NCBI RefSeq assembly: GCF_006345805.1
Contig: NC_043011.1
Coordinates: forward strand, 9,734,001 to 9,798,000
Direction: 5' to 3'
Length of the DNA stretch: 64,000 bases
DNA from: Octopus sinensis
Lineage: Eukaryota
Within the stretch, counting starts at the first letter, position 1, and each line of letters begins with the position of its first letter. The notes beneath the pieces were generated by a model. It did no database searches, was not told the origin of the DNA, and was given only the letters and a program-made list of their open reading frames with translations. Shown here piece after piece: positions 1 to 64,000 of the stretch. A program made the position numbers and the translations under genes.

Positions 1-1157
1 AGCTCTTACCTCTGCTGGTGACTAAAGGCCTCTCGCTCAGAGTAAAGGGCAGACTGTATGATGCATGTGTTCGAACTGCCATGCTACATGGCAGTGAAAC
101 ATGGGCCGTGACTGTGAGGACATGCGTAAGCTCATGAGGAATGAAGCCAGTATGCTCCGATGGATGTGTAATGTCAGTGTACTTACTCGACAGAGTGTTA
201 GTTCCTAAGAGAAATGTTGTACCTAAGAAGCATCAGTTGTTGCGTGCAAGAGAGACGATTGCGATGTGGTATGGTCATGTGGCGAGAATGGATGAAGATA
301 GGTGTGTGAGAAAGTGCCAATCCCTAGCAGTTGAGGGAACCCGTGGAAGAGGTAGACCCAGGAAAACCTGGACGAGGTGGTGAAGCACGACCTTCGAACA
401 TTAGGTCTCACCATGGAAATGACCAGAGACCGAGACTATGGAAGTATGCGTGCGTGAGAAGATGGCAAGACTAGTGAAGCCATAACCCGTGGGCCCCCAC
501 CTAACCTGGGACGTAGTCAGTCCGCCTGTGCATACCTTCCTGCTTGTGACACCTGTGAAGCCTGGTGAGGCAAGTCAAATCAAAGTCAAATCGAATCAAG
601 TCAAACCAAATCAAAATAGATGAACATCAATGGAATTGTATCCTTGTGGTACCAGTGTGGTGGACATAAGAAAACCATCCGAACGGGACCGTAGCCAGTA
701 CCGCATCGACTGGCCTCGTGCTGTGGGCATGTAACAAACACCGTCCGAGCGTGGCCGTCTGCCAGCCTCGTCTGGCACCTGTGTCGGTGGCACATAAAAA
801 ACACCATCCGAGCGTGGTCGTCTGCCAGCCTCGTCTGGCAATGTGTCGGTGGCACATAAAAACACCATACGCGCGTGGCCGTCTGCCAGCCTCGTCTGGC
901 ACCGGTGTCGGTGGCACATAAAAACACCATCCGAGCGTGGCCGTTCGCCAGGCCTCGTTCTGGCACCTGTGTCGGTGGCAATAAAAAATCAACACTACAC
1001 TCTCGGAGTGTGTTGGCGTTAGGAAGGGCATCAGCTGTAGAAACACTGCCAGATCTGACTGGCCTGGTGCAGCCTTCGGGCTCCCCAGACCCCAGTTGAA
1101 CCGTCCAACCCATGCTAGCATGGAGAACGGACGTTAAACGACGATGATGATGATGAT
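1..1157 (+). mobile_element. RTE-clade LINE, 3' part cut by window start; first unit of a ~1.9-kb tandem pair
   Basis: Near-identical to 1905-3059. Frameshifted RT C-terminus (WYGHVARMDEDRCVRKCQSLAVEGTRGRGRPRKTW), 62-bp repeats, (GAT)n tail. Confidence 0.9.
655..995 (+). repeat. ~62-bp tandem repeat array in RTE 3' UTR (copy 1)
   Basis: About 5 units of GGTGGCACATAAAAACACCATCCGAGCGTGGCCGTCTGCCAGCCTCGTCTGGCACCTGTGTC. Confidence 0.9.
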
Positions 1158-1161
1158 ATAT

Positions 1162-3059
1162 ATTGACATGGAGAAAGCCTTTGATAGAGTCCCCCGATCC
1201 CTCATCTGGTGGTCAATGAGGAAACTAGGGATAGATGAATGGCTGGTGAGGGCTGTGCAAGCCATGTACAGAGATGCCGTAAGCAAGGTTAGGGTTGGCA
1301 ACATGTACACAGAAGAATTCAAAGTAGAGGTTGGGCGTCCACCGGGTTCAGTACTCAGCCCCCTCCTATTTATCATAGTCCTCCAGGCAATAACAGAGGA
1401 ATTCAAGACAGGTTGCCCTGGGAGCTCCTCTATGCTGACGACCTCGCTCTAATTGCTGAGTCACTATCAGAACTGGAGGAGAAGTTCCAGGTGTGGAAGG
1501 AGGGTTTAGAATCGAGGGGCCTTAGAGTCAACCTAGCTAAAACCAAAGTACTAATAAGTAGAAAGGTAGGCAATCCACAAATGTCCTCAGGAAGATGGCC
1601 CTGCTCGATCTGTAGAAAAGGTGTAGGTAGAAACTCTATAAGATGTACCCAGTGTAAGCTATGGACACATAAGAGGTGCAGCAATGTCAAAGGTAGGCTA
1701 ACTGGGAAGACAGTCTTATATGTGGCAGATGCTCGGGAGCATTGACCTCCGAAAATCTGCAGAAAACAACTTCCGTCACTTTCCAGGGGGAAAAATTAGA
1801 AGTAGTTGATAGCTTCCGTTATCTAGGTGACCAAGTCAGTAGTGGGGGTGAGTGCGCTGAGAGTGTAACTGCTAGAATAAGAATAGCCTGGGCAAAGTTT
1901 AGGGAGCTCTTACCTCTGCTGGTGACTAAAGGCCTCTCGCTCAGAGTAAAGGGCAGACTGTATGATGCATGTGTTCGAACTGCCATGCTACATGGCAGTG
2001 AAACATGGGCCGTGACTGCTGAGGACATGCGTAAGCTCATGAGGAATGAAGCCAGTATGCTCCGATGGATGTGTAATGTCAGTGTACTTACTCGACAGAG
2101 TGTTAGTTCCCTAAGAGAAATGTTGTACCTAAGAAGCATCAGTTGTTGCGTGCAAGAGAGACGATTGCGATGGTATGGTCATGTGGCGAGAATGGATGAA
2201 GATAGGTGTGTGAGAAAGTGCCAATCCCTAGCAGTTGAGGGAACCCGTGGAAGAGGTAGACCCAGGAAAACCTGAGACGAGGTGGTGAAGCACGACCTTC
2301 GAACATTAGGTCTCACCATGGAAATGACCAGAGACCGAGACCTATGGAAGTATGCTGTGCGTGAGAAGACCTGGCAAGACTAGTGAAGCCATAACCCGTG
2401 GCCCCTACCTGGGACGTAGTCAGTCCGCCTGTGCATACCTTCCTGCTTGTGACACCTGTGAAGACCTGTTGAGGCAAGTCAAATCAAAGTCAAATCGAAT
2501 CAAGTCAAACCAAATCAAAATAGATGAACATCAATGGAATTTGTATCCTTGTGGTACCAGTGCTGGTGGCACATAAGAAAACCATCCGAACGGGACCATA
2601 GCCAGTACCGCATCGACTGGCCTCCGTGCTGTGGGCACGTAACAAACACCGTCCGAGCGTGGCCGTCTGCCAGCCTCGTCTGGCACCTGTGTCGGTGGCA
2701 CATAAAAACACCATCCGAGCGTGGTCGTCTGCCAGCCTCATCTGGCACCTGTGTCGGTGGCACATAAAAACACCATCCAAGCGTGGCCGTCTGCCAGCCT
2801 CGTCTGGCACCTGTGTCGGTGGCACATAAAAACACCATCCGAGCGTGGCCGTTCGCCAGCCTCGTCTGGCACCTGTGTCGGTGGCACATAAAATCACCCA
2901 CTACACTCTCGGAGTGGTTGGCGTTAGGAAGGGCATCCAGCTGTAGAAACACTGCCAGATCTGACTGGCCTGGTGCAGCCTTCGGGCTCCCCAGACCCCA
3001 GTTGAACCGTCCAACCCATGCTAGCATGGAAAGCGGACGTTAAACGATGATGATGATGA
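1162..3059 (+). mobile_element. 5'-truncated RTE-clade LINE with frameshifted reverse transcriptase and 3' UTR
   Basis: RT motifs DMEKAFDRVP, GSVLSPLLFIIV, LLYADDL; Cys-rich insert CSIC..CTQC..H..C; AMLHGSETW; RRLRWYGHV..GRGRPRKT; ends in (GAT)n. Confidence 0.92.
2560..2900 (+). repeat. ~62-bp tandem repeat array in RTE 3' UTR (copy 2)
   Basis: Units start near 2564, 2631, 2694, 2756 and 2818, with a partial unit at 2880. Confidence 0.92.
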
Positions 3060-5139
3060 GATATATATATATATATAGAAAGAAGGAGACACATGTACAT
3101 ATTGACATATACATACACACATACATCATATATGTGATGAGGTCCTTCACAGTTTCCAATGACCAGATTCCACTCAGATGATATTGGTTAACCTGGGGCT
3201 GGAGTAGAAGATCCTTGCCCAAGGTGCCACACAGTAGGACTGAACTCAGAACTACAGGCTTGTGAAGTGAACATCTTAACTGCGCAGCTATGCAGGTATA
3301 TATTACACACACACACACACGCACACAATTTATTAAACTGACTACCTTTATAAGAGTGACACTAACTGTAGGTCTGAGGAGTAGTTTGGGAAATTGCGTG
3401 GGCAGTAATAGATTAGCAAATAATAACAAAACACACACACATACACACAACAGGTACACTGAAGTACATGAAATGTCTGTAAGGGTTGAGGGGGTGGGAT
3501 ATGATGGTAGTGAGATGACTAGTAGAGAGTATGAGAGGAGTATTAATGAAAGGTGGGGGGGGGGGTGCAGAATACGGTAGAGCAACAAGTTTCAACCAGT
3601 AACAGCACCAAAAATCAGCAACACACACACACACACACGCACACACACACACGCACACACACACACACATTATCATCGGCACTGCGACTGGAATTACTAC
3701 CATTTTACAGTTATTTATTGATTTCTTTAGCAAGCAAATGTGGTCTTCCAATGGAATTTCTTCTCAACAAAAACAGGGCTGCTACATAACCAGCACCCAT
3801 AAACTACCACACACACCTACGACTGCTACTATTACCAAAACACTACCACCCACACACATAGACAAACAATTTCATCACCATCATTACATCTATATACTAC
3901 CACATACACACTTCACCACCACCTCTATTATTTTCACTAACACCACTACTACTATCACCAATATGCTATCACACAGAATCTTCCCCACCACCACCACCAC
4001 CACTACACTCCCACAACCACAGCCACCACCACCACCACCACCACTAGCCAGTTATCAAACATTTGAATTTGACAGTATTATTTCTGAGGTAGCTGACAAG
4101 ACAGCTTAACGAAAATCTGATTTGTTTCTTAAAATAAAAACAATCATGTCGCAATAACAGCAACAACAACAGTATTTCCACAAAAAATTTTCTCAAGAGA
4201 CTTTTCTCAGTCTAAAGATTTTAAACTATTTTGAATGTTTGGGTAAAATGTTTGAAACCAGGCAATCCTTAGATTGACCAGCTCCTGATCCTCTCTCAAC
4301 AACTGACCAAACATAAGAATTGTTCGATTTAAATACATAAAGCATGGCATGGAAAATGGTTTAGTGGAGGGAAACCATTTCAAACAACAGGGCTTCCAGC
4401 ATTAAACTTATTGCCCAAATAAGGGACACAATAAACCCATCAAATCCTAACTCTGTCCCAGAAAGCACCCAACCGAATGACTGGAACAAAATAATGTCAT
4501 CATTGTTTTAGTGTCTGTGTTTGTGGCCATTAAACTAAATTAACTAAGGCAGATCTTCTGCAGTTGAATGCCCTTCCGGTTGGTGGCCATCACCTAATTC
4601 CAAGAATGGCAACATTTCCCCTTTCCTTTTTAACACAAATCATAAAATGACTGAATATGTTTACATGGAGGATCGTAAAGAAACAATGTCTCATGTATGA
4701 AGCTGATCTTTCTTCACAGCACACAATGTCACAGCAAAGAGATACAAGTGCTTACACAAACACACACACACATACATGATGGGATTCTTTTAAGTTTCCA
4801 TCAACTAAATCCACTCACAAAGCTTAGGTTGTCTCAAGACTACAGCAGAACATGTTGCCCCAAATTACCCTGAATGGGGAGAGAATTTGAAGGGATGTGG
4901 CTGAGAAGTAAACTTCCGTCCAGAGCCACAGCTCTGTCTGCAGCCTATTCTCTCTATTGTGTTTAATCAACTTTCTGTATAATTATGCCTTCCACCAATT
5001 AGAGGTGATGAAACGAAAGAAAAATAAATCCCAGGTTTAATAACTTTGCTGTTATTATTATTATTGGCTCCACCGCTCCTCAGTTCTTTTCTTGTGGCAG
5101 TGGTTTCAGGTTCTTCAAATATTTCAGGATTATTATTAT

Positions 5140-5413
5140 TATTCATTTACACTCAACAGATTAGGCTGTTTGAAAAGAAAAGAATCCTAACATCAGGCTA
5201 CAACAAGTAGTCTTAGATGCCAAGAACCCTCCTATTCAGTTACAGCAAGTAACCTTAGATGCCAAGAACCTTCCTAAGTATCCTAGCTGTCCCTAATAAT
5301 AGATTTTTTTTTTCCTGCAGCTATACTAAACTGGGTTTTATGCCTACTTCCTCCATCCTTCTGGTCAGATCTTTAGGGATAGTTCCCAATGCACCTATAA
5401 CTACTGGGATACA
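5140..5413 (-). mobile_element. 3' fragment of R4/Dong-like (RLE-type) non-LTR retrotransposon
   Basis: Minus strand reads IPVVIGALGTIPKDL...LLGTARILRKVLGI*, the same C-terminus as the element at 62340-63950; flanked by (ATT)n. Confidence 0.75.
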
Positions 5414-5699
5414 TTATTATTATTATTGTAGATTACAAATCATTTAGTTTAAAACAACAGATATACCTTAAACCATTCAATGCATGGCTGCACATTAGGG
5501 ACCAGAAAATGGCTCCTATTTAGTTCTGCTATGCATAATGCATACCTGCAATTTTAACACTTCATACTCAGTAGAAAGGTGTGTGTTATTCAAAGCTAAA
5601 ACTTCAAGGTTCCTGTTTTTACCAAATTTCTTAAGATGGTAGAGAGACGATGCTTCTATGGATCTTATTCATTCATTTAAAGTTTCGGCAGGATTTAAG

Positions 5700-5792
5700 A
5701 AAGAAAATAATTTCAAATATTTTAATGTTTAATGGGGGACATAAACACACCAATACTGGTTATCAAGCAGTAGTGGTGGAAGACAAACACAG

Positions 5793-5823
<31 letters not shown>

Positions 5824-5985
5824 AGTATGTAATGGGCTTCTTTCAGCTCCCATCTACCAAATCCAATCACAAGGCTTTGGTTGGCCCAAGAAAACACTTT
5901 ACCCAAGGGGCCATGCAGTGGAACTGAATGTGGAGCCATGTGGTTGGGAAGCAAGCTTCTTTCCACATACCCATGCCTGTGCTCT
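5700..5985 (-). mobile_element. Diverged tRNA/CORE-type SINE
   Basis: Reverse-complement similarity to the head and body of the SINE at 35806-36220. Confidence 0.7.
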
Positions 5986-5987
5986 TA

Positions 5988-6097
<110 letters not shown>

Positions 6098-6311
6098 CAT
6101 ACTTAGTTTGATTTGAAAACCCCACTAGAATGGGAGAAAGCGCTAAAACATGAGCTAAGTTATATGATGTATAAAAAATGTAATATACAAATAAATATCT
6201 GTAAATATAAAACCATCCGATCTTCTGATTACCTCATTTCTTCTAATATATAATACCTGTACATCATTTCCAAACCTTCCAATATATACATATGTATATA
6301 CACATGTATCT

Positions 6312-6361
<50 letters not shown>

Positions 6362-6362
<1 letters not shown>

Positions 6363-8743
6363 CTTAGAAAGGTTTTGGCCAGTATTGGCCCAGGCCATGT
6401 CTAACTTAATAGCACCACCTGGCGAAGTCTTTCAATTCAGGATTTGGGCACCAAGGCCCATTCGAGCAGAGAGTTATTGTTTGAGGAGACATATCCGGGT
6501 GTGGGTGGTTTGTCTGGAACTGTTTGAAGGAATTTGTCCAAAGACTTCTTGAATTTTGTGTGGTCAGTTTCTGTTTTGACGTGTCCTGGTGTGATGTTGA
6601 AGAGAGCGGGTCCAATTGAGGTGAAATAATTGTGCCGTATTGTTGTTATGAGATGCGATTTAGATTTTTGTTGTGGACGGATGGCACGGGGTCCAAGTCT
6701 TGGATGTATTTTGAAGGTGATACCAACATCATTTGGACAGTGCTGATGGAATATTTTCCACATCATACAGATAATGTAGCATTCACGGCGTCGTTGGAGT
6801 GAATACAGTTTCAGCTTTTCCAGTCGACCCCAGTAATCAAGGTCTGACATGCCATCTATCTTTTTCGTGATTGACCTTTGGGGAGCTTCAACTTTCATAA
6901 TATTCCGTTTCATGTAGGGAGACCACAATGGACAGCAGTATTCAAGGTGAGATCGGGCAAAAGTGGAGAAGAGAAGGAGAATGGTGTGGGAATCTCTCGA
7001 CTGGAAGGTTCTGAGAATCCAGGAGCACATTCTGCGGGCCATGTCAACTTTGCTGCTTATATGTGTAGCCCAGCTTATGTTGTTGTCCACAGTTACTCCC
7101 AAGTTTCTGATGTTGTTAAACGCCATGAGAGTTTCACCAGAAGGAAGGGAGTATGGGAGTTTCAGAGCGTCCTCCCTTCCAAAGTGGATCAATTCGAATT
7201 TGTCTTCGTTTAGCAACATGTTTTTTTTTCCGCCCATTGGACAACAGCCAGTAGGTCTGACTGAAGGTTTATCCGGTCATCCATGCCATTGATGACCTTC
7301 TGGAGCTTGGAATCATCAGCGAAGATTCTGATGTTACTGTATTTGATGATATCAGTAATATCATTAATGTAGATGATGAAGAGAAGTGGGCCCAACACAG
7401 AGCCTTGTGGGACACCACTGCTGACTTTGGCTGGGCTGGATTTGACTCCTTCGACTACAACATGTTGGGTTCTGTTAGACAGGAAGCACTTGATCCACTG
7501 CAGCAGCTTTCCAGTGACACCAATATTGACAGCTTTCTCAAAAGGATCTTATGATCAACCCTGTCAAAGGCCTTGCTGAAATCAAGGTAGATGACATCAG
7601 TGTTGGAACCCTCTCCCAAGGCTCTCAAAATGTCATCGAAGTGATGCAGTAGCTGCGTCAGGCAATCCCTTCCATTACGGAATCCATGCTGGCTGGAGTT
7701 CAGCATATTATGACTCTCAAGGAAGTGAGTCATACGCGATCTCACCACTCTCTCAAATACCTTAATGATATGAGAGGTGAGTGAGATTGGACGGTAATTC
7801 ACGGCAAGGGATTTGTTTCCTTTTTTGAAAACTGGGACAACAGACTGGGATAGAAGGTCTCCTTGTATATATCCAGCATCCAGTGAGTTCCGCCACAGAT
7901 TGGCTAGAGGGAGTGCAAGTTGGTGTTGACACATCTTCAAGACACAAGCAGGGAACCTATCGGGACCTACTGCTGAATTATGCTTCATTTCCTTTATTGC
8001 TGCTAAGACATCAGGAGCGCCAAAGGTTATGTCCGATAAAGTGTATTGGGGAGTAACATCAGTGATACAGCCCAGATCAGCCATATCAGGATTGCTGAAA
8101 ACAGAGCAGTATTGTTTCTGCAACATCTCTCCCATGGTTTTGGCATTGTCTTGAAGAGTACCATTTTCATCAATCAGAGGGCCAACAGTAGAACCAGTGA
8201 CTCTGTGTAATTTTGCAAATGAAAAGAACACTTTGGGATTGAGTTTGATCTTCTCAATGGCCCAGGACTCTTCAGCTCTTCTCTGACTATTGATGATAGA
8301 CATCATGTTGTTTTGGAGGTTATGTTTTTTAATCTCTAGTGACGTGATGGCAGTCAGGTTGGTGTGTTGCTGTTGACAGTATTTCAGCTTGTTGATTTTT
8401 TTGTTAATTCTTTTAATTTTCCTGATGAGAGATTTTCTATTTCTAGGGATTCTGCACTTAGATTTGTTTGCAGATCTTAATGGGGTGTGGTTTGCACATA
8501 TGTTCGTAATGGTGTCTACAAATGACTGCCAGGACTTTTTGATGTTAGTGGGTGTGTATGTGTGTGTGAAGGACCAATCGACTTGTGCAAGATCATTATT
8601 GATCGCTTCCCAGTTTGCATTGTGGAAATCCATAGTGTCAAATGGATGAACAGGAGGGATGACATTTGTTTTGCATTTTGGCCGGTGAAATCTCAGATCA
8701 CAGAGAACCATGTCATGGTCGGAGAGTAGAGTTTTCTCCACTG

Positions 8744-8745
<2 letters not shown>
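6362..8745 (-). mobile_element. 5'-truncated CR1/L2-group LINE with frameshifted reverse transcriptase
   Basis: ORFs 7455-8741, 7210-7398 and 6437-7237: NYRPISLTS, QHGFR, YLDFSKAFDRVDH, LGPLLFIIYIND, FADDSK, LEYCCPLWSP, LYSLQRRR. (TA)n on both sides. Confidence 0.92.
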
Positions 8746-8779
<34 letters not shown>

Positions 8780-8782
8780 TTA

Positions 8783-8813
<31 letters not shown>

Positions 8814-8822
8814 ATATATATA

Positions 8823-9215
8823 CTAGCAGTATCGCCCGGCGTTGCTCGGGTTTGTAAGGGAAATAATTATATAAGCATTTTTAGAGATGTAAAGTATAAT
8901 AGCCATCTCAATATGGCTAACCACAAAGGGGGAGGGGTGTTACTGTAGCTTTTTACGTTCTGAGATTTATAATAAATTTTAGAGAGTTACTTCCCTTATA
9001 AATGTCAAAAATGGATTAAAAATGGGAAAAATTGATGGTAAATTTTTTTTTAAATCGTAGACTCATCGTAGACGCGTGCTAATACCCAGACGGTCTCGAT
9101 ATGAATCACGACTATAAGATACCCGGTTTTGGTTAACTGCACCGCAAAATGTGGGAGTAGTTAGGAATCTAAATCGTAGGAGACAGACACACAACCTCAC
9201 TTTTATATATAAAAA
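8823..9215 (-). mobile_element. Non-autonomous Helitron (left arm of palindrome)
   Basis: Reverse complement of 9781-10173; CTAG terminus at 8823-8826 next to a GC-rich hairpin. Confidence 0.8.
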
Positions 9216-9456
9216 TTTCCTCTATTTACATAATATTGAGGTCTCTTTCTTTCTTTTGTTATCTTACTGTTTTTACCAATATACATATATATATATTATA
9301 TAAATATATATATAGTTACAGAGATGTACTTGCATAGCAAGTGACTTGATCTGAGATTGTGTGCTGGAACGAAAACAGTTGCAGCGTTGAAGGTGTTTAT
9401 AAGCCATTTAAGAAACACACAAAAACCGTTAGATTCACTTCAACATTTAAATTTAA

Positions 9457-9507
9457 TTTGCCAAAATATTTTCGTCGCTTTGAGACCGCGACCTGTTCAC
9501 TGACAAA
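9457..9507 (-). ncRNA. Predicted minimal type-I hammerhead ribozyme, G3-C8 variant
   Basis: Minus strand UUUGUCA-GUGAACA-G-GUCGC-ggucucaaa-GCGAC-GAA-AAUAUU-U-UGGCAAA: 7-bp stem I (one G-U), 5-bp stem II, palindromic stem III. Confidence 0.68.
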
Positions 9508-9780
9508 AATATCGTGCTAACAGGTCGCGGTCTCAAAGCGATGAAAATATTTTGACAAATTAAATTAAATGTTGAAGTGAATCTAATGGTTTTTGTGTGT
9601 TTCTTAAATGGCTTATAAACACCTTCAACGCTGCAACTGTTTTCGTTCCAGCACACGATCTCAGATCAAGTCACTTGCTATGCAAGTACATCTCTGTAAC
9701 TATATATATATGTATATTGGTAAAAACAGTAAGATAACAAAAGAAAGAAAGAGACCTCAATATTATGTAAATAGAGGAAA

Positions 9781-10173
9781 TCTTTATATATAAAAGTGAG
9801 GTTGTGTGTCTGTCTCCTACGATTTAGATTCCTACTACTCCCACATTTTGCGGTGCAGTTTACCAAAACCGGGTATCTTATAGTCGTGATTCATATCGAG
9901 ACAGTCTGGGTATTAGCGCGCGTCTACGATGAGTCTACGATTTAAAAAAAAATTTACCATCAATTTTTCCCATTTTTAATCCATTTTTGACATATATAAG
10001 GGAAGTAACTCTCTAAAATTTATTATTAAATCTCAGAACGTAAAAAGCTACAGTAACACCCCTCCCCCTTTGTGGTTGGCCATATTGAGATGGCTATTAT
10101 ACTTTACATCTCTAAAAATGCTTATATAATTATTTCCCTTACAAACCCGAGCAACGCCGGGCGATACTGCTAG
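9781..10173 (+). mobile_element. Non-autonomous Helitron (393 bp)
   Basis: A|TCTTTATATATAAAAG 5' end, subterminal hairpin CCCGAGCAACGCCGGG, CTAG|T 3' end, no target duplication. Confidence 0.85.
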
Positions 10174-10387
10174 TCTATGTATATATGTATGTATGAGCCT
10201 ATGAGGGAGATCCCTACATGGCAGCTAGACCTGGTAGAAATAGCAGCCAAATTTCCCCCAAATCACACCTTACTGTCTTATCTATGTATATATGTATGTA
10301 TGAGCCTATGAGGGAGACCCCTACATGGCAGCTAGATATGGTAGAAATAGCAGCCAAATCTCCCTCAAATCACACCTTACTGTCTTA
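10174..10387 (+). repeat. 107-bp direct tandem duplication
   Basis: 10174-10280 and 10281-10387 differ at a handful of positions. Confidence 0.93.
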
Positions 10388-10394
10388 TCTTTCT

Positions 10395-10906
10395 GCTACT
10401 TGGATATAGGTGTTATATTCGTCGTAAAAAACTTTCCTGTCACACACTCACGCACACGCACACACACACACATACACACACACGCACCCTCACACACACA
10501 CACACACGCGCACACCCACACACACCCACTCACACACACGCACGTTAGCTTACAATTTTATTTATATATTTGCGTGTCTATGTGTTGAAAGAGGAAGTGG
10601 GAGGCAGAGTGAAAGAATCACTCACTACAGTAAGTCAATTACTTCATTTTATTCGTTGCCCACTGTGTGTGTGCGTTTGCGTGTGCTGTAAACCAGACTA
10701 AGAAAAGCATTTGACACACACACCAGAATGTGAGTTTTCTGTAAATTTTGCTTAACTGGAGTTTAAATTTTAAAAACTGGACCTGGCATGACGCGATGCA
10801 TTGTTCTCTAAAAATGCAAGGTAAATTGTATTGAAGAAATCCTATATTGTAGATTTGTATAACTCCCAAAGGGAGGCAGATAAAATCTGCCTTTTATAAT
10901 AAGAGA
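10395..10906 (-). mobile_element. Probable 3'-truncated non-autonomous Helitron of a second family
   Basis: Minus strand starts A|TCTCTTATTATAAAAG, similar to the 9781 terminus, followed by hairpin GGCAGATTTTATCTGCC. No CTAG end found; left boundary approximate. Confidence 0.5.
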
Positions 10907-10934
10907 TATATATATATATATACATATGTATCTA

Positions 10935-10974
<40 letters not shown>

Positions 10975-11140
10975 GTATCTATATATATATATTTATATAT
11001 ATCTATATATATATACATATATACATTATATATATATATACATATGCATCTATATATATATTAATATATATATATATATTATATATATCTATATATCTAT
11101 ATATATATACATATATACATTATATATTATATATATATAC

Positions 11141-11183
<43 letters not shown>

Positions 11184-11261
11184 ATATTATATTATATATA
11201 TATTTATATGTATCTATATATATCTATCTATAATCTTATATATATATATACATATATACAT

Positions 11262-11312
<51 letters not shown>
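10907..11312. repeat. Imperfect (TA)n microsatellite
   Basis: Direct inspection. Confidence 0.95.
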
Positions 11313-11316
<4 letters not shown>

Positions 11317-11767
11317 CAATAATTTATTTTTATTTATTGATTTCTATTTTATAATAAACGAAGGTGGGCTGCAACCGAAATTAGTTCAGTGAAGTCATGT
11401 TATTGTTGTTGTTGCTGTTGTTGTTGTTGTATATTTGGAAACTGCTGTAAAGTGAAGTGTGAAAAGCAGTGATACAGAAGACGGAGCTGAGCATCAAATG
11501 TGGGGGAGGGGGCGGGGATGGGGCTGATCAACATCTGAAGAATGTAATGAAATAAGGCAAACACACACAAAAAAAATATAACAAAACAGGACAAATCTGG
11601 GAGTCAGAGGATTCCAGAGACGAAATGACAACTATTTCTGTGAAATGGTTTTTGTTCTTTTTAGGGTTTTTTCTGTACAAACAATCCTACGACAATAACA
11701 AGAAGTTGCACCCTTATCGAAAATCATAATAAAGTGTTGTAGGAGAACTGAACACATATTACAACAC

Positions 11768-11806
<39 letters not shown>

Positions 11807-11807
<1 letters not shown>

Positions 11808-12020
11808 GGCCGCGAGCTGGTAAAATCATTATCATGTTGACCAAAATGCTTAGCGGCATTTTGTCCATCTTTACGTTCTGAGTTCAAATTCCACTGAGGT
11901 CAACTTTGCCTTTCATCCTTTCGGGGTCAATAAATTAAGTACCAGTTGCATACTGGGGTTGATCAAATTGACTGGCCCCCTCCCCTAAAATTTCAGGCCT
12001 TGTGCCTATGATAGAAAGGA
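11807..12020 (+). mobile_element. SINE with Nin/Deu-like central domain
   Basis: GAGCTGG..GAGTTCAAATTCC head (A/B-box-like), GCCTTTCATCCTTTCGGGGTC..TAAGTACCAG core; (ATT)n on both sides. Confidence 0.85.
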
Positions 12021-12032
12021 TTATTATTATTA

Positions 12033-12066
<34 letters not shown>

Positions 12067-13153
12067 CATTAGTAGTAGTAGTAGTAGTAGTGAATAATTT
12101 TCTCTGGAAGATATTTATTACATTGTGAGGCAGGATAATGTATGTTGTGAATCTGAAAATATTAAGGGTTTAAATTCATAACAGCTGATATAAATGTGGC
12201 AGTACCAGTAATTGTAATGCCTATCCTTATATTACACATTGTGTCATGTTGATTCTGTTTTCAGATTATAAGACTGTGGAATACTCAGCCACTTAGTATA
12301 CTAATTCAATGAAGAGATTGGTCAGGTGGCTAAACAAATTGACAGAAGAGTCCAGCATGTATATATATGTGAGTGTGTATATATAGTGAGAGAGAGAGGG
12401 AGAGAGAGAGATAGAAATGTACATACACACACATATGAACATGGAAACAGACACATACACCAACTACCATACAGGAATTCCAGATGTGACCATCCGGCCT
12501 TTGTTTTTTACTCTCTCTTTATATATAGCCTACATGCACACACACACACACACACACACACATGCTATATATATATATATATACACCCACCCTCCATACA
12601 CCAGAACAGTAGTTATTTATATCCCAGCTCTATCCAACAGCCATGTTTGCTGTTTCCATTATTATCTCTCGGAATATACCATGGTTGATCAACTTATCCT
12701 ACATTTACTTACCAGCCTTCATCATTATCTCTCTCTCTCTCTCTCTCTGTCTTTCTTTCAGCCTGTCTTACTCTTTTCTCTCTCTCTCTGCCTCACCCCC
12801 CCCATCACTCACTAACCAACAAATCTTTCACCCAGTGAAGCATGAAGTACATGAATGTACTTGTTCTGCTGCAATTGATTTGTGGTGGTGGTGGTGGTTT
12901 TGATGATGATGAGGATGATGGGTGGAGTGCACTACTGGCTTTTTTGTCTGGCGAGGTATGGTGTGTGGTGGTGTGTTGTAGAGGGGTGTAGTGTTTTATA
13001 GTGTAATGGGGTGTGGTCTAGTGTGGTGCAGTGTGGCAAAGGGTGGTGAAGAGAGACATAGACTTGCATAACAATGTGAAGTGGTGTAGTGTATTGATGG
13101 CTTCGTAAGGTATCTGTCAACTATCTGACCTTTTTCCACCTTTATATATACAT

Positions 13154-13190
<37 letters not shown>

Positions 13191-13907
13191 GGTTTCTAAA
13201 ATAGACTCATTTTCCATTACTACAAGTTTTCTGCTTAAAAGGCATTCACCAGATGTTAAATAATGTAAAACATTTTTCAATGCTAACAGAATTATTTTTA
13301 ATGTTCAGTGCCATGAAATGGTGTGTTGTAAACAACTGATTGGTCCTGTTTATTTACATCCGGTTCACCAATCAGGTTTTATTTCACTGTAGTGATTTAC
13401 TAAATAGAATTGTGGTGGTGGGGGTGTGTCTTCTATGATATTTTGATATTAGCATTGAAGAGGGTTCTTTGTTTGTGTGCCTTACTACTGCTATTGTAAC
13501 TTCCAAGCCCCATCCTGGTCCCTCGTCTATAATGTGAGTAGCCATGCTGCTCCTCTACAGCAACAAAACTGTGGTATTTTGGCCCCTTCTTTCATACGTT
13601 AACCACTCACCTCCTAGCCTAAAGCCATCCGGGTCTCTCCTGTAAACCCCACTCAGTTGGAGGGAATCGTTGCAAGATGAATGGCAACTTCCCTAGGGCT
13701 GGTATTACAAAAAAGGGAGCACCCAGGATACTTTGTTAAGAGGTTGGTATAAGGAAAAGTATCAAGCAGGGATTGGGGCACCATGCAGCCCTTGGGTCTG
13801 TCGGGTCCTATGGAACCATGCAACTCATACCAGCATGGAAGATGACAATGATGACAATGACGATGATGTAGAGAGTACTTCCCCCCCATGGTTTGAACTT
13901 TTACATA

Positions 13908-13957
<50 letters not shown>

Positions 13958-16829
13958 CACAGACCTTCATAGTCCTGTATTGTTTAGTTTCATCCCCCAT
14001 CAGGTTAAACCAAGCTCTCCCTGATCAATGGAAGGATACAAAGCTGTAATTAGGAATTAAACTTTTTATCAAATTTGGCAGCAGTGAAGTGATCTTAGCT
14101 TCACAGCCTCATGAAGGCCTTGTTGTATCGTATCAGTTATGGAGGAGCTCTTTGGTGATGGTGGTGGTGGTGGTGGTGATGAGGGACACAGGATGGGCAG
14201 CTAAAGTAAGCCTGGCATCGTTACTTCCCTTCACAGCTTGACCACAACAAAATTCCAGTGAGTTACATATAGTTGTCCATGAGTTAAAGGAAGGAACTCC
14301 AGAAGAAATATCATAACTGTTCCCAGCTTTCCATTGTTCAAAAAACTTTTAGAAGAAAATAATTTGCTGGCAGAAACAGGATTTCCAAATAAAATTTTTA
14401 TGGTTGATTAGTTGCCAGTATGAAGGTCATTCAACTGTCAAACCAATTGCTTCAATGACATAAATGTTCTGCTGAGACAAGTATGAAGAAACTGATTTCA
14501 AAAAGTCATTCTATAAAGTGATTAGTGATAGGAAGTGAATCCAACCATGACTAATGCTAGAAAAAAAAAACACAACAATACTTTGGCTGGAGTTTCTTTT
14601 ATAATACTGTTATTGTATATCTCAATACAGTAAAACATGTCCAACCCATGTTAGGGATGGTGGGTGGATAATAAAATGGGGGTGTGGTGGTGTGTGTGTA
14701 TTTGGCCTGATGTGTCTAATTTGTGCATAAAAGTATTAAATGATATACCAGAAAACAGACTTATCATTAATTACAAAAACTACCTCCACCTAGGTACCTA
14801 GCCAGCCATCTCACATCTCTGTCTATGCCATTCTCAACTTGCTATAATTACAATGAAGTGTAGAATATTATTCCCCTTAATCTGACAAATTACACAGACT
14901 TTGTCATGTTTAGATTAACATCTGTAACAATTCATGAATGATGGAGTTTATCCTTTCATAAGATTAAGCATTTGTGGATGAATCCAAGCAACCATGGATT
15001 AGACAAAAGTTCATCAGCTAGAACTTTCTCATCCCAGCACTGATTACTTTCAAAGTTGAATTGTCATGTTTACAAACACAAACAAAACAGTTACAGTTAG
15101 ATTAAAGATTAGAACCGGAGATCTTTGGGTTGGCAGCCAAACACTCTAACCACATGGCTATCTTGCATGTCTTGATGGAAACTTTTTTCAAAGCATTATT
15201 ATAAAATACAAGTTATTTTACAAATAGGTTTTGAATATTCAGAAATGAATTATGGAAATAAAGATTGAATGAGAAATCAGTTGTGTGTGAAAGAACATTC
15301 TATCTGATTGTTTTTTCTTTCCAGAATATTCATAGAATAATAATCTCATTGATTCAGAAACTAGCGCTGGTGTTACGACAGAAGTGATTGTCTCTCATCG
15401 ACAGAGTGATGAATGTCATATAAAGAAGGTTTGATGGACAATGTCAGATATGGGAATGATTTGAAAAGAGACAAATAAGATAGCAGAGAGAGAGAGAGAG
15501 GGAGAGAGAGAAAGAGAGGGAAAAAGAGAGAGAGAGGGGATATTAATTTGCAATCAAATATGTTGACGAGATCACATCTGCAGTGGCATAGACAATCACC
15601 ATTATCAATTTCTAGACTAAAGATATGACATCATGTGTCACATATATACACACACCACATCATATATATACACACACATACATATTACATTATGTACTCA
15701 CACACACACACACACACACTTACCAATAACAATATAATTGTAGAAGCTGAAAGAAGTTCCATTAATTGTTATTGATTTTATGGCTGATAAGGTATGGGTG
15801 TGTGTGTGAGTGACTCATAGCTACTTTATTGTGTGTATATATATATGTGACTCATGACTACTGAAGTTCGTGTTCATGACTCTCATAGCTGGTGTGTGTG
15901 TGTGTGTGTAACTTATAGCTACTATATAGTCTGAGTATGTTTCCATTACATAAGTTAGAGGTCACTATGAATATTGCTAGGAACTTCCCATCTTTTGTAA
16001 GGGACTGACTTCTAATTACACTAATACCATAAGGTTTTTAATGCTTGTAGTGTTGAAGGGATCTATTCTTGCCAAGACAATATTGCTTTTAGCATCAAAG
16101 GCTGCAAATGAAAAGCTACATCCCACATTTCTTACCCGTGTAATCCACCTGAAATTGCTGAATTCTAGTCACCTGCTTGTTAATGGGTTTCTGTATTTCA
16201 CAATCGTGGATCATAAAAGTGACATTCACCCTATCTCCAGGAAAACTACTTGTGACTCATCACTAACAACAGGTATGACATAACTGACATCTTCATATCT
16301 TTTGGTCAAGTGACAGGTTAAACTCCACTTCCCTATCTGTTCTATTTGGAAGTCAGAGACTAAGGACAGAGCAATCCTATACTGTAATTGATTACATGAT
16401 TGCAGACTATATCTATCCGAAAAACAGCATGTACTAAAACAGTCTGAAGTGTCTTTCAGCAAAAAATCTAAAGAGGTTTCTAATAGTTACCACAACTGAG
16501 CATTTTGCTGGAACATTTTCAACCCCCCAAAAATGTCACCACCTTTGACAAAGGAAAACAATGAGTGGCAGAATCCCTTGGCTAGGTTGATATATATTTT
16601 AGTAGCACTAAATAGTTTCTAATCATAGTGATCTGCAACCGTTTCCATCTCACGACATACTTCAAATAATTGGAACCAAGCTTCCCGAAAACCTAAAGTT
16701 GCATGTGGTGAAAAATTCCCTTTATAGAAAAAATTTGAACAAGTAAATGTTTTAGTTCATATTCCTAATGAAACACTGAAGTCAACAAGTGTTCACTAAG
16801 AGAGAGAGAGAGAGATAGAGAGGGAGAAC

Positions 16830-16861
<32 letters not shown>

Positions 16862-17059
16862 TGTGTATATAAATTATCTAAAACTAATTAATTAGCTCAG
16901 GCTTATTTCCAAACTGCTGAGAGTGGTTTAATCACCAAGTTTATTTCTACAGCAAGGCTAAAATTGCATTTATTAAATATGATTGCAACATTCTTTACAA
17001 ACTTGGTGTGTGTGTGTAAAATTGCAGTTGTGGCCATTATCAATATCATGCAAATGACA

Positions 17060-17256
17060 TTCATGCTGGTGGCATGTAAAAAGCACCCATTACACTTTTG
17101 GAGTGGTTGACATTAGGAAGGGCATCCAGCCATAGAAACCTTGCCAAATCAGACTGGAGCCTGGTGCACCTACCCAGCTTACCAGTTCCAGTGAAACTGT
17201 CTAAGCCATGCCAACATGGAAAGCAGACATTAAATGATGATGATGATGATGATGAT
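17060..17256 (+). mobile_element. RTE-type 3' tail fragment
   Basis: GAGTGGTTGACATTAGGAAGGGCATCCAGCC...CATGGAAAGCAGACATTAAA(TGA)n matches the 2900-3059 tail. Confidence 0.8.
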
Positions 17257-18214
17257 ATATGGAGGGGGTTTCAATTCACTCAGCCTAGATGAAGCCAGCT
17301 GAAGGTAAATGTTTCCCCAATTGCTACAATGCTTGAATCCTCAGTCAACCTTACAGGTGTGTGGTAGTGTTTGTTGAAGGTTCCACTTTAAGCTATTTTG
17401 GTTTCAATGACTGACTGAAACTATTACATACTACTCTCAGTATTGAGTACTTTCTGTAGCATTCATTACCATTAACATAAGATTTAGTGTATATACACAG
17501 ACACCCTTTTAAATGTATGCACCTACATGTATACACAAAAGGATATCAATGATATGATAAAAAATAACTATTTCAGATATATAATTTATATAAATTTTCT
17601 TCACATTTTGGAAACCTTTCTCTTTGAATCAGCTCAACCTTGCTGCACCCCACTACCCACCCGTTCGTAGAAGGGGAAGATGGGCCCGTTTATAGAAGGG
17701 GAAGATGGGAACATGAAAACAATTGCAAACTCATTCAATTTTTTTTAATTGATTTTCTTTTCAGAATTATTTTAATTTTGATGGAAATAATGATTTCTTT
17801 TATGACATTGTGATTATTGATACACACACATAGATACACACACATAAATACATACATGCAAACACACATATATATATACATATATGCACATATACATGCA
17901 CACATTCACATCCTATAGGTGGAGCATACATATATATATATATACATATATATTTTTGGTATATACATATGTATGTTAGGGTATAAATTGATTAGGCAAG
18001 ACAGGGTTCAAACAGTATTGATAAAATGTCTACTTTATACATCAGTTTCTGCTGAGAAAACCATAAATTTCTGCCAGTTGATGCTTGGAACCTTCATAGA
18101 CATTTCAAGTGGAATTTTGAATCAATTTATATGTAATACAGTTGGTGCCGAGATTAATGGAATAGCCTGTAGCTTTTTCCATTATAAAAATCAGCCTTCT
18201 CGTTTGTTAAAACC

Positions 18215-18283
<69 letters not shown>

Positions 18284-18606
18284 AAGAGAAGAAGAAGAAG
18301 AACAGCAACAACAACAACAACAGCAGCAGCAGCAGCTTTCAGTTGCTTTTCTTCCTTGCAGTGTTGGATTGCTTTTGTTGGATCAATTGTTTTCACAGAC
18401 GGATGGTTTTCTACAAACCAGTGGACTGTGAAACAAGAGTAGAACCTGTTTCATGTCAGTGAAGCAAACTGGAATAAATAGAGTTATGTGTATTGCTCAA
18501 GAGGATGACAATAGTTTTCCAAGAAAGGTTTGAACTCATGATCACATGCCTAGTAGTCCAGCACCTTAACCTCACCACTGTGGTGCCTCTAGGAGATTGA
18601 ATTTGA

Positions 18607-18709
<103 letters not shown>

Positions 18710-18710
18710 C

Positions 18711-18922
18711 CTTTCTACTGGAGGCACAAGGCCTGAAATTTGGGGGAGGGGGAGAGTCGATTACATCAACCCCAGTGTTTAACTGTACTTCATTTATTGA
18801 CTCCTGAAAGGATGAAAGGCAAAGTCAACCATGGCAGAATTTGAACTCAGAACATAGTGGCAGACGAAATACCACAAAGCCTTTCGCCTGGCATGCTGGC
18901 AATTTTGCCAGCTTGCCACCTT
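18711..18922 (-). mobile_element. Nin/Deu-domain SINE
   Basis: Reverse complement of the 11807-12020 family; adjoins a long (AAT)n tract. Confidence 0.85.
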
Positions 18923-19785
18923 AACAACAACGACGCCGCCGCCGACGACAACAGCACCACCACTACCACCTACAAAAATCAGCATTGCTTGGAACTACGA
19001 GAATTTTTTGCCGGGTTCTTGAAGCATGACCAATAACACAAGTGTCAGCTTGTGGACAGCTGACACTTTGCATCATGGTCAGGAAAATAAGCTGTGAGCT
19101 TTCATCGAATAATAATAATCCTTTCCCCAAAAGGCACAAAGCCTGAAACTTTTGTGGGAGTCGGTTGGGGTTTAAGCTGATTACATCAACCCCAGTTAAT
19201 TCCTGGTACTTTATTTTATTGGAAGCGAAGGGATGAACAGCAAATATGATTGTAATTAGGTCTGAATGATAACTGTTTCTAATTGTTGGCACTAGGCCAG
19301 CAATTGTGAGTGAAGGAGGAAGTCAATTACATCACTCCCAGTTTGTATTTTTGACCCTGAAAGAAAGACAAAAGTCAATTTCGGCAGTATTTGAACTCAG
19401 GACACAATGAGCTAAAAGAAATACCCCTAATGATACTACCAATAATAAAAATAATAATTATGGTGACCGAGTTCAGTGTATTTCTTCTCCCTAAAAGGGA
19501 GCAACTTTCTACCAACATAAATACGTGTCCATAATTCATGACAAAAAAATTCCTGACAATATGGCAAAACTCATTTACTCTGCCTTTACGCAAAATATAA
19601 AATTATGTTTACCTCAGTTTGTGTGGCTGACAACAGATCCCACTTCAATCATCGAAATAGCTCAGTAAACACCATTTCACATTTCATAGCAAATTAACCT
19701 GCATACATAGACATAAAACAGGGGTCTATATGTGTATGTGTGTGTGTGTACATATATCTATATATATATATATATATTATATATA

Positions 19786-19880
<95 letters not shown>

Positions 19881-20035
19881 CGAGAGAGGGAGAGCGAGAG
19901 AGATACACACACACATATACACAAATATACACACACATACACATGCATACATATCTTGTTTTACACATATAGTTTAATGAGGCTAATCAACAGCCATGTC
20001 CCCTTTTAGGGTATCCAAGATTGGTGGAAGTAAGG

Positions 20036-20178
20036 GTATATGTTAAAGTGAGATAAGGCCAGTTTATGAGATTACCTTAGGTTTCACATCCATAAAGGGT
20101 CCAGCTTTATTGCAAGGGATCATCAGACCCCTTGTGCATGTGAAACCTAAGGTAATCTCAACTCACTTTATTATATAC
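20036..20178. repeat. Inverted repeat / long hairpin
   Basis: 23-bp perfect arms (20067-20089 and 20138-20160) extending to a ~35-bp stem; outer arms 20036-20052 and 20162-20178 match 15/17. Confidence 0.9.
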
Positions 20179-20278
20179 TGCTCTATAACTTAAAGTGTGC
20201 TTCTTTTTACTGAATTGTACACACACTCACACACACACACACACTCACACACACACACACTCACACACACACACACAC

Positions 20279-20312
<34 letters not shown>

Positions 20313-20338
20313 ACCACACACACACTCACACACACACA

Positions 20339-20380
<42 letters not shown>

Positions 20381-21217
20381 ACAAGCAGGAGCAAGTTTCT
20401 TCTTGTTGAAAGCACAACAAATATATTTTCAATAATTTCCCATCAATATTTTCCTATTTATAGATTTTATTTCTTTATTGCAACACTGAAAATGTAGAAA
20501 ATAGTACAGAATGTCTAATTTCTGTCTGTCTGCCATGTGGCTGTGTCTGTGCGTATGTGTGAGTGTGTCTGTGCGTATGTGTGTGTGTGTCTGTGCTTAT
20601 GTGTGTGTGTGTCTGTGCGTATGTGTGTGTTTGTATGTGTGTGCATGTGTTACTGTCAGCTTCAGCTGCTCCCCTATCACACCCACACCCACACACATGA
20701 ATATATACATATACACACTTAACATTTCACAGCTCTTCTATTCCAGTTTCATGCCTGCTAAGAATCACCTTTCATTGAGCACATCATTTCCCCTGAACAG
20801 TGGGACCCTTAAGTAATGAAGTCATTTTACAAACACACACACACACATGTGAACATGATATCATCATCATCATTATAACAACAACAACAACAACAAACAT
20901 TTTTCCATATTTGCACAGGTTGGACACAGTTTATTGAAGCAGATTTTCTACAGCCACATGTCTTTTCTGTTGCGAACCTACACTTGTTTCCAAGTGAGGT
21001 AATATTTTCCCCTTGACCAAATGTATTTATACAGAAGATTGGAAATGAATGACACTGCTTGTATGACAGGGACACTCATTTACAACAATAAATGCAATGT
21101 GAAAATGAGTCACAAATATAAATGCATACACACATATTGTATATAACCATGCCAGTATGGAAGGCAGATGTTAAACGAGGATGATGATGATGATGATGAT
21201 ATCACACCATCTATTTC

Positions 21218-21430
21218 TCGAGCTGGCAGAACCGTTTGCTGGGCGAAATGCGTAGCCGTATTTCGTCTGCCATTATGTTCTGAGTTCAAATTCTGCCGAG
21301 GTCAACTTTGCGTTTCATCGATAATTTAAGTACCAGTTACGCACTGGGGTTGATGTAATCGACTTATTTCATTTGTCTGTCCTTGTTTGTCCCCTTTATG
21401 TTTAGCCCCTTGTGGGTAATAAAGTAATAT
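21218..21430 (+). mobile_element. Nin/Deu-domain SINE with a variant tail
   Basis: CGAGCTGGCAGAACCG..TGAGTTCAAATTC..AAGTACCAGTT; tail differs from the 11807 copy. Confidence 0.8.
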
Positions 21431-22161
21431 ATTTCTCTCTCTCTCTCTCCCCCTCTATCTTTTTCCTGAACTCTCCCCCAACTGCCTTCTCCTTCCTTGT
21501 TCTACTGGGGTACCAAGTATTTCCACTATAGTAAGAAGACTATACCTGTCCTTCTAACATACTCCATACTCTCGTCTGGTACACACCTGCTTCCCATGGT
21601 TCCACTCCCTCTCTCAACCAAGAATTGCTCTGCAAGTTACTTGCCAACTGAGTTGCTGCTAATGCTATGAAAAAGACACACCTGTGCCAGTGACAGGTAA
21701 AAGATATTTGTGCTGGTGACGTGTAAAAAGTACCCAATACACATTGGTTGGTGTTAAGAAGGACATCCAGCCATAGAAACTAAGCCGAAACAGATGGCTG
21801 GAGCCTGGTGCAGATCTCTGGCTGACCTCTGGTCAAACCATCTAACTCATGCCAGCATGCAAAAATGGATATTAAATGAGGATGCCCTTTATTTGCAGTT
21901 GCATTTGTGTACCGTTTCTCCATTTTTTCCATCCTTGTTTTTGTATACATTTGCTGCTTTCTTCCAAGGAATCTAGTGCTCTTAGCTAAGTTTTTTTTTC
22001 CTTGGGGCTGACCAGCATGGAGCAATCTCGAGTATAACCAGGCGAAATTGCAAAGATAATCTGGAACTCGACTGAAGAAAGAAAACTCCGAATGACCCGT
22101 CCTTGTTTTTTGTATTGTGTGTCAGGATGTTTTGTGTTCTTGTCCCATTTTTGGTATTCCT

Positions 22162-22200
<39 letters not shown>

Positions 22201-22760
22201 GACATTGACCACAATGCATACCGAAAGACTTGGCTCAGTAGTGGGTTCCATACACCACTACAACATCCAGAATGGTACAACATGGTGCATCAGCCTTGAG
22301 ATAGGCAAGTGTGCAGAATATGAACCAAGTTATAAAATAAATAGCATATAGGAAACAGGTATGGTATTCAATGACTTACAGAACATACACATATCTCAGC
22401 AAATTATGTTTATAACTACGTCACAGCTGTACAAACATTATATAATATTGTAAATCACTTTATCAGTGTTCTGCAAATTATATGTTTCTGCAACTGTAAT
22501 GTAATTATGAAGATACTTTGAAGAAATACATTTATGTTCTACAAAGCATTCAAAATCATATCTGTTTTCTATATTATTAATTTTTCTGTGTGGCATAGAA
22601 CCCAAAGCAAGTATCTTTTACTAAAGCTCTGGGCCAATAAAAACCTTGCGAATGGTTTTGGTTGACAAAAACTGACAGAAAGCCATTGTGTGTGTGTGTG
22701 TGTGTGTGTTTTGAATATTTTGCTTAAAGCCCAAACAATATGTTATAAAAATTAACAATA

Positions 22761-23147
22761 TGTAGGAGTGGTTGTGTGGTAAGTAGCTTGTATACCAACC
22801 ACATGGTTCCAGGTTCAGTCCCACTGCGTGGCACCTTGGGCAAGTGTCTTCTACTATAGCCTCAGGCTGCCCAAAGCCTTGTGAGTGGATTTGGTAGACA
22901 GTAACTGAAAAAAGCCCGTCGTATATATGTATGTGTGTGTGTTTGTGTGTCTGTGTTTGTCCCCCTAGCATTGCTTGACAACCGATGCTGGTGTGTTTAT
23001 GTCCCCGTCACTTAGCGGTTCGGCAAAAAGAGACCGATAGAATAAGTACCAGGCTTATAAAGAATAAGTCCCGGGGTCGAGTTGCTCGATTAAAGGCGGT
23101 GCTCCAGCATGGCCGCAGTCAAATGACTGAAACAAGTAAAAGAGTAA
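22761..23147 (+). mobile_element. Full-length tRNA-derived CORE-like SINE with LINE-derived tail
   Basis: A-box-like GTGGTTGTGTGG, B-box-like GGTTCAGTCCC, CCTTGGGCAAGT motif, tail GGCGGTGCTCCAGCATGGCCGCAGTCAAATGACTGAAACAAGTAAAAGAG. Confidence 0.9.
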
Positions 23148-23429
23148 TACAATTTCTTGGTTTGTTTTATTGCCTAGTTTTCCAATATTTTAGAATTAGG
23201 ACCCCTTCAGCTGACAAAAGCTTTTTCTCCATAAATATTCTGAAGAAGAGGCCCTAACTCTTAAATATCATAACCCAGGTAAACTAGTCCTAACCATTGG
23301 CTCATATTATCCATTTTTATAACTTGTGTTGTTTGGGCTTTAAAATAATACTTAAAACATATATATATATATATGCGTGTGTATACATATATATACATAC
23401 ATACATACATATATATATATACATACATA

Positions 23430-23472
<43 letters not shown>

Positions 23473-23474
<2 letters not shown>

Positions 23475-23685
23475 ACAGCACGGACTTTGTCAGTGAACAG
23501 GTCGCGGATTTTAGCGGATTTTAGCGACGAAAATATTTTGACAAATTAAACTTAAATGTTGGAGTGAATCGAACGGCTTTTGTGTGTTTCTTAAATGGCT
23601 TATAAACACCTTCCACGCTGCAATTGTTTTCGTTTCAGCACACGATCTCAGATCAAATTACTTGCTATGCGAGTACATCTCCGTA

Positions 23686-23686
<1 letters not shown>
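23473..23686 (+). mobile_element. ~210-bp hammerhead-bearing element (Penelope pseudo-LTR or retrozyme-like)
   Basis: Colinear with 9519-9700 and with the reverse complement of 9313-9518; (TA)n on both sides. Confidence 0.7.
23486..23545 (+). ncRNA. Predicted minimal type-I hammerhead ribozyme, G3-C8 variant
   Basis: Stem I TTTGTCA 23486-92 / TGACAAA 23539-45; core GTGAACA 23493-99; stem II GTCGC 23501-05 / GCGAC 23524-28; GAAA 23529-32; predicted cut between 23538 and 23539. Confidence 0.7.
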
Positions 23687-23720
<34 letters not shown>

Positions 23721-23751
23721 CATATATACATATACATACATATATATATAT

Positions 23752-23792
<41 letters not shown>

Positions 23793-23834
23793 TATATATA
23801 CATACATATACATACATATATATATATACATACA

Positions 23835-24020
23835 TCATCATCATCATCATCATTTAGCGTCCGCCCTCCATGCCAGCATGGGTTGGACGGTTCAACTGGG
23901 GTCTCTGAAGCCAGAAGGCTGCATCAGGCCCAGTCTGATCTGGCAGTGTTTCTACGGCTGGATGCCCTTCCTAACGCCAACCACTCCATGAGTGTAGTGG
24001 GTGCTTTTCACGTGCCACCC
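23835..24020 (-). mobile_element. RTE-type 3' tail fragment
   Basis: Reverse complement of the 2880-3059 tail; (CAT)n at its left end. Confidence 0.88.
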
Positions 24021-24087
24021 GCACATATACATACATATATATATGCATACATATACATACATTATATATATATATATACATACATAT

Positions 24088-24136
<49 letters not shown>

Positions 24137-24718
24137 ATATGCATACATTTATATATATACATAATATATATATGCATACATATATATATATACATATATA
24201 TATACATATACATATATATATACATATATATATATACATACATATACATATATAATATACATATATATATACATATACATATATATATACATATACATAT
24301 ATATATACGTACATATACATATATATATACATACATATATATACATATACATATATATATACATACATATACATATATATTACATAATATATATATACAT
24401 ACATATATATATACATACATATATAACATATAGTATATACATATATACATACATATATATATACATACATATATATACATATATATATACATATATATAT
24501 ACATATAATATATATATATACATATATATACATATAATATATATATACATCTATAATATATTATATATGATATATATATATAATATAATATATAGTATAT
24601 ATATATATATATACATATTATATAATATATATACATATATATATATACATATATATTATCATATATATACATATATATATATGTAATATATATACATACA
24701 TTATATATACAATTATAT

Positions 24719-24759
<41 letters not shown>

Positions 24760-24806
24760 ATATATATATATGTATATATATAATAATACTATTATATACA
24801 TATATG

Positions 24807-24868
<62 letters not shown>

Positions 24869-24952
24869 GCTTCGGACTGAAACATTTTTAAGGATTTTAA
24901 GGATTTATACATATATATATATATATATACATATACATACATACATATATAT
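24021..24952. repeat. Long degenerate (TA)n/(TACA)n microsatellite
   Basis: Direct inspection. Confidence 0.95.
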
Positions 24953-25251
24953 ATCACGTGATCACGTGACCGACCAGACCATCAGGTGTTGTTACACATC
25001 GCTGGTCACAATGCGCTCGCATTGTTTTAGCCTTCAAATGACGCCACCCTGCTGGCTAAGTGAGCAGGCCAACAGAAGAAAGAGTGGGAGAAAGAGTACA
25101 GCAGGGATCACCACCATCCCCTGCCGGAGCCTCGTGGAGCTTTTTAGGTGTTTTCGTTCAATAAACACTCACAACGCCCGGTCAGGGAATCGAAACCGCG
25201 ATTCTACAACCACAAGTCTGCTGCCCTAACCACTGGGCCATTGCGCCTCCA
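24953..25251 (-). mobile_element. tRNA-derived SINE
   Basis: Minus strand head TGGAGGCGCAATGGCCCAGTGGTTAGGGCAGC..GGTTTCGATTCC (A/B boxes); tail (CACGTGAT)n shared with 45207-45505. Confidence 0.88.
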
Positions 25252-25272
25252 TATATATATATATATATATAT

Positions 25273-27044
25273 ACTCTTTTACTCTTTTACTCTTTTACTT
25301 GTTTCAGCCATCCGGCTGAGGCCATGCTGGGGCACCGCCCTTGTTGCTACCCTCTCTAAGTCCAGTTTGCCGTGGCTGGCCACTGATCTAAGAGAGAGTT
25401 TGTAGCTGCTGCCCTTAGGTTACCTTCGTACCTCGCAGTGGGTTCATCTGGGATCCCGGAAAGCAGCTTGTCTAGATGTTTTTTGAAAATGTCCACATCC
25501 GCATCATGTAGATCTCTTAGTTTTCTTGGCAGTTTGTTGAACAGCTGAGGGCCCCTGAACCCCAGGCTATTACAGTATCTGCTCCTTACCCTGGATGTGG
25601 AAGACGGGACCTTTGGCACCACACAGTGACGTCCTGTACGGGGATTGGAACAGCTCTCAATTCCAAAATTTGGTGCTAGTCCCTCCAGGATTTTCCATAT
25701 GTATATCACTGCATATCTCTCTCGTCTTCGTTCCAAGGAGTACAAATTGAGTTCCCTAAGCCTCTCGCAATAGTTCTTTTCTTTCATGATGGAAATCCTC
25801 TTGGTGAAATGTCTTTGGATTGTCTCAAGCTCTGTGGTTAGTTTGACACTATGCGGTGACCACAGTTGGGAGCAGTAGTCCAGGCGGCTTAGGACAAATG
25901 TCCTCCATAGTGTCAACATGGTCTCGCAGTCTCTTGTCCGGAATGTCCTCAGGATCCAGCCAGTGAGTCGTCTGCACATTGTCGCACCCTTCGCGATGTG
26001 TGAAGAAAAAGATGCATCGTCACTCATGTCTATCCCCAGGTCCCGTATTGATTTCGATACTGGGATTTCAATCCCTCCTGGACCAGTATAGTTGTGTTGT
26101 AATGTATATGTGTTTACAGCTTGATATTGTAAGGCTTGAAATTTACCAGCATTAAATTGCATGTTGTTGTCTTCAGCCCATTTGTATATGGCATCCAGAT
26201 CTTGTTGTAAAAGGTCAGCATCAGCTGGGTTTTTGATTGCCTGTGTTACCTTTGTGTCATCAGCATAGCTAGTGAGGGATGTTGTTTGTGCTACCAAGGG
26301 CATGTCAGAGAGCGCCACCAAAAACAGCAAGGGTCCCAAGACTGTGCCCTGTGGCACCCCGCTTGCTATTGGTGTCTTTCCCGAGAGGGCTCCATTGGCT
26401 GCAACCATCTGGCTTCTGTCCTTCAGGAAGTCATGTATCCACTCACCTACTTTTCCTGTTATGCCGAGTCTGAGTAATTTGTGACATATCACTCCGTGGT
26501 CGACTTTGTCAAAGGCCTTCGCAAAGTCGAGATATACCACATCCACCTGTGAGCGATCCAGTAGTTGTTTCAGTACCCAGTCGTAGTGTTGTAACAGCTG
26601 CGTAAGGCAGCTTCTTCCTGGGCGAAAGCCATGCTGTGTGTCAGTGAGACGGTTAGTTTCTTCGAGGAACGTGATCAGTTTTTTTATGATGATTCGTTCC
26701 ATGACCTTACTTATGTGTGACGTCAGGGAGACTGGCCTGTAGTTTTTGGCCTCTGCTCTACTCCCTCCTTTGTGGATAGGGCATATGGTGCCTTCTTTTA
26801 GCGCCCTGGGCAGTTTACCGTTAGCCAAGGAACCACTGAAGAGCTCCTTCAGTGGTCCCGCTAGGGCATGCCTGCATGCTTTTAGGAGGACTGCTGGGAA
26901 TCCATCTGGTCCAGCAGCTGAGTTTATTCTCATTTTTCTATGGCAGATATTACATCCCTCTCTGTTATGTCTATGTGGTCGATGGTTGTTGTTGGTTTTG
27001 GAGTGTTGTGGCATCAAAGAAAACTTCTGGGTTTGTGATTTGCA
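25273..27044 (-). mobile_element. 5'-truncated CR1/L2-group LINE with long open RT frame
   Basis: ORF 25356-27017, short 3' UTR ending (GTAAAAGA)n, flanked by (TA)n. Confidence 0.95.
25356..27017 (-). CDS. Non-LTR reverse transcriptase, 5'-truncated (first ~25 aa probably out of frame)
   Basis: AAGPDG, NYRPVSLTS, QHGFRPGRSC, YLDFAKAFDKVDH, GVPQGTVLGPLLF, YADDTK, RDLGI, LDYCSQLWSP; no internal stops. Confidence 0.85.
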   Translation of the reverse strand: MMPQHSKTNNNHRPHRHNREGCNICHRKMRINSAAGPDGFPAVLLKACRHALAGPLKELFSGSLANGKLPRALKEGTICPIHKGGSRAEAKNYRPVSLTSHISKVMERIIIKKLITFLEETNRLTDTQHGFRPGRSCLTQLLQHYDWVLKQLLDRSQVDVVYLDFAKAFDKVDHGVICHKLLRLGITGKVGEWIHDFLKDRSQMVAANGALSGKTPIASGVPQGTVLGPLLFLVALSDMPLVAQTTSLTSYADDTKVTQAIKNPADADLLQQDLDAIYKWAEDNNMQFNAGKFQALQYQAVNTYTLQHNYTGPGGIEIPVSKSIRDLGIDMSDDASFSSHIAKGATMCRRLTGWILRTFRTRDCETMLTLWRTFVLSRLDYCSQLWSPHSVKLTTELETIQRHFTKRISIMKEKNYCERLRELNLYSLERRRERYAVIYIWKILEGLAPNFGIESCSNPRTGRHCVVPKVPSSTSRVRSRYCNSLGFRGPQLFNKLPRKLRDLHDADVDIFKKHLDKLLSGIPDEPTARYEGNLRAAATNSLLDQWPATANWT

Positions 27045-27050
27045 TATATA

Positions 27051-27098
<48 letters not shown>

Positions 27099-27105
27099 TT
27101 ATATG

Positions 27106-27236
27106 AGAAATTCAAGACAGGATGCCCCTGGGAGCTCCTCTATGCTGATGAGCTTGCTCTAATTGCTGAGTCACTATCAGAACTGGAGGAGAAGTTTCAG
27201 GTGTGTAAGCAAGGTTTAGAACCGAAGGGCCTTAGA
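27106..27236 (+). mobile_element. Internal RTE RT fragment
   Basis: Matches ~1399-1527 (KTGCPWELLYADE/D..). Confidence 0.85.
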
Positions 27237-27349
27237 TAACGACAGGGACCCCGCGAAAAATTGGCAGCCATTGCGATCACCCCTGTAAGGGAAAACTTAA
27301 ATATCTATTCTATATTTAGCGAGACGAGAGGCTGAATCGATAGACAATG

Positions 27350-27384
<35 letters not shown>

Positions 27385-27385
<1 letters not shown>

Positions 27386-27790
27386 GGTTCAAATTTTTGG
27401 CACAAGGTCAGCAACTTCGAAGATGGGCATACATTGATTACATCAACCCATGTGATCAACTGATGGCAAAGCTGACCCTGATGGAATTTGAACTCAGATT
27501 GTATGAACAGACAAAATACTACTAAACATATTGTTCAGTATGTTAACATTTCTGCCAGTTCACTTCCTTAGTAATAAACCTTTCTATTATAGGCACAAGA
27601 TCTGAAATTTTGAGGGAGGGAGGTACTTCATTACATCAGCTCCATTATTTAACTGGTACTTATTTTCTTGACCCCACCAAAAAGATGGAAGTCAGAGTTG
27701 ACCTCGGCAGAATTTGAACTCAATGTAATGATGGATGAAAAGTCACAAAGAATGTTGACTGGTATGCTAACAATTCTGCCAGCTGACCAA
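27385..27790 (-). mobile_element. Two tandem diverged Nin/Deu-domain SINEs
   Basis: Two GAATTTGAACTC B-box complements (near 27484 and 27710) with the family body; (AAT)n flanks. Confidence 0.7.
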
Positions 27791-30700
27791 TTTAACAACA
27801 ACAACAACAATAATAATAATAACAATGGGGCTAACTTTGACTGCAGCAACAACAAGAAGACCCAAACAAGACAAAAAGAACCACAATGTAAAAAAAAAAT
27901 AACAAAACTTTAAAAGAATGATAAAATCTAAAATTCCTCGGCCAATAATCCACCTCAGCTGAATCGTTACTTAATTATTATTGTTTTCAGTCGATGGCAT
28001 GGTCGTTTTCTCATTTTTCATAATTTATAAAAACAAAAACAAAACAAGTACATGAATATACCAAAACAAACTCTCAATGAGTCCACAATACAAGAAAAAA
28101 ATTTAATCAATTATTATTCATACAGGAATTTATTTATTTTTGATTGAGTTAATCATTTTTTTTCAAATGTGTTCTTTGTTTTCAAAGCAAAATTACTTTA
28201 AATCAAAACTAAAGAGATAAAAATGGTAAAGAAAAAATAATTTCTGACAGACAATTCTACTTTTTTTTTTCTTTCTAATCTGAGAAATTGTCTGTAACAA
28301 GTTTGGAAATTGTTGCTATTAACAATATAACTATATAATATATATATATATATATATATATTATATTTATGTATATGCATATAACCATATACAATGGAAC
28401 CTAAAACTCCTGGCTCTGTCCCTCTCCACCAAATCAGAGAGAGAGAGAGAGAGAGATAAAGATTTCATTTTCACTGCTGTTTCAATTAAAATAATTATAA
28501 ATGTCACTATTATTATATTTTTTATTAATATCTTCAAAATATCTGGAATCACATATTCCTGAAATTATGATAACGTCACATTTTTGAAATATTTTATGAA
28601 TTTTTATTCTTTCATTATTTGACTTTGTATTCATGAACCAAAGTTTAAAAAGAAGAATCAAAAACTATGTGAACGAACAATAATTTATTTTACTCAAAAA
28701 TTGAAATTATTTTTACTGTTCATCTTAACAGAATATTTAGTTTCCACGTTTGCCAACAATGCAAAAATGAAATCATGTTATCAGCAGAAATACTGGTTGT
28801 GTATCATTATTGTCACCACTGCTGCTGCCTTGGTCATCATCATTATTATTATTATTACTTTTGACTAGATTTCTAATAAATATTCAGATAATTTCAAACA
28901 ACTTACTTTCTCTCCTCCACAAAATACTGTTTCTTTCTATTATTTCTGTATTTCTTAATGAATATTCCAAAAATGTTTAAAGGAAACTAGTTTCACAGAA
29001 GTGAAATTCAAAATAACAAATCAGTATTTTTTTTGTTTATATATATAATTTCCTATATGTTTTTGTCTGCAACCTGTTCCCCACCACATCAGTTATCACA
29101 AATAATTCTTAAAAAGTCACTTATTAACTCTTTCTTTAGAAATATCACGGTTTCTTGAGACAGTTTTCAGTTTATGGCAGAAAATGAAATGAAATTTCCA
29201 CTTCCACAGATTTTTGTTCAAAATAGGAAGAATTATCATATTTTGTCTATTTGTGGCTGACCTTAAATACAAAAAGCAGCTTCTGGTATGTGAGATTGTG
29301 ATATTTCTACAACAGGCGGCGTGCATGTTCTACCCTCTCTTTCAGGAACACAACATGAGCTGAGACATATGATGATAATACAACACAAAGAAACAGACAT
29401 GATACACAGTGACATCGCAACATGTGACAAGACAAATGACACATGGATGGATGCCCTGAAACAATAGTAAGACCTTGTCCTTTATCAGTTATCCTCAAGA
29501 AATCCTCCCTTAAATCTACTCACTTGAACTCAGTTCTGTGAACTCAAGGGACCCTACTCCATAATCATGAAATGCTTGCAATACAAACATTTACATCTTC
29601 ATGGTGTCTATTTACAAGAAGATAACGTAAATTATTGTTTAGTCTCCTACGGTATACAACTCATAAAGATCAAGTCATCCTGTTGAGTTGACCCTGACCT
29701 TATTGAACCAATTCTATCTCCCCCACACACCTCCCCCCCTCTTTCACACCTCACAGACACATGGGTGAGCTACCAGCAGACAAGATGTTGAGAATCTCTC
29801 TTCACTTGGTTTCTTTAAAAAATGATTTTCATATGGACCTCAATATGCCACTGGTATTTTCCATTCCCCTCTGACTGAATAGTGAACAGTAGCATAATTC
29901 GAAATAACAACTTAGAGAGGACTGACAGTAAACAATGTAATTTAGTTTGCTTCTGGAAGAATCTTTGTCAGTGAGATTGTGGCAAGATATTTCGTCTCCT
30001 GCTGCTTTATGCACGATTGGATCCACTTGGTTGAGTGAATGATGGCAGAAATAGCACAGATACACCACGGAACAGCGATTAAAAAATGATTGGAACCATT
30101 TAGCACAGGCACAAAACAACAAAAATAATAGTCTATCAAATATGAGGTTCTGATGAAGAGAGGAAATGGAATCACAGCTTGGGCAAGAATTCTGGAAAAC
30201 TACATTAAAAACAGTGGCTTTGCTCCTCCATAATTTACTCTGCACCCAATGACCTTATATCAAACATACTTTTTATAATAAAGTACTAAATGGAAAGGAA
30301 ATAATATCTCCTTACCAATAAAGACTGGAACAGTGACACACAGACAGACATCGGTATATGAGTGACAGACATTGAAATATTAATGCTGACACCAAGATCT
30401 TAGTTCAAATGGCTATTTTCAACATTTCAGTGGCCATCCATGATGATCCAACTGCCTTCCCTCTCTTTACATCATTAACCACACTTGCACAGACAGACAT
30501 ATTTGTGTGTGTGTTATGTGAGAATACCAAAATATTACTCGGGTACCTAGCTTTCCATGTCAAAACACTTGAAAATTCCTTTTGTTATCAAACTCTTAGG
30601 TACCAGACGAGTTCCTGTAATTATAGTTATCTCCTCTGCTTCACTCAAAGAGCTCTCTGTTAATAAAACCAAATTTATTCTGCAATGATCAGCCTATGGT

Positions 30701-31623
30701 TGATGGCAGCAGCTGTCTAAAGACATACCATGTGCTGAGAGTTCTGGGAAAGAGAGGGACCTAACAAAACATGTGACAAAGTGGTAACAATTGATAGGAT
30801 GATACAGATGACGAAGGACACCAACAATTGGTAACATGTTGACTTGAAGAAATGCCACTCTTTCAGGCAAGTGTAGCCGAGAGGATATTAACGAAAGGTG
30901 GGGCTGGGGTGGTTCCTCACATATAAATGCACAGGTACCATCCTTCCTGTTTTTCTTTCTCTTCAGATGCTTTAACTGCCTTCTCTCCATCTCTGTGATT
31001 CTCTCTCACCTCCTCACACCTTTCTTCCATTGCAACATTTTTTCACCTTCCACCCTTTCATTCGTTTCCTCTTTGCCCTTTCCATGATAATACCATTCTC
31101 CTCTTAAACTGCAGTCTTTCAACCCTGCCCCCTCAACTTCCACTCATAACAAGGAATAGTGCAACATCATTCCTTCCTCCACCACCTTATCCCTCCCTCT
31201 CCTCACCCCACAACCACACCTTTACAACACCAAACCTGCTCCTCATAATGTGCCTTTTCATCAACTCACCCAAAATCTTTGGCCCTCCTCCATCATATTC
31301 TGCTCTTAGTATGGTGGTTCTCGAGCATTGCTAGTTACAAGATCACTTCACTAGTGCTACACAAGACCACTTCATTTGTGCCACACAAAACCCATTCACT
31401 ACTGTCACACAAGGAACTCACTATACTTGGTAAAATGGTTGGTGTCAGGAATGTCCTTCAGCCACAGAAAGCATGTCAAAGCAGACACTGGAACTTAATG
31501 AGGACCACTGACTTGCTGGAGACTGTCAAAACAGCCAATTCATGCCAGCATGGAAGGCTCACTTAAAAGGATGATGATGATGATGATGATGATGTGACAA
31601 ACTCCCCATACATATATATATGA

Positions 31624-31654
<31 letters not shown>

Positions 31655-31763
31655 ACTCCCTCCCCATTTGTGTGTTTATATGATTCTCTACTCCCAGTAA
31701 ATAGTAAATGTTCCATGATCTTGCATTAGAATAATAATCTCAATCTCAATTTAACATACACAC

Positions 31764-31832
<69 letters not shown>

Positions 31833-32268
31833 AAGAAAGAAGTGAAGCATAGATGATTGCCAGTAGTTGGTGAAGCAGAAGAAGGGATTCCATTCTGTCC
31901 CAAATAGTTCTCTGCTATCAATTCTGATAATCTGCACTCCATAATTTACTTTAAATAGAAATATTTTCTCTGACCAACTAAACTAAGACATTCTGGTGAA
32001 TTTGCCAGGAACTAATAACAGAGTCAACTCTGAAATTATGAAGGCATTGGTATTTCAAGAAGATTATAGTTTCCAATGAACTAAGAAATAAACTCAAACT
32101 TTCATGGCTTCTTCTGTCCCCAACTGAAATTACACCAAAATTTTTCCCCTAATAACAGTCTTTCTTTCTTTTTCTGTATTTCTCGAAACGGAAAATAAAT
32201 TTATATCATTATATGTTTTATTTTTTTTTGTTCGCAATTCTTTGGGTATCTTTATTTTTAGCTTATAA

Positions 32269-32360
32269 ATTTGTCCATGACTAAATCATGTCATTATACA
32301 TACATGATATATATATATATATCATGTATGTATAATGAGATGATTTAGTCATGGACAAAT
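32269..32360. repeat. 92-bp palindrome centred on (TA)n
   Basis: ATTTGTCCATGACTAAATCATGTCATTATACATACATGAT pairs with its reverse complement with one mismatch. Confidence 0.95.
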
Positions 32361-32365
32361 ATATA

Positions 32366-32409
<44 letters not shown>

Positions 32410-32824
32410 CATACATACATACATGTACACACACATCAAATCTCCATCATCATTTCACACATCTGCTTTCCATGCTGATACAAACTGAATGAGTAATCAC
32501 CTTCTGCATCAGACATATTCCTCTCCGGGAAAATGTCAGAGAACCATGGCTCACTCATACGTTTCCATTTGTGGCAAGGTTTCTGCAATTGGATACCCTT
32601 CCTAACACCAACCGCCAGCTTCCCAAACAATGCCAGGTTCTTGGCATCACCAAAGAATCTTTTGTACGTTATGTAGCTTTTGGTTGTCTGCCAACCACTT
32701 TACAAAGTGTAGGGACGGTGATTTCTTGAGGAACCAACATTACTGAGATTGTACTGTATCAGGTTGAAATAGTCTCACTGCCTTATGTTCACTCCCTCAC
32801 ACACACACACGTCTATGTGTGTGT

Positions 32825-33222
32825 TGCTTTGCTTGAGGAGACCTACTGAGTCAAGAACATCAACATCAAAATAAATATCAAATGGAAATTTTAGTTGTGA
32901 TACCTGTGCCGGTGGCACGTAAAAAGCACCGTCCGAACGTGGATGATGCCAGTGCCGCTTTGACTGTCTTCTGTGCCGATGGCATGTAAAAAGCACCAAC
33001 CGATCGTGGCCGATGCCAGCCTCCCCTGGCACCTGTGCTGGTGGCACGTAAAAAGTACCCACTACACTCATGGAGTGGTTGGCGTTAGGAAGGGCATCCA
33101 GCTGTAGAAACACTGCCAGATCAGACTGGAGCCTGGTGCAGCCTCCTGGCTTCCCAGACCCCAGTCAAACCGTCCAACCCGTGCTAGCATGGAAAACGGA
33201 TGTTAAACGATGATGATGATGA
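32825..33222 (+). mobile_element. RTE 3' UTR fragment with repeat units and (GAT)n tail
   Basis: Homologous to 2445-3059. Confidence 0.88.
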
Positions 33223-34654
33223 TATATATATACACACACACACACACACAAAACAACAATGTGTGGTGGCCAAGATGAATGGATTCTGGCAACCAATGGC
33301 ATACTCAAGGTGGCATTCCTCAGGTGGACAAGTCTGTTCATTGCTACAAAGGAGTTAAGGTATTGTGGTGTAAAACATCAAGACAGAAACTGCAGCCAAA
33401 CGTGCTCTGAAGGTGGATGGGGAGAAGGACGCATCCTCTTGTCAAGATCCCCAACAGAAGTAACAAGATTAATGAAATAATTTTGAAGAGATCAAGAAAC
33501 ATCATTGATACACTCCATTGCTTGTTTGGAAGTTAATTAAAGTGTAAATTAATGAAGCAGGAATTGAGAGAAATTAGTTTAAATAAGAGAATGGTTACCA
33601 TGGAGATAGTATTGGTTGTTATTTGTGACACATACATACCAGGGTACATATGGATCTGGGGTACAACCAGATCTGCAATACATACACATTGCCTAATGAA
33701 GAGAATCACTGCTGATGAATGTGGAATTAACCATGATGATGATGATGATGATGATGGTGGTGGTGTGAGTGATAGTTGGTGATACATGTTGATTTGATTG
33801 CACAAAAAAACTCACTAATAACAACAACAATAACAACAGCAGTAACAGGCCCAGAGAGGAACCTTTAAAAAGTTAACAAATCTGCTAAAAAAAGCAGCCA
33901 GCTCCCCACCCCCCAGACCACACCTTACTGTCTTAAAAGGGACGGTGACATTGAAAAATGTAATCTGAGATGCACAACCAACGCCTGAAGAGAGGACTAC
34001 TCTATCAGTATTGCCTGGGGCTAAACAACAAAACAACAGGAAGAGGAGGATTTCTCTCTCACACACATCTCATTGGTTACCAACCAGCATTGAACACACG
34101 ACAGTGAAAGACATCATAACAGCTGCAGCGTCTCCAGATCCAGTGAGCAACCTGGCAGAAGAACCATTTGGAAGGTACTTGGAATATTTTAAAGCAACGA
34201 CTACAACAACAATGATGTGGCAGACAAAAAAATGGAAATATGGGAAAAGAAAGTGAGAAGAATTCTGATCAATTTTCCAATTTATTGAAGTGTTTAGAGG
34301 AAGAACAAAGGAATCTGTTTATGGAGATGTAATTATGTGACTGGGTATACACACATGTGTATATTATTGTATATATACTTATGTGTGTGTATGTGGTGTT
34401 TTTGATGTATGAGAACTAACACAATATTTCATTCATGCCTTTTCATGTCTGTTTTACCATGTTTGCATGGGTTAGATGCATATATCATTGAGGTATTGTT
34501 TTACAGCTGGATGCCTTTCCTGCCATTAACCCTCCTTACCTATTTTTCAAGTAAATGGTCTCTTGTTCCACACAACATTAAAGGCACAAAGTGAACAGGT
34601 GATTTGTTGTGAGGAGAGGACTGACTATCTCAAAATCACCGTAACACCACCACC

Positions 34655-35795
34655 ATAGCTTCCGATACCTAGGTACCAAGTCAGTAGTGGGGGTGGGTCT
34701 ACTGAAAGTGTAGATGCTAGAATAACAATAGCCTGGGCAAAGTTCAGAGAGCTCTTACCTCTGCTAGTGACAAAGGGCCTCTCACTCAGAGTAAAAGGTA
34801 GACTGTATGATGCATGTGTACAAACAGCCATGTTACATGGCAGTGAAACTTGGGCCGTGACTGCTGTGAACATGCGTAAGCTTGCAAGGAATGAATCCAG
34901 TATGATCCGATGGATGTGTAATGGATGTGCATACTCAACAGAGTGTAAGTACCTTGAGAGAAAAGTTGGATCTAAGAAGCATCAGATGTGGTGTGCAAGA
35001 GAGACGACTGTGCTGGTATGGTCCTGCGGTGAGAATCGATGTGGATAGCTGTGTGAAAAAGTGCCACACCCTAGTGGTTGAGGAAACCTGTGGAAGAGGT
35101 AGACCCAGAAAGACCTGGGGTGAGGTGGTTAAGCATGACTTTCAAACTGAGGCAATGACTAGTGACCGGGACCTTTGGAAATATGCTGTGCTTGAGAAGA
35201 CCTGGCAAGCCAGGTGAGACCATAACCCGTGGCCTCTGCTAGGGGTGTAACCAGCCCACTTATGCATACCTTTCCTTCATTGGACACTAAACTCTGCTTG
35301 CTAAGACCTGTTAAGGCAAGTGAAATCAAAATCAAATTCGATGACTGGCATCCGTGCTAGTGGAGCGCTAAGAGCACCATCCGAGTGTGATCGTTGCTAG
35401 AGCAGCTGACTGGCTTCCGTGCTGGTGGCATGCAAAAAGCACCATTCGAGCGTGATCGTTACCAGCATCGCCTTACTGGCACCTGTGCCGGTGGCATGAG
35501 AAAAGATATTCGAACAATGTCATTGCCAGTGCCACTGGACAGGCTCCTGTGCAGGTGGCATGTAAAAAACACCATTTGAGCATGGCTGTTTCCAGTACCA
35601 CCTGACTGGCCCTCATGCCGGTGGCATGTAAAAGCACCCATTACACTCTTGGAGTGGTTGGCATTAGGAAGGGCATTAGAAACTCTGCCAGATCAGTTTG
35701 GAGCCTGGTGCAGCCATCTGATTTGCCAGTCCTCAGTCAAATCATCCAACCCATGCCAGCATGGAAAGCAGACATTAAGCGATGATGATGATGAT
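34655..35795 (+). mobile_element. 5'-truncated RTE LINE, diverged subfamily
   Basis: TKGLSLRVKGRLYDACVQTAMLHGSETW, GRGRPRKTW; 3' UTR repeat array 35345-35640; (GAT)n tail. Confidence 0.92.
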
Positions 35796-35805
35796 ATATA
35801 TATAT

Positions 35806-36220
35806 AGACGCAGGAGTGGCTGTGTGGTAAGTAGCTTGTTTACCAACCACATGGTTCCGGGTTCAGTCCCACTGCGTGGCATCTTGGGCAAGCGTCTTTT
35901 ACTATAGTCTCGGGCCGACCAAAGCCTTGTGATTGGATTTGGTAGATGGAAACTGAAAGAAGTCCGTCGTATATATGTATACATATATGCGTGTGTGTGT
36001 TTGTGTGTCTGTGTTTGTCCCCCTAGCATTGCTTGACAACCGATGCTGGTGTGTTTATGTCCCCGTTACTTAGCGGTTCGGCAAAAGAGACCGATAGAAT
36101 AAGTACTGGGCTTACAAAAGAATAAGTCCCAGGGTCGAGTTGCTCAATTAAAGGCAGTGCTCCAGCATGGCTGCAGTGAAATGACTGAAACAAGTAAAAG
36201 AGTAAAAAGAGTAAAAGAGT
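35806..36220 (+). mobile_element. Full-length tRNA-derived CORE-like SINE
   Basis: Colinear with 22761-23147; ends (GTAAAAGA)n; (TA)n flanks. Confidence 0.92.
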
Positions 36221-36289
36221 ATATATATAGCATATTACATATAGTAATAAAGCATATTACTCTACCACTGGCATTTGAGTACTCTTTTT

Positions 36290-36985
36290 CCCAGAAGATA
36301 CTGTTTTTAAAGCTTTACCATCAACATATACCACTGGTTGTGAAGAGGGCGAAGAGTTTGGTTTCGGCTGGAGAATAAGTTCAGTTTTCGTTATGCTAAT
36401 TGTAAGACCAAAGGCCTTACATGCATCAGAGAAGCTATTGAGGATGTTCTGCATGTCCTCAAGACTATGGGTGACAAGAGCACAGTCATCAGCAAAAAAG
36501 GAGATCAAGAACAGTCTGCATAAAAGTCCGGGTTTTGGCTTTGAACCGCTACTGATCGATACTCAACACCTACACCTTCCGAGGTGTCTTTGAAGACTGC
36601 TTCAAGCATCACTGAAAAGAAAAGAGCAAATAGGATCGGAGCAAGGACACATCCTTGCTTGGCTCCATTTGACACTTTGAATGGTTCACTTTGTTCGCAG
36701 TCAGACTGTACTGATGCCATCATTCCATGATGAAAGGAGACAATCATGTTCTACATCTTGTCTGGAAAACCAAGCTTCCTCAAAACAGTCCACAGGGCAG
36801 CCCTGGAGACGGTATCAAATGCCTTAGTGAGATCAGCAAAGGTAACAAACAAGTCCTTATTCTGTTCCCTTGCTTTCTCTTGTAGTTGCCATAAGCTGAA
36901 GATCATATCCACAGTGCCTCTTCCAGGCCGGAAACCACATTGGGTTTCTGGGAGCAGAAGACTCATATCTGATGTCTTCCTTCTA
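36290..36985 (-). mobile_element. RTE-BovB-like RT fragment (pseudogenised)
   Basis: LPETQCGFRPGRGTVDMIF, DLTKAFDTVSR, GAKQGCVLAPILF, FADDCAL, FGLTISITKT in three frames. Confidence 0.9.
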
Positions 36986-37344
36986 ACGCATGGAGATCTT
37001 TTGCAATTGACCTCATGGACTTTATGGGATTGTAATCAATGGGTTGTTGAACTTGCTGGATAAATTCAGGTGTACCAATGATTTCAGAGCGTTTGGAATG
37101 TTTTTTATGCTTTGATACTGGTGATATGTTTCTATCTTCAGTCTCTAACTCCTTACAAACTTTGCCGACAAAAGATCTTGCAACTTTTAAAAATCGAGAT
37201 TTTTCTAAATTGCTATGCAGAAAATAGTCCTTTTGTGGCAGTTATAATGAAATTGCTTTCTTATATCATAGTAATAAGGCGTTTCAATAGAATATTTTTA
37301 CCCCCGGGAATTACTGGGTACACCAGCTGGTATATACATATAGA

Positions 37345-37590
37345 GAGAAAAGAAGACATTGATGGTCCTTTGGAGGACATACATCCTCAGCTGCTTGGAC
37401 TACTGCTTGCAACTATGGTCACCAGACACTATAAAATCCATGGTGGAACTTAAAGCAATCCAACAAAGCTACACTAAGAAAATCATCTCAATGCAACATG
37501 TCAGCTACTGGGAAAGACTGAGAGAATTAAAACTTTTCTCCCTAGAATTAAGGTAGGAAAGATATGCAGTGATATACACCTGGAAAATCT
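37345..37590 (+). mobile_element. CR1/L2-group LINE C-terminal fragment
   Basis: LWRTYILSCLDYCLQLWSP..WERLRELKLFSLE, homologous to the 25356-27017 protein. Confidence 0.85.
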
Positions 37591-37962
37591 GTGTAAGTCA
37601 AACTTTATACATACATAAGTGTATTGGTGTGTTCATTAGTCATTCTCACTGCTGTTTTATGGTTAGATGACCTTCCCAATGCCAAACCTTTTAGATACTT
37701 TCACAACACCCAGAGAAATGAGACACGTATCACACACACACACACACAACACACACACACACACGTATCTTTGTGAATAACTGTTTAGAAATATAATACA
37801 ATAAATATAATAACAAGCACAATTTAAGGCAGAATTTAATGTGCTTCACTAAAATCTTTTAAATCAGGAATTTTAAAGTTTTGCTCTTACATGTTCATTG
37901 TCACAACAACCATGGTAACATGATGACCAAACAGAAAACAGACCAGACATGTGTGTGTGTGT

Positions 37963-38007
<45 letters not shown>

Positions 38008-38219
38008 AACACTTGTGTACATATATATATACATACAAAGACATACATGTATATACATGTGTGCCTATGTTTATATGCATGCATATCAGTCCAATATAAT
38101 GGTAAATGTTAAACATGTTTCATGTTTATCCCATTGTGTAGAGAACTGTTTTATATTTGTGTCAGAGACATGGAGAGGGGAAAGACAGGCTTTGGAAATC
38201 TGAGATTATTCCACATATA

Positions 38220-38296
38220 ACAATAGCAATATCATCATCATATATATATACATACATACATACACATACATACATGTAACAATAGTCATCTATAGC

Positions 38297-38329
<33 letters not shown>

Positions 38330-38370
38330 CATACATACACATGCATACATGTAACAATAGTCATCTATAG

Positions 38371-38431
<61 letters not shown>

Positions 38432-38480
38432 CATACATACACATGCATACATGTAACAATAGTCATCCATAGCAATATAT
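38220..38480 (+). repeat. Minisatellite: three CATACATGTAACAATAGTCATCYATAGCAATA units with variable (TA)n spacers
   Basis: Units near 38269, 38345 and 38446. Confidence 0.88.
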
Positions 38481-39394
38481 AATATATATATATATATATA
38501 TACACATCTATATAATCACAAAATAGTAAAAGGTATATATAAAAAAATATTTGGAAAGGTCAACTTCAATTATTGAATCAGAAATGAAAAAAAAAATCAA
38601 TATTTGGAAATGAAATTAGGATTCTTGTGTATTGGTAATAAAAGATGAGGGGTGGGGAGGGGGTATTTCCTGAATATTTCGGCTCGTTAGAATTGTAGTA
38701 GATATTGATTAGTTTACCTTAATCACAGAAGCAACTTTAGCGTTCCACACATTGACACAGAGAATGCTTGTTTACCATTGTTCTTTTAGGAAATGTGTCT
38801 GAAAAAAGCTATGTTTGGTAAGTGTGTGTGTGGGGGGGAGGTGAGTACTGGAAGAATGAAATGTATTCTTGAAATGCAGTTCAAAGCTACAAAATATAAC
38901 AACGGTCATATTGGAACTAATAATAATAATAATGATAATAATAGTAATAAATCAGTGAAATTTGAACTCATAATGTAAAAACGGGATGAAATGTCACTCT
39001 GCATCTTGCCCAGTGTGCTAACGATTCTGCCAGTTTGACGCCTTAGTAGAATCATAATAATAATAAAAATAATAATAATAATGATAATAATCATAATAAT
39101 GCTACTACTATAACTTGCAGTGTATGTAAGAGCCAATGCTGTCATGTTTGTGATTATATTCTTTCTTGACTAAAATAGGCAACCAAGGATGATTGGCTGA
39201 ACGGTTTCTTCCCCATCTCCACATTTTCGAATGTTATATAAAAATTTTGTTAGTTTCTGGTGTAGACACTTTCATTTTGTGCCACAGTCAGTTTTGAGTC
39301 TAGTGTTAGCCTGCAGCCAGTTTTGTCTATCTTGGTAATTTTTTTAACGGGTATTTAATAGCCCCATTTAATGGAGCATGTCATAGCCCCATAA

Positions 39395-40020
39395 ATCATC
39401 ATCATCATCATCATTTAACATCTGTTTTCTGTGCTGGCAGGTAAGCCAGAAGGCTGCACCAAGCTCCAGTTGTCTATTTTGGCTTGGTTTCAACAGCGGG
39501 ATGCCCTTCCTAACACCAACCACTTCACAGAGTGTAGTGAGTGTCTTTTCCATGCCACTTCTAAAGGTGCCTTTTAGGTGTCACTGGCACTGGTCACCAC
39601 GACCATGACTTCACTTAGCTTGACATGTCTTCAAGCACGGAAAATCCTCATAAGTCCTGGTCACTTGTCATCAGACTCAACAATTAGGCCATATTTCCTC
39701 GTCCTCTGTCTTCCTGGGTCTACCTCTTCCACAGGCTGTTCTCATCTATATATACATCATACGACCATACCAGTGCAGTCTTCTCTTTTGCAAACCATAT
39801 CTGATGCCTCTTAAACCCAGCTTTTCTTTTAAGACACTTACACTCTCTCTCCCTCATGTGCACACTGACATTGCACATCCAGGGCAGCATGTTGGATGCA
39901 TTTCTTTCAAGCCTTTGCACATCCTCTGCAGTCACAGCCCATGTTTCACTGCCATGTAGCATGGCTATTCACACACAGGCACCATACACTCTGCCTTTCA
40001 CTCTGAGGAAGAGACCCTTG
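39395..40020 (-). mobile_element. Degraded RTE LINE 3' part
   Basis: MLHGSETWAVTAEDVQRLERN; RTE tail and (CAT)n at the left end. Confidence 0.85.
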
Positions 40021-41059
40021 TACCAAAATATATTAGCCATCACACACCACTTCTGATTTGTTCAGTAACATCAGCCAATTCTGCAGAGACTTCAAAATGG
40101 TAAGGTTTTAAAGAACATTACACACACATACATCTCCCTCTTTCTTTCTCATACACACACACATGATGTGCATGTGTGTAATGGCCAGTTGTTCATTGTT
40201 TGTAGCTAGTTATGTAGTTCTTTCTGAAATACCATCCTAGGGGCTCAGCTGGCAGCAGCAATGAAGTTTTAGCTCTCTCTCCCTTAGAAATAACAGATAT
40301 ATGTCTATAGCTTGTTACATAATGGTTTGCAGACTCACAAAGACATTTTACAATTGTTTTCAAAACAAACAAAAAAACTTTATCAAACTCTTCATTTCTA
40401 ATGGCATAAACCATATTCCATTCTTTTATCATTAACTTTGAAAATTATCACTTTATCTAAAATGTCATTAATGCCAACCAATCAAGATGATTCCTAACTT
40501 GTTATTAGCTCAACTTCATATTTTAATTTTACACAAATATTCCTTCCTTTTTCCTTTCAATCTCTTCTTCATTTTTTCCTTCTTTTTCTTTTATTGTAAC
40601 TTCTTCTTTACCATCTCTTTTTTATTTCACTCTTCTTTTTCCTTCATTATTGTAACCCCACCCCCCGTTCTTATTCTTCATTTTCTCTTCTTTCGTTTCT
40701 TCCAGTCTTTCATTCCTCTCAATCTGATCATCTTCTACAGATCCAACTGATCAAAACTAACCAGAATCACAATGAATATTGATTCCATTTCTTTTGTTTT
40801 GGACACGTGATAGAATCTAAGAAAGATGAGGGAGAGAGAGAGAGAGAGTGGGGGTTGGAATTGGTTCTCTTACAAGTATTCAGGCACAAATTGGTGAAGG
40901 AGAGAAGATATTTTATATGAGAAACTATTTAGAAATAAATAAGCAACGATTTGAGGGAGAAACATGGTGTCTGGGACGAGAGGATGGAGAATGGAACAGA
41001 AAGGCGAAGAACAGAGTGACTGCATCAAGCTTGTTAGCAAACAAAACAACAACAAGAGA

Positions 41060-41115
<56 letters not shown>

Positions 41116-41257
41116 TCTGAAACAAAAGAAAATCAAAAGATAATGGCAAGGAGGCTTTTTGGTGTAGATAAGGGAATGTTTAAGAACAGAGATGATTGTT
41201 GATGTTAAGAGGATATTGAAAAATAGATAAAAGTTATATGAAAGGAAACTGTTGGAG

Positions 41258-41299
<42 letters not shown>

Positions 41300-41562
41300 T
41301 TAACGATGATGGGAAGACAAGAAAAGATGGAGCTTAATGAGAAATTGCTGTCTATCACATTCTTTCTTTTTCTGCCGGAATATCTTCAAAGTATTTCAAA
41401 ATCTATTTCCTTAGATTTGCTTCTACAGCTGAGATGGTGGGACTCGCTCAAGGTCTTTCAAAGGTCTTGTGTTTACTGCAAGGAGGAAGAGTGCTTCTAT
41501 CGAAATTATCTTCTCTTCCATACAATAACATGTAACAACACAAGAACTTGAATGTAGATATG

Positions 41563-41617
<55 letters not shown>

Positions 41618-41889
41618 TCATGTGATTTAATGCTATGAAGACATTGCTGAAATGAATGTGATTTTCTAACTCCTGTATTAGAGAGAGAGAGACAGAGAGA
41701 GAGAGAGTGGTGGAAGAGACATACAGAAAACAGTGTGACCTTAAGCAAGGTTCTTAGATGTACTAGGTCAGCAACCAATATATCACAACATAACTAACAA
41801 AAGTATCTTTAACATCATATTGAAATATCAAGACAGGTGTTCTGAAAATTAAAGAAAATCATCACTTTTTCACCTGTCTTGGGATATAA

Positions 41890-41922
<33 letters not shown>

Positions 41923-43114
41923 TGTGGAGAGAGAGAGAGAGAGAGAGGAGTGGAATAGTTCTTTTAGACATGCAGTATTGAAAAACCCAGCAGTGTTGTG
42001 GTGTTATCAATTTTTTTCTATTTTTGTTTTGAGTTCCTTTCTTTAGAGGAATCCAGGCAAACAAACTCCAAGGAACTCATAGGAAAGTATAGGGTGGTGG
42101 TGGGAGAGAACACAAATAATAAAAAAAAGAAATCAATACCTTCTGGAAGAAAATATTTGCCAGAGGGGTAAACAGAAACTTAATGAAGATTAATAATAAG
42201 GAGGGTGAAGAATAACGAGAAGGCTTGTGAGGTTTCCATGTTGGCTGTTGCAGAATAAATGGAAGAAGAAGAAAATGATGGTGGCAAGTATTGTATCAAG
42301 AATTGGTCTTAATAAGCAGCCTGAAAGATCAATAATTTTTCCTCGTTTACCCTAATTAGAACGAGCAATACTTAATTGTTTGTTTTATTATTATATTAAC
42401 AATTCATTTAATAAGAAGGTAATTTAGCATGTATCAATGAAAGTATATGTGTGGATGTAAGTGTATGTCTAGGTATATGTGTGGACATATGTATGTGTGT
42501 GTGTGTGTGTGTATATAAATAGAAGTCTATCTGTATGTATGAATGTAAACAAAGACATATGTAGGTGTGTGCATCGTTGCATGCCTGCATTTTCTGCATG
42601 AGAAAACACTTCCTTTTATGCACATCATTAAACCATACTGTTTTTACCTTTGTACACACACACACACACACACGCACACACATAGATATTCATGCAGACA
42701 CAACAGTCGGGTGTGGTTAGGAAGTTTGTTTCCCAACAATGAAGTCTAAGGTTCTGTCTCACTGTGTTGTGCCTTGAACAAGTGACTTCTATAACCCTTG
42801 GCTAACCAAAGCCTTGTGAATGGATTTTGTAGATGGAAACTGAAAGATGCCTGACCTAAATACATAAATATATAAGTATATATAAATACACACACACACA
42901 TATTAATCCTCATTATCATCATTGTCCTCAAAATCACATATATTTTCCATGGTGCCATGGGTAAAACAGTTCAACAGGCTTTACACAGTTCAGAGGGCTG
43001 TGTCCTAATGTCTCATTTTTGAGATGATTTTCTCGACTGGGTGCCCTTCATAATACCAACTACTTTACATTGTAATATATTTCATATGAAGTAGAAACAC
43101 TAGAACAAAGATTA

Positions 43115-44667
43115 CACTGGGCAACTTGGTTATTGCTGTCTGGCATCAGAGACATGTTGCCTAGTACTTTTGGGATGATGGTTCCAAAAATGGAATTATT
43201 TTGCTCGATCACATCAAGATTTCCCACAAACTCAAATGTCCATTTTTCAACATTTATGGTATTGTCAGAATTTCTAAGAATAGATTTAGACACATCAAAT
43301 ACAAACCCATGTATGGAAACAGTTTTTCAATATTGTTTAAAATGATTGAAAACAAAAGTCATGATTTAAGAATCTCCAGTAAATAAAAAGCATCAAGCAA
43401 TTTTATTCATCTAGTTGTTAATAAACAACAAATTTCTATGTTCCTTGACATCATACTTGTTTCATAATATTGGAATTTGTCTGCAGATAAACCCATGCTG
43501 TGATTTAGTGTCACTATCATTGCAAACCAGGTGAGACGTGTTATGTTGAACCTTTAATTATTTCTTATGAAAATTAGTATTCTGAATGCACCGTTAATGT
43601 TTTAATTGTGAGGTCACATGGCTCAAGATCACTTTTTGTCAAAAATGGTCAAAGAACCATAGCAAGAACTTCATGGTGTGTATGCTCTTTAAGGAAATAC
43701 AGTATCACAAATCGACATTTGCTTACTTCTGGAAATGCTTCTCCCAGGTGACAACTGGCTTGAATGCACCCTATATTTCAGAAATTTGGCCGGTTGTGTG
43801 AGAAAATGCCAAAACAGCCCTGATGTCTTCTGCTATATTTGCAGATGTTACACTTTACCATGACAACAAAACGAAATCACAGATTTTGCAAAGAAAGCTT
43901 AGCATGAAACTGGGTGATGAAGACAAAGCCTAGTCTATCCATAGAGAATGTAAGACATGTGTTAAAACACTGAGACAATTAAGTTTCGCTGTGTTTGATG
44001 GACCACAGATTAAGTGTCTGTTGCAGGATGAGCAGTTTTTGGAGACCATGTTTGATGGTGAAAAAGAAGCATGGAATGCATTGTTGCAGTTGTGTCTGAT
44101 TTCCTCAGAAACAGGAAATCATCAAATTATGAAGAACTTTTGCAGACCCTGTCAACTAGGTTTTAAGCATGGAATGCAACATGTGTGTAAAAATGCAATT
44201 CCTGCACAATAATCTGAACTGGTTCCCTGAAAATTATCGTGCAATAAGTGATGAGCGAGGTGAAAGATTCCATTAAGATATCAAGACCATGGCGACTAGG
44301 TATCAAGCCAGGTGGGACACAAAATCTGATGGCTGACCACTGCTAGTCTCTACAAAGAGACAGTCAAGGTGCAAGTTATTTGCATAAAGCAACAAAGAGC
44401 AAGTTCACTCCTTGGGGAGCTGAAACTCCAGTTTGACAAAAATATCCATCCTAAGATAGGTTTGTGTTTGTTTCTTGTTTCAGTATTGCATTTAATGGCA
44501 AAACATTAACATTTTTTAGCTAAAAAATGAATTCCTGTTTAAACAAAATACTTGATGCTAAAGAAGAAAACATCTGAGGGGATTTCTTTATCCAGCATCA
44601 TCGAATTAGGTCAGACTAATCGTAAAAAGCAAGACAACTAAGAATTGTTCGAAAATGTTTCCCAGTG
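43115..44667 (+). mobile_element. Chapaev3-like (CMC) DNA transposon, internally deleted and decayed
   Basis: TTA|CACTGGGCAAC...GTTTCCCAGTG|TTA (short terminal inverted repeats, 3-bp TWA duplication). Transposase relics CQNSPDVFCYIC, KLGDEDK, VFDGPQI, FPENYRAISDERGERFH*DI. Confidence 0.85.
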
Positions 44668-45206
44668 TTATCAATGAAATAATAAAAGCAGCTGACGAGA
44701 CTTATTACTTTGGGACAAACTCTACAACTCTACAATCTTCAGAGATGAAGTTGAAGAAAAAGGAACTTGAGGTGAAAGAAGAAAACCGAGCGGAGTTTTG
44801 AAACCAGGATGTCAGTTTTAGTCTAAATTAAGTGAAAAAGCCAACTCAACAGAAATTATGTTCGAAATTGTTGCCCAGTTGTTGATAAGAAATGAGGAGG
44901 AAATGATGAGGAAGAGGTAACTCCATAATGAAAGCTAATTATCAATAGAACTGATTGCTCACTAATTAATCTGGAAACTCTGTGTATTTCGACCTTCTCC
45001 CACAAATTAATGTTTATATAAATAATTAAGGCAGAGACATGAAAGGTTTTTCTGGCAATGTGGTCAGTGTGCCAGTTGACCATCAGACCACCACTGATAG
45101 CAGATTACTAAGTCAGTGATGAGTTGTTCTGTGTTATCAAGCTGCTTGTGTGTGAATGGGATTTAACCTGGATGTGTGTTTATGTCAGAGCATGTGTGTG
45201 TATGTG

Positions 45207-45505
45207 TGGAGGCACATGGCCTAATGGTTAGGCTGTTGCACTCATGATCACAAGACCATGAGTTTGATTCTTGGACCAAGCAGCACATTGTGTTCTTGAG
45301 CAAAATACTTCATTTCAAATTGCCCCAGTCCACTCAGCTGTAAAAGAGTAATCCTAGGACAGACTAGCCTTCCAAACAGCGGAGGGATGTTGGTCAGCTC
45401 ACCTAACCAGCAGAAGGCAATCATTTCAAAGCTAAAAACAATGTAAAGCGTACTGTGACCAGCGATGTATAACAACATCCATTAGTTTGGTTGATCATGT
45501 GATCA
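45207..45505 (+). mobile_element. tRNA-derived SINE
   Basis: TGGAGGCACATGGCCTAATGGTTAGG head; tail shared with 24953-25251. Confidence 0.8.
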
Positions 45506-46240
45506 CACACACACACACACACATCTGCATATACAACAGGCTTCTTTCAGATTCTGTCAGCCAAATCCACTCACAAGGTTTTGGTCAACCTAAGGCTATA
45601 ATAGAAGACACTTGACCAAGGTGCCCTGCAGTGGGATTGAACTGGAACCTTAAGGTTAGGAAGCAAGCTTTTTACCACATAGTCACACACGCACAGAGAA
45701 AAAAACAAGATCCAAAGAAATGAGTGTTTATCTTGGCCAGCAAAAGAAAAGAAATGTATTCCTTGGTGAAATTTCAAGTTTGTATGTGAATGGAAGAGGA
45801 GATGATGTTTTGGAGTGAGACCTTCTTTGGACAACAGAACAATATTTACTCAATGTGAACTCTGTTAATTCATGAAATCTTGAAAACAATGCCAGAAACT
45901 AGCAACAAAGGAACCCTCCTCTCTCCTCAAGGAAACTCTTTATCCAAAACATTGCAAGTTTCCAATGACATACAAACTTGATATCATTCGACAAAAAGAT
46001 TTGTGGTATTTATTCTGAATTCAAACCACGTTTTATCTTTCATCACAGCAGGGGGAATAAAATAATGTACCAGTCATATAGTGGGGCTCTTCTCCCCCCA
46101 AATTTCTGACTTCAAGCCTATGTCAAACACTACTTTTACTACCACTATCATCATCATCATCATCATCATAATTATTATTATTATCTCTATAATTATTATC
46201 ACTATAATTATTATTGTTGTTGTTACATAAATATACACAC

Positions 46241-46277
<37 letters not shown>

Positions 46278-46495
46278 TGTGGGTAATAAATGAAATAGGA
46301 TTACTTTGTTTAAAATGAAGATTATGTTGGGATTATTGAGTATAAAGTAGAACGAGATGATGAAGAGGCAAGTCGAAGACGATTGCTATTTACAGCTGGC
46401 ATCAATAGGTTTAACAAATTAGATTAACTTGATAAGAAACTGTATGGGAGTCGTTAGGCCAAGATTTATGATAAAGTGGACAACAACACATAATG

Positions 46496-46562
<67 letters not shown>

Positions 46563-46759
46563 TGATGCCAACTGGAAATGAGGTCAATAAATAAATAAAT
46601 CACTGAATAATTAATTAATTCGTACTTGGAACGTAAGTTGCATTATAACAATACTTCTGGAATGTAACCACTTTTATTATACACACACAGACATGCACAC
46701 ATGTGCATGTGTGTGTGTGTGCCTTTATGATGTACGGCCTTTGTGTGTATGTATGTAGG

Positions 46760-46847
<88 letters not shown>

Positions 46848-46920
46848 CAGATTGATAGATAGATAGATAGATAGATAGACAGACAAACTGATAGATAGAT
46901 AGATAGATAGAAAGATAGAT

Positions 46921-46950
<30 letters not shown>

Positions 46951-46952
<2 letters not shown>

Positions 46953-47403
46953 GTCTCTTTATTAGCCACACAGGGCAGCACACAGATGGGACAAATTACA
47001 AGGTAGAGCATTTCTTTTAAGGAATGAAAAAAAAAAAAGTGGCGTAGGTTTTTGATCAAAAAGAAAAAAGGAGAAGAAATAAAAGAAAAGAAAAATAAAT
47101 AAAGAAGAAAAAAAGAGGAAGAAAGGGGGAAGAGGAAAAAAAACGATCAATAGGGATGGTGTATCACAATGTCATGATGTACGGTGAAAAGGGGGAAGCA
47201 AATAAGGTTTATCCGTGGGAAGAAAAGCCTACGAAAAAGACTACGGTAACCTCGGTCAATATTGTTATATGTTACCACATTTGTTTGCAATTATAACAAT
47301 ACTTCTGGAATGTAACCACTTTTATTATACACACACAGACATGCACACATGTGCATGTGTGTGTGCCTTTATGATGTACGGCCTTTGTGTGTATGTATGT
47401 AGG

Positions 47404-47473
<70 letters not shown>

Positions 47474-48232
47474 TAGATAGATATAGAGAGATCTGTTTTC
47501 AATTTCTGGGTTCATAGAATTATGCTCAAGGTGGCTTCGTCATTCATACGTGCCATCCTTGCTACATTCACCCATCTTTATTTTAAAACATTTGCTTGAC
47601 AAAACTTGCCCCTCTACTCTCACTTTCCTTTTCAAGTGATACTTGAAGAAGTTGATGAGAGATTGACCAGAGAGGAAAGTGTTTGTCTCCAATCCTTTCA
47701 GACGCGTCCACCAGATACATTCTTTCGCCATAGCCTCAAGGATGATGAAAATAGCTCTTCCTTCCCGTTCGAAGGAAGGAGACATGACAATATTGACGAT
47801 AGACTCGGCTGATAACTGACTCATACCACATGTGACAGCAGTTGTTCGACGTAAGCCCACAGGTCGGACACTGCACGAGTGCGTGTAGAACGGTTTTGGC
47901 GCTCTGACCGCATCTCAGGCAGGTCGGCCCCGTGTATCTCGAGCCGTGTCTGTAGAGCTTATCCCGAACGGGTAGCGCTTCTCGGTAGCACTGCCAGGCC
48001 AGGGATCTCTGGAAGTTGTCCATAGGCCCTGACCCAAAAGTCATCCCGAACAGGTGGGTCAGGTATTCCTCGTCGACGTCCAGGTTCGCCCCGAGCTTGT
48101 CGTCGTACCTCCCCTCCACTAATCCCCTACAGAATGCTTTGGTTGTGATGGAGTCACTCAAAGCAGAGTTGCTCGAGAGCAACGCGACACTCGCGGTGCC
48201 ATTCGCCCTTCCTCGGCCTCTTTTTGATCCAT
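46951..48232 (-). mobile_element. Tx1/L1-like non-LTR retrotransposon 3' part within (GATA)n, interrupted at ~47272-47495
   Basis: zf-RVT-like LAWQCYREALPVRDKL..CLRCGQSAKTVLHALVQCP; minus-strand 3' UTR ends AATAAAGAGACT then (TATC)n. Confidence 0.78.
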
Positions 48233-48278
<46 letters not shown>

Positions 48279-48450
48279 AAGAGAGAGATATAGGTTCTGG
48301 CATGGCTGTAGTTAAGCAGTTTGCTTTGCAACAAATTGAGATCAGATCCATGATGAAGCATTATGGTTAAGTGTCTTTTATAGGCCCAGGCTGTCCAAAG
48401 CCTTGAGTGTGAATTTGGCAGACAGAAAATGAAAAGAAGCACAAATATAT

Positions 48451-48481
<31 letters not shown>

Positions 48482-49799
48482 CATGCGTGTGTGTGTGTGT
48501 GCGCGCGTGTGTGCGTGTGTGTGTGTGTGCGTGTGTGTGTGTTCATCCATGTTGATTGTCAATAAACATGACTGACATACAGATGTTGCTATTTGTTTGT
48601 AATCTTTCCTAAAACTATGTCCAGACGAGGGTCCAATATCATTTTGCTTAGGAAAAGTTGAGGGTTGACAACAGGAAGAGTAACCAGACGTAGAAAATTG
48701 GTTTCAATGAATTTCGTCTGACAAATGTGAATGGGAAAAAGTTGAGGTTAAAATGATCACACACACACACACACGTGGACTAGGTGGAAGCTAATCCTTA
48801 TTTAAAATTCCATTTTAATGCTTAAGAATATATAATAATTACGTGTGTGTAATCCAGATTTTTAAGAAACAATACAAAAAAAATGGCATGTTATGTTGTA
48901 AAAAATGGTTGATGACAAGAAGGGTATTTCGCTGTGAAACACTGCCTCAGAAAAAAGACCTTCCAATCTATACGAGCATTGAAAATTGGAGGTAAAAGGA
49001 TGATAAGCTGTCTTCTTTGTGGGTGTCTGAGCTCAGTAAACCAGGTATAAAAGTGTTGTTGCTATTCTTTGGCAGAACAGAAATAGCAGTTATATTACAG
49101 CATTATAAGACTCTCAAATTATGTTCTGTGCTTTTAAAGTGGAGGAGACAGCTCCTTTACAACTAATGGTTTGCACCTTTGGCATCAGGCCACAAATTTT
49201 AGGGTAGTGTGTCATGGACGGATTTAACCTAGTTATTACTCTAAAGTATTTCTTACTTTATTGATTAAAAGTATAAAACCAACTTGTCAGGAATTTCATT
49301 TCAGAAAGGAAAAGATCTAAAATTGAAGACAATAACACGAAATAATCTGGTGTGCTACCATTTCTCTGAGACAATAATAATGATTTCTGTGTTTGGAACA
49401 AGGCCACAATTGAAGATGAAAGACGTAGTCAATGTCTAGATCAGAGACGTTTGTTATAATATTTCTATCAACCCTGGTGTGTAGTTGAACTCATTGTGAT
49501 TTGAACAGGTAACACTAGGAGACAACATTCAATACCATTAGACATTTGGCACCTGTACATCTAACAAATCAACATCTGGGTTTGATCAGAGATATTTCAT
49601 TTCCTGTTAGCAGTCTTGGGAAATCTTGGGAAAAATATCATGGTTGCTGTTCTACCACACTTAACACAATAACAACAATAAAAGATTACACACACACACA
49701 CACAGAGGGAGAGTGAAAGAGAAAAAAAATAGCTACATACATATAGATAATTCTCTCTCAGATGTTAACTTGCATTATCTTTTATAAAGATATACATAC

Positions 49800-49913
<114 letters not shown>

Positions 49914-50223
49914 TACACACACGTTTCACTTAGGCATTGCAATCCTAATAACTTAGTGTAGAACTCAATACCTACATATGCTTCTGAATGAAGTGTTAGA
50001 TGAGTATAGAGGAGAAATAAGAAATTGAGATGACAAACGAGTAAATAATCATCTTATGAACTTCATAAGCTTACAGCTGTTTCGGCTATAGGACATATAT
50101 GCTCCTCCACCCATAGCTATATTGCACCTATCCACACACAACATATCCCCTCATATAATTAGTATATGGAGACATGGGAATTTGCATACAGTAAGTTACA
50201 GTTTCAATATCATAGTATAGAGT

Positions 50224-50563
50224 TCTGAGACCCCCTTCAGTCATGACACAGACCATGGGATTGCACCAAGAAAGTTATCCTCCCAGGCACAAGTCCGGGC
50301 AAGGTTGTTTATGGAAGACCAGCAGTCGCCCATGCATACTGGCCTACCCTCTCCATGCCACCAGTGTTATCCAAGGGAAAGGCAAAGGTTGATAGAGCTT
50401 GGCACTTGTGATGTCACAACTCATTTCTACAGCTGAGTGAACTGGAGCAAAATGAAATAAAGTGTCTTGCTCAAGAACACAACATGCAGCCCGGTCCAGG
50501 ATTCGAACTCACAACCTCACGATCGTAAGCTCGATGCTCTAACCACTGAGCCATGTGCCTTCA
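50224..50563 (-). mobile_element. Full-length tRNA-Arg-like SINE with 13-bp target-site duplication
   Basis: CATAGTATAGAGT at 50211-50223 and 50564-50576; head TGGCTCAGTGGTTAGAGC..TTACGAT..GAGTTCGAATCC. Confidence 0.92.
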
Positions 50564-51393
50564 CATAGTATAGAGTGGGCTCAAACAATAAGGACATGGT
50601 CCATATCTACACATTCATTGGCCAATCAATCATATATTATATTTTTTAAAAATTAAAATTTTGTATATATCTTCAGTCTTTCAGAGCTTCCATTAACAAC
50701 CTGTTCATCGTTCACTCTTGGAGTGGTTGGCGTTAGGAAGAGCACCCAGCTGTAGAAACCTTGCCAAATCAAATTGGAGCCTGGTGCAACATTGTGGCTT
50801 GCCAGTCCTTAGTTAAATCATCCATCCCATGCCAGCATGGAAAGCAGACATTAAATGACAATGATGATGATATATATATATATATATATATATACAAATG
50901 CACACACACACACACATTTATGTAAGTCTCTGCTGTATGTATATACACCCAATATTATGCAGTATGGTTGGTAGTGGTCAGACTCAGTGTCTCTGTTTTT
51001 CAAAACTGTGAGTCCAAATCTCAATTGGACCTAATTTTGTTAATTCCCCTCAAAAGACTGATGTAGAGCAACAAGAAGTAACCTAGCAAGAACAGAGTAA
51101 TTAAGAAGGAATTTCAATTGTGGAGCCACAATGTATGTATAAAACTGCAAAATGGTTTGACAACTTGATGCAGTTTATAGAGCAGGAAGACTTATGTTAA
51201 TCCTATACTTTAGATGGGATTTATATAATAAATCTTGCTTAACCATAATATATATCTTGTCATTTTGTTGTTTGTTTTATCTTTCGTACTTTCTCAGCTA
51301 AACCAGTAAAAAGTATTTCAGGTTTATGAAGCATTTTTTCACACACACACATGAGAGAAAAAGTCTTGATATATGTGTGTGTGTATGCATATA

Positions 51394-51438
<45 letters not shown>

Positions 51439-51577
51439 CTTAGGGTAGCAAAAAAAAATTATGGAAAATTTCTTTGCTACCAGTGGTCTAGCGAGAAGGA
51501 AAAAAATTAGTCAATTATTCATAGAAAAATACAGATGTCCTATTATGGTCATCTTTTATGTGTTTAAATGTACACTG

Positions 51578-51613
<36 letters not shown>

Positions 51614-51658
51614 AATATATCTATATAGACACACACATATATATTTATAAATGTATAT

Positions 51659-52175
51659 ATGAGGTGCATTCCAGATTGGATTCTTGTAATTTTAGTACAA
51701 CATTACTATACATCCAATAAGCTGACCTTCCACCTCTTGTTATTGCAGCACTTTGGACACACTCTACTAAACACTGTCACGGCTGACTAGTTTACAGAAT
51801 GCAGGTGGGATGTGAAGACAATTTGGAAGCTCACTCTGCAATAAAGCTTTGTGTTAAACTGGATACAAAATGTTAGAGAAACTTATGAAATGCTCCAGTC
51901 TGGTCATGGATTGTATGAGCTGAGCAACAAAAGAGGCAAGTTCACTGGAAAGATCATGGTGACCAATATTTTGAACATGACAGGCATCATCTTCATCCAC
52001 TGGACTCCCTCTAGCTAGACGGTCAACAAAGAGTTCTTTGTGACAGTTTTGAGGGAGTTCAGAAAGAGATTTCATCTCAAAGGGCCAGAGAGATCTTTTT
52101 CTCACATCAGTGGCACCTGCACCAGGACAATCCACAAGTCCGTCCTGAGAATGTCTGAAAACTTCTGGAATGCAC
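51659..52175 (+). mobile_element. Mariner (Tc1/mariner) transposase relic
   Basis: AIKLCVKL..ETYEMLQ (N-terminal HTH) and GIIFIHWTPSS*TVNKEFFVTVLREFRKRF..QWHLHQDN (catalytic region). Confidence 0.8.
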
Positions 52176-52194
52176 TCAGCACACACACATACAT

Positions 52195-52281
52195 GTCCCA
52201 CTGCATGGCACCTTGGGCAAGAGTCTTCTACTAAAGCCTTGTGAGTGGATTTGGTAGACAGAAACTGAAAGAAGCCCATTG

Positions 52282-52314
<33 letters not shown>

Positions 52315-52565
52315 CTGTATTTATGTATGTATGTATGTATGTATGTATGTGTGAGTATATGTTTGTGAGTCTATGTTTGTCTCCCCAGCATTGCTTGAAA
52401 ACTGATGCTGGTGTATTTACATCCCCATAACTTAGTGGTTCAGCAAAAGAAACCAATAGAATAAGTACTAGGCTTACAAAGAATAAGTCCTGGGGTTCAT
52501 TTGTTCTAACAAAGGCAGTGCTTCAGTATGGCCACCGTCAAATGACTGAAACAAATAAAAGAATA
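52195..52565 (+). mobile_element. 5'-truncated CORE-like SINE
   Basis: Colinear with 35865-36200. Confidence 0.85.
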
Positions 52566-52589
52566 TATAAAATGAAACTAAATATTTCC

Positions 52590-52830
52590 TTTACCGAGCC
52601 AGGGCTCATAAGGGGCCGGTTTCCAGGTTTCAGTGGCGTATATTTTCCCCACGCAGATGGGATGCCGATCTGTCGCAGGATTACTCATTTATTGCCAGCT
52701 GAGTGGACTGGCACAACATGAAATGAAGTGTTTTGCTCAAGGACACAAAGCATCACCCAGTCCAGGAATTGAATCCACAATCTTGCGATCATGAGTCCAA
52801 CACCCTAACCACCAACCCACATGTCTCCAC
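52590..52830 (-). mobile_element. tRNA-derived SINE
   Basis: Head and CAGCTGAGTGGACTGG..TTGCTCAAGGACAC body shared with 50224-50563; different tail. Confidence 0.78.
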
Positions 52831-52999
52831 CCATGTTACAGTACAGTTACATGCATGACTGCAGCTGAAGGAGTTGAAGCCTCCTGTAAATTATCATTAT
52901 TCAGTCACAGCAATGGCGAAACATATGTAGAAAATAAATATTTATACTGGGGTGTTCATCTTCAGTTCCTCTCCTATATATATTGTGTACGTGTGTTTG

Positions 53000-53033
<34 letters not shown>

Positions 53034-53508
53034 CTTTTGATGTGAAGCTGGTTATACTTGTGAAGAAAATGACATGCAGCATAAAGCTGATACAGCAGAC
53101 ACAATGCTGGTGGTGGTGGTGGTGGTGGTGGTGGTGGTGGTAGTAGGAGGAGGAGGGTATTTTGTATATGTACTAGTAATGGTAACAATAATTCCTTGTA
53201 AAAAGTCCATACTTTTGACCCAGTAAATGACCGGTACTTTATCTGATCAACATTAGTATTTGTGCTGCCAATAATGATTGCTTTTAGTTTAGGCAAAAGG
53301 TCAGCACTTTGGAAGGTGGGAAGTTAGTTAATACTTTCAACACCGTTCTTGACCAGTTCTTAGTTTTATTGACTCTGAAAAGATGGAACTCAAAGTTGAC
53401 ATCTGCAGAGTTTGAACTCAGAATGTGGAAACCTGGAACAAATACTGCTGACAATCTAACAATTCTACCAATCCATACATCACCATGTTGATGATGATGA
53501 TGATGATG

Positions 53509-53584
<76 letters not shown>

Positions 53585-53634
53585 TAATAAACCAAATCCC
53601 AAAACAAAAAATAATAATAAAGATAATAATATTG

Positions 53635-53822
53635 CCCTCTATTATAAGTAGAAGGCCTGAAATTTTGGGAGAGGAGGTTAATCAATGACATTGACTCCAA
53701 TGTTTGAATGGTACTTATTCTATTGACCTGCACAGGATAAGTTGACCTTGGCAGAATTTGAACTGAAAGCATAAAGCCAAAAAAATGGCATGAAGCTTTC
53801 CTGGCATGTCAACAATTCTGCT
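53635..53822 (-). mobile_element. Nin/Deu-domain SINE
   Basis: Family similarity; follows a long (AAT)n tract. Confidence 0.75.
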
Positions 53823-54827
53823 TTGTGCACTTTATCCACAAAGGCTTGCCACCATCACCATCACCACCTGAAATAATTGAAGTTACTTACAGAATCAGAA
53901 ATGAAAAAAATAAAAAATAAAAAATATATAACATGAATGGGTGTGGGGAGGGGGTGAAGTAGGGGTGAAAGGTGATGGGAAGCAAGAAGGGGGAGGGTGG
54001 TCGGGAGGAAATTTTGATTTGATAGACTGTCAGTTCCAAAATGTATTAGAATCCATCATATGGGAAGAAAGCTGTATTCTTTAGTTGAGTGAATATTGAT
54101 CAGGTGACAGCGTAAGAAAAGAATGGTATTTAGTTAGCAATATTTAGCACTTGTATGTAATGGTGAGTTTAAATGGTAGATATAAACACATGGCTGCAGA
54201 GTGGAAGAGAGCAAAAATATATTTAAAATAATAGGAAGATAAGAAATAGAAGAAGAGAAGGAAAATTAGAGGAATTGCCCGAAAAGAAGGACCAAATAAT
54301 AAAAAAAAGCCAAATTAAAGAAAAGAAAGTTAAGCTAAGGAATAGAAAGCGATTAAACAACTGCATGATTGGTGTGAAATTAATTAGCAGAATTTCATAA
54401 ACCTAGTTGTAATATGTGTCAGTTGAAAAGTAGAATACAATATGTTTAATCAGCTGTATTCTACGGGGGTACCGTCTCTCATTTGCCTGAACTTGGACAG
54501 AGGAAATACAGACCTGGGTAAGATAGGAACTCAGAAAGGAATGTAATCAAATACCACAAGGTATTTTGTCCAGCATTCTAGCAAGTCTGCTAACCCTTAT
54601 ACCTCCCACCCCCACCAATATTTTGTGAGGCACATATTTTTAACGATCTTGTGAAAGTCAAGTTGTTTGGTTTTTGGCATAAATAATATAACACAACAAA
54701 CGCACAATTCTACTAAGGGCCTTCCAAGTTTGATGCATCATTCTTTTGAGCCTACGCATGTCCTCCGCAGTCGTTTTTGTATTTAGCTCAACCCAGACAC
54801 AATAATATACATACATATATATATATA

Positions 54828-55138
54828 TGTTGTTGCAAAGTGGGTTCCTCCCACTGGTGTCATGTGTGACTGCTGTTGTACTGCAATTGCTCTTTTATGC
54901 TAGTAGCCACAATAATTACTAGTCATCAGATACCATTGTATCTCTTCCTACTAGAATAGTCATTCACTAACTTCTCCTGTCTTACTATCGCTGAGAGCTC
55001 CACAAGACACCAACTAGAACTGTTGACTCTCAACCCTTCGATTCTCGATCCTCTCTTGACGACCGGCTACTGGTCTATTTGTAATGGCTGATCCTACCAC
55101 TTTTTACTGGGAGGGGTATACAGTTTTACTATACAACA
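54828..55138. mobile_element. Possible solo LTR
   Basis: 311-bp unique block bounded by TGTTGT...ACAACA between microsatellites; no target duplication visible. Confidence 0.25.
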
Positions 55139-55143
55139 CAGAG

Positions 55144-55180
<37 letters not shown>

Positions 55181-55181
<1 letters not shown>

Positions 55182-55413
55182 CATTGCTATTATGCAAAAG
55201 TGCTGTAAGTCAAAAACATTACTTTTTCAGGAAACAAAAAAATAGTTTCACCATTCCATAGCAAAACCGCTGTACTGTACTTGGACAATTTTTGATATCT
55301 TGGAGATATGACAACTTGACCCAAAGAAACGGCTATTGCAAGCAAAAGTAAGTATTCAAAAAGATGCATTTGACCAAATTAGGACATATGACAGATTAGC
55401 ATAATAGCAACGA
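55181..55413. mobile_element. MITE-like element (~233 bp)
   Basis: Terminal inverted repeats TCATTGCTATTATGC / GCATAATAGCAACGA (14/15), TA on both sides. Confidence 0.7.
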
Positions 55414-55439
55414 TATATATATATATATATATTGAAAGA

Positions 55440-55631
55440 GAGGTACCACATAAAAAGTACCCAGTACACTCTGTGGAATGGTTGGTGTTAGGAAGGGCAT
55501 CCAGCCACAGAAACCAAGCGAAAACAGACTATGGAACCTGATGTAGCCCCTGGCCTTGCCAGTTCCTGTCAAACCGTCCAACCCATGCCAGCATGGAAAA
55601 GGGACGTTAAACAATAATGAAGATGATGATA
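55440..55631 (+). mobile_element. RTE-type 3' tail fragment
   Basis: GGTGTTAGGAAGGGCATCCAGCC..AACCCATGCCAGCATGGAAAAGGGACGTTAAAC. Confidence 0.85.
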
Positions 55632-58600
55632 TATGCATATAATATATATATATTTATATATACATAGATTCAGATGAATTAGGTACTTAAGTTGAATCAC
55701 CAAAAATTGTCCATGCAACTTCAAAATAAGGTGAATAAAATCAAAATAAGCAATAATCAACTCTGAATATCCTGTAGCTTAGTTTGATTATATAGTTGCT
55801 GTGTTGTGACCTTGAACTAGAAACCCCATGGTCACAAAGCGGTCTTGTTAAACACAAAGCCACAACTATAAATTTCAACAGCAGAAGAGACTTTGTGCAT
55901 AACTAAAACAGAATAGATCTGTTTCATTGATATTTTGAGAAGAGATTTTTAACTTTGAGTTGCTTTATGATGGAATCAATAGAAGAAGTATTTTCATTTC
56001 TGGCTTTTGTGACTTGCATTCATCAAACATAAAAGACACACAACAATGCTGTTGGTTGATTCCTTTTCAAGGAAACTGGACAAACTGGCATGGGCCAGGC
56101 AAAAGTATAACTCTTTGTCCATTTGTCAATGAAGCAATGGAGTGGTGGTCATAATTCAGTGGTCAAAAAAAGTCAGCAATGGGAGGAAATATATTGACAA
56201 TAAAAAAAAAAAAAAGCAAAGATCGAAACACTTCCTGGTTTGATATGTTTGACAATAGAATTGGTTGGAATGGGACATAGTTGCATGATGTGGTGAGTGG
56301 AGGTTGCAAGGCTATAAAGGGATGGAGCGCATTCAGGGAAGCAACAGCGCCAGGAAGTGTGTTGACAACGGTGAATGGCTGTTGGTGGTGATTGGACTGA
56401 ATTTAGTGGTTGTTTTGTTGACTCCTTCAGATATAATACGGAATGGGACAAAGAGAGAGAGAAGGGTTAGGGTACAGAGGAGAGGAGGTGGGAGTGCAAA
56501 AAGAAATGAAAAGAAACAATAAAGACCTGTCATTCAATAGAAATTACAGAAAGTGGAGCCATTTTATGTTATATGCACACACACACACACACGCGTGCGC
56601 ACACACACACACAGTCCTTATCATCATTGTTGGCTTTACCATGCTAGCATGGATTGGACAGGTTATACAGACACTCACTCTCTGTGTAGATACAAACATA
56701 TATATATTTGTGTTCCTATTTCAAGATACCAAGTGTATGTGTGTAAGAAATTTCCTATGAAATTGCTGCAGGAAAATTGCCCGGCAGACTTTTAGTAAAG
56801 GCAATATATCCAACCAACAATTTCCCAATTAGTAAATTTGCCTTGAAGCAATTAAGCAATTAACAATCCGCCAATGGTAATTTATTAATTAATGTCAGGA
56901 TTTCAATAAAAGATTGAAAAATAACAAGGAAACTTTAATCAAAATAAAAAAATTATGTTTAAAAATGCAAATTTTAAAAAGATTTCTAAAGCAAGATGTT
57001 ATGAATGAAACTTGTTCAGTATGGAATGGTAAATCTGTTTGACTTTTAATCTACCACAAGACTTTTTATTCTGGCAATGCTGTGATATTTTCTTCTTGCT
57101 TAAGGAAGTTCTTGTTAAATGGAGAATTTCTCTCCATGACTTTTCTACACACCTTAAACTGAATATCAATTCCACATGAAGGAACTCACCAAACTGCCAC
57201 AGTCAGCAACCCACTTGTCTATCTTTCATCGCACAGCATATCTAGTGTACCTGTTAGTGTACTCTAGAGGTACTCTTTGGAATTCCTGCTTATTTATCTG
57301 TTCACTGAATGTGGCCACCCTCCAACACAGCAATGGAAAAAGTTTTCTTTCATTACAAACTGAAAGTTTAAGTTCACTTTGCTGCAACCAGCCATTTTAG
57401 GTTTTTGCTTCTCTGGAATTTCTTCTCAATTTGTGTGCTGAGGTCTATATAATAAATGATCAATGAAGTAAATTTATTGATTTCTAGCTTTGAATTTTGG
57501 TCATGCTGCAGGAACACTTTTATTATAGGGGATTCTGGTTCTTATTTTATTGGCCCCAGAAAGAAAAAAAAAAATAATAATAAAATCGACCAGGTTGGGT
57601 TTTAAACACAGAATGTAAAGGGACATCACTAAATAGCACAAATTATTTTGTCTGATGCTCCACCAACTATATACCCTTTAGCCATGTAAGAGACTCTGTC
57701 AAGACTCCTGACTCAGGAATCCTCCAAACATGGCGGATTATCAAAAGATAGACTATTTGGATCTGGATCACAGAAATCTTTTACATTTTTCTAGAAACTT
57801 CTAAGTTCTGACTGAATCAATTCACACTGACAACAAAAACCAAATAAAAACAGCAAAAATTAAAACAATTCTTAAAATTACTCTAAAATTGATTTATTTT
57901 TCAGTAAAATTATTGATTTTCCTTGGCCATTTTAAAAACAAGAATTAAATTATCTGTTAATATTTTTTTTGTTTTCAGAAATAACAGTTTGTCGAATTTC
58001 AAGTTTGGCATAACCCAATAATTCTACCATTAAGTACCCTAAATGCAATTTCTGTTGACTAGTTTTACCAATGGTAACTAGATTAAGGGTGGGAGGTACA
58101 ACAATAACCAGGTACAACCTGATGTGAAAAGGGAGCTTAATAAAGCGAAATAGTTTTGTCTGGAATGGAGATGAGAAGAGGAGATGACCGAGACGACGGA
58201 AATAAATATGACCGTGGGGGGGGGGTATAGAAGCAGATAAAGTGATGATGATGATGATGATGATACAAGTTTGGTTTTGATATTTATGTTGTCTCAGTCA
58301 TTCCATTTAAGTTGCACATAACCCCCAGATTGTGTGTGAGCATGTTTGTGTGTGGTAGTTGCTACTTTGTCTGTGTAAGAGTGTGTGTGTGTGTGTGTGT
58401 GTTTACACTCAGCGTATTGTAGGGTTTCCATTATCACAACAGACAATGAACATTTTACTTCAAACCTGAAATACCTGACATATTGTTCCATATTTACACA
58501 GAACAACTGGTCGGGTGGAGACAAAGCAATGATTTCCATCAACAAAATTAAGCTGAGGGAGAGAAACCATTCCACTTTGGTAAAAGTCCAATCAATTATG

Positions 58601-60197
58601 ATGCCAATTCCAAAAAACCACAACATCCAAATATCTTTCTTTTTTATCTTTTGAAAATATATTTGGAATTTATTTTGCTATTTTCTTGTTTTATTATAAA
58701 AATTCTCCCACCATCAAGGGATTAGACAATAAAAACAACAACAACAACACTAAATGTTTAACTTCATAATTGGAGTGCATGTGTGTGTATGTGTGTGTTG
58801 TGTGTATGTGTGTGTGTGTGTACGTGTGTGTTGTGTGTATGTGTGTGTGTGTGCGTAATACATTAACACACATGAAGTCACATTGCCAACAGACAACCGA
58901 CCATTCCATATCCTCAATCTACAAAACAAGATGTATTTCCGCAAGATCAGTTGACGGAATGGAGAGCGAATGCAACATGGAAATTGGTCTTATTAATGGA
59001 GGAGAGAGTTAAATAAATAGCAGCAGATACTCACTCTGAGTTATTAGCAATACTCACTCTCCGGTGTGAGTGATACACACACTGAGTATGAGTGAGAGCT
59101 TGGTTCAAATTATGGAGGTCAACATAAATTAAGGGGAAATAACAATTTAGATGAAAATTATATCCATTTCCAGGAGATGCTATTGAGGGATCTTTAAAAC
59201 AACCGGGACCCCCTCCACCCACCTTATCAGCTCTAAACATTTTGATTGTCAGAAGAAGACAACAAAAATTTCCAAAAATATTTTCAAAAGAGAAAAAAAA
59301 TAAAATAAAATATTTGGATGCTGAAGGATTTTGTAACTAATTGGATTCTTACTAAAGTGGAATGGTTCCTTTCAGATTCATCTTAAAGAAAGAAATCTCG
59401 GCTGTGTCTCTACCAGCCTCACCACTCACACCATCACCATCACCACTAATCAAGTCTTTTTTTATTGCCACAAGATATTGTAACCTTGAGGGAGCCACTT
59501 TGTAGTCATCTGATCTGTTAGAAATAGCAACCAAATCTCCTTCAAATGAGACCATTATCTGAGAATGTGGTCTTAAGGTTCCTTTTACATACAAAAAAAA
59601 AAAGACTGGATGGTTATGGCTGGAATGTCTGTGAGCCTGGGTCTGTGTGATCAGAGCTGACTTCAGTAAAACATCAACTGCAATCCTAAAAAAATATTTG
59701 AGGCTACAGAAATAGGACTATATTCTCCAGCTGTTTCATTAGAGACTTTAATTATTAAGAAGTAATTAACCACCATCATTACTGCATCAGACTGACTTCC
59801 ACACCTACAACAACACCTCAATTATCTTTGACATTTTCAGGTGTGGGTGTTTGCATGCACATGTGTGTGTGTGTGTGTGTGTGTGTACATACACCCACAA
59901 AGTTAGAGATACTTCTTAAAAATATAATCCTTTTCCAATCAGATTAAGGCTGATTAGCTGGCCAGTGGCTAGCTAATCAATAATAATAATAATGACATCT
60001 AACTGAAACACAAGACCACAACTTTGAAGGTGGGATACTTACATGGTACTTGCCTTATTGACCTTGGAATCAGGTAAAGTTGATCTTAGCAGGCTTTGAA
60101 CTTAAATTGTAAAAGACATGAAACTAAATATGGTTCCAAGCAGCACCCTTTGATGGTGGTGGTGGTGGTGGTGGTGGTGGTGGTGGTAGTAGTAGTA

Positions 60198-60395
60198 AAA
60201 ATATAAAGATTTGTTGATTGAAATTGATAAAATGTGGCATCTCATGGTGGTTACAATACCAGTAATTGTAGGAGCACCAGAATGGTCAAGAAAGGAACTG
60301 AAAATTATTTGAGAATAATCCCTGGCTTACCATCTCTGTGAGAAGTGCAAAAGATTCTTTTAACTGGTACTTCACAAATATTGAGAAGTGCAGTG
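60198..60395 (+). mobile_element. R4/Dong-like C-terminal fragment
   Basis: KYKDLLIEIDKMW..TIPVIVGA..EVQKILLTGTSQILRS. Confidence 0.75.
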
Positions 60396-60491
60396 ATAAC
60401 CTCCCACGTAAATGAAATCAACCTCAGCAGAATTTGAACTCAAAACGTAAGGATGGATGAAAGACCGCTAAGCATTTTGTCTGGCAGCTCA

Positions 60492-60722
60492 CCACCAATT
60501 ATCGTTGGGTTCTTGGGGACAGCATCAGAAGGCATCAAGAGAAATATAAAGGAGATCAGAATAGAGTTCCCAATAGAACTGTTACAAAATGCTTTCCTCT
60601 TTGGCATGGCCAGAATAATCAGGAAAGTAGATGGTTGAAAAGAAGAGACAGCAGGGTACCATAGGCTGCTACACATGCAAGACGCTAGAAGTTTCAACAA
60701 AAGCTGGGATAAAAAGAATAAT
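60492..60722 (+). mobile_element. R4/Dong-like 3' end fragment
   Basis: Colinear with 63700-63950; ends in (AAT)n. Confidence 0.85.
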
Positions 60723-60725
60723 AAT

Positions 60726-60939
60726 GGTTTCAAATATTGGTACAAGGCCAGCAATTTTGGGGAGGAGGAGATAAGTCAATTACATCAACCCCAGTATTCA
60801 ACTGGTATTTATTTTATTGACTCCAAAAGGATGTAAGGGAAAGTCAACCCTGGCAGCATTTGAACTCCGAATGTAAAGATGGACAAAAGACCAGTCAGTA
60901 TTTTGTCCAGTTTGCTAAGGTTTCTGCCAGCACACTGCC

Positions 60940-60941
<2 letters not shown>
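60726..60941 (-). mobile_element. Nin/Deu-domain SINE
   Basis: Family similarity; (AAT)n on both sides. Confidence 0.82.
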
Positions 60942-60959
<18 letters not shown>

Positions 60960-60972
<13 letters not shown>

Positions 60973-62105
60973 ATATAATGATGCAGTACCAGGCAGTGGC
61001 TCTCATGGCTTCTGATCTTAACTGATTGGAACTGTTATCATGTACATTGTTTTGTCTTGGTATAAAAAGATGGGCTATAGAAAATATTCTGCTCAATACC
61101 ACAGATTTGCTGGTCAGTTGCTTGACTGTAACCTGTTGACCGTGTCTCTTGGTGGTTGATGATATGTGCATCTCTGATCACAAGCAAAAGTAGTGGGGGA
61201 GCATCATAGACAAGTGTTGAAAGGAATTCTTAGAGATTTGGATAATTCACCTTTGGAAACAAGGGTAGTTCGTTCAACATCCTTAAACAATCCTTATTCA
61301 GGGACCTTTTGAGCGGGATGGATTACTCGACCAGAAGAAAATTCTAACTGGGCCCCACCTGCAAGGTCATCTTGATATGAGATCATCATGTCGCGTACAT
61401 ATGGTTGTGATGCATGTACCTGGTGTACCCTTATCAGACGGGTAGCCATGATGAGTATACTGGTCTTCGTATATTTTACTCCAGTGTCACTTTGATGGCA
61501 TGCACTGCTGTCTCAATAATAATATAATAATAATAATGAATATAATGATGCAGTACCAGGCAGTGGCTCTCATGGCTTCTGATCTTAACTGATTGGAACT
61601 GTTATCATGTACATTGTTTTGTCTTGGTATAAAAAGATGGGCTATAGAAAATATTCTGCTCAATACCACAGATTTGCTGGTCAGTTGCTTGACTGTAACC
61701 TGTTGACCGTGTCTCTTGGTGGTTGATGATATGTGCATCTCTGATCACAAGCAAAAGTAGTGGGGGAGCATCATAGACAAGTGTTGAAAGGAATTCTTAG
61801 AGATTTGGATAATTCACCTTTGGAAACAAGGGTAGTTCGTTCAACATCCTTAAACAATCCTTATTCAGGGACCTTTTGAGCGGGATGGATTACTCGACCA
61901 GAAGAAAATTCTAACTGGGCCCCACCTGCAAGGTCATCTTGATATGAGATCATCATGTCGCGTACATATGGTTGTGATGCATGTACCTGGTGTACCCTTA
62001 TCAGACGGGTAGCCATGATGAGTATACTGGTCTTCGTATATTTTACTCCAGTGTCACTTTGATGGCATGCACTGCTGTCTCAATAATAATAATAATAATA
62101 ATAAT
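60960..62105. repeat. Tandem duplication (period 567 bp) of an unclassified ~545-bp element in (AAT)n
   Basis: GAATATAATGATGCAGTACC at 60971 and 61538; units look identical by eye apart from the AAT linker. Confidence 0.95.
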
Positions 62106-62339
62106 GGTTTCAAATTTTGGCACAATGCCAGCAAATGTGTGTGGAAGGTGGGACATAAGATCATTAGATCAATCCACAATATTCAACTGGCACTTATTTT
62201 ATCTACCTTAAAAAGGTGAAAGGCAAAGTTAACCTTGTAAGAAATTGAACTCGGAGCATAAGGATGGAGAAACTACTACTGAGCATTTTGTCTGGCATAA
62301 TAATGATTCAGCAGTTTCCTACTTCAATGATGATAATGA

Positions 62340-63950
62340 TGATTTGAGTGAACTACTACAGAATATAAATTTTGGGTATGATCTAGGAGAAGGTAAGGGA
62401 AAACTGAACCACTTGCTATTCGTGGACGACTTGAAGCTATTCACAAAAACTGAGGCAGAACTGGACAGCCTAGTCCAGTCTGTGCGGATTTTCTCCAATG
62501 ATATTAAGATGGAGTTTGGACTCTCGAAATGTGCTACGATGGTGATGAGACGAAGAAAGCTTGCCAAGACGGAAGGCATAGGGTTTCCAAGTGGTGAAAT
62601 GATGAAGGCAATTCAACCTCAATCTAGCAATATATACCTGGGAATACTTGAGGCAGATGGAATCAAACACCATGGCATGAAGGAAAACACAAAAAGAGAG
62701 TACCTGTGGCAGGTGAGAAAAATATTAGCTTCAAAGCTGACTGCCAGGAAAATAAATTCACCAATAAACTTGTGTGCAGTCACAGTAATTCGGTATGGTG
62801 CTGGAATTGTGAAGTGGACTGAGGAGGAGCTAAAGGGGATGAACAGGAAGTCTAGAAAGCTCCTAACGATGCATGAAGCCCATCATCCACATGCAGACAC
62901 TGATCGCTTATACACAAAGAGAGCAAAGGGATGAAGGGGACTGATAAGTGTGGAACTCGAGAGCTTAATGAGTTTCCTAACCTAAAGTAAGGAAACCTTG
63001 CTAGTGACAGGAACAAGGGAGTATTGCGAGTAGAGACAAAAAAGGGAAATCAAAGGAAAAAGTCTGAAAAGGACATGAAGAAGAATTACACAAGATGGGA
63101 CTACACAATCAATTCCATGTTGCCACAGCAGAAGTCGCTGGAAAGAATGGGTGAGATTGGCTGATGAAGGGAACTCTAAAAAAAGAGACTGAGAGCATTA
63201 TATTGGCAGCACAAGACCAAGCTTTGGCTACAAATGGGAGGGTCAACTTTAGGAATGAGCAAGAGTCTCTGCTGTGCTGCATCTGTAATAGAGTGGGTGA
63301 AACCATTGCCCATATCACAAACAAATGCCCTGGACTTGCCCCAAACAACTTGCCCCAAACAAGTTGTGGCAACATGACCAGGTAGTAAAATGTTACACTG
63401 AAAACTGTGCAAAAAGTGGGGGTTAGAGGGGGGCAACATGTGGTGTGAGCACAAACTGCGGAGAGTGACGGAGTTGGAGACTAGCAAAATCCTCAGGGAT
63501 TTCCCAATCCAAACAGATCAGGTGCTAAAGCATAACAGACCGGACCTTGTGGTGGTGGTGGACAAGGTGCACCACATATGCTATACAGTTGATGTTGCAT
63601 GTCCCTTTGACCCACAAATAGTTAAGAAGGAAGGTGAAAAGATAGATAGATACAACCCTCTTAGCCCGGCTATGGAAAACGAAAAAGGTAAAGATAGTGC
63701 CAATCATTGTTGGGTCCTTGGGAACAGTATCAGAAGGCATTAAGAGGAATATAAAGGAAATTGGAATAGAGCACCCCATAGAACTGTTACAAAAGGTCTG
63801 CCTCCTTGGCACAGCCAGAATAATCAGGAAAGTATTAGATAGCTGAAAAGACCGGATAGTATGGTACTGTAGGAAGTAAGCCTGCTATGCATGCAAAACC
63901 CCAGAAGCTCCAACAGAACCTGTGATAAAGAGAAATTAATTATAATAATA
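62340..63950 (+). mobile_element. 5'-truncated, decayed R4/Dong-like (RLE-type) non-LTR retrotransposon
   Basis: NHLLFVDDLKLF, MEFGLSKCA, KETESIILAAQDQALATN, CCICN..ETIAHI..C, RPDLVV..DVACPFD..KEGEKIDRY (restriction-like endonuclease); ends in (TAA)n. Confidence 0.88.
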
Positions 63951-64000
63951 ATACAGACTGATAGAGTAATAGAAGCTAGAAGACCTGATTTAGTAGTAAG

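Follow-up and report, generated by a model that had tools for sequence, protein, structure and literature searches.

Helitrons are recognised by a 5'-TC, a CTAG-3' end, a hairpin shortly before the 3' terminus and insertion between an A and a T of the target (PMC4778049; PMC6544945). The Helitron Rep cleaves single-stranded DNA precisely at the 3' end of the element and joins CTAG to the 5'-TC (PMC4778049); about half of the recovered Helitron circles had imprecise junctions (PMC5876387), and new ends of Helraiser have been described as arising at the 3' side (PMC4778049). Octopus vulgaris contains recently active members of both Helitrons (8 families) and Penelope-like elements (31 families) (PMC13282606), and (TA)n is the preferred target of the Naiad and Hydra families of octopus (PMC8557442, supplement). 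For the minimal type-I hammerheads of Penelope-like elements, the natural covariation reported within the core is U3-A8 (PMC4209133; PMC3088659), while a laboratory double mutant, C3G/G8C, is partly active (PMC11167929; PMC3884650).

In a 64-kb stretch of DNA from Octopus sinensis (hereafter the window), these two known kinds of repeat are united in a palindrome of ~1.35 kb, which is a real, single and young inverted duplication. Its parts, and the sequences that bear on its origin, are as follows (a slash marks the border of an element):

8746-8822, no strand: (TA)n/(TATC)n microsatellite that holds the donor Helitron and abuts a 5'-truncated LINE
8823-9215, minus: donor (left) non-autonomous Helitron, 393 bp, with 3' CTAG/T and 5' A/TT
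9216-9284, no strand: unique 69-bp segment upstream of the Helitron 5' end, present in the two arms only
9285-9314, no strand: (TA)n at the inner element's 3' end; exceeds that of the right arm by 19 nt
9315-9518, minus: donor inner element, ~204 bp including the 21-nt spacer, which is its 5' part
9457-9507, minus: minimal type-I hammerhead-shaped motif of the left arm, from descriptor and fold
9498-9518, no strand: 21-nt spacer without a duplicate, proposed as the loop of the snap-back; its homologue is the 5' part of the third copy
9519-9700, plus: copied inner element, 5'-truncated within the hammerhead core
9701-9780, plus: copied short (TA)n and 69-bp segment
9781-10173, plus: copied (right) Helitron, A/TC to CTAG/T
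10174-10185, plus: acceptor end, starting with TC, 10/12 identical to the Helitron 5' end and 10/12 to the donor-side TA tract
10174-10387, plus: 107-bp tandem duplication with 5 differences, starting at the distal-junction base of the palindrome
23472-23687, plus: third, single copy of the inner element, with (TA)n on both sides and a complete G3-C8 motif at 23486-23545

The left arm (8823-9497, 675 nt) and the right arm (9519-10173, 655 nt) align end to end around the spacer, and each comprises a 393-bp Helitron-like element, 69 bp of other sequence, (TA)n and an inner element of ~183 bp. The alignment bears out the sequence-only reading, which had described a 1.35-kb palindrome with head-to-head Helitrons whose symmetry ends within one base of CTAG on both sides: both arms terminate at the Helitron CTAG/T, the exact symmetry reaches one base further (A8822 and T10174) and then breaks, and no target duplication was found at the palindrome ends. 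Past the break a loose symmetry resumes in TA-rich sequence (10/12). Of the arm composition given in that reading, the Helitron, the 69 bp and the (TA)n stand, whereas the hammerhead does not, as neither arm has a canonical one and the non-canonical motif is whole only on the left. The window contains no second copy of the whole palindrome, no further copy of the 393-bp Helitron beyond the two arms and no other copy of the 69-bp segment. As RNA, the region is predicted to fold into a single stem of ~650 bp, a trivial consequence of the symmetry that agrees with the double-stranded RNA of this length anticipated earlier for the case of transcription.

The arms differ by 10 substitutions in 654 aligned columns, seven of them transitions, as well as by three 1-nt indels, all in or beside short runs, and the 19-nt difference in (TA)n, while the outermost 95 bp are identical. 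Four of the ten substitutions fall on CpG sites, which account for 48 of the 654 positions (binomial p = 0.004). Divergence is even along the arms (6/393 in the Helitron vs 4/252 in the remainder; Fisher p = 1.0), as expected from one event. Compared with the third copy of the inner element, each arm carries changes of its own, and together with the CpG transitions these point to biological age, a pattern that mis-polished alleles would resemble. With the calibration of JC 0.09 to 25 My (PMC13282606), the sequence divergence would place the separation of the arms roughly 2 My ago.

Both Helitron copies end in CTAG followed by T without target duplication, in agreement with the classical form (CTRR-3', then T), and the right copy also begins with the classical 5'-TC, preceded by A (A/TC at 9781). 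The sequence-only reading spoke of a normal TC start; the left copy instead begins A/TT, which is likely a TC mutated after the duplication. A hairpin of 16 nt (10146-10161), where Helitrons have one of 16-20 nt, ends 12 nt before the Helitron 3' end, this being a predicted fold of -4.5 kcal/mol that 67 of 200 shuffles match. The interior holds five short inverted pairs, none of which joins the two termini, and the lack of terminal and subterminal inverted repeats speaks for a classical Helitron as opposed to a MITE or Helentron. The CpG observed/expected ratio is 1.14 for the Helitron vs 0.36 for the window, which fits a young element with a Rep that may not yet have lost its activity. Exact patterns for the Helitron end and for the hammerhead matched no stretch in bacterial or archaeal genomes, as expected.

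The window is AT-rich, microsatellite-dense DNA with 463 open reading frames of at least 55 aa, of which 364 are of high complexity. Among the 300 of these 364 that were scanned with Pfam, there were RT and zf-RVT fragments as well as weak matches below the curated cut-offs, and neither a Rep-helicase (RepHel) gene, nor an ORF with RT and GIY-YIG linked to the inner element, nor a host gene was found. The LINE at 6440-8744 (minus) is 5'-truncated and frameshifted and retains RT as well as the last part of an endonuclease domain; its two best relatives come from Argonauta hians (50-52% identity). In tblastn with 11 of the 120 listed LINE relatives it halts at 8744, at the microsatellite holding the left Helitron, and on the far side of the palindrome it was not picked up again within 5.5-16 kb, so that it is unusable as a marker of the empty site. 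Another LINE has a 566-aa open RT frame with (AT)n flanks (25359-27056, minus), and 736-987, 2634-2898 and 35373-35638 each hold an array of roughly four units of 62-66 bp close to RT fragments, which makes them instances of a recurring element whose interior contains a minisatellite. Dispersed repeats also form two older inverted pairs, the partners lying within 5 kb of each other (18755-18888 with 21242-21364, 79% identity; 58514-58687 with 59253-59414, 68% identity). Very long degenerate (AT)n tracts span 10906-11316 (~410 bp) and 24025-24866 (~840 bp), the later part of the 10174-10387 duplication resembles dispersed repeats at ~33880-33935 and ~59512-59553, and a 102-bp palindrome of 96% identity (32264-32365) in which no Helitron ends were seen is centred on (AT)n and has (TA)n after it.

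The inner element is, to judge from its sequence, likely a non-autonomous Penelope-like piece. Its 3' ends in the left arm and in the third copy lie within one base of each other and run into (TA)n, which corresponds to the (TA)n insertion with a fixed 3' end of Penelope-like elements. The third copy has a CpG observed/expected ratio of 1.55, and 10 nt of its loop II are duplicated in tandem; both arms share two CpG transitions relative to it, and none was seen in the opposite direction, a count considered for whether the inner element may have preceded the duplication. The first bases of the right flank, which may be the true 5' end of the inner element, match the third copy over a stretch that is short and of low complexity. 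Four inner-element probes of 12-13 nt were absent from the supplement text of PMC8557442, in which line breaks can hide matches. A non-LTR retrozyme was considered and rejected, since a retrozyme by definition consists of units in head-to-tail tandem that each contain a type-I hammerhead (bioRxiv 10.64898/2026.07.22.740005), and the copies of the inner element are single or inverted.

In the hammerhead-shaped motif of the left arm, stem I is formed by 9507-9501 pairing with 9463-9457 (7 bp), the core G3-U-G-A-A-C8-A9 occupies 9500-9494 and is followed by an extra G, and stem II is formed by 9492-9488 pairing with 9478-9474 (5 bp), after which come GAAA, a palindromic helix III and U17, with a predicted cut between 9464 and 9463. 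The motif is complete in the left arm and in the third copy, where the 7-bp stem I and the 5-bp stem II are both part of the minimum-energy fold, the fold energies being unexceptional (20/200 and 28/200 shuffles as good). It is incomplete in the right arm, which is without the 5' strand of stem I and G3-U4-G5 and has C11.1 changed to U. A canonical hammerhead ribozyme is ruled out: the canonical core CTGANGA (CUGANGA in RNA) is absent from both arms, its one site among the matches listed for 8300-10600 and 23300-23900 being at 8422, outside the palindrome, and a scan of the window with Rfam gave no match at the gathering score, nor was any of the 13 matches with E<=10 in 8000-11000 a hammerhead. 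A descriptor for a minimal type-I motif with any Watson-Crick 3-8 pair and one extra base matched the window exactly twice, at 9500 (minus) and 23493 (plus), while 300 block-wise dinucleotide shuffles gave 0.037 matches per window at threshold and 0.003 at the observed stem lengths, figures that are flattered by the descriptor having been written after the motif was seen.

Both complete copies have a G3-C8 Watson-Crick pair where the consensus has C3-G8, together with G10.1-C11.1, the palindromic helix III and the extra base after A9. This base, G, is outside the H of the consensus, yet it is present in the Nasonia row and in Hydra-1_Obim. G3 occurred in none of the 44 rows examined of the alignment in PMC4209133, and a natural G3-C8 hammerhead was not found in the portions of the literature searched, in which the papers examined describe laboratory variants. 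Between the third copy and the common state of the arms, stems and core show no difference in 42 positions vs 11 in 141 downstream (one-sided p = 0.052), while in loop II four of nine positions differ and there is one indel. Two separate copies of the motif agree with the minimal type-I consensus of Penelope-like elements, the core pair being swapped, and the motif is a predicted hammerhead. Within the palindrome it is predicted to be silent, because it would be enclosed in the long duplex of any read-through RNA.

The spacer gives the duplication its polarity. Its match is the 5' part of the third copy; the right arm does not have it and starts inside the hammerhead core. Being common to the left arm and the third copy and missing from the right arm, it identifies the left arm as donor and the right arm as copy. 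The earlier reading was right to see an inverted copy made locally, with its end at the 3' terminus of the Helitron, and Rep is a serious suspect; the ~290 bp said to have been captured upstream of TC are in fact 262 bp (9519-9780). The left arm was likely reverse-copied once, giving the 655-nt right arm. When the copy is removed, spacer and A meet T10174 in the reconstructed allele and form an A/T site without duplication. An inverted repeat, a retained spacer and a nearby source, which characterise template switches, are all present, and from the sequence the event would be a 3-2-1-4 switch in the terms of PMC5453318.

That the copy arose by a snap-back step, common to the two readings considered first, is probable. 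As the best explanation for its closure we propose, tentatively and as a judgement from the sequence of one locus that falls short of an even chance, that Rep sealed the snap-back copy at the Helitron CTAG. Before the event 9518/9519 and 10174 would have been adjacent, and Rep would have nicked an A/TC look-alike of its own 5' end at this position. The freed 3' end would then fold back over the 21-nt loop, with ~1 bp of priming, and synthesis of ~655 nt would proceed through the inner element, (TA)n, the 69 bp and the Helitron in the sense direction, until Rep cuts the new strand at CTAG and joins it to the TC end that it still holds. The resulting CTAG/TC junction would resemble that of Helitron circles, and the inner element would be a passenger. 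A hairpin preformed in the spacer was also considered and is unsupported, as the loop has no favourable fold (-0.6 kcal/mol; 138/200 shuffles as good).

The distal end fits Rep chemistry better than chance. The copy ends exactly on CTAG/T, and the acceptor starts with TC and resembles the Helitron 5' end; AT sites that start with TC and have at least 10/12 identity to this end number 20 of 13,097 in the window, and 15 of 1,653 (0.9%) among TA-rich AT sites, the feature having been chosen post hoc in both counts. Further support comes from the polarity, from the evenness of divergence expected from one event, from the CpG ratio, which suggests a young Helitron, and from the 107-bp tandem duplication, which begins on the junction base. 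Its units differ at 5 of 107 positions vs 10 of 652 for the arms (p = 0.047), a weak hint that duplication and palindrome are of different ages. On the other side, the junction is also among the top microhomology sites, the look-alike is 12 bp long where the cleavage determinants of Helraiser extend up to 40 bp, the 300 ORFs scanned hold no Rep-helicase gene, the snap-back loop is without a favourable fold, and the pre-event allele is a reconstruction. Moreover, the centre lies at the 5' border of a Penelope-like element, where inverted copies are a hallmark (PMC8557442), and the Helitron-free palindrome at 32264-32365 indicates that such structures form without Rep. The prior for Rep sealing is low, since no report of Helitron-made palindromes was found in the portions of the literature searched; the text searched of PMC13286980 (on a wheat Helitron) and PMC6155905 held nothing relevant.

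The same snap-back may instead have been closed by the host, a close rival that we place only slightly behind Rep sealing and likewise below an even chance. Here the end that folded back would be a break or a stalled terminus where the inner element begins on its 5' side, possibly even the cDNA end left by the Penelope-like insertion, and host repair would have closed the copy by annealing the TA tract next to the Helitron with the TA-rich acceptor; the CTAG end would then follow incidentally from the Helitron's place in such a tract. The TA tract beyond the donor CTAG is identical to the acceptor at 10/12 positions, and upstream of the junction there is a further 5-nt match across a 1-nt bulge, which 558 of 39,798 sites (1.4%) reach. 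For microhomology the junction is eighth among 2,954 candidate return points along the donor path (best 0.5%). The 3-2-1-4 switch and its mirror case make up 31% of the high-confidence human-chimp events (PMC5453318), Penelope-like insertions typically carry inverted 5'-truncated copies near their 5' end (PMC8557442), and minimal hammerheads have been reported in pairs on opposite strands, 100-700 bp apart (PMC4209133). The second palindrome in the window, being free of Helitrons, suits host closure as well, and the 107-bp duplication could come from serial slippage. However, 13 other return points on the donor path are equal or better, all in TA tracts, and remained unused, three of them lying earlier on the path; microhomology alone would therefore hit the Helitron terminus about once in 14 cases. 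Host closure also leaves the exact CTAG end and the TC acceptor as coincidences, the events in PMC5453318 are short compared with 655 nt, and a host flank is not described for the inverted Penelope copies in the text available of PMC8557442.

An assembly artefact, in which a fold-back chimeric read was polished to different alleles in its two arms or joined via the Helitron repeat, is improbable. The 1.5% divergence of the arms could be allelic, CpG-rich transitions would look alike in that case, and the three 1-nt indels in or beside short runs would suit it; against this, the spacer is genomic and not adapter, the changes relative to the third copy are private to each arm, and the right flank keeps the TA-rich context expected beside the inner element.

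Quite improbable is the cryptic start proposed in the sequence-only reading, by which Rep would have begun 282 bp upstream of the normal 5' end and inserted the product 21 nt away on the opposite strand. It would yield the same product, an A/T site without duplication and a precise CTAG end, and upstream DNA has been found joined in aberrant Helraiser junctions formed from single-stranded DNA donors (PMC5876387), but the copy begins with AACAGG/ACAGG, without TC or any likeness to the Helitron 5' end. Helraiser requires its 5' end and had 5'-TC in all sequenced integrants, with no local hopping recorded among 701 events (PMC4778049). If two members of one Helitron family had inserted separately in opposite directions and a template switch had then copied what lay between them, both canonical CTAG/T ends would follow from ordinary chemistry, and the reconstructed site would be a normal A/T target; this is very improbable, given that the Helitron parts show no more divergence than the inner ones, that the outer 95 bp are identical and that the 64 kb hold no other family member. 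Finally, the symmetric termini without target duplication had led to the suggestion that the palindrome moves as a unit with two CTAG ends, which is scarcely credible for a structure with an asymmetric centre, a single copy in the window and no outward 5'-TC end, as required by Rep (PMC4778049).

If Rep did seal the palindrome, this would be an undescribed way of building palindromes and a second Helitron route to genome rearrangement, producing local palindromes with capture of upstream sequence. Long hairpin RNAs would then be made in animals with heavy A-to-I editing. Should the natural G3-C8 hammerhead family be true, the covariation of the core would extend beyond U3-A8, and the standard CUGANGA descriptors would undercount ribozymes in Penelope-like elements. 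A 2017 paper reportedly deals with Penelope hammerhead variants and may bear on the novelty of G3-C8. The joint claim, that Rep nicks look-alikes and seals snap-backs into upstream-capturing palindromes and that octopods carry a dispersed hammerhead of the Penelope type with G3-C8, is unlikely to hold in full. If host repair closed the palindrome, what took place between the two young repeats would be a template switch that is long but otherwise ordinary, and the hammerhead variant would be the one notable feature.

Set beside the known systems, the Helitron arms resemble non-autonomous Helitrons of the Helraiser/Helibat type in the 5'-TC, the CTAG-3', a predicted hairpin 11-12 nt before the end and the A/T target without duplication (PMC4778049; PMC5876387). 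Unlike these, the second copy at this locus is inverted, lies 21 nt from its donor, starts without TC and includes 262 bp from upstream of the 5' end, whereas the capture known from these sources is on the 3' side. With the 3-2-1-4 switches and fold-back inversions of PMC5453318 the palindrome shares the inverted repeat, the un-inverted spacer and a return beside the leaving point, but it involves 655 nt instead of tens of bases, and the return coincides to the base with a transposon terminus. As in the inverted truncated copies of Penelope-like elements (PMC8557442), two copies lie 5'-to-5' at (TA)n targets and one of them is truncated; here, however, both copies share the host flank and the Helitron, which a twin insertion would not, and, in contrast to Penelope-like elements, no RT or GIY-YIG ORF is linked to them among the 300 ORFs scanned. 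The motif itself agrees with the minimal type-I hammerheads of Penelope-like elements (PMC4209133) in stem I, the extra base after A9, G10.1-C11.1, GAAA, the tiny palindromic helix III, U17 and the U-rich 5' and AU-rich 3' flanks, and it departs from them in its G3-C8 core.

Follow-up and report, generated by a model that had tools for sequence, protein, structure and literature searches.

Penelope-like elements (PLEs) of metazoans carry minimal type I hammerhead ribozymes in their pseudo-LTRs (pLTRs), as described by Cervera and de la Pena (2014, PMC4209133). The activity of these motifs is described as low and dimer-dependent (PMC4209133) and the role of PLE hammerheads as unclear (PMC8557442). 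Their cores hold a C3-G8 pair, or U3-A8 in Schistosoma (PMC4209133), the latter being the form in which natural covariation at 3-8 has been published (PMC4209133; PMC3088659), so that the class is defined by the 3-8 pair and not by its letters. Here we report on a repeat found in a 64-kb stretch of Octopus sinensis DNA, hereafter the window, that is probably the solo pLTR of an Octopus PLE and bears a PLE-type minimal hammerhead with a reversed pair, G3-C8. With the published motifs (PMC4209133) it shares the type I topology, one additional base separating positions 9 and 10.1, the G10.1-C11.1 pair and a palindromic 15.2-16.2 segment, along with an occurrence mostly as single dispersed copies and opposite-strand pairs 100-700 bases apart; apart from the core, it differs in its stem II, which has 5 bp where the motifs of Schistosoma have 7-8 (PMC4209133).

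The protein of PAc, the Poseidon element of Anolis (Frangieh et al. 2024, PMC11167929), attaches to the RNA of the early ORF, makes nicks in AT-rich DNA and initiates reverse transcription within the RNA, close to where the ORF starts, and the genomic ends of PAc match these start sites. Cleavage by its hammerhead was reported to be protein-assisted, in vitro insertion did not need it and, in the accessible part of that report, RNA ends were not found at the cut site (PMC11167929). The octopus repeat likewise has its hammerhead near an ORF start, AT-rich targets and 3′ ends at discrete sites within the first codons. It departs from PAc in two respects: PAc has the usual C3-G8, its C3G/G8C form being a laboratory mutant with partial rescue, and the PAc start codon lies in stem II, whereas that of the octopus repeat stands 49 bases behind the motif (PMC11167929).

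The Penelope pLTRs of Adineta (Arkhipova et al. 2013, PMC3846280) resemble the octopus repeat in their length of about 200 bases including the first codons, in having a shorter pLTR, inverted, next to the 5′ end and in the capture of host DNA; they are low-copy, whereas the octopus family is very abundant. A pLTR with the ORF start and a neighbouring shorter inverted pLTR is a PLE architecture (PMC3846280; bioRxiv 2021.04.23.441226). Among the PLEs already described from Octopus, Hydra-clade and Naiad elements (Craig et al. 2021, PMC8557442) share the (TA)n targets, and Hydra hammerheads often have a U at the cleavage position, as here. Hydra-1_Obim differs in its CUGA-type core and a different, shorter N-terminus, and Naiad_Obim and Naiad_Ovul in their N-terminal endonuclease; identity with any of these three was ruled out, the ORF start and core of the octopus repeat being absent from the accessible part of the supplement (PMC8557442). 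Non-LTR retrozymes have in common with the repeat a short unit of non-coding length, a type I hammerhead and a relationship to PLEs; they form head-to-tail tandems, whereas octopus copies are solo or head-to-head and keep an ORF start (PMC7229834; bioRxiv 2026.07.22.740005).

The element class is well known, and the new part is a natural G3-C8 core shared by a whole family, for which priority is not assured. As an engineered variant, G3-C8 appears in the partial rescue of PAc (PMC11167929) and in a remark in PMC3884650. Within the literature searched, no G3-C8 core of natural origin came up; Przybilski and Hammann 2007 lay outside that search, as did the most extensive survey of variants among PLE hammerheads, Lunse et al. 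2017. The accessible text of the matches listed for octopus hammerheads held no description of the repeat family. A repeat annotation of O. vulgaris counts 30 recently active Penelope families, the word ribozyme being absent from its accessible text (PMC13282606), and libraries of this sort probably already list the octopus family as a repeat. Most hammerhead searches presuppose C3-G8; a family with a G3-C8 pair fixed over many thousands of contigs and several species labels would widen the natural core. "No hammerhead" calls made with a CUGANGA string on PLE clades (e.g. Naiads, according to the accessible part of PMC8557442) would need rechecking. We expect the advance to interest mainly specialists of ribozymes and transposons.

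Anatomy of the Motif

Copy 1 contains a minimal type I hammerhead at 23486..23545 (+), with a stem I of 7 bp, a stem II of 5 bp, a palindromic stem III and U17. The position check placed the stem I strands at 23486-23492 (5′) and 23539-23545 (3′), the core GUGAACA at 23493..23499 (Val-Asn-Arg in one frame) with G3 at 23493 and C8 at 23498, the extra G between A9 and G10.1 at 23500, G10.1 at 23501, G12 at 23529, A15.1 at 23532 and U17 at 23538, all on the plus strand. Stem II opens with G10.1-C11.1 and is closed in this copy by an 18-nt loop. The three-way junction is complete, with U4 G5 A6, A9, G12 A13 A14, A15.1-U16.1 and H17 all in place; the consensus identity C3/G8 is absent and positions 3 and 8 form a Watson-Crick pair of the opposite orientation. 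The extra base, G10.1-C11.1 and the palindromic stem III are traits of PLE minimal hammerheads. For the palindrome AATATT (23532..23537, +) to form a stem III, of 6 bp, two copies must pair with each other; its self-duplex was computed at -0.2 kcal/mol, which is marginal. The predicted cut falls at 23538/23539, the position also given in a preliminary description of this DNA.

In hammerhead catalysis G8 acts via its 2′-OH, so a G3-C8 pair would preserve the geometry. The preliminary description had taken the double swap to retain activity, which holds for partial but not for full activity, the swap in PAc restoring it only in part (PMC11167929).

A relaxed hammerhead descriptor, permitting any Watson-Crick pair at 3-8, returned exactly two sites on both strands of the 64 kb, 23486-23545 (+) and 9507-9457 (−). 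Sixty block shuffles gave a mean of 0.05 matches at these settings and none at the observed quality. Position check, descriptor and shuffles together bear out the type I G3-C8 hammerhead that had been proposed for copy 1. Folding z-scores of the whole strand are only -1.4 and -1.8, so the hammerhead signal lies in the arrangement and not in stability. The expectation that standard searches would miss the motif proved right: Rfam returned no match in the window at the gathering threshold, and at E ≤ 10 the 32 matches on 23440-23720 were mostly TA-repeat noise with no hammerhead family among them. Motif pattern scans found nothing in prokaryote genomes, and the four metagenome and five viral-contig loci that came up were rejected as chance, with only 17-25 bases matched and neither stem II nor stem III following.

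Loop II of copy 1 (23506-23525) carries a private 10-base tandem duplication that leaves stem II intact. The 5′ strand of stem I together with G3 (23484-23493, and 9509-9500 on the minus strand) is T-rich, ends in CAG and resembles a splice acceptor. An intron of the D. virilis Penelope terminates on the 5′ side of helix I (PMC4209133); splicing at the acceptor-like CAG, if real, would take out G3 and disable the motif.

Three Copies in the Window

Copy 1 (23476..23687, +) lies between (TA)n tracts and comprises a remnant of the 5′ leader common to the family (23476..23485, +), the hammerhead, a 49-nt spacer and 31 codons of an ORF. The 5′ boundary most often seen in the family is some 5 bases upstream of this remnant, and about 6 bases upstream of AGCACG, at which the preliminary description had let the copies begin. 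Copy 2 (9315..9518, −) has a complete hammerhead at 9507-9457 and its ORF start at 9407; as had been noted, its loop II is different, of 9 nt, and an A>G change in stem I gives a G-U pair. Both of these copies had been recognized; a third (9519..9700, +), 5′-truncated within the core so that it starts at A6, had been overlooked. It is inverted with respect to copy 2 and joined head-to-head to the 5′ end of the latter.

Copies 2 and 3 sit at the centre of a 1.35-kb palindrome (8820..10173), whose arms consist of the repeat, about 70 bases of flank, (TA)n and a Helitron-like element. The arms show 643 matches, 10 mismatches and 26 gap columns, and a difference at 10 of 653 paired columns makes an assembly fold-back unlikely. 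The non-autonomous element at 9781-10173 (+), mirrored at about 8820-9214 (−), we presume to be Helitron-like from its end signature (TC after A; a short hairpin and CTAG before T), and both palindrome arms end at its CTAG.

A Penelope-Like ORF Start

Reading from the ATG at 23595, the last 93 bases of the repeat (23595..23687, +) stay open and make up the first 31 codons of a Penelope-like ORF, beginning 49 bases behind the hammerhead. A 41-residue query from copy 3 returned two proteins among two candidates, P0001 (O. sinensis) and P0002 (O. bimaculoides), and both begin with the peptide of the repeat before continuing into the same protein sequence; the window peptide is identical to P0001 residues 1-31 at 28 of 31 positions. 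Residues 74-223 of P0001 are in turn 78-79% identical to P0004 and P0005 of O. vulgaris, and P0005 carries PKF, TDKSG, YGLRKDHK, RPVCG and SMDVVSLYPSI, whose order and spacing are those of the PLE RT alignment when compared by eye (PMC8557442 Figs S4, S7). P0001, P0002, P0004 and P0005 are automatic gene models; P0001 is chimeric, with a methyltransferase from about residue 243, and P0005 stops after RT motif A. Judged by sequence, the link to a PLE RT ORF is a chain from the window to P0001/P0002 and on to P0005, a 79%-identical relative.

Database searches with the protein pieces gave little: the PLE part of the fragments had no match in Pfam or PDB (for P0005, no Pfam RT match and no PDB match), the 31-residue peptide found none among 1.84 billion representatives, P0005 had 16 pattern matches and no confirmed one in viral contigs, its AlphaFold model has a mean pLDDT of 31, and P0001 residues 1-224 reached a score of only 0.79 in the ESM Atlas. 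The check for an adjacent Penelope RT and GIY-YIG domain that had been proposed was answered in part, the RT being reached through the protein fragments, while no full-length element came to light, and neither a GIY-YIG domain nor a longer ORF-bearing protein was found among 806 candidates.

Common non-CpG variants within the 31 codons, drawn from the family, are synonymous in four of six cases against 19% expected (P = 0.015, post hoc). The repeat very probably stems from a Penelope-like element. The ORF start and its Penelope-type RT relatives favour reading it as a solo pLTR of a PLE over a separate retrozyme, and a repeat of about 200 bases with hammerhead and first codons, alternative 3′ ends, (TA)n and a shorter inverted neighbour agrees with the description of a PLE pLTR. 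Solo pLTRs shed by coding masters are the simplest reading. The proposal of a non-autonomous retroelement family is right in that the motif is retroelement-borne; its "non-autonomous" wording is unsupported, since the last 93 bases start a Penelope-like ORF, four of the six variants there are synonymous, and ends and junctions are pLTR-like.

As to the clade, KDHK and an RW-type motif that P0005 shares by eye with Hydra elements (PMC8557442) recall that group, whereas the long N-terminus and PKF do not. P0001 joins 223 residues of PLE N-terminus to a PrmA-like methyltransferase segment, by exonisation or as an annotation artefact. P0004 resembles rotifer clusters in the ESM Atlas (scores 0.96-0.97) with DUF8422 in 16-41% of members, which is a lead only. 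An alternative frame from 23542 was ruled out as an ORF, being closed in copies 2 and 3.

Conservation across the Family

The stretch, whole or in part, is present in 20 of 24 listed sequencing runs, under five organism labels and in one weak metagenome row; protein matches place the family in Octopus. Four runs were mapped onto 9300-9545 with a likeness limit of 80% and a variant floor of 3%, using contig tables, and a C3-G8 sister family of less than 80% likeness would escape this mapping. The contigs fitted numbered 21,051 (X1), 12,343 (X3), 5,525 (X16) and 1,337 (X10), these being counts of contigs and not copy number.

No letter change reached 3% in any of the four runs at 9490-9508, which spans stem I, the whole core including G3 and C8, the extra G and the start of stem II (core places 9494-9500 included), nor at 9462-9473, which holds GAAA, stem III and U17. 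Stem II variants are CpG decay, and the sole common variant of stem I yields a G-U pair, at 11-36% of depth. Subfamily variants are carried by loop II and the 3′ body. Of the non-CpG sites, none of the 34 in core and stems varies, compared with 19 of the 141 elsewhere (P = 0.013, from contig tables in which depth is lower near the 5′ end); with the G-U wobble site 9461 counted, the figures become 1 of 35 against 19 of 141 (P = 0.06). Two-sided covariation was not seen across the family in the four runs. At the C11.1/G12 CpG (9473-9474), C11.1 reads U in 3-5% of depth, a C>T change that keeps a G-U pair, and changes of G12 stay below 3% in the four runs; this one-sidedness is weak, most CpGs decaying on both sides but 9489-9490 being one-sided as well.

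Inverted Junctions Near the Predicted Cut Site

In copy 2 coordinates the predicted cut corresponds to 9464/9463. Half of the listed contigs with a head-to-head junction (13 of 26) break at 9460-9462, within 3 bases of this cut, where a reference mismatch at 9461 pulls nearby ends to 9460 and related runs may contain the same loci. The excess would amount to 1.9- to 4.4-fold even if the 55 further joint rows, of 1-3 contigs each, lay elsewhere, and the short side measures at least 31 letters in just four of the six run-rows at 9460-9462. RT pausing or pairing of stem I could also pile junction ends there. The pile-up at the predicted cut hints at cleavage in vivo, and such a pile-up of truncated insertions, if present genome-wide, is a purely genomic test of in vivo cleavage.

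Two further observations concern the same region. Loose ends at 9460 and 9462 reveal a sister subfamily, diverged in the sequence just past stem I, and occur in DNA runs as well as in the RNA-labelled run. In X10, whose RNA label is a guess, the summed contig depth 5′ of the cut is about 0.3-0.4 of the DNA-run profile from the 9462-9470 bin; this drop comes from one study, contigs cannot show RNA ends or levels, and it was not counted as evidence.

Possible Activity of the Motif and the G3-C8 Pair

We consider it likely that the hammerhead is a working ribozyme. A competing explanation, which we regard as rather unlikely, is that of a PLE pLTR whose hammerhead is dead or near-dead, the sequence being retained for another reason (the end of an endonuclease frame, a promoter, a splice acceptor or a protein-binding site), or looking invariant only through masters that are few and recent. 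It draws on the frame that stays open through the motif and ends just after stem I, on laboratory G3-C8 mutants that regain activity in part only (PMC11167929), on the poor in vitro cleavage of PLE minimal hammerheads (PMC4209133) and on the conservation P of 0.06 with all sites counted. It sits badly with positions 3 and 8 having both changed, in the sole manner that preserves a Watson-Crick pair, and with the only common stem I variant, at 11-36% of depth, still pairing as G-U. In X1 that frame shows a stop-gain within loop II at 25%, yet GAAA, stem III and U17 behind it are unchanged, and inverted copies accumulate around the cut site.

The open frame offers a possible reason why the core should read GUGAACA. 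The frame runs through the entire motif with Ser-Val-Asn-Arg over the core and a stop just past stem I, and the leader common to the family adds sense codons only (by eye). PLE endonucleases end in (S/G/A/T)-Leu-Asn-x, e.g. SLNR in PoseidonFr (PMC8557442 Fig. S2). An Asn codon would demand a pyrimidine at position 8, so that C3 (Leu) would be left unpaired and G3 (Val) would restore the pair. We offer as a tentative proposal, on the whole doubtful, that the core of the hammerhead overlaps with the final conserved motif of the element's GIY-YIG endonuclease, that G3-C8 is a compromise between protein and ribozyme, and that the inverted copies at the cut site record cleavage by a PLE hammerhead in vivo. 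The stop-gain, four codons past the Asn and present at 25% in X1 and 18% in X3, counts against the overlap.

Ends of the Unit and Its Origin

The 5′ boundary of the family is sharp, with 283, 250, 193 and 24 contigs having 15 letters in common upstream of 9508 and none beyond. On the 3′ side, loose ends pile at least at 9316, 9321 and 9379 among the 24 rows listed (867 further), followed by AT-rich or TA sequence; these alternative 3′ ends are about 60 bases apart, longer than the published 30-40. Ten of the 15 joint rows listed (of 70) are opposite-strand joints in which the 5′ end meets a truncated copy of inverted orientation, an arrangement also present in the window.

Such ends would also suit a SINE- or retrozyme-like family that is non-autonomous yet independent, having once split off from a PLE pLTR and now spreading from short masters of its own, mobilized by PLE protein in trans. 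The sharp common 5′ boundary, with a loose-end consensus that shares nothing further upstream, speaks for such a family, as do its very high abundance against few ORF-bearing copies in protein databases and the palindrome at 8820-10173, which suggests that a solo copy with flank can be re-copied; retrozymes have moreover been argued to derive from PLEs (bioRxiv 2026.07.22.740005). Against it, subfamily variants within the 31 codons tend to be synonymous, an indication of coding masters. The tandem arrays that define retrozymes, which the preliminary description had suggested looking for, were not seen, head-to-tail tandems of whole units being absent from the window and from the 15 joint rows listed of 70, where contigs are short. 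We hold this origin to be unlikely.

A chance look-alike within a MITE or an unrelated repeat would fit the unremarkable folding z-scores and the lack of a hammerhead in Rfam, but is highly improbable in view of the absence of strict matches in 60 shuffles, the presence of all four published side traits of PLE minimal hammerheads and a position like that of PLE hammerheads, just upstream of a PLE ORF start, the ORF link having already largely refuted it.

A Possible Route of Formation

For the solo pLTR of a PLE, PAc offers a template from which the following steps are proposed. The RT-endonuclease of the element would bind its own RNA near the ORF start and nick AT-rich DNA, and reverse transcription would start inside the RNA at about codon 31, less often at about codon 10. 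From such a 5′-proximal start the enzyme would run off at the RNA 5′ end after about 205 bases and leave a solo pLTR, the fixed 5′ and discrete 3′ ends of the unit corresponding to run-off and to starts at codon 31 or 10. Two cDNAs at one target might give the head-to-head palindromes. The hammerhead would cleave after U17 at a slow rate, either dimerized via its palindromic stem III or assisted by the protein of the element, and RNAs cleaved there could serve as templates for those inverted copies whose start is the cut site. Alone, the ribozyme is predicted to be weak because its stem III needs two copies and is even then marginal at -0.2 kcal/mol, and this agrees with the low, dimer-dependent activity of PLE minimal hammerheads and the protein-assisted cleavage in PAc. 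The palindrome with its flank is most simply explained as a solo unit re-copied with downstream DNA, a DNA-level fold-back being the alternative.

Surroundings of the Repeat

The window is AT-rich, with many microsatellites and LINE-like ORFs. Fragments of LINE-type RT ORFs lie at 6437-8789 and 25356-27056 (−) and at 1293-2275 and 62233-62934 (+); by eye they are CR1/L2-like and RTE-like, and unrelated to the Penelope repeat. A separate, near-perfect palindrome of 102 bases (32264-32365) is built around a (TA)n tract.
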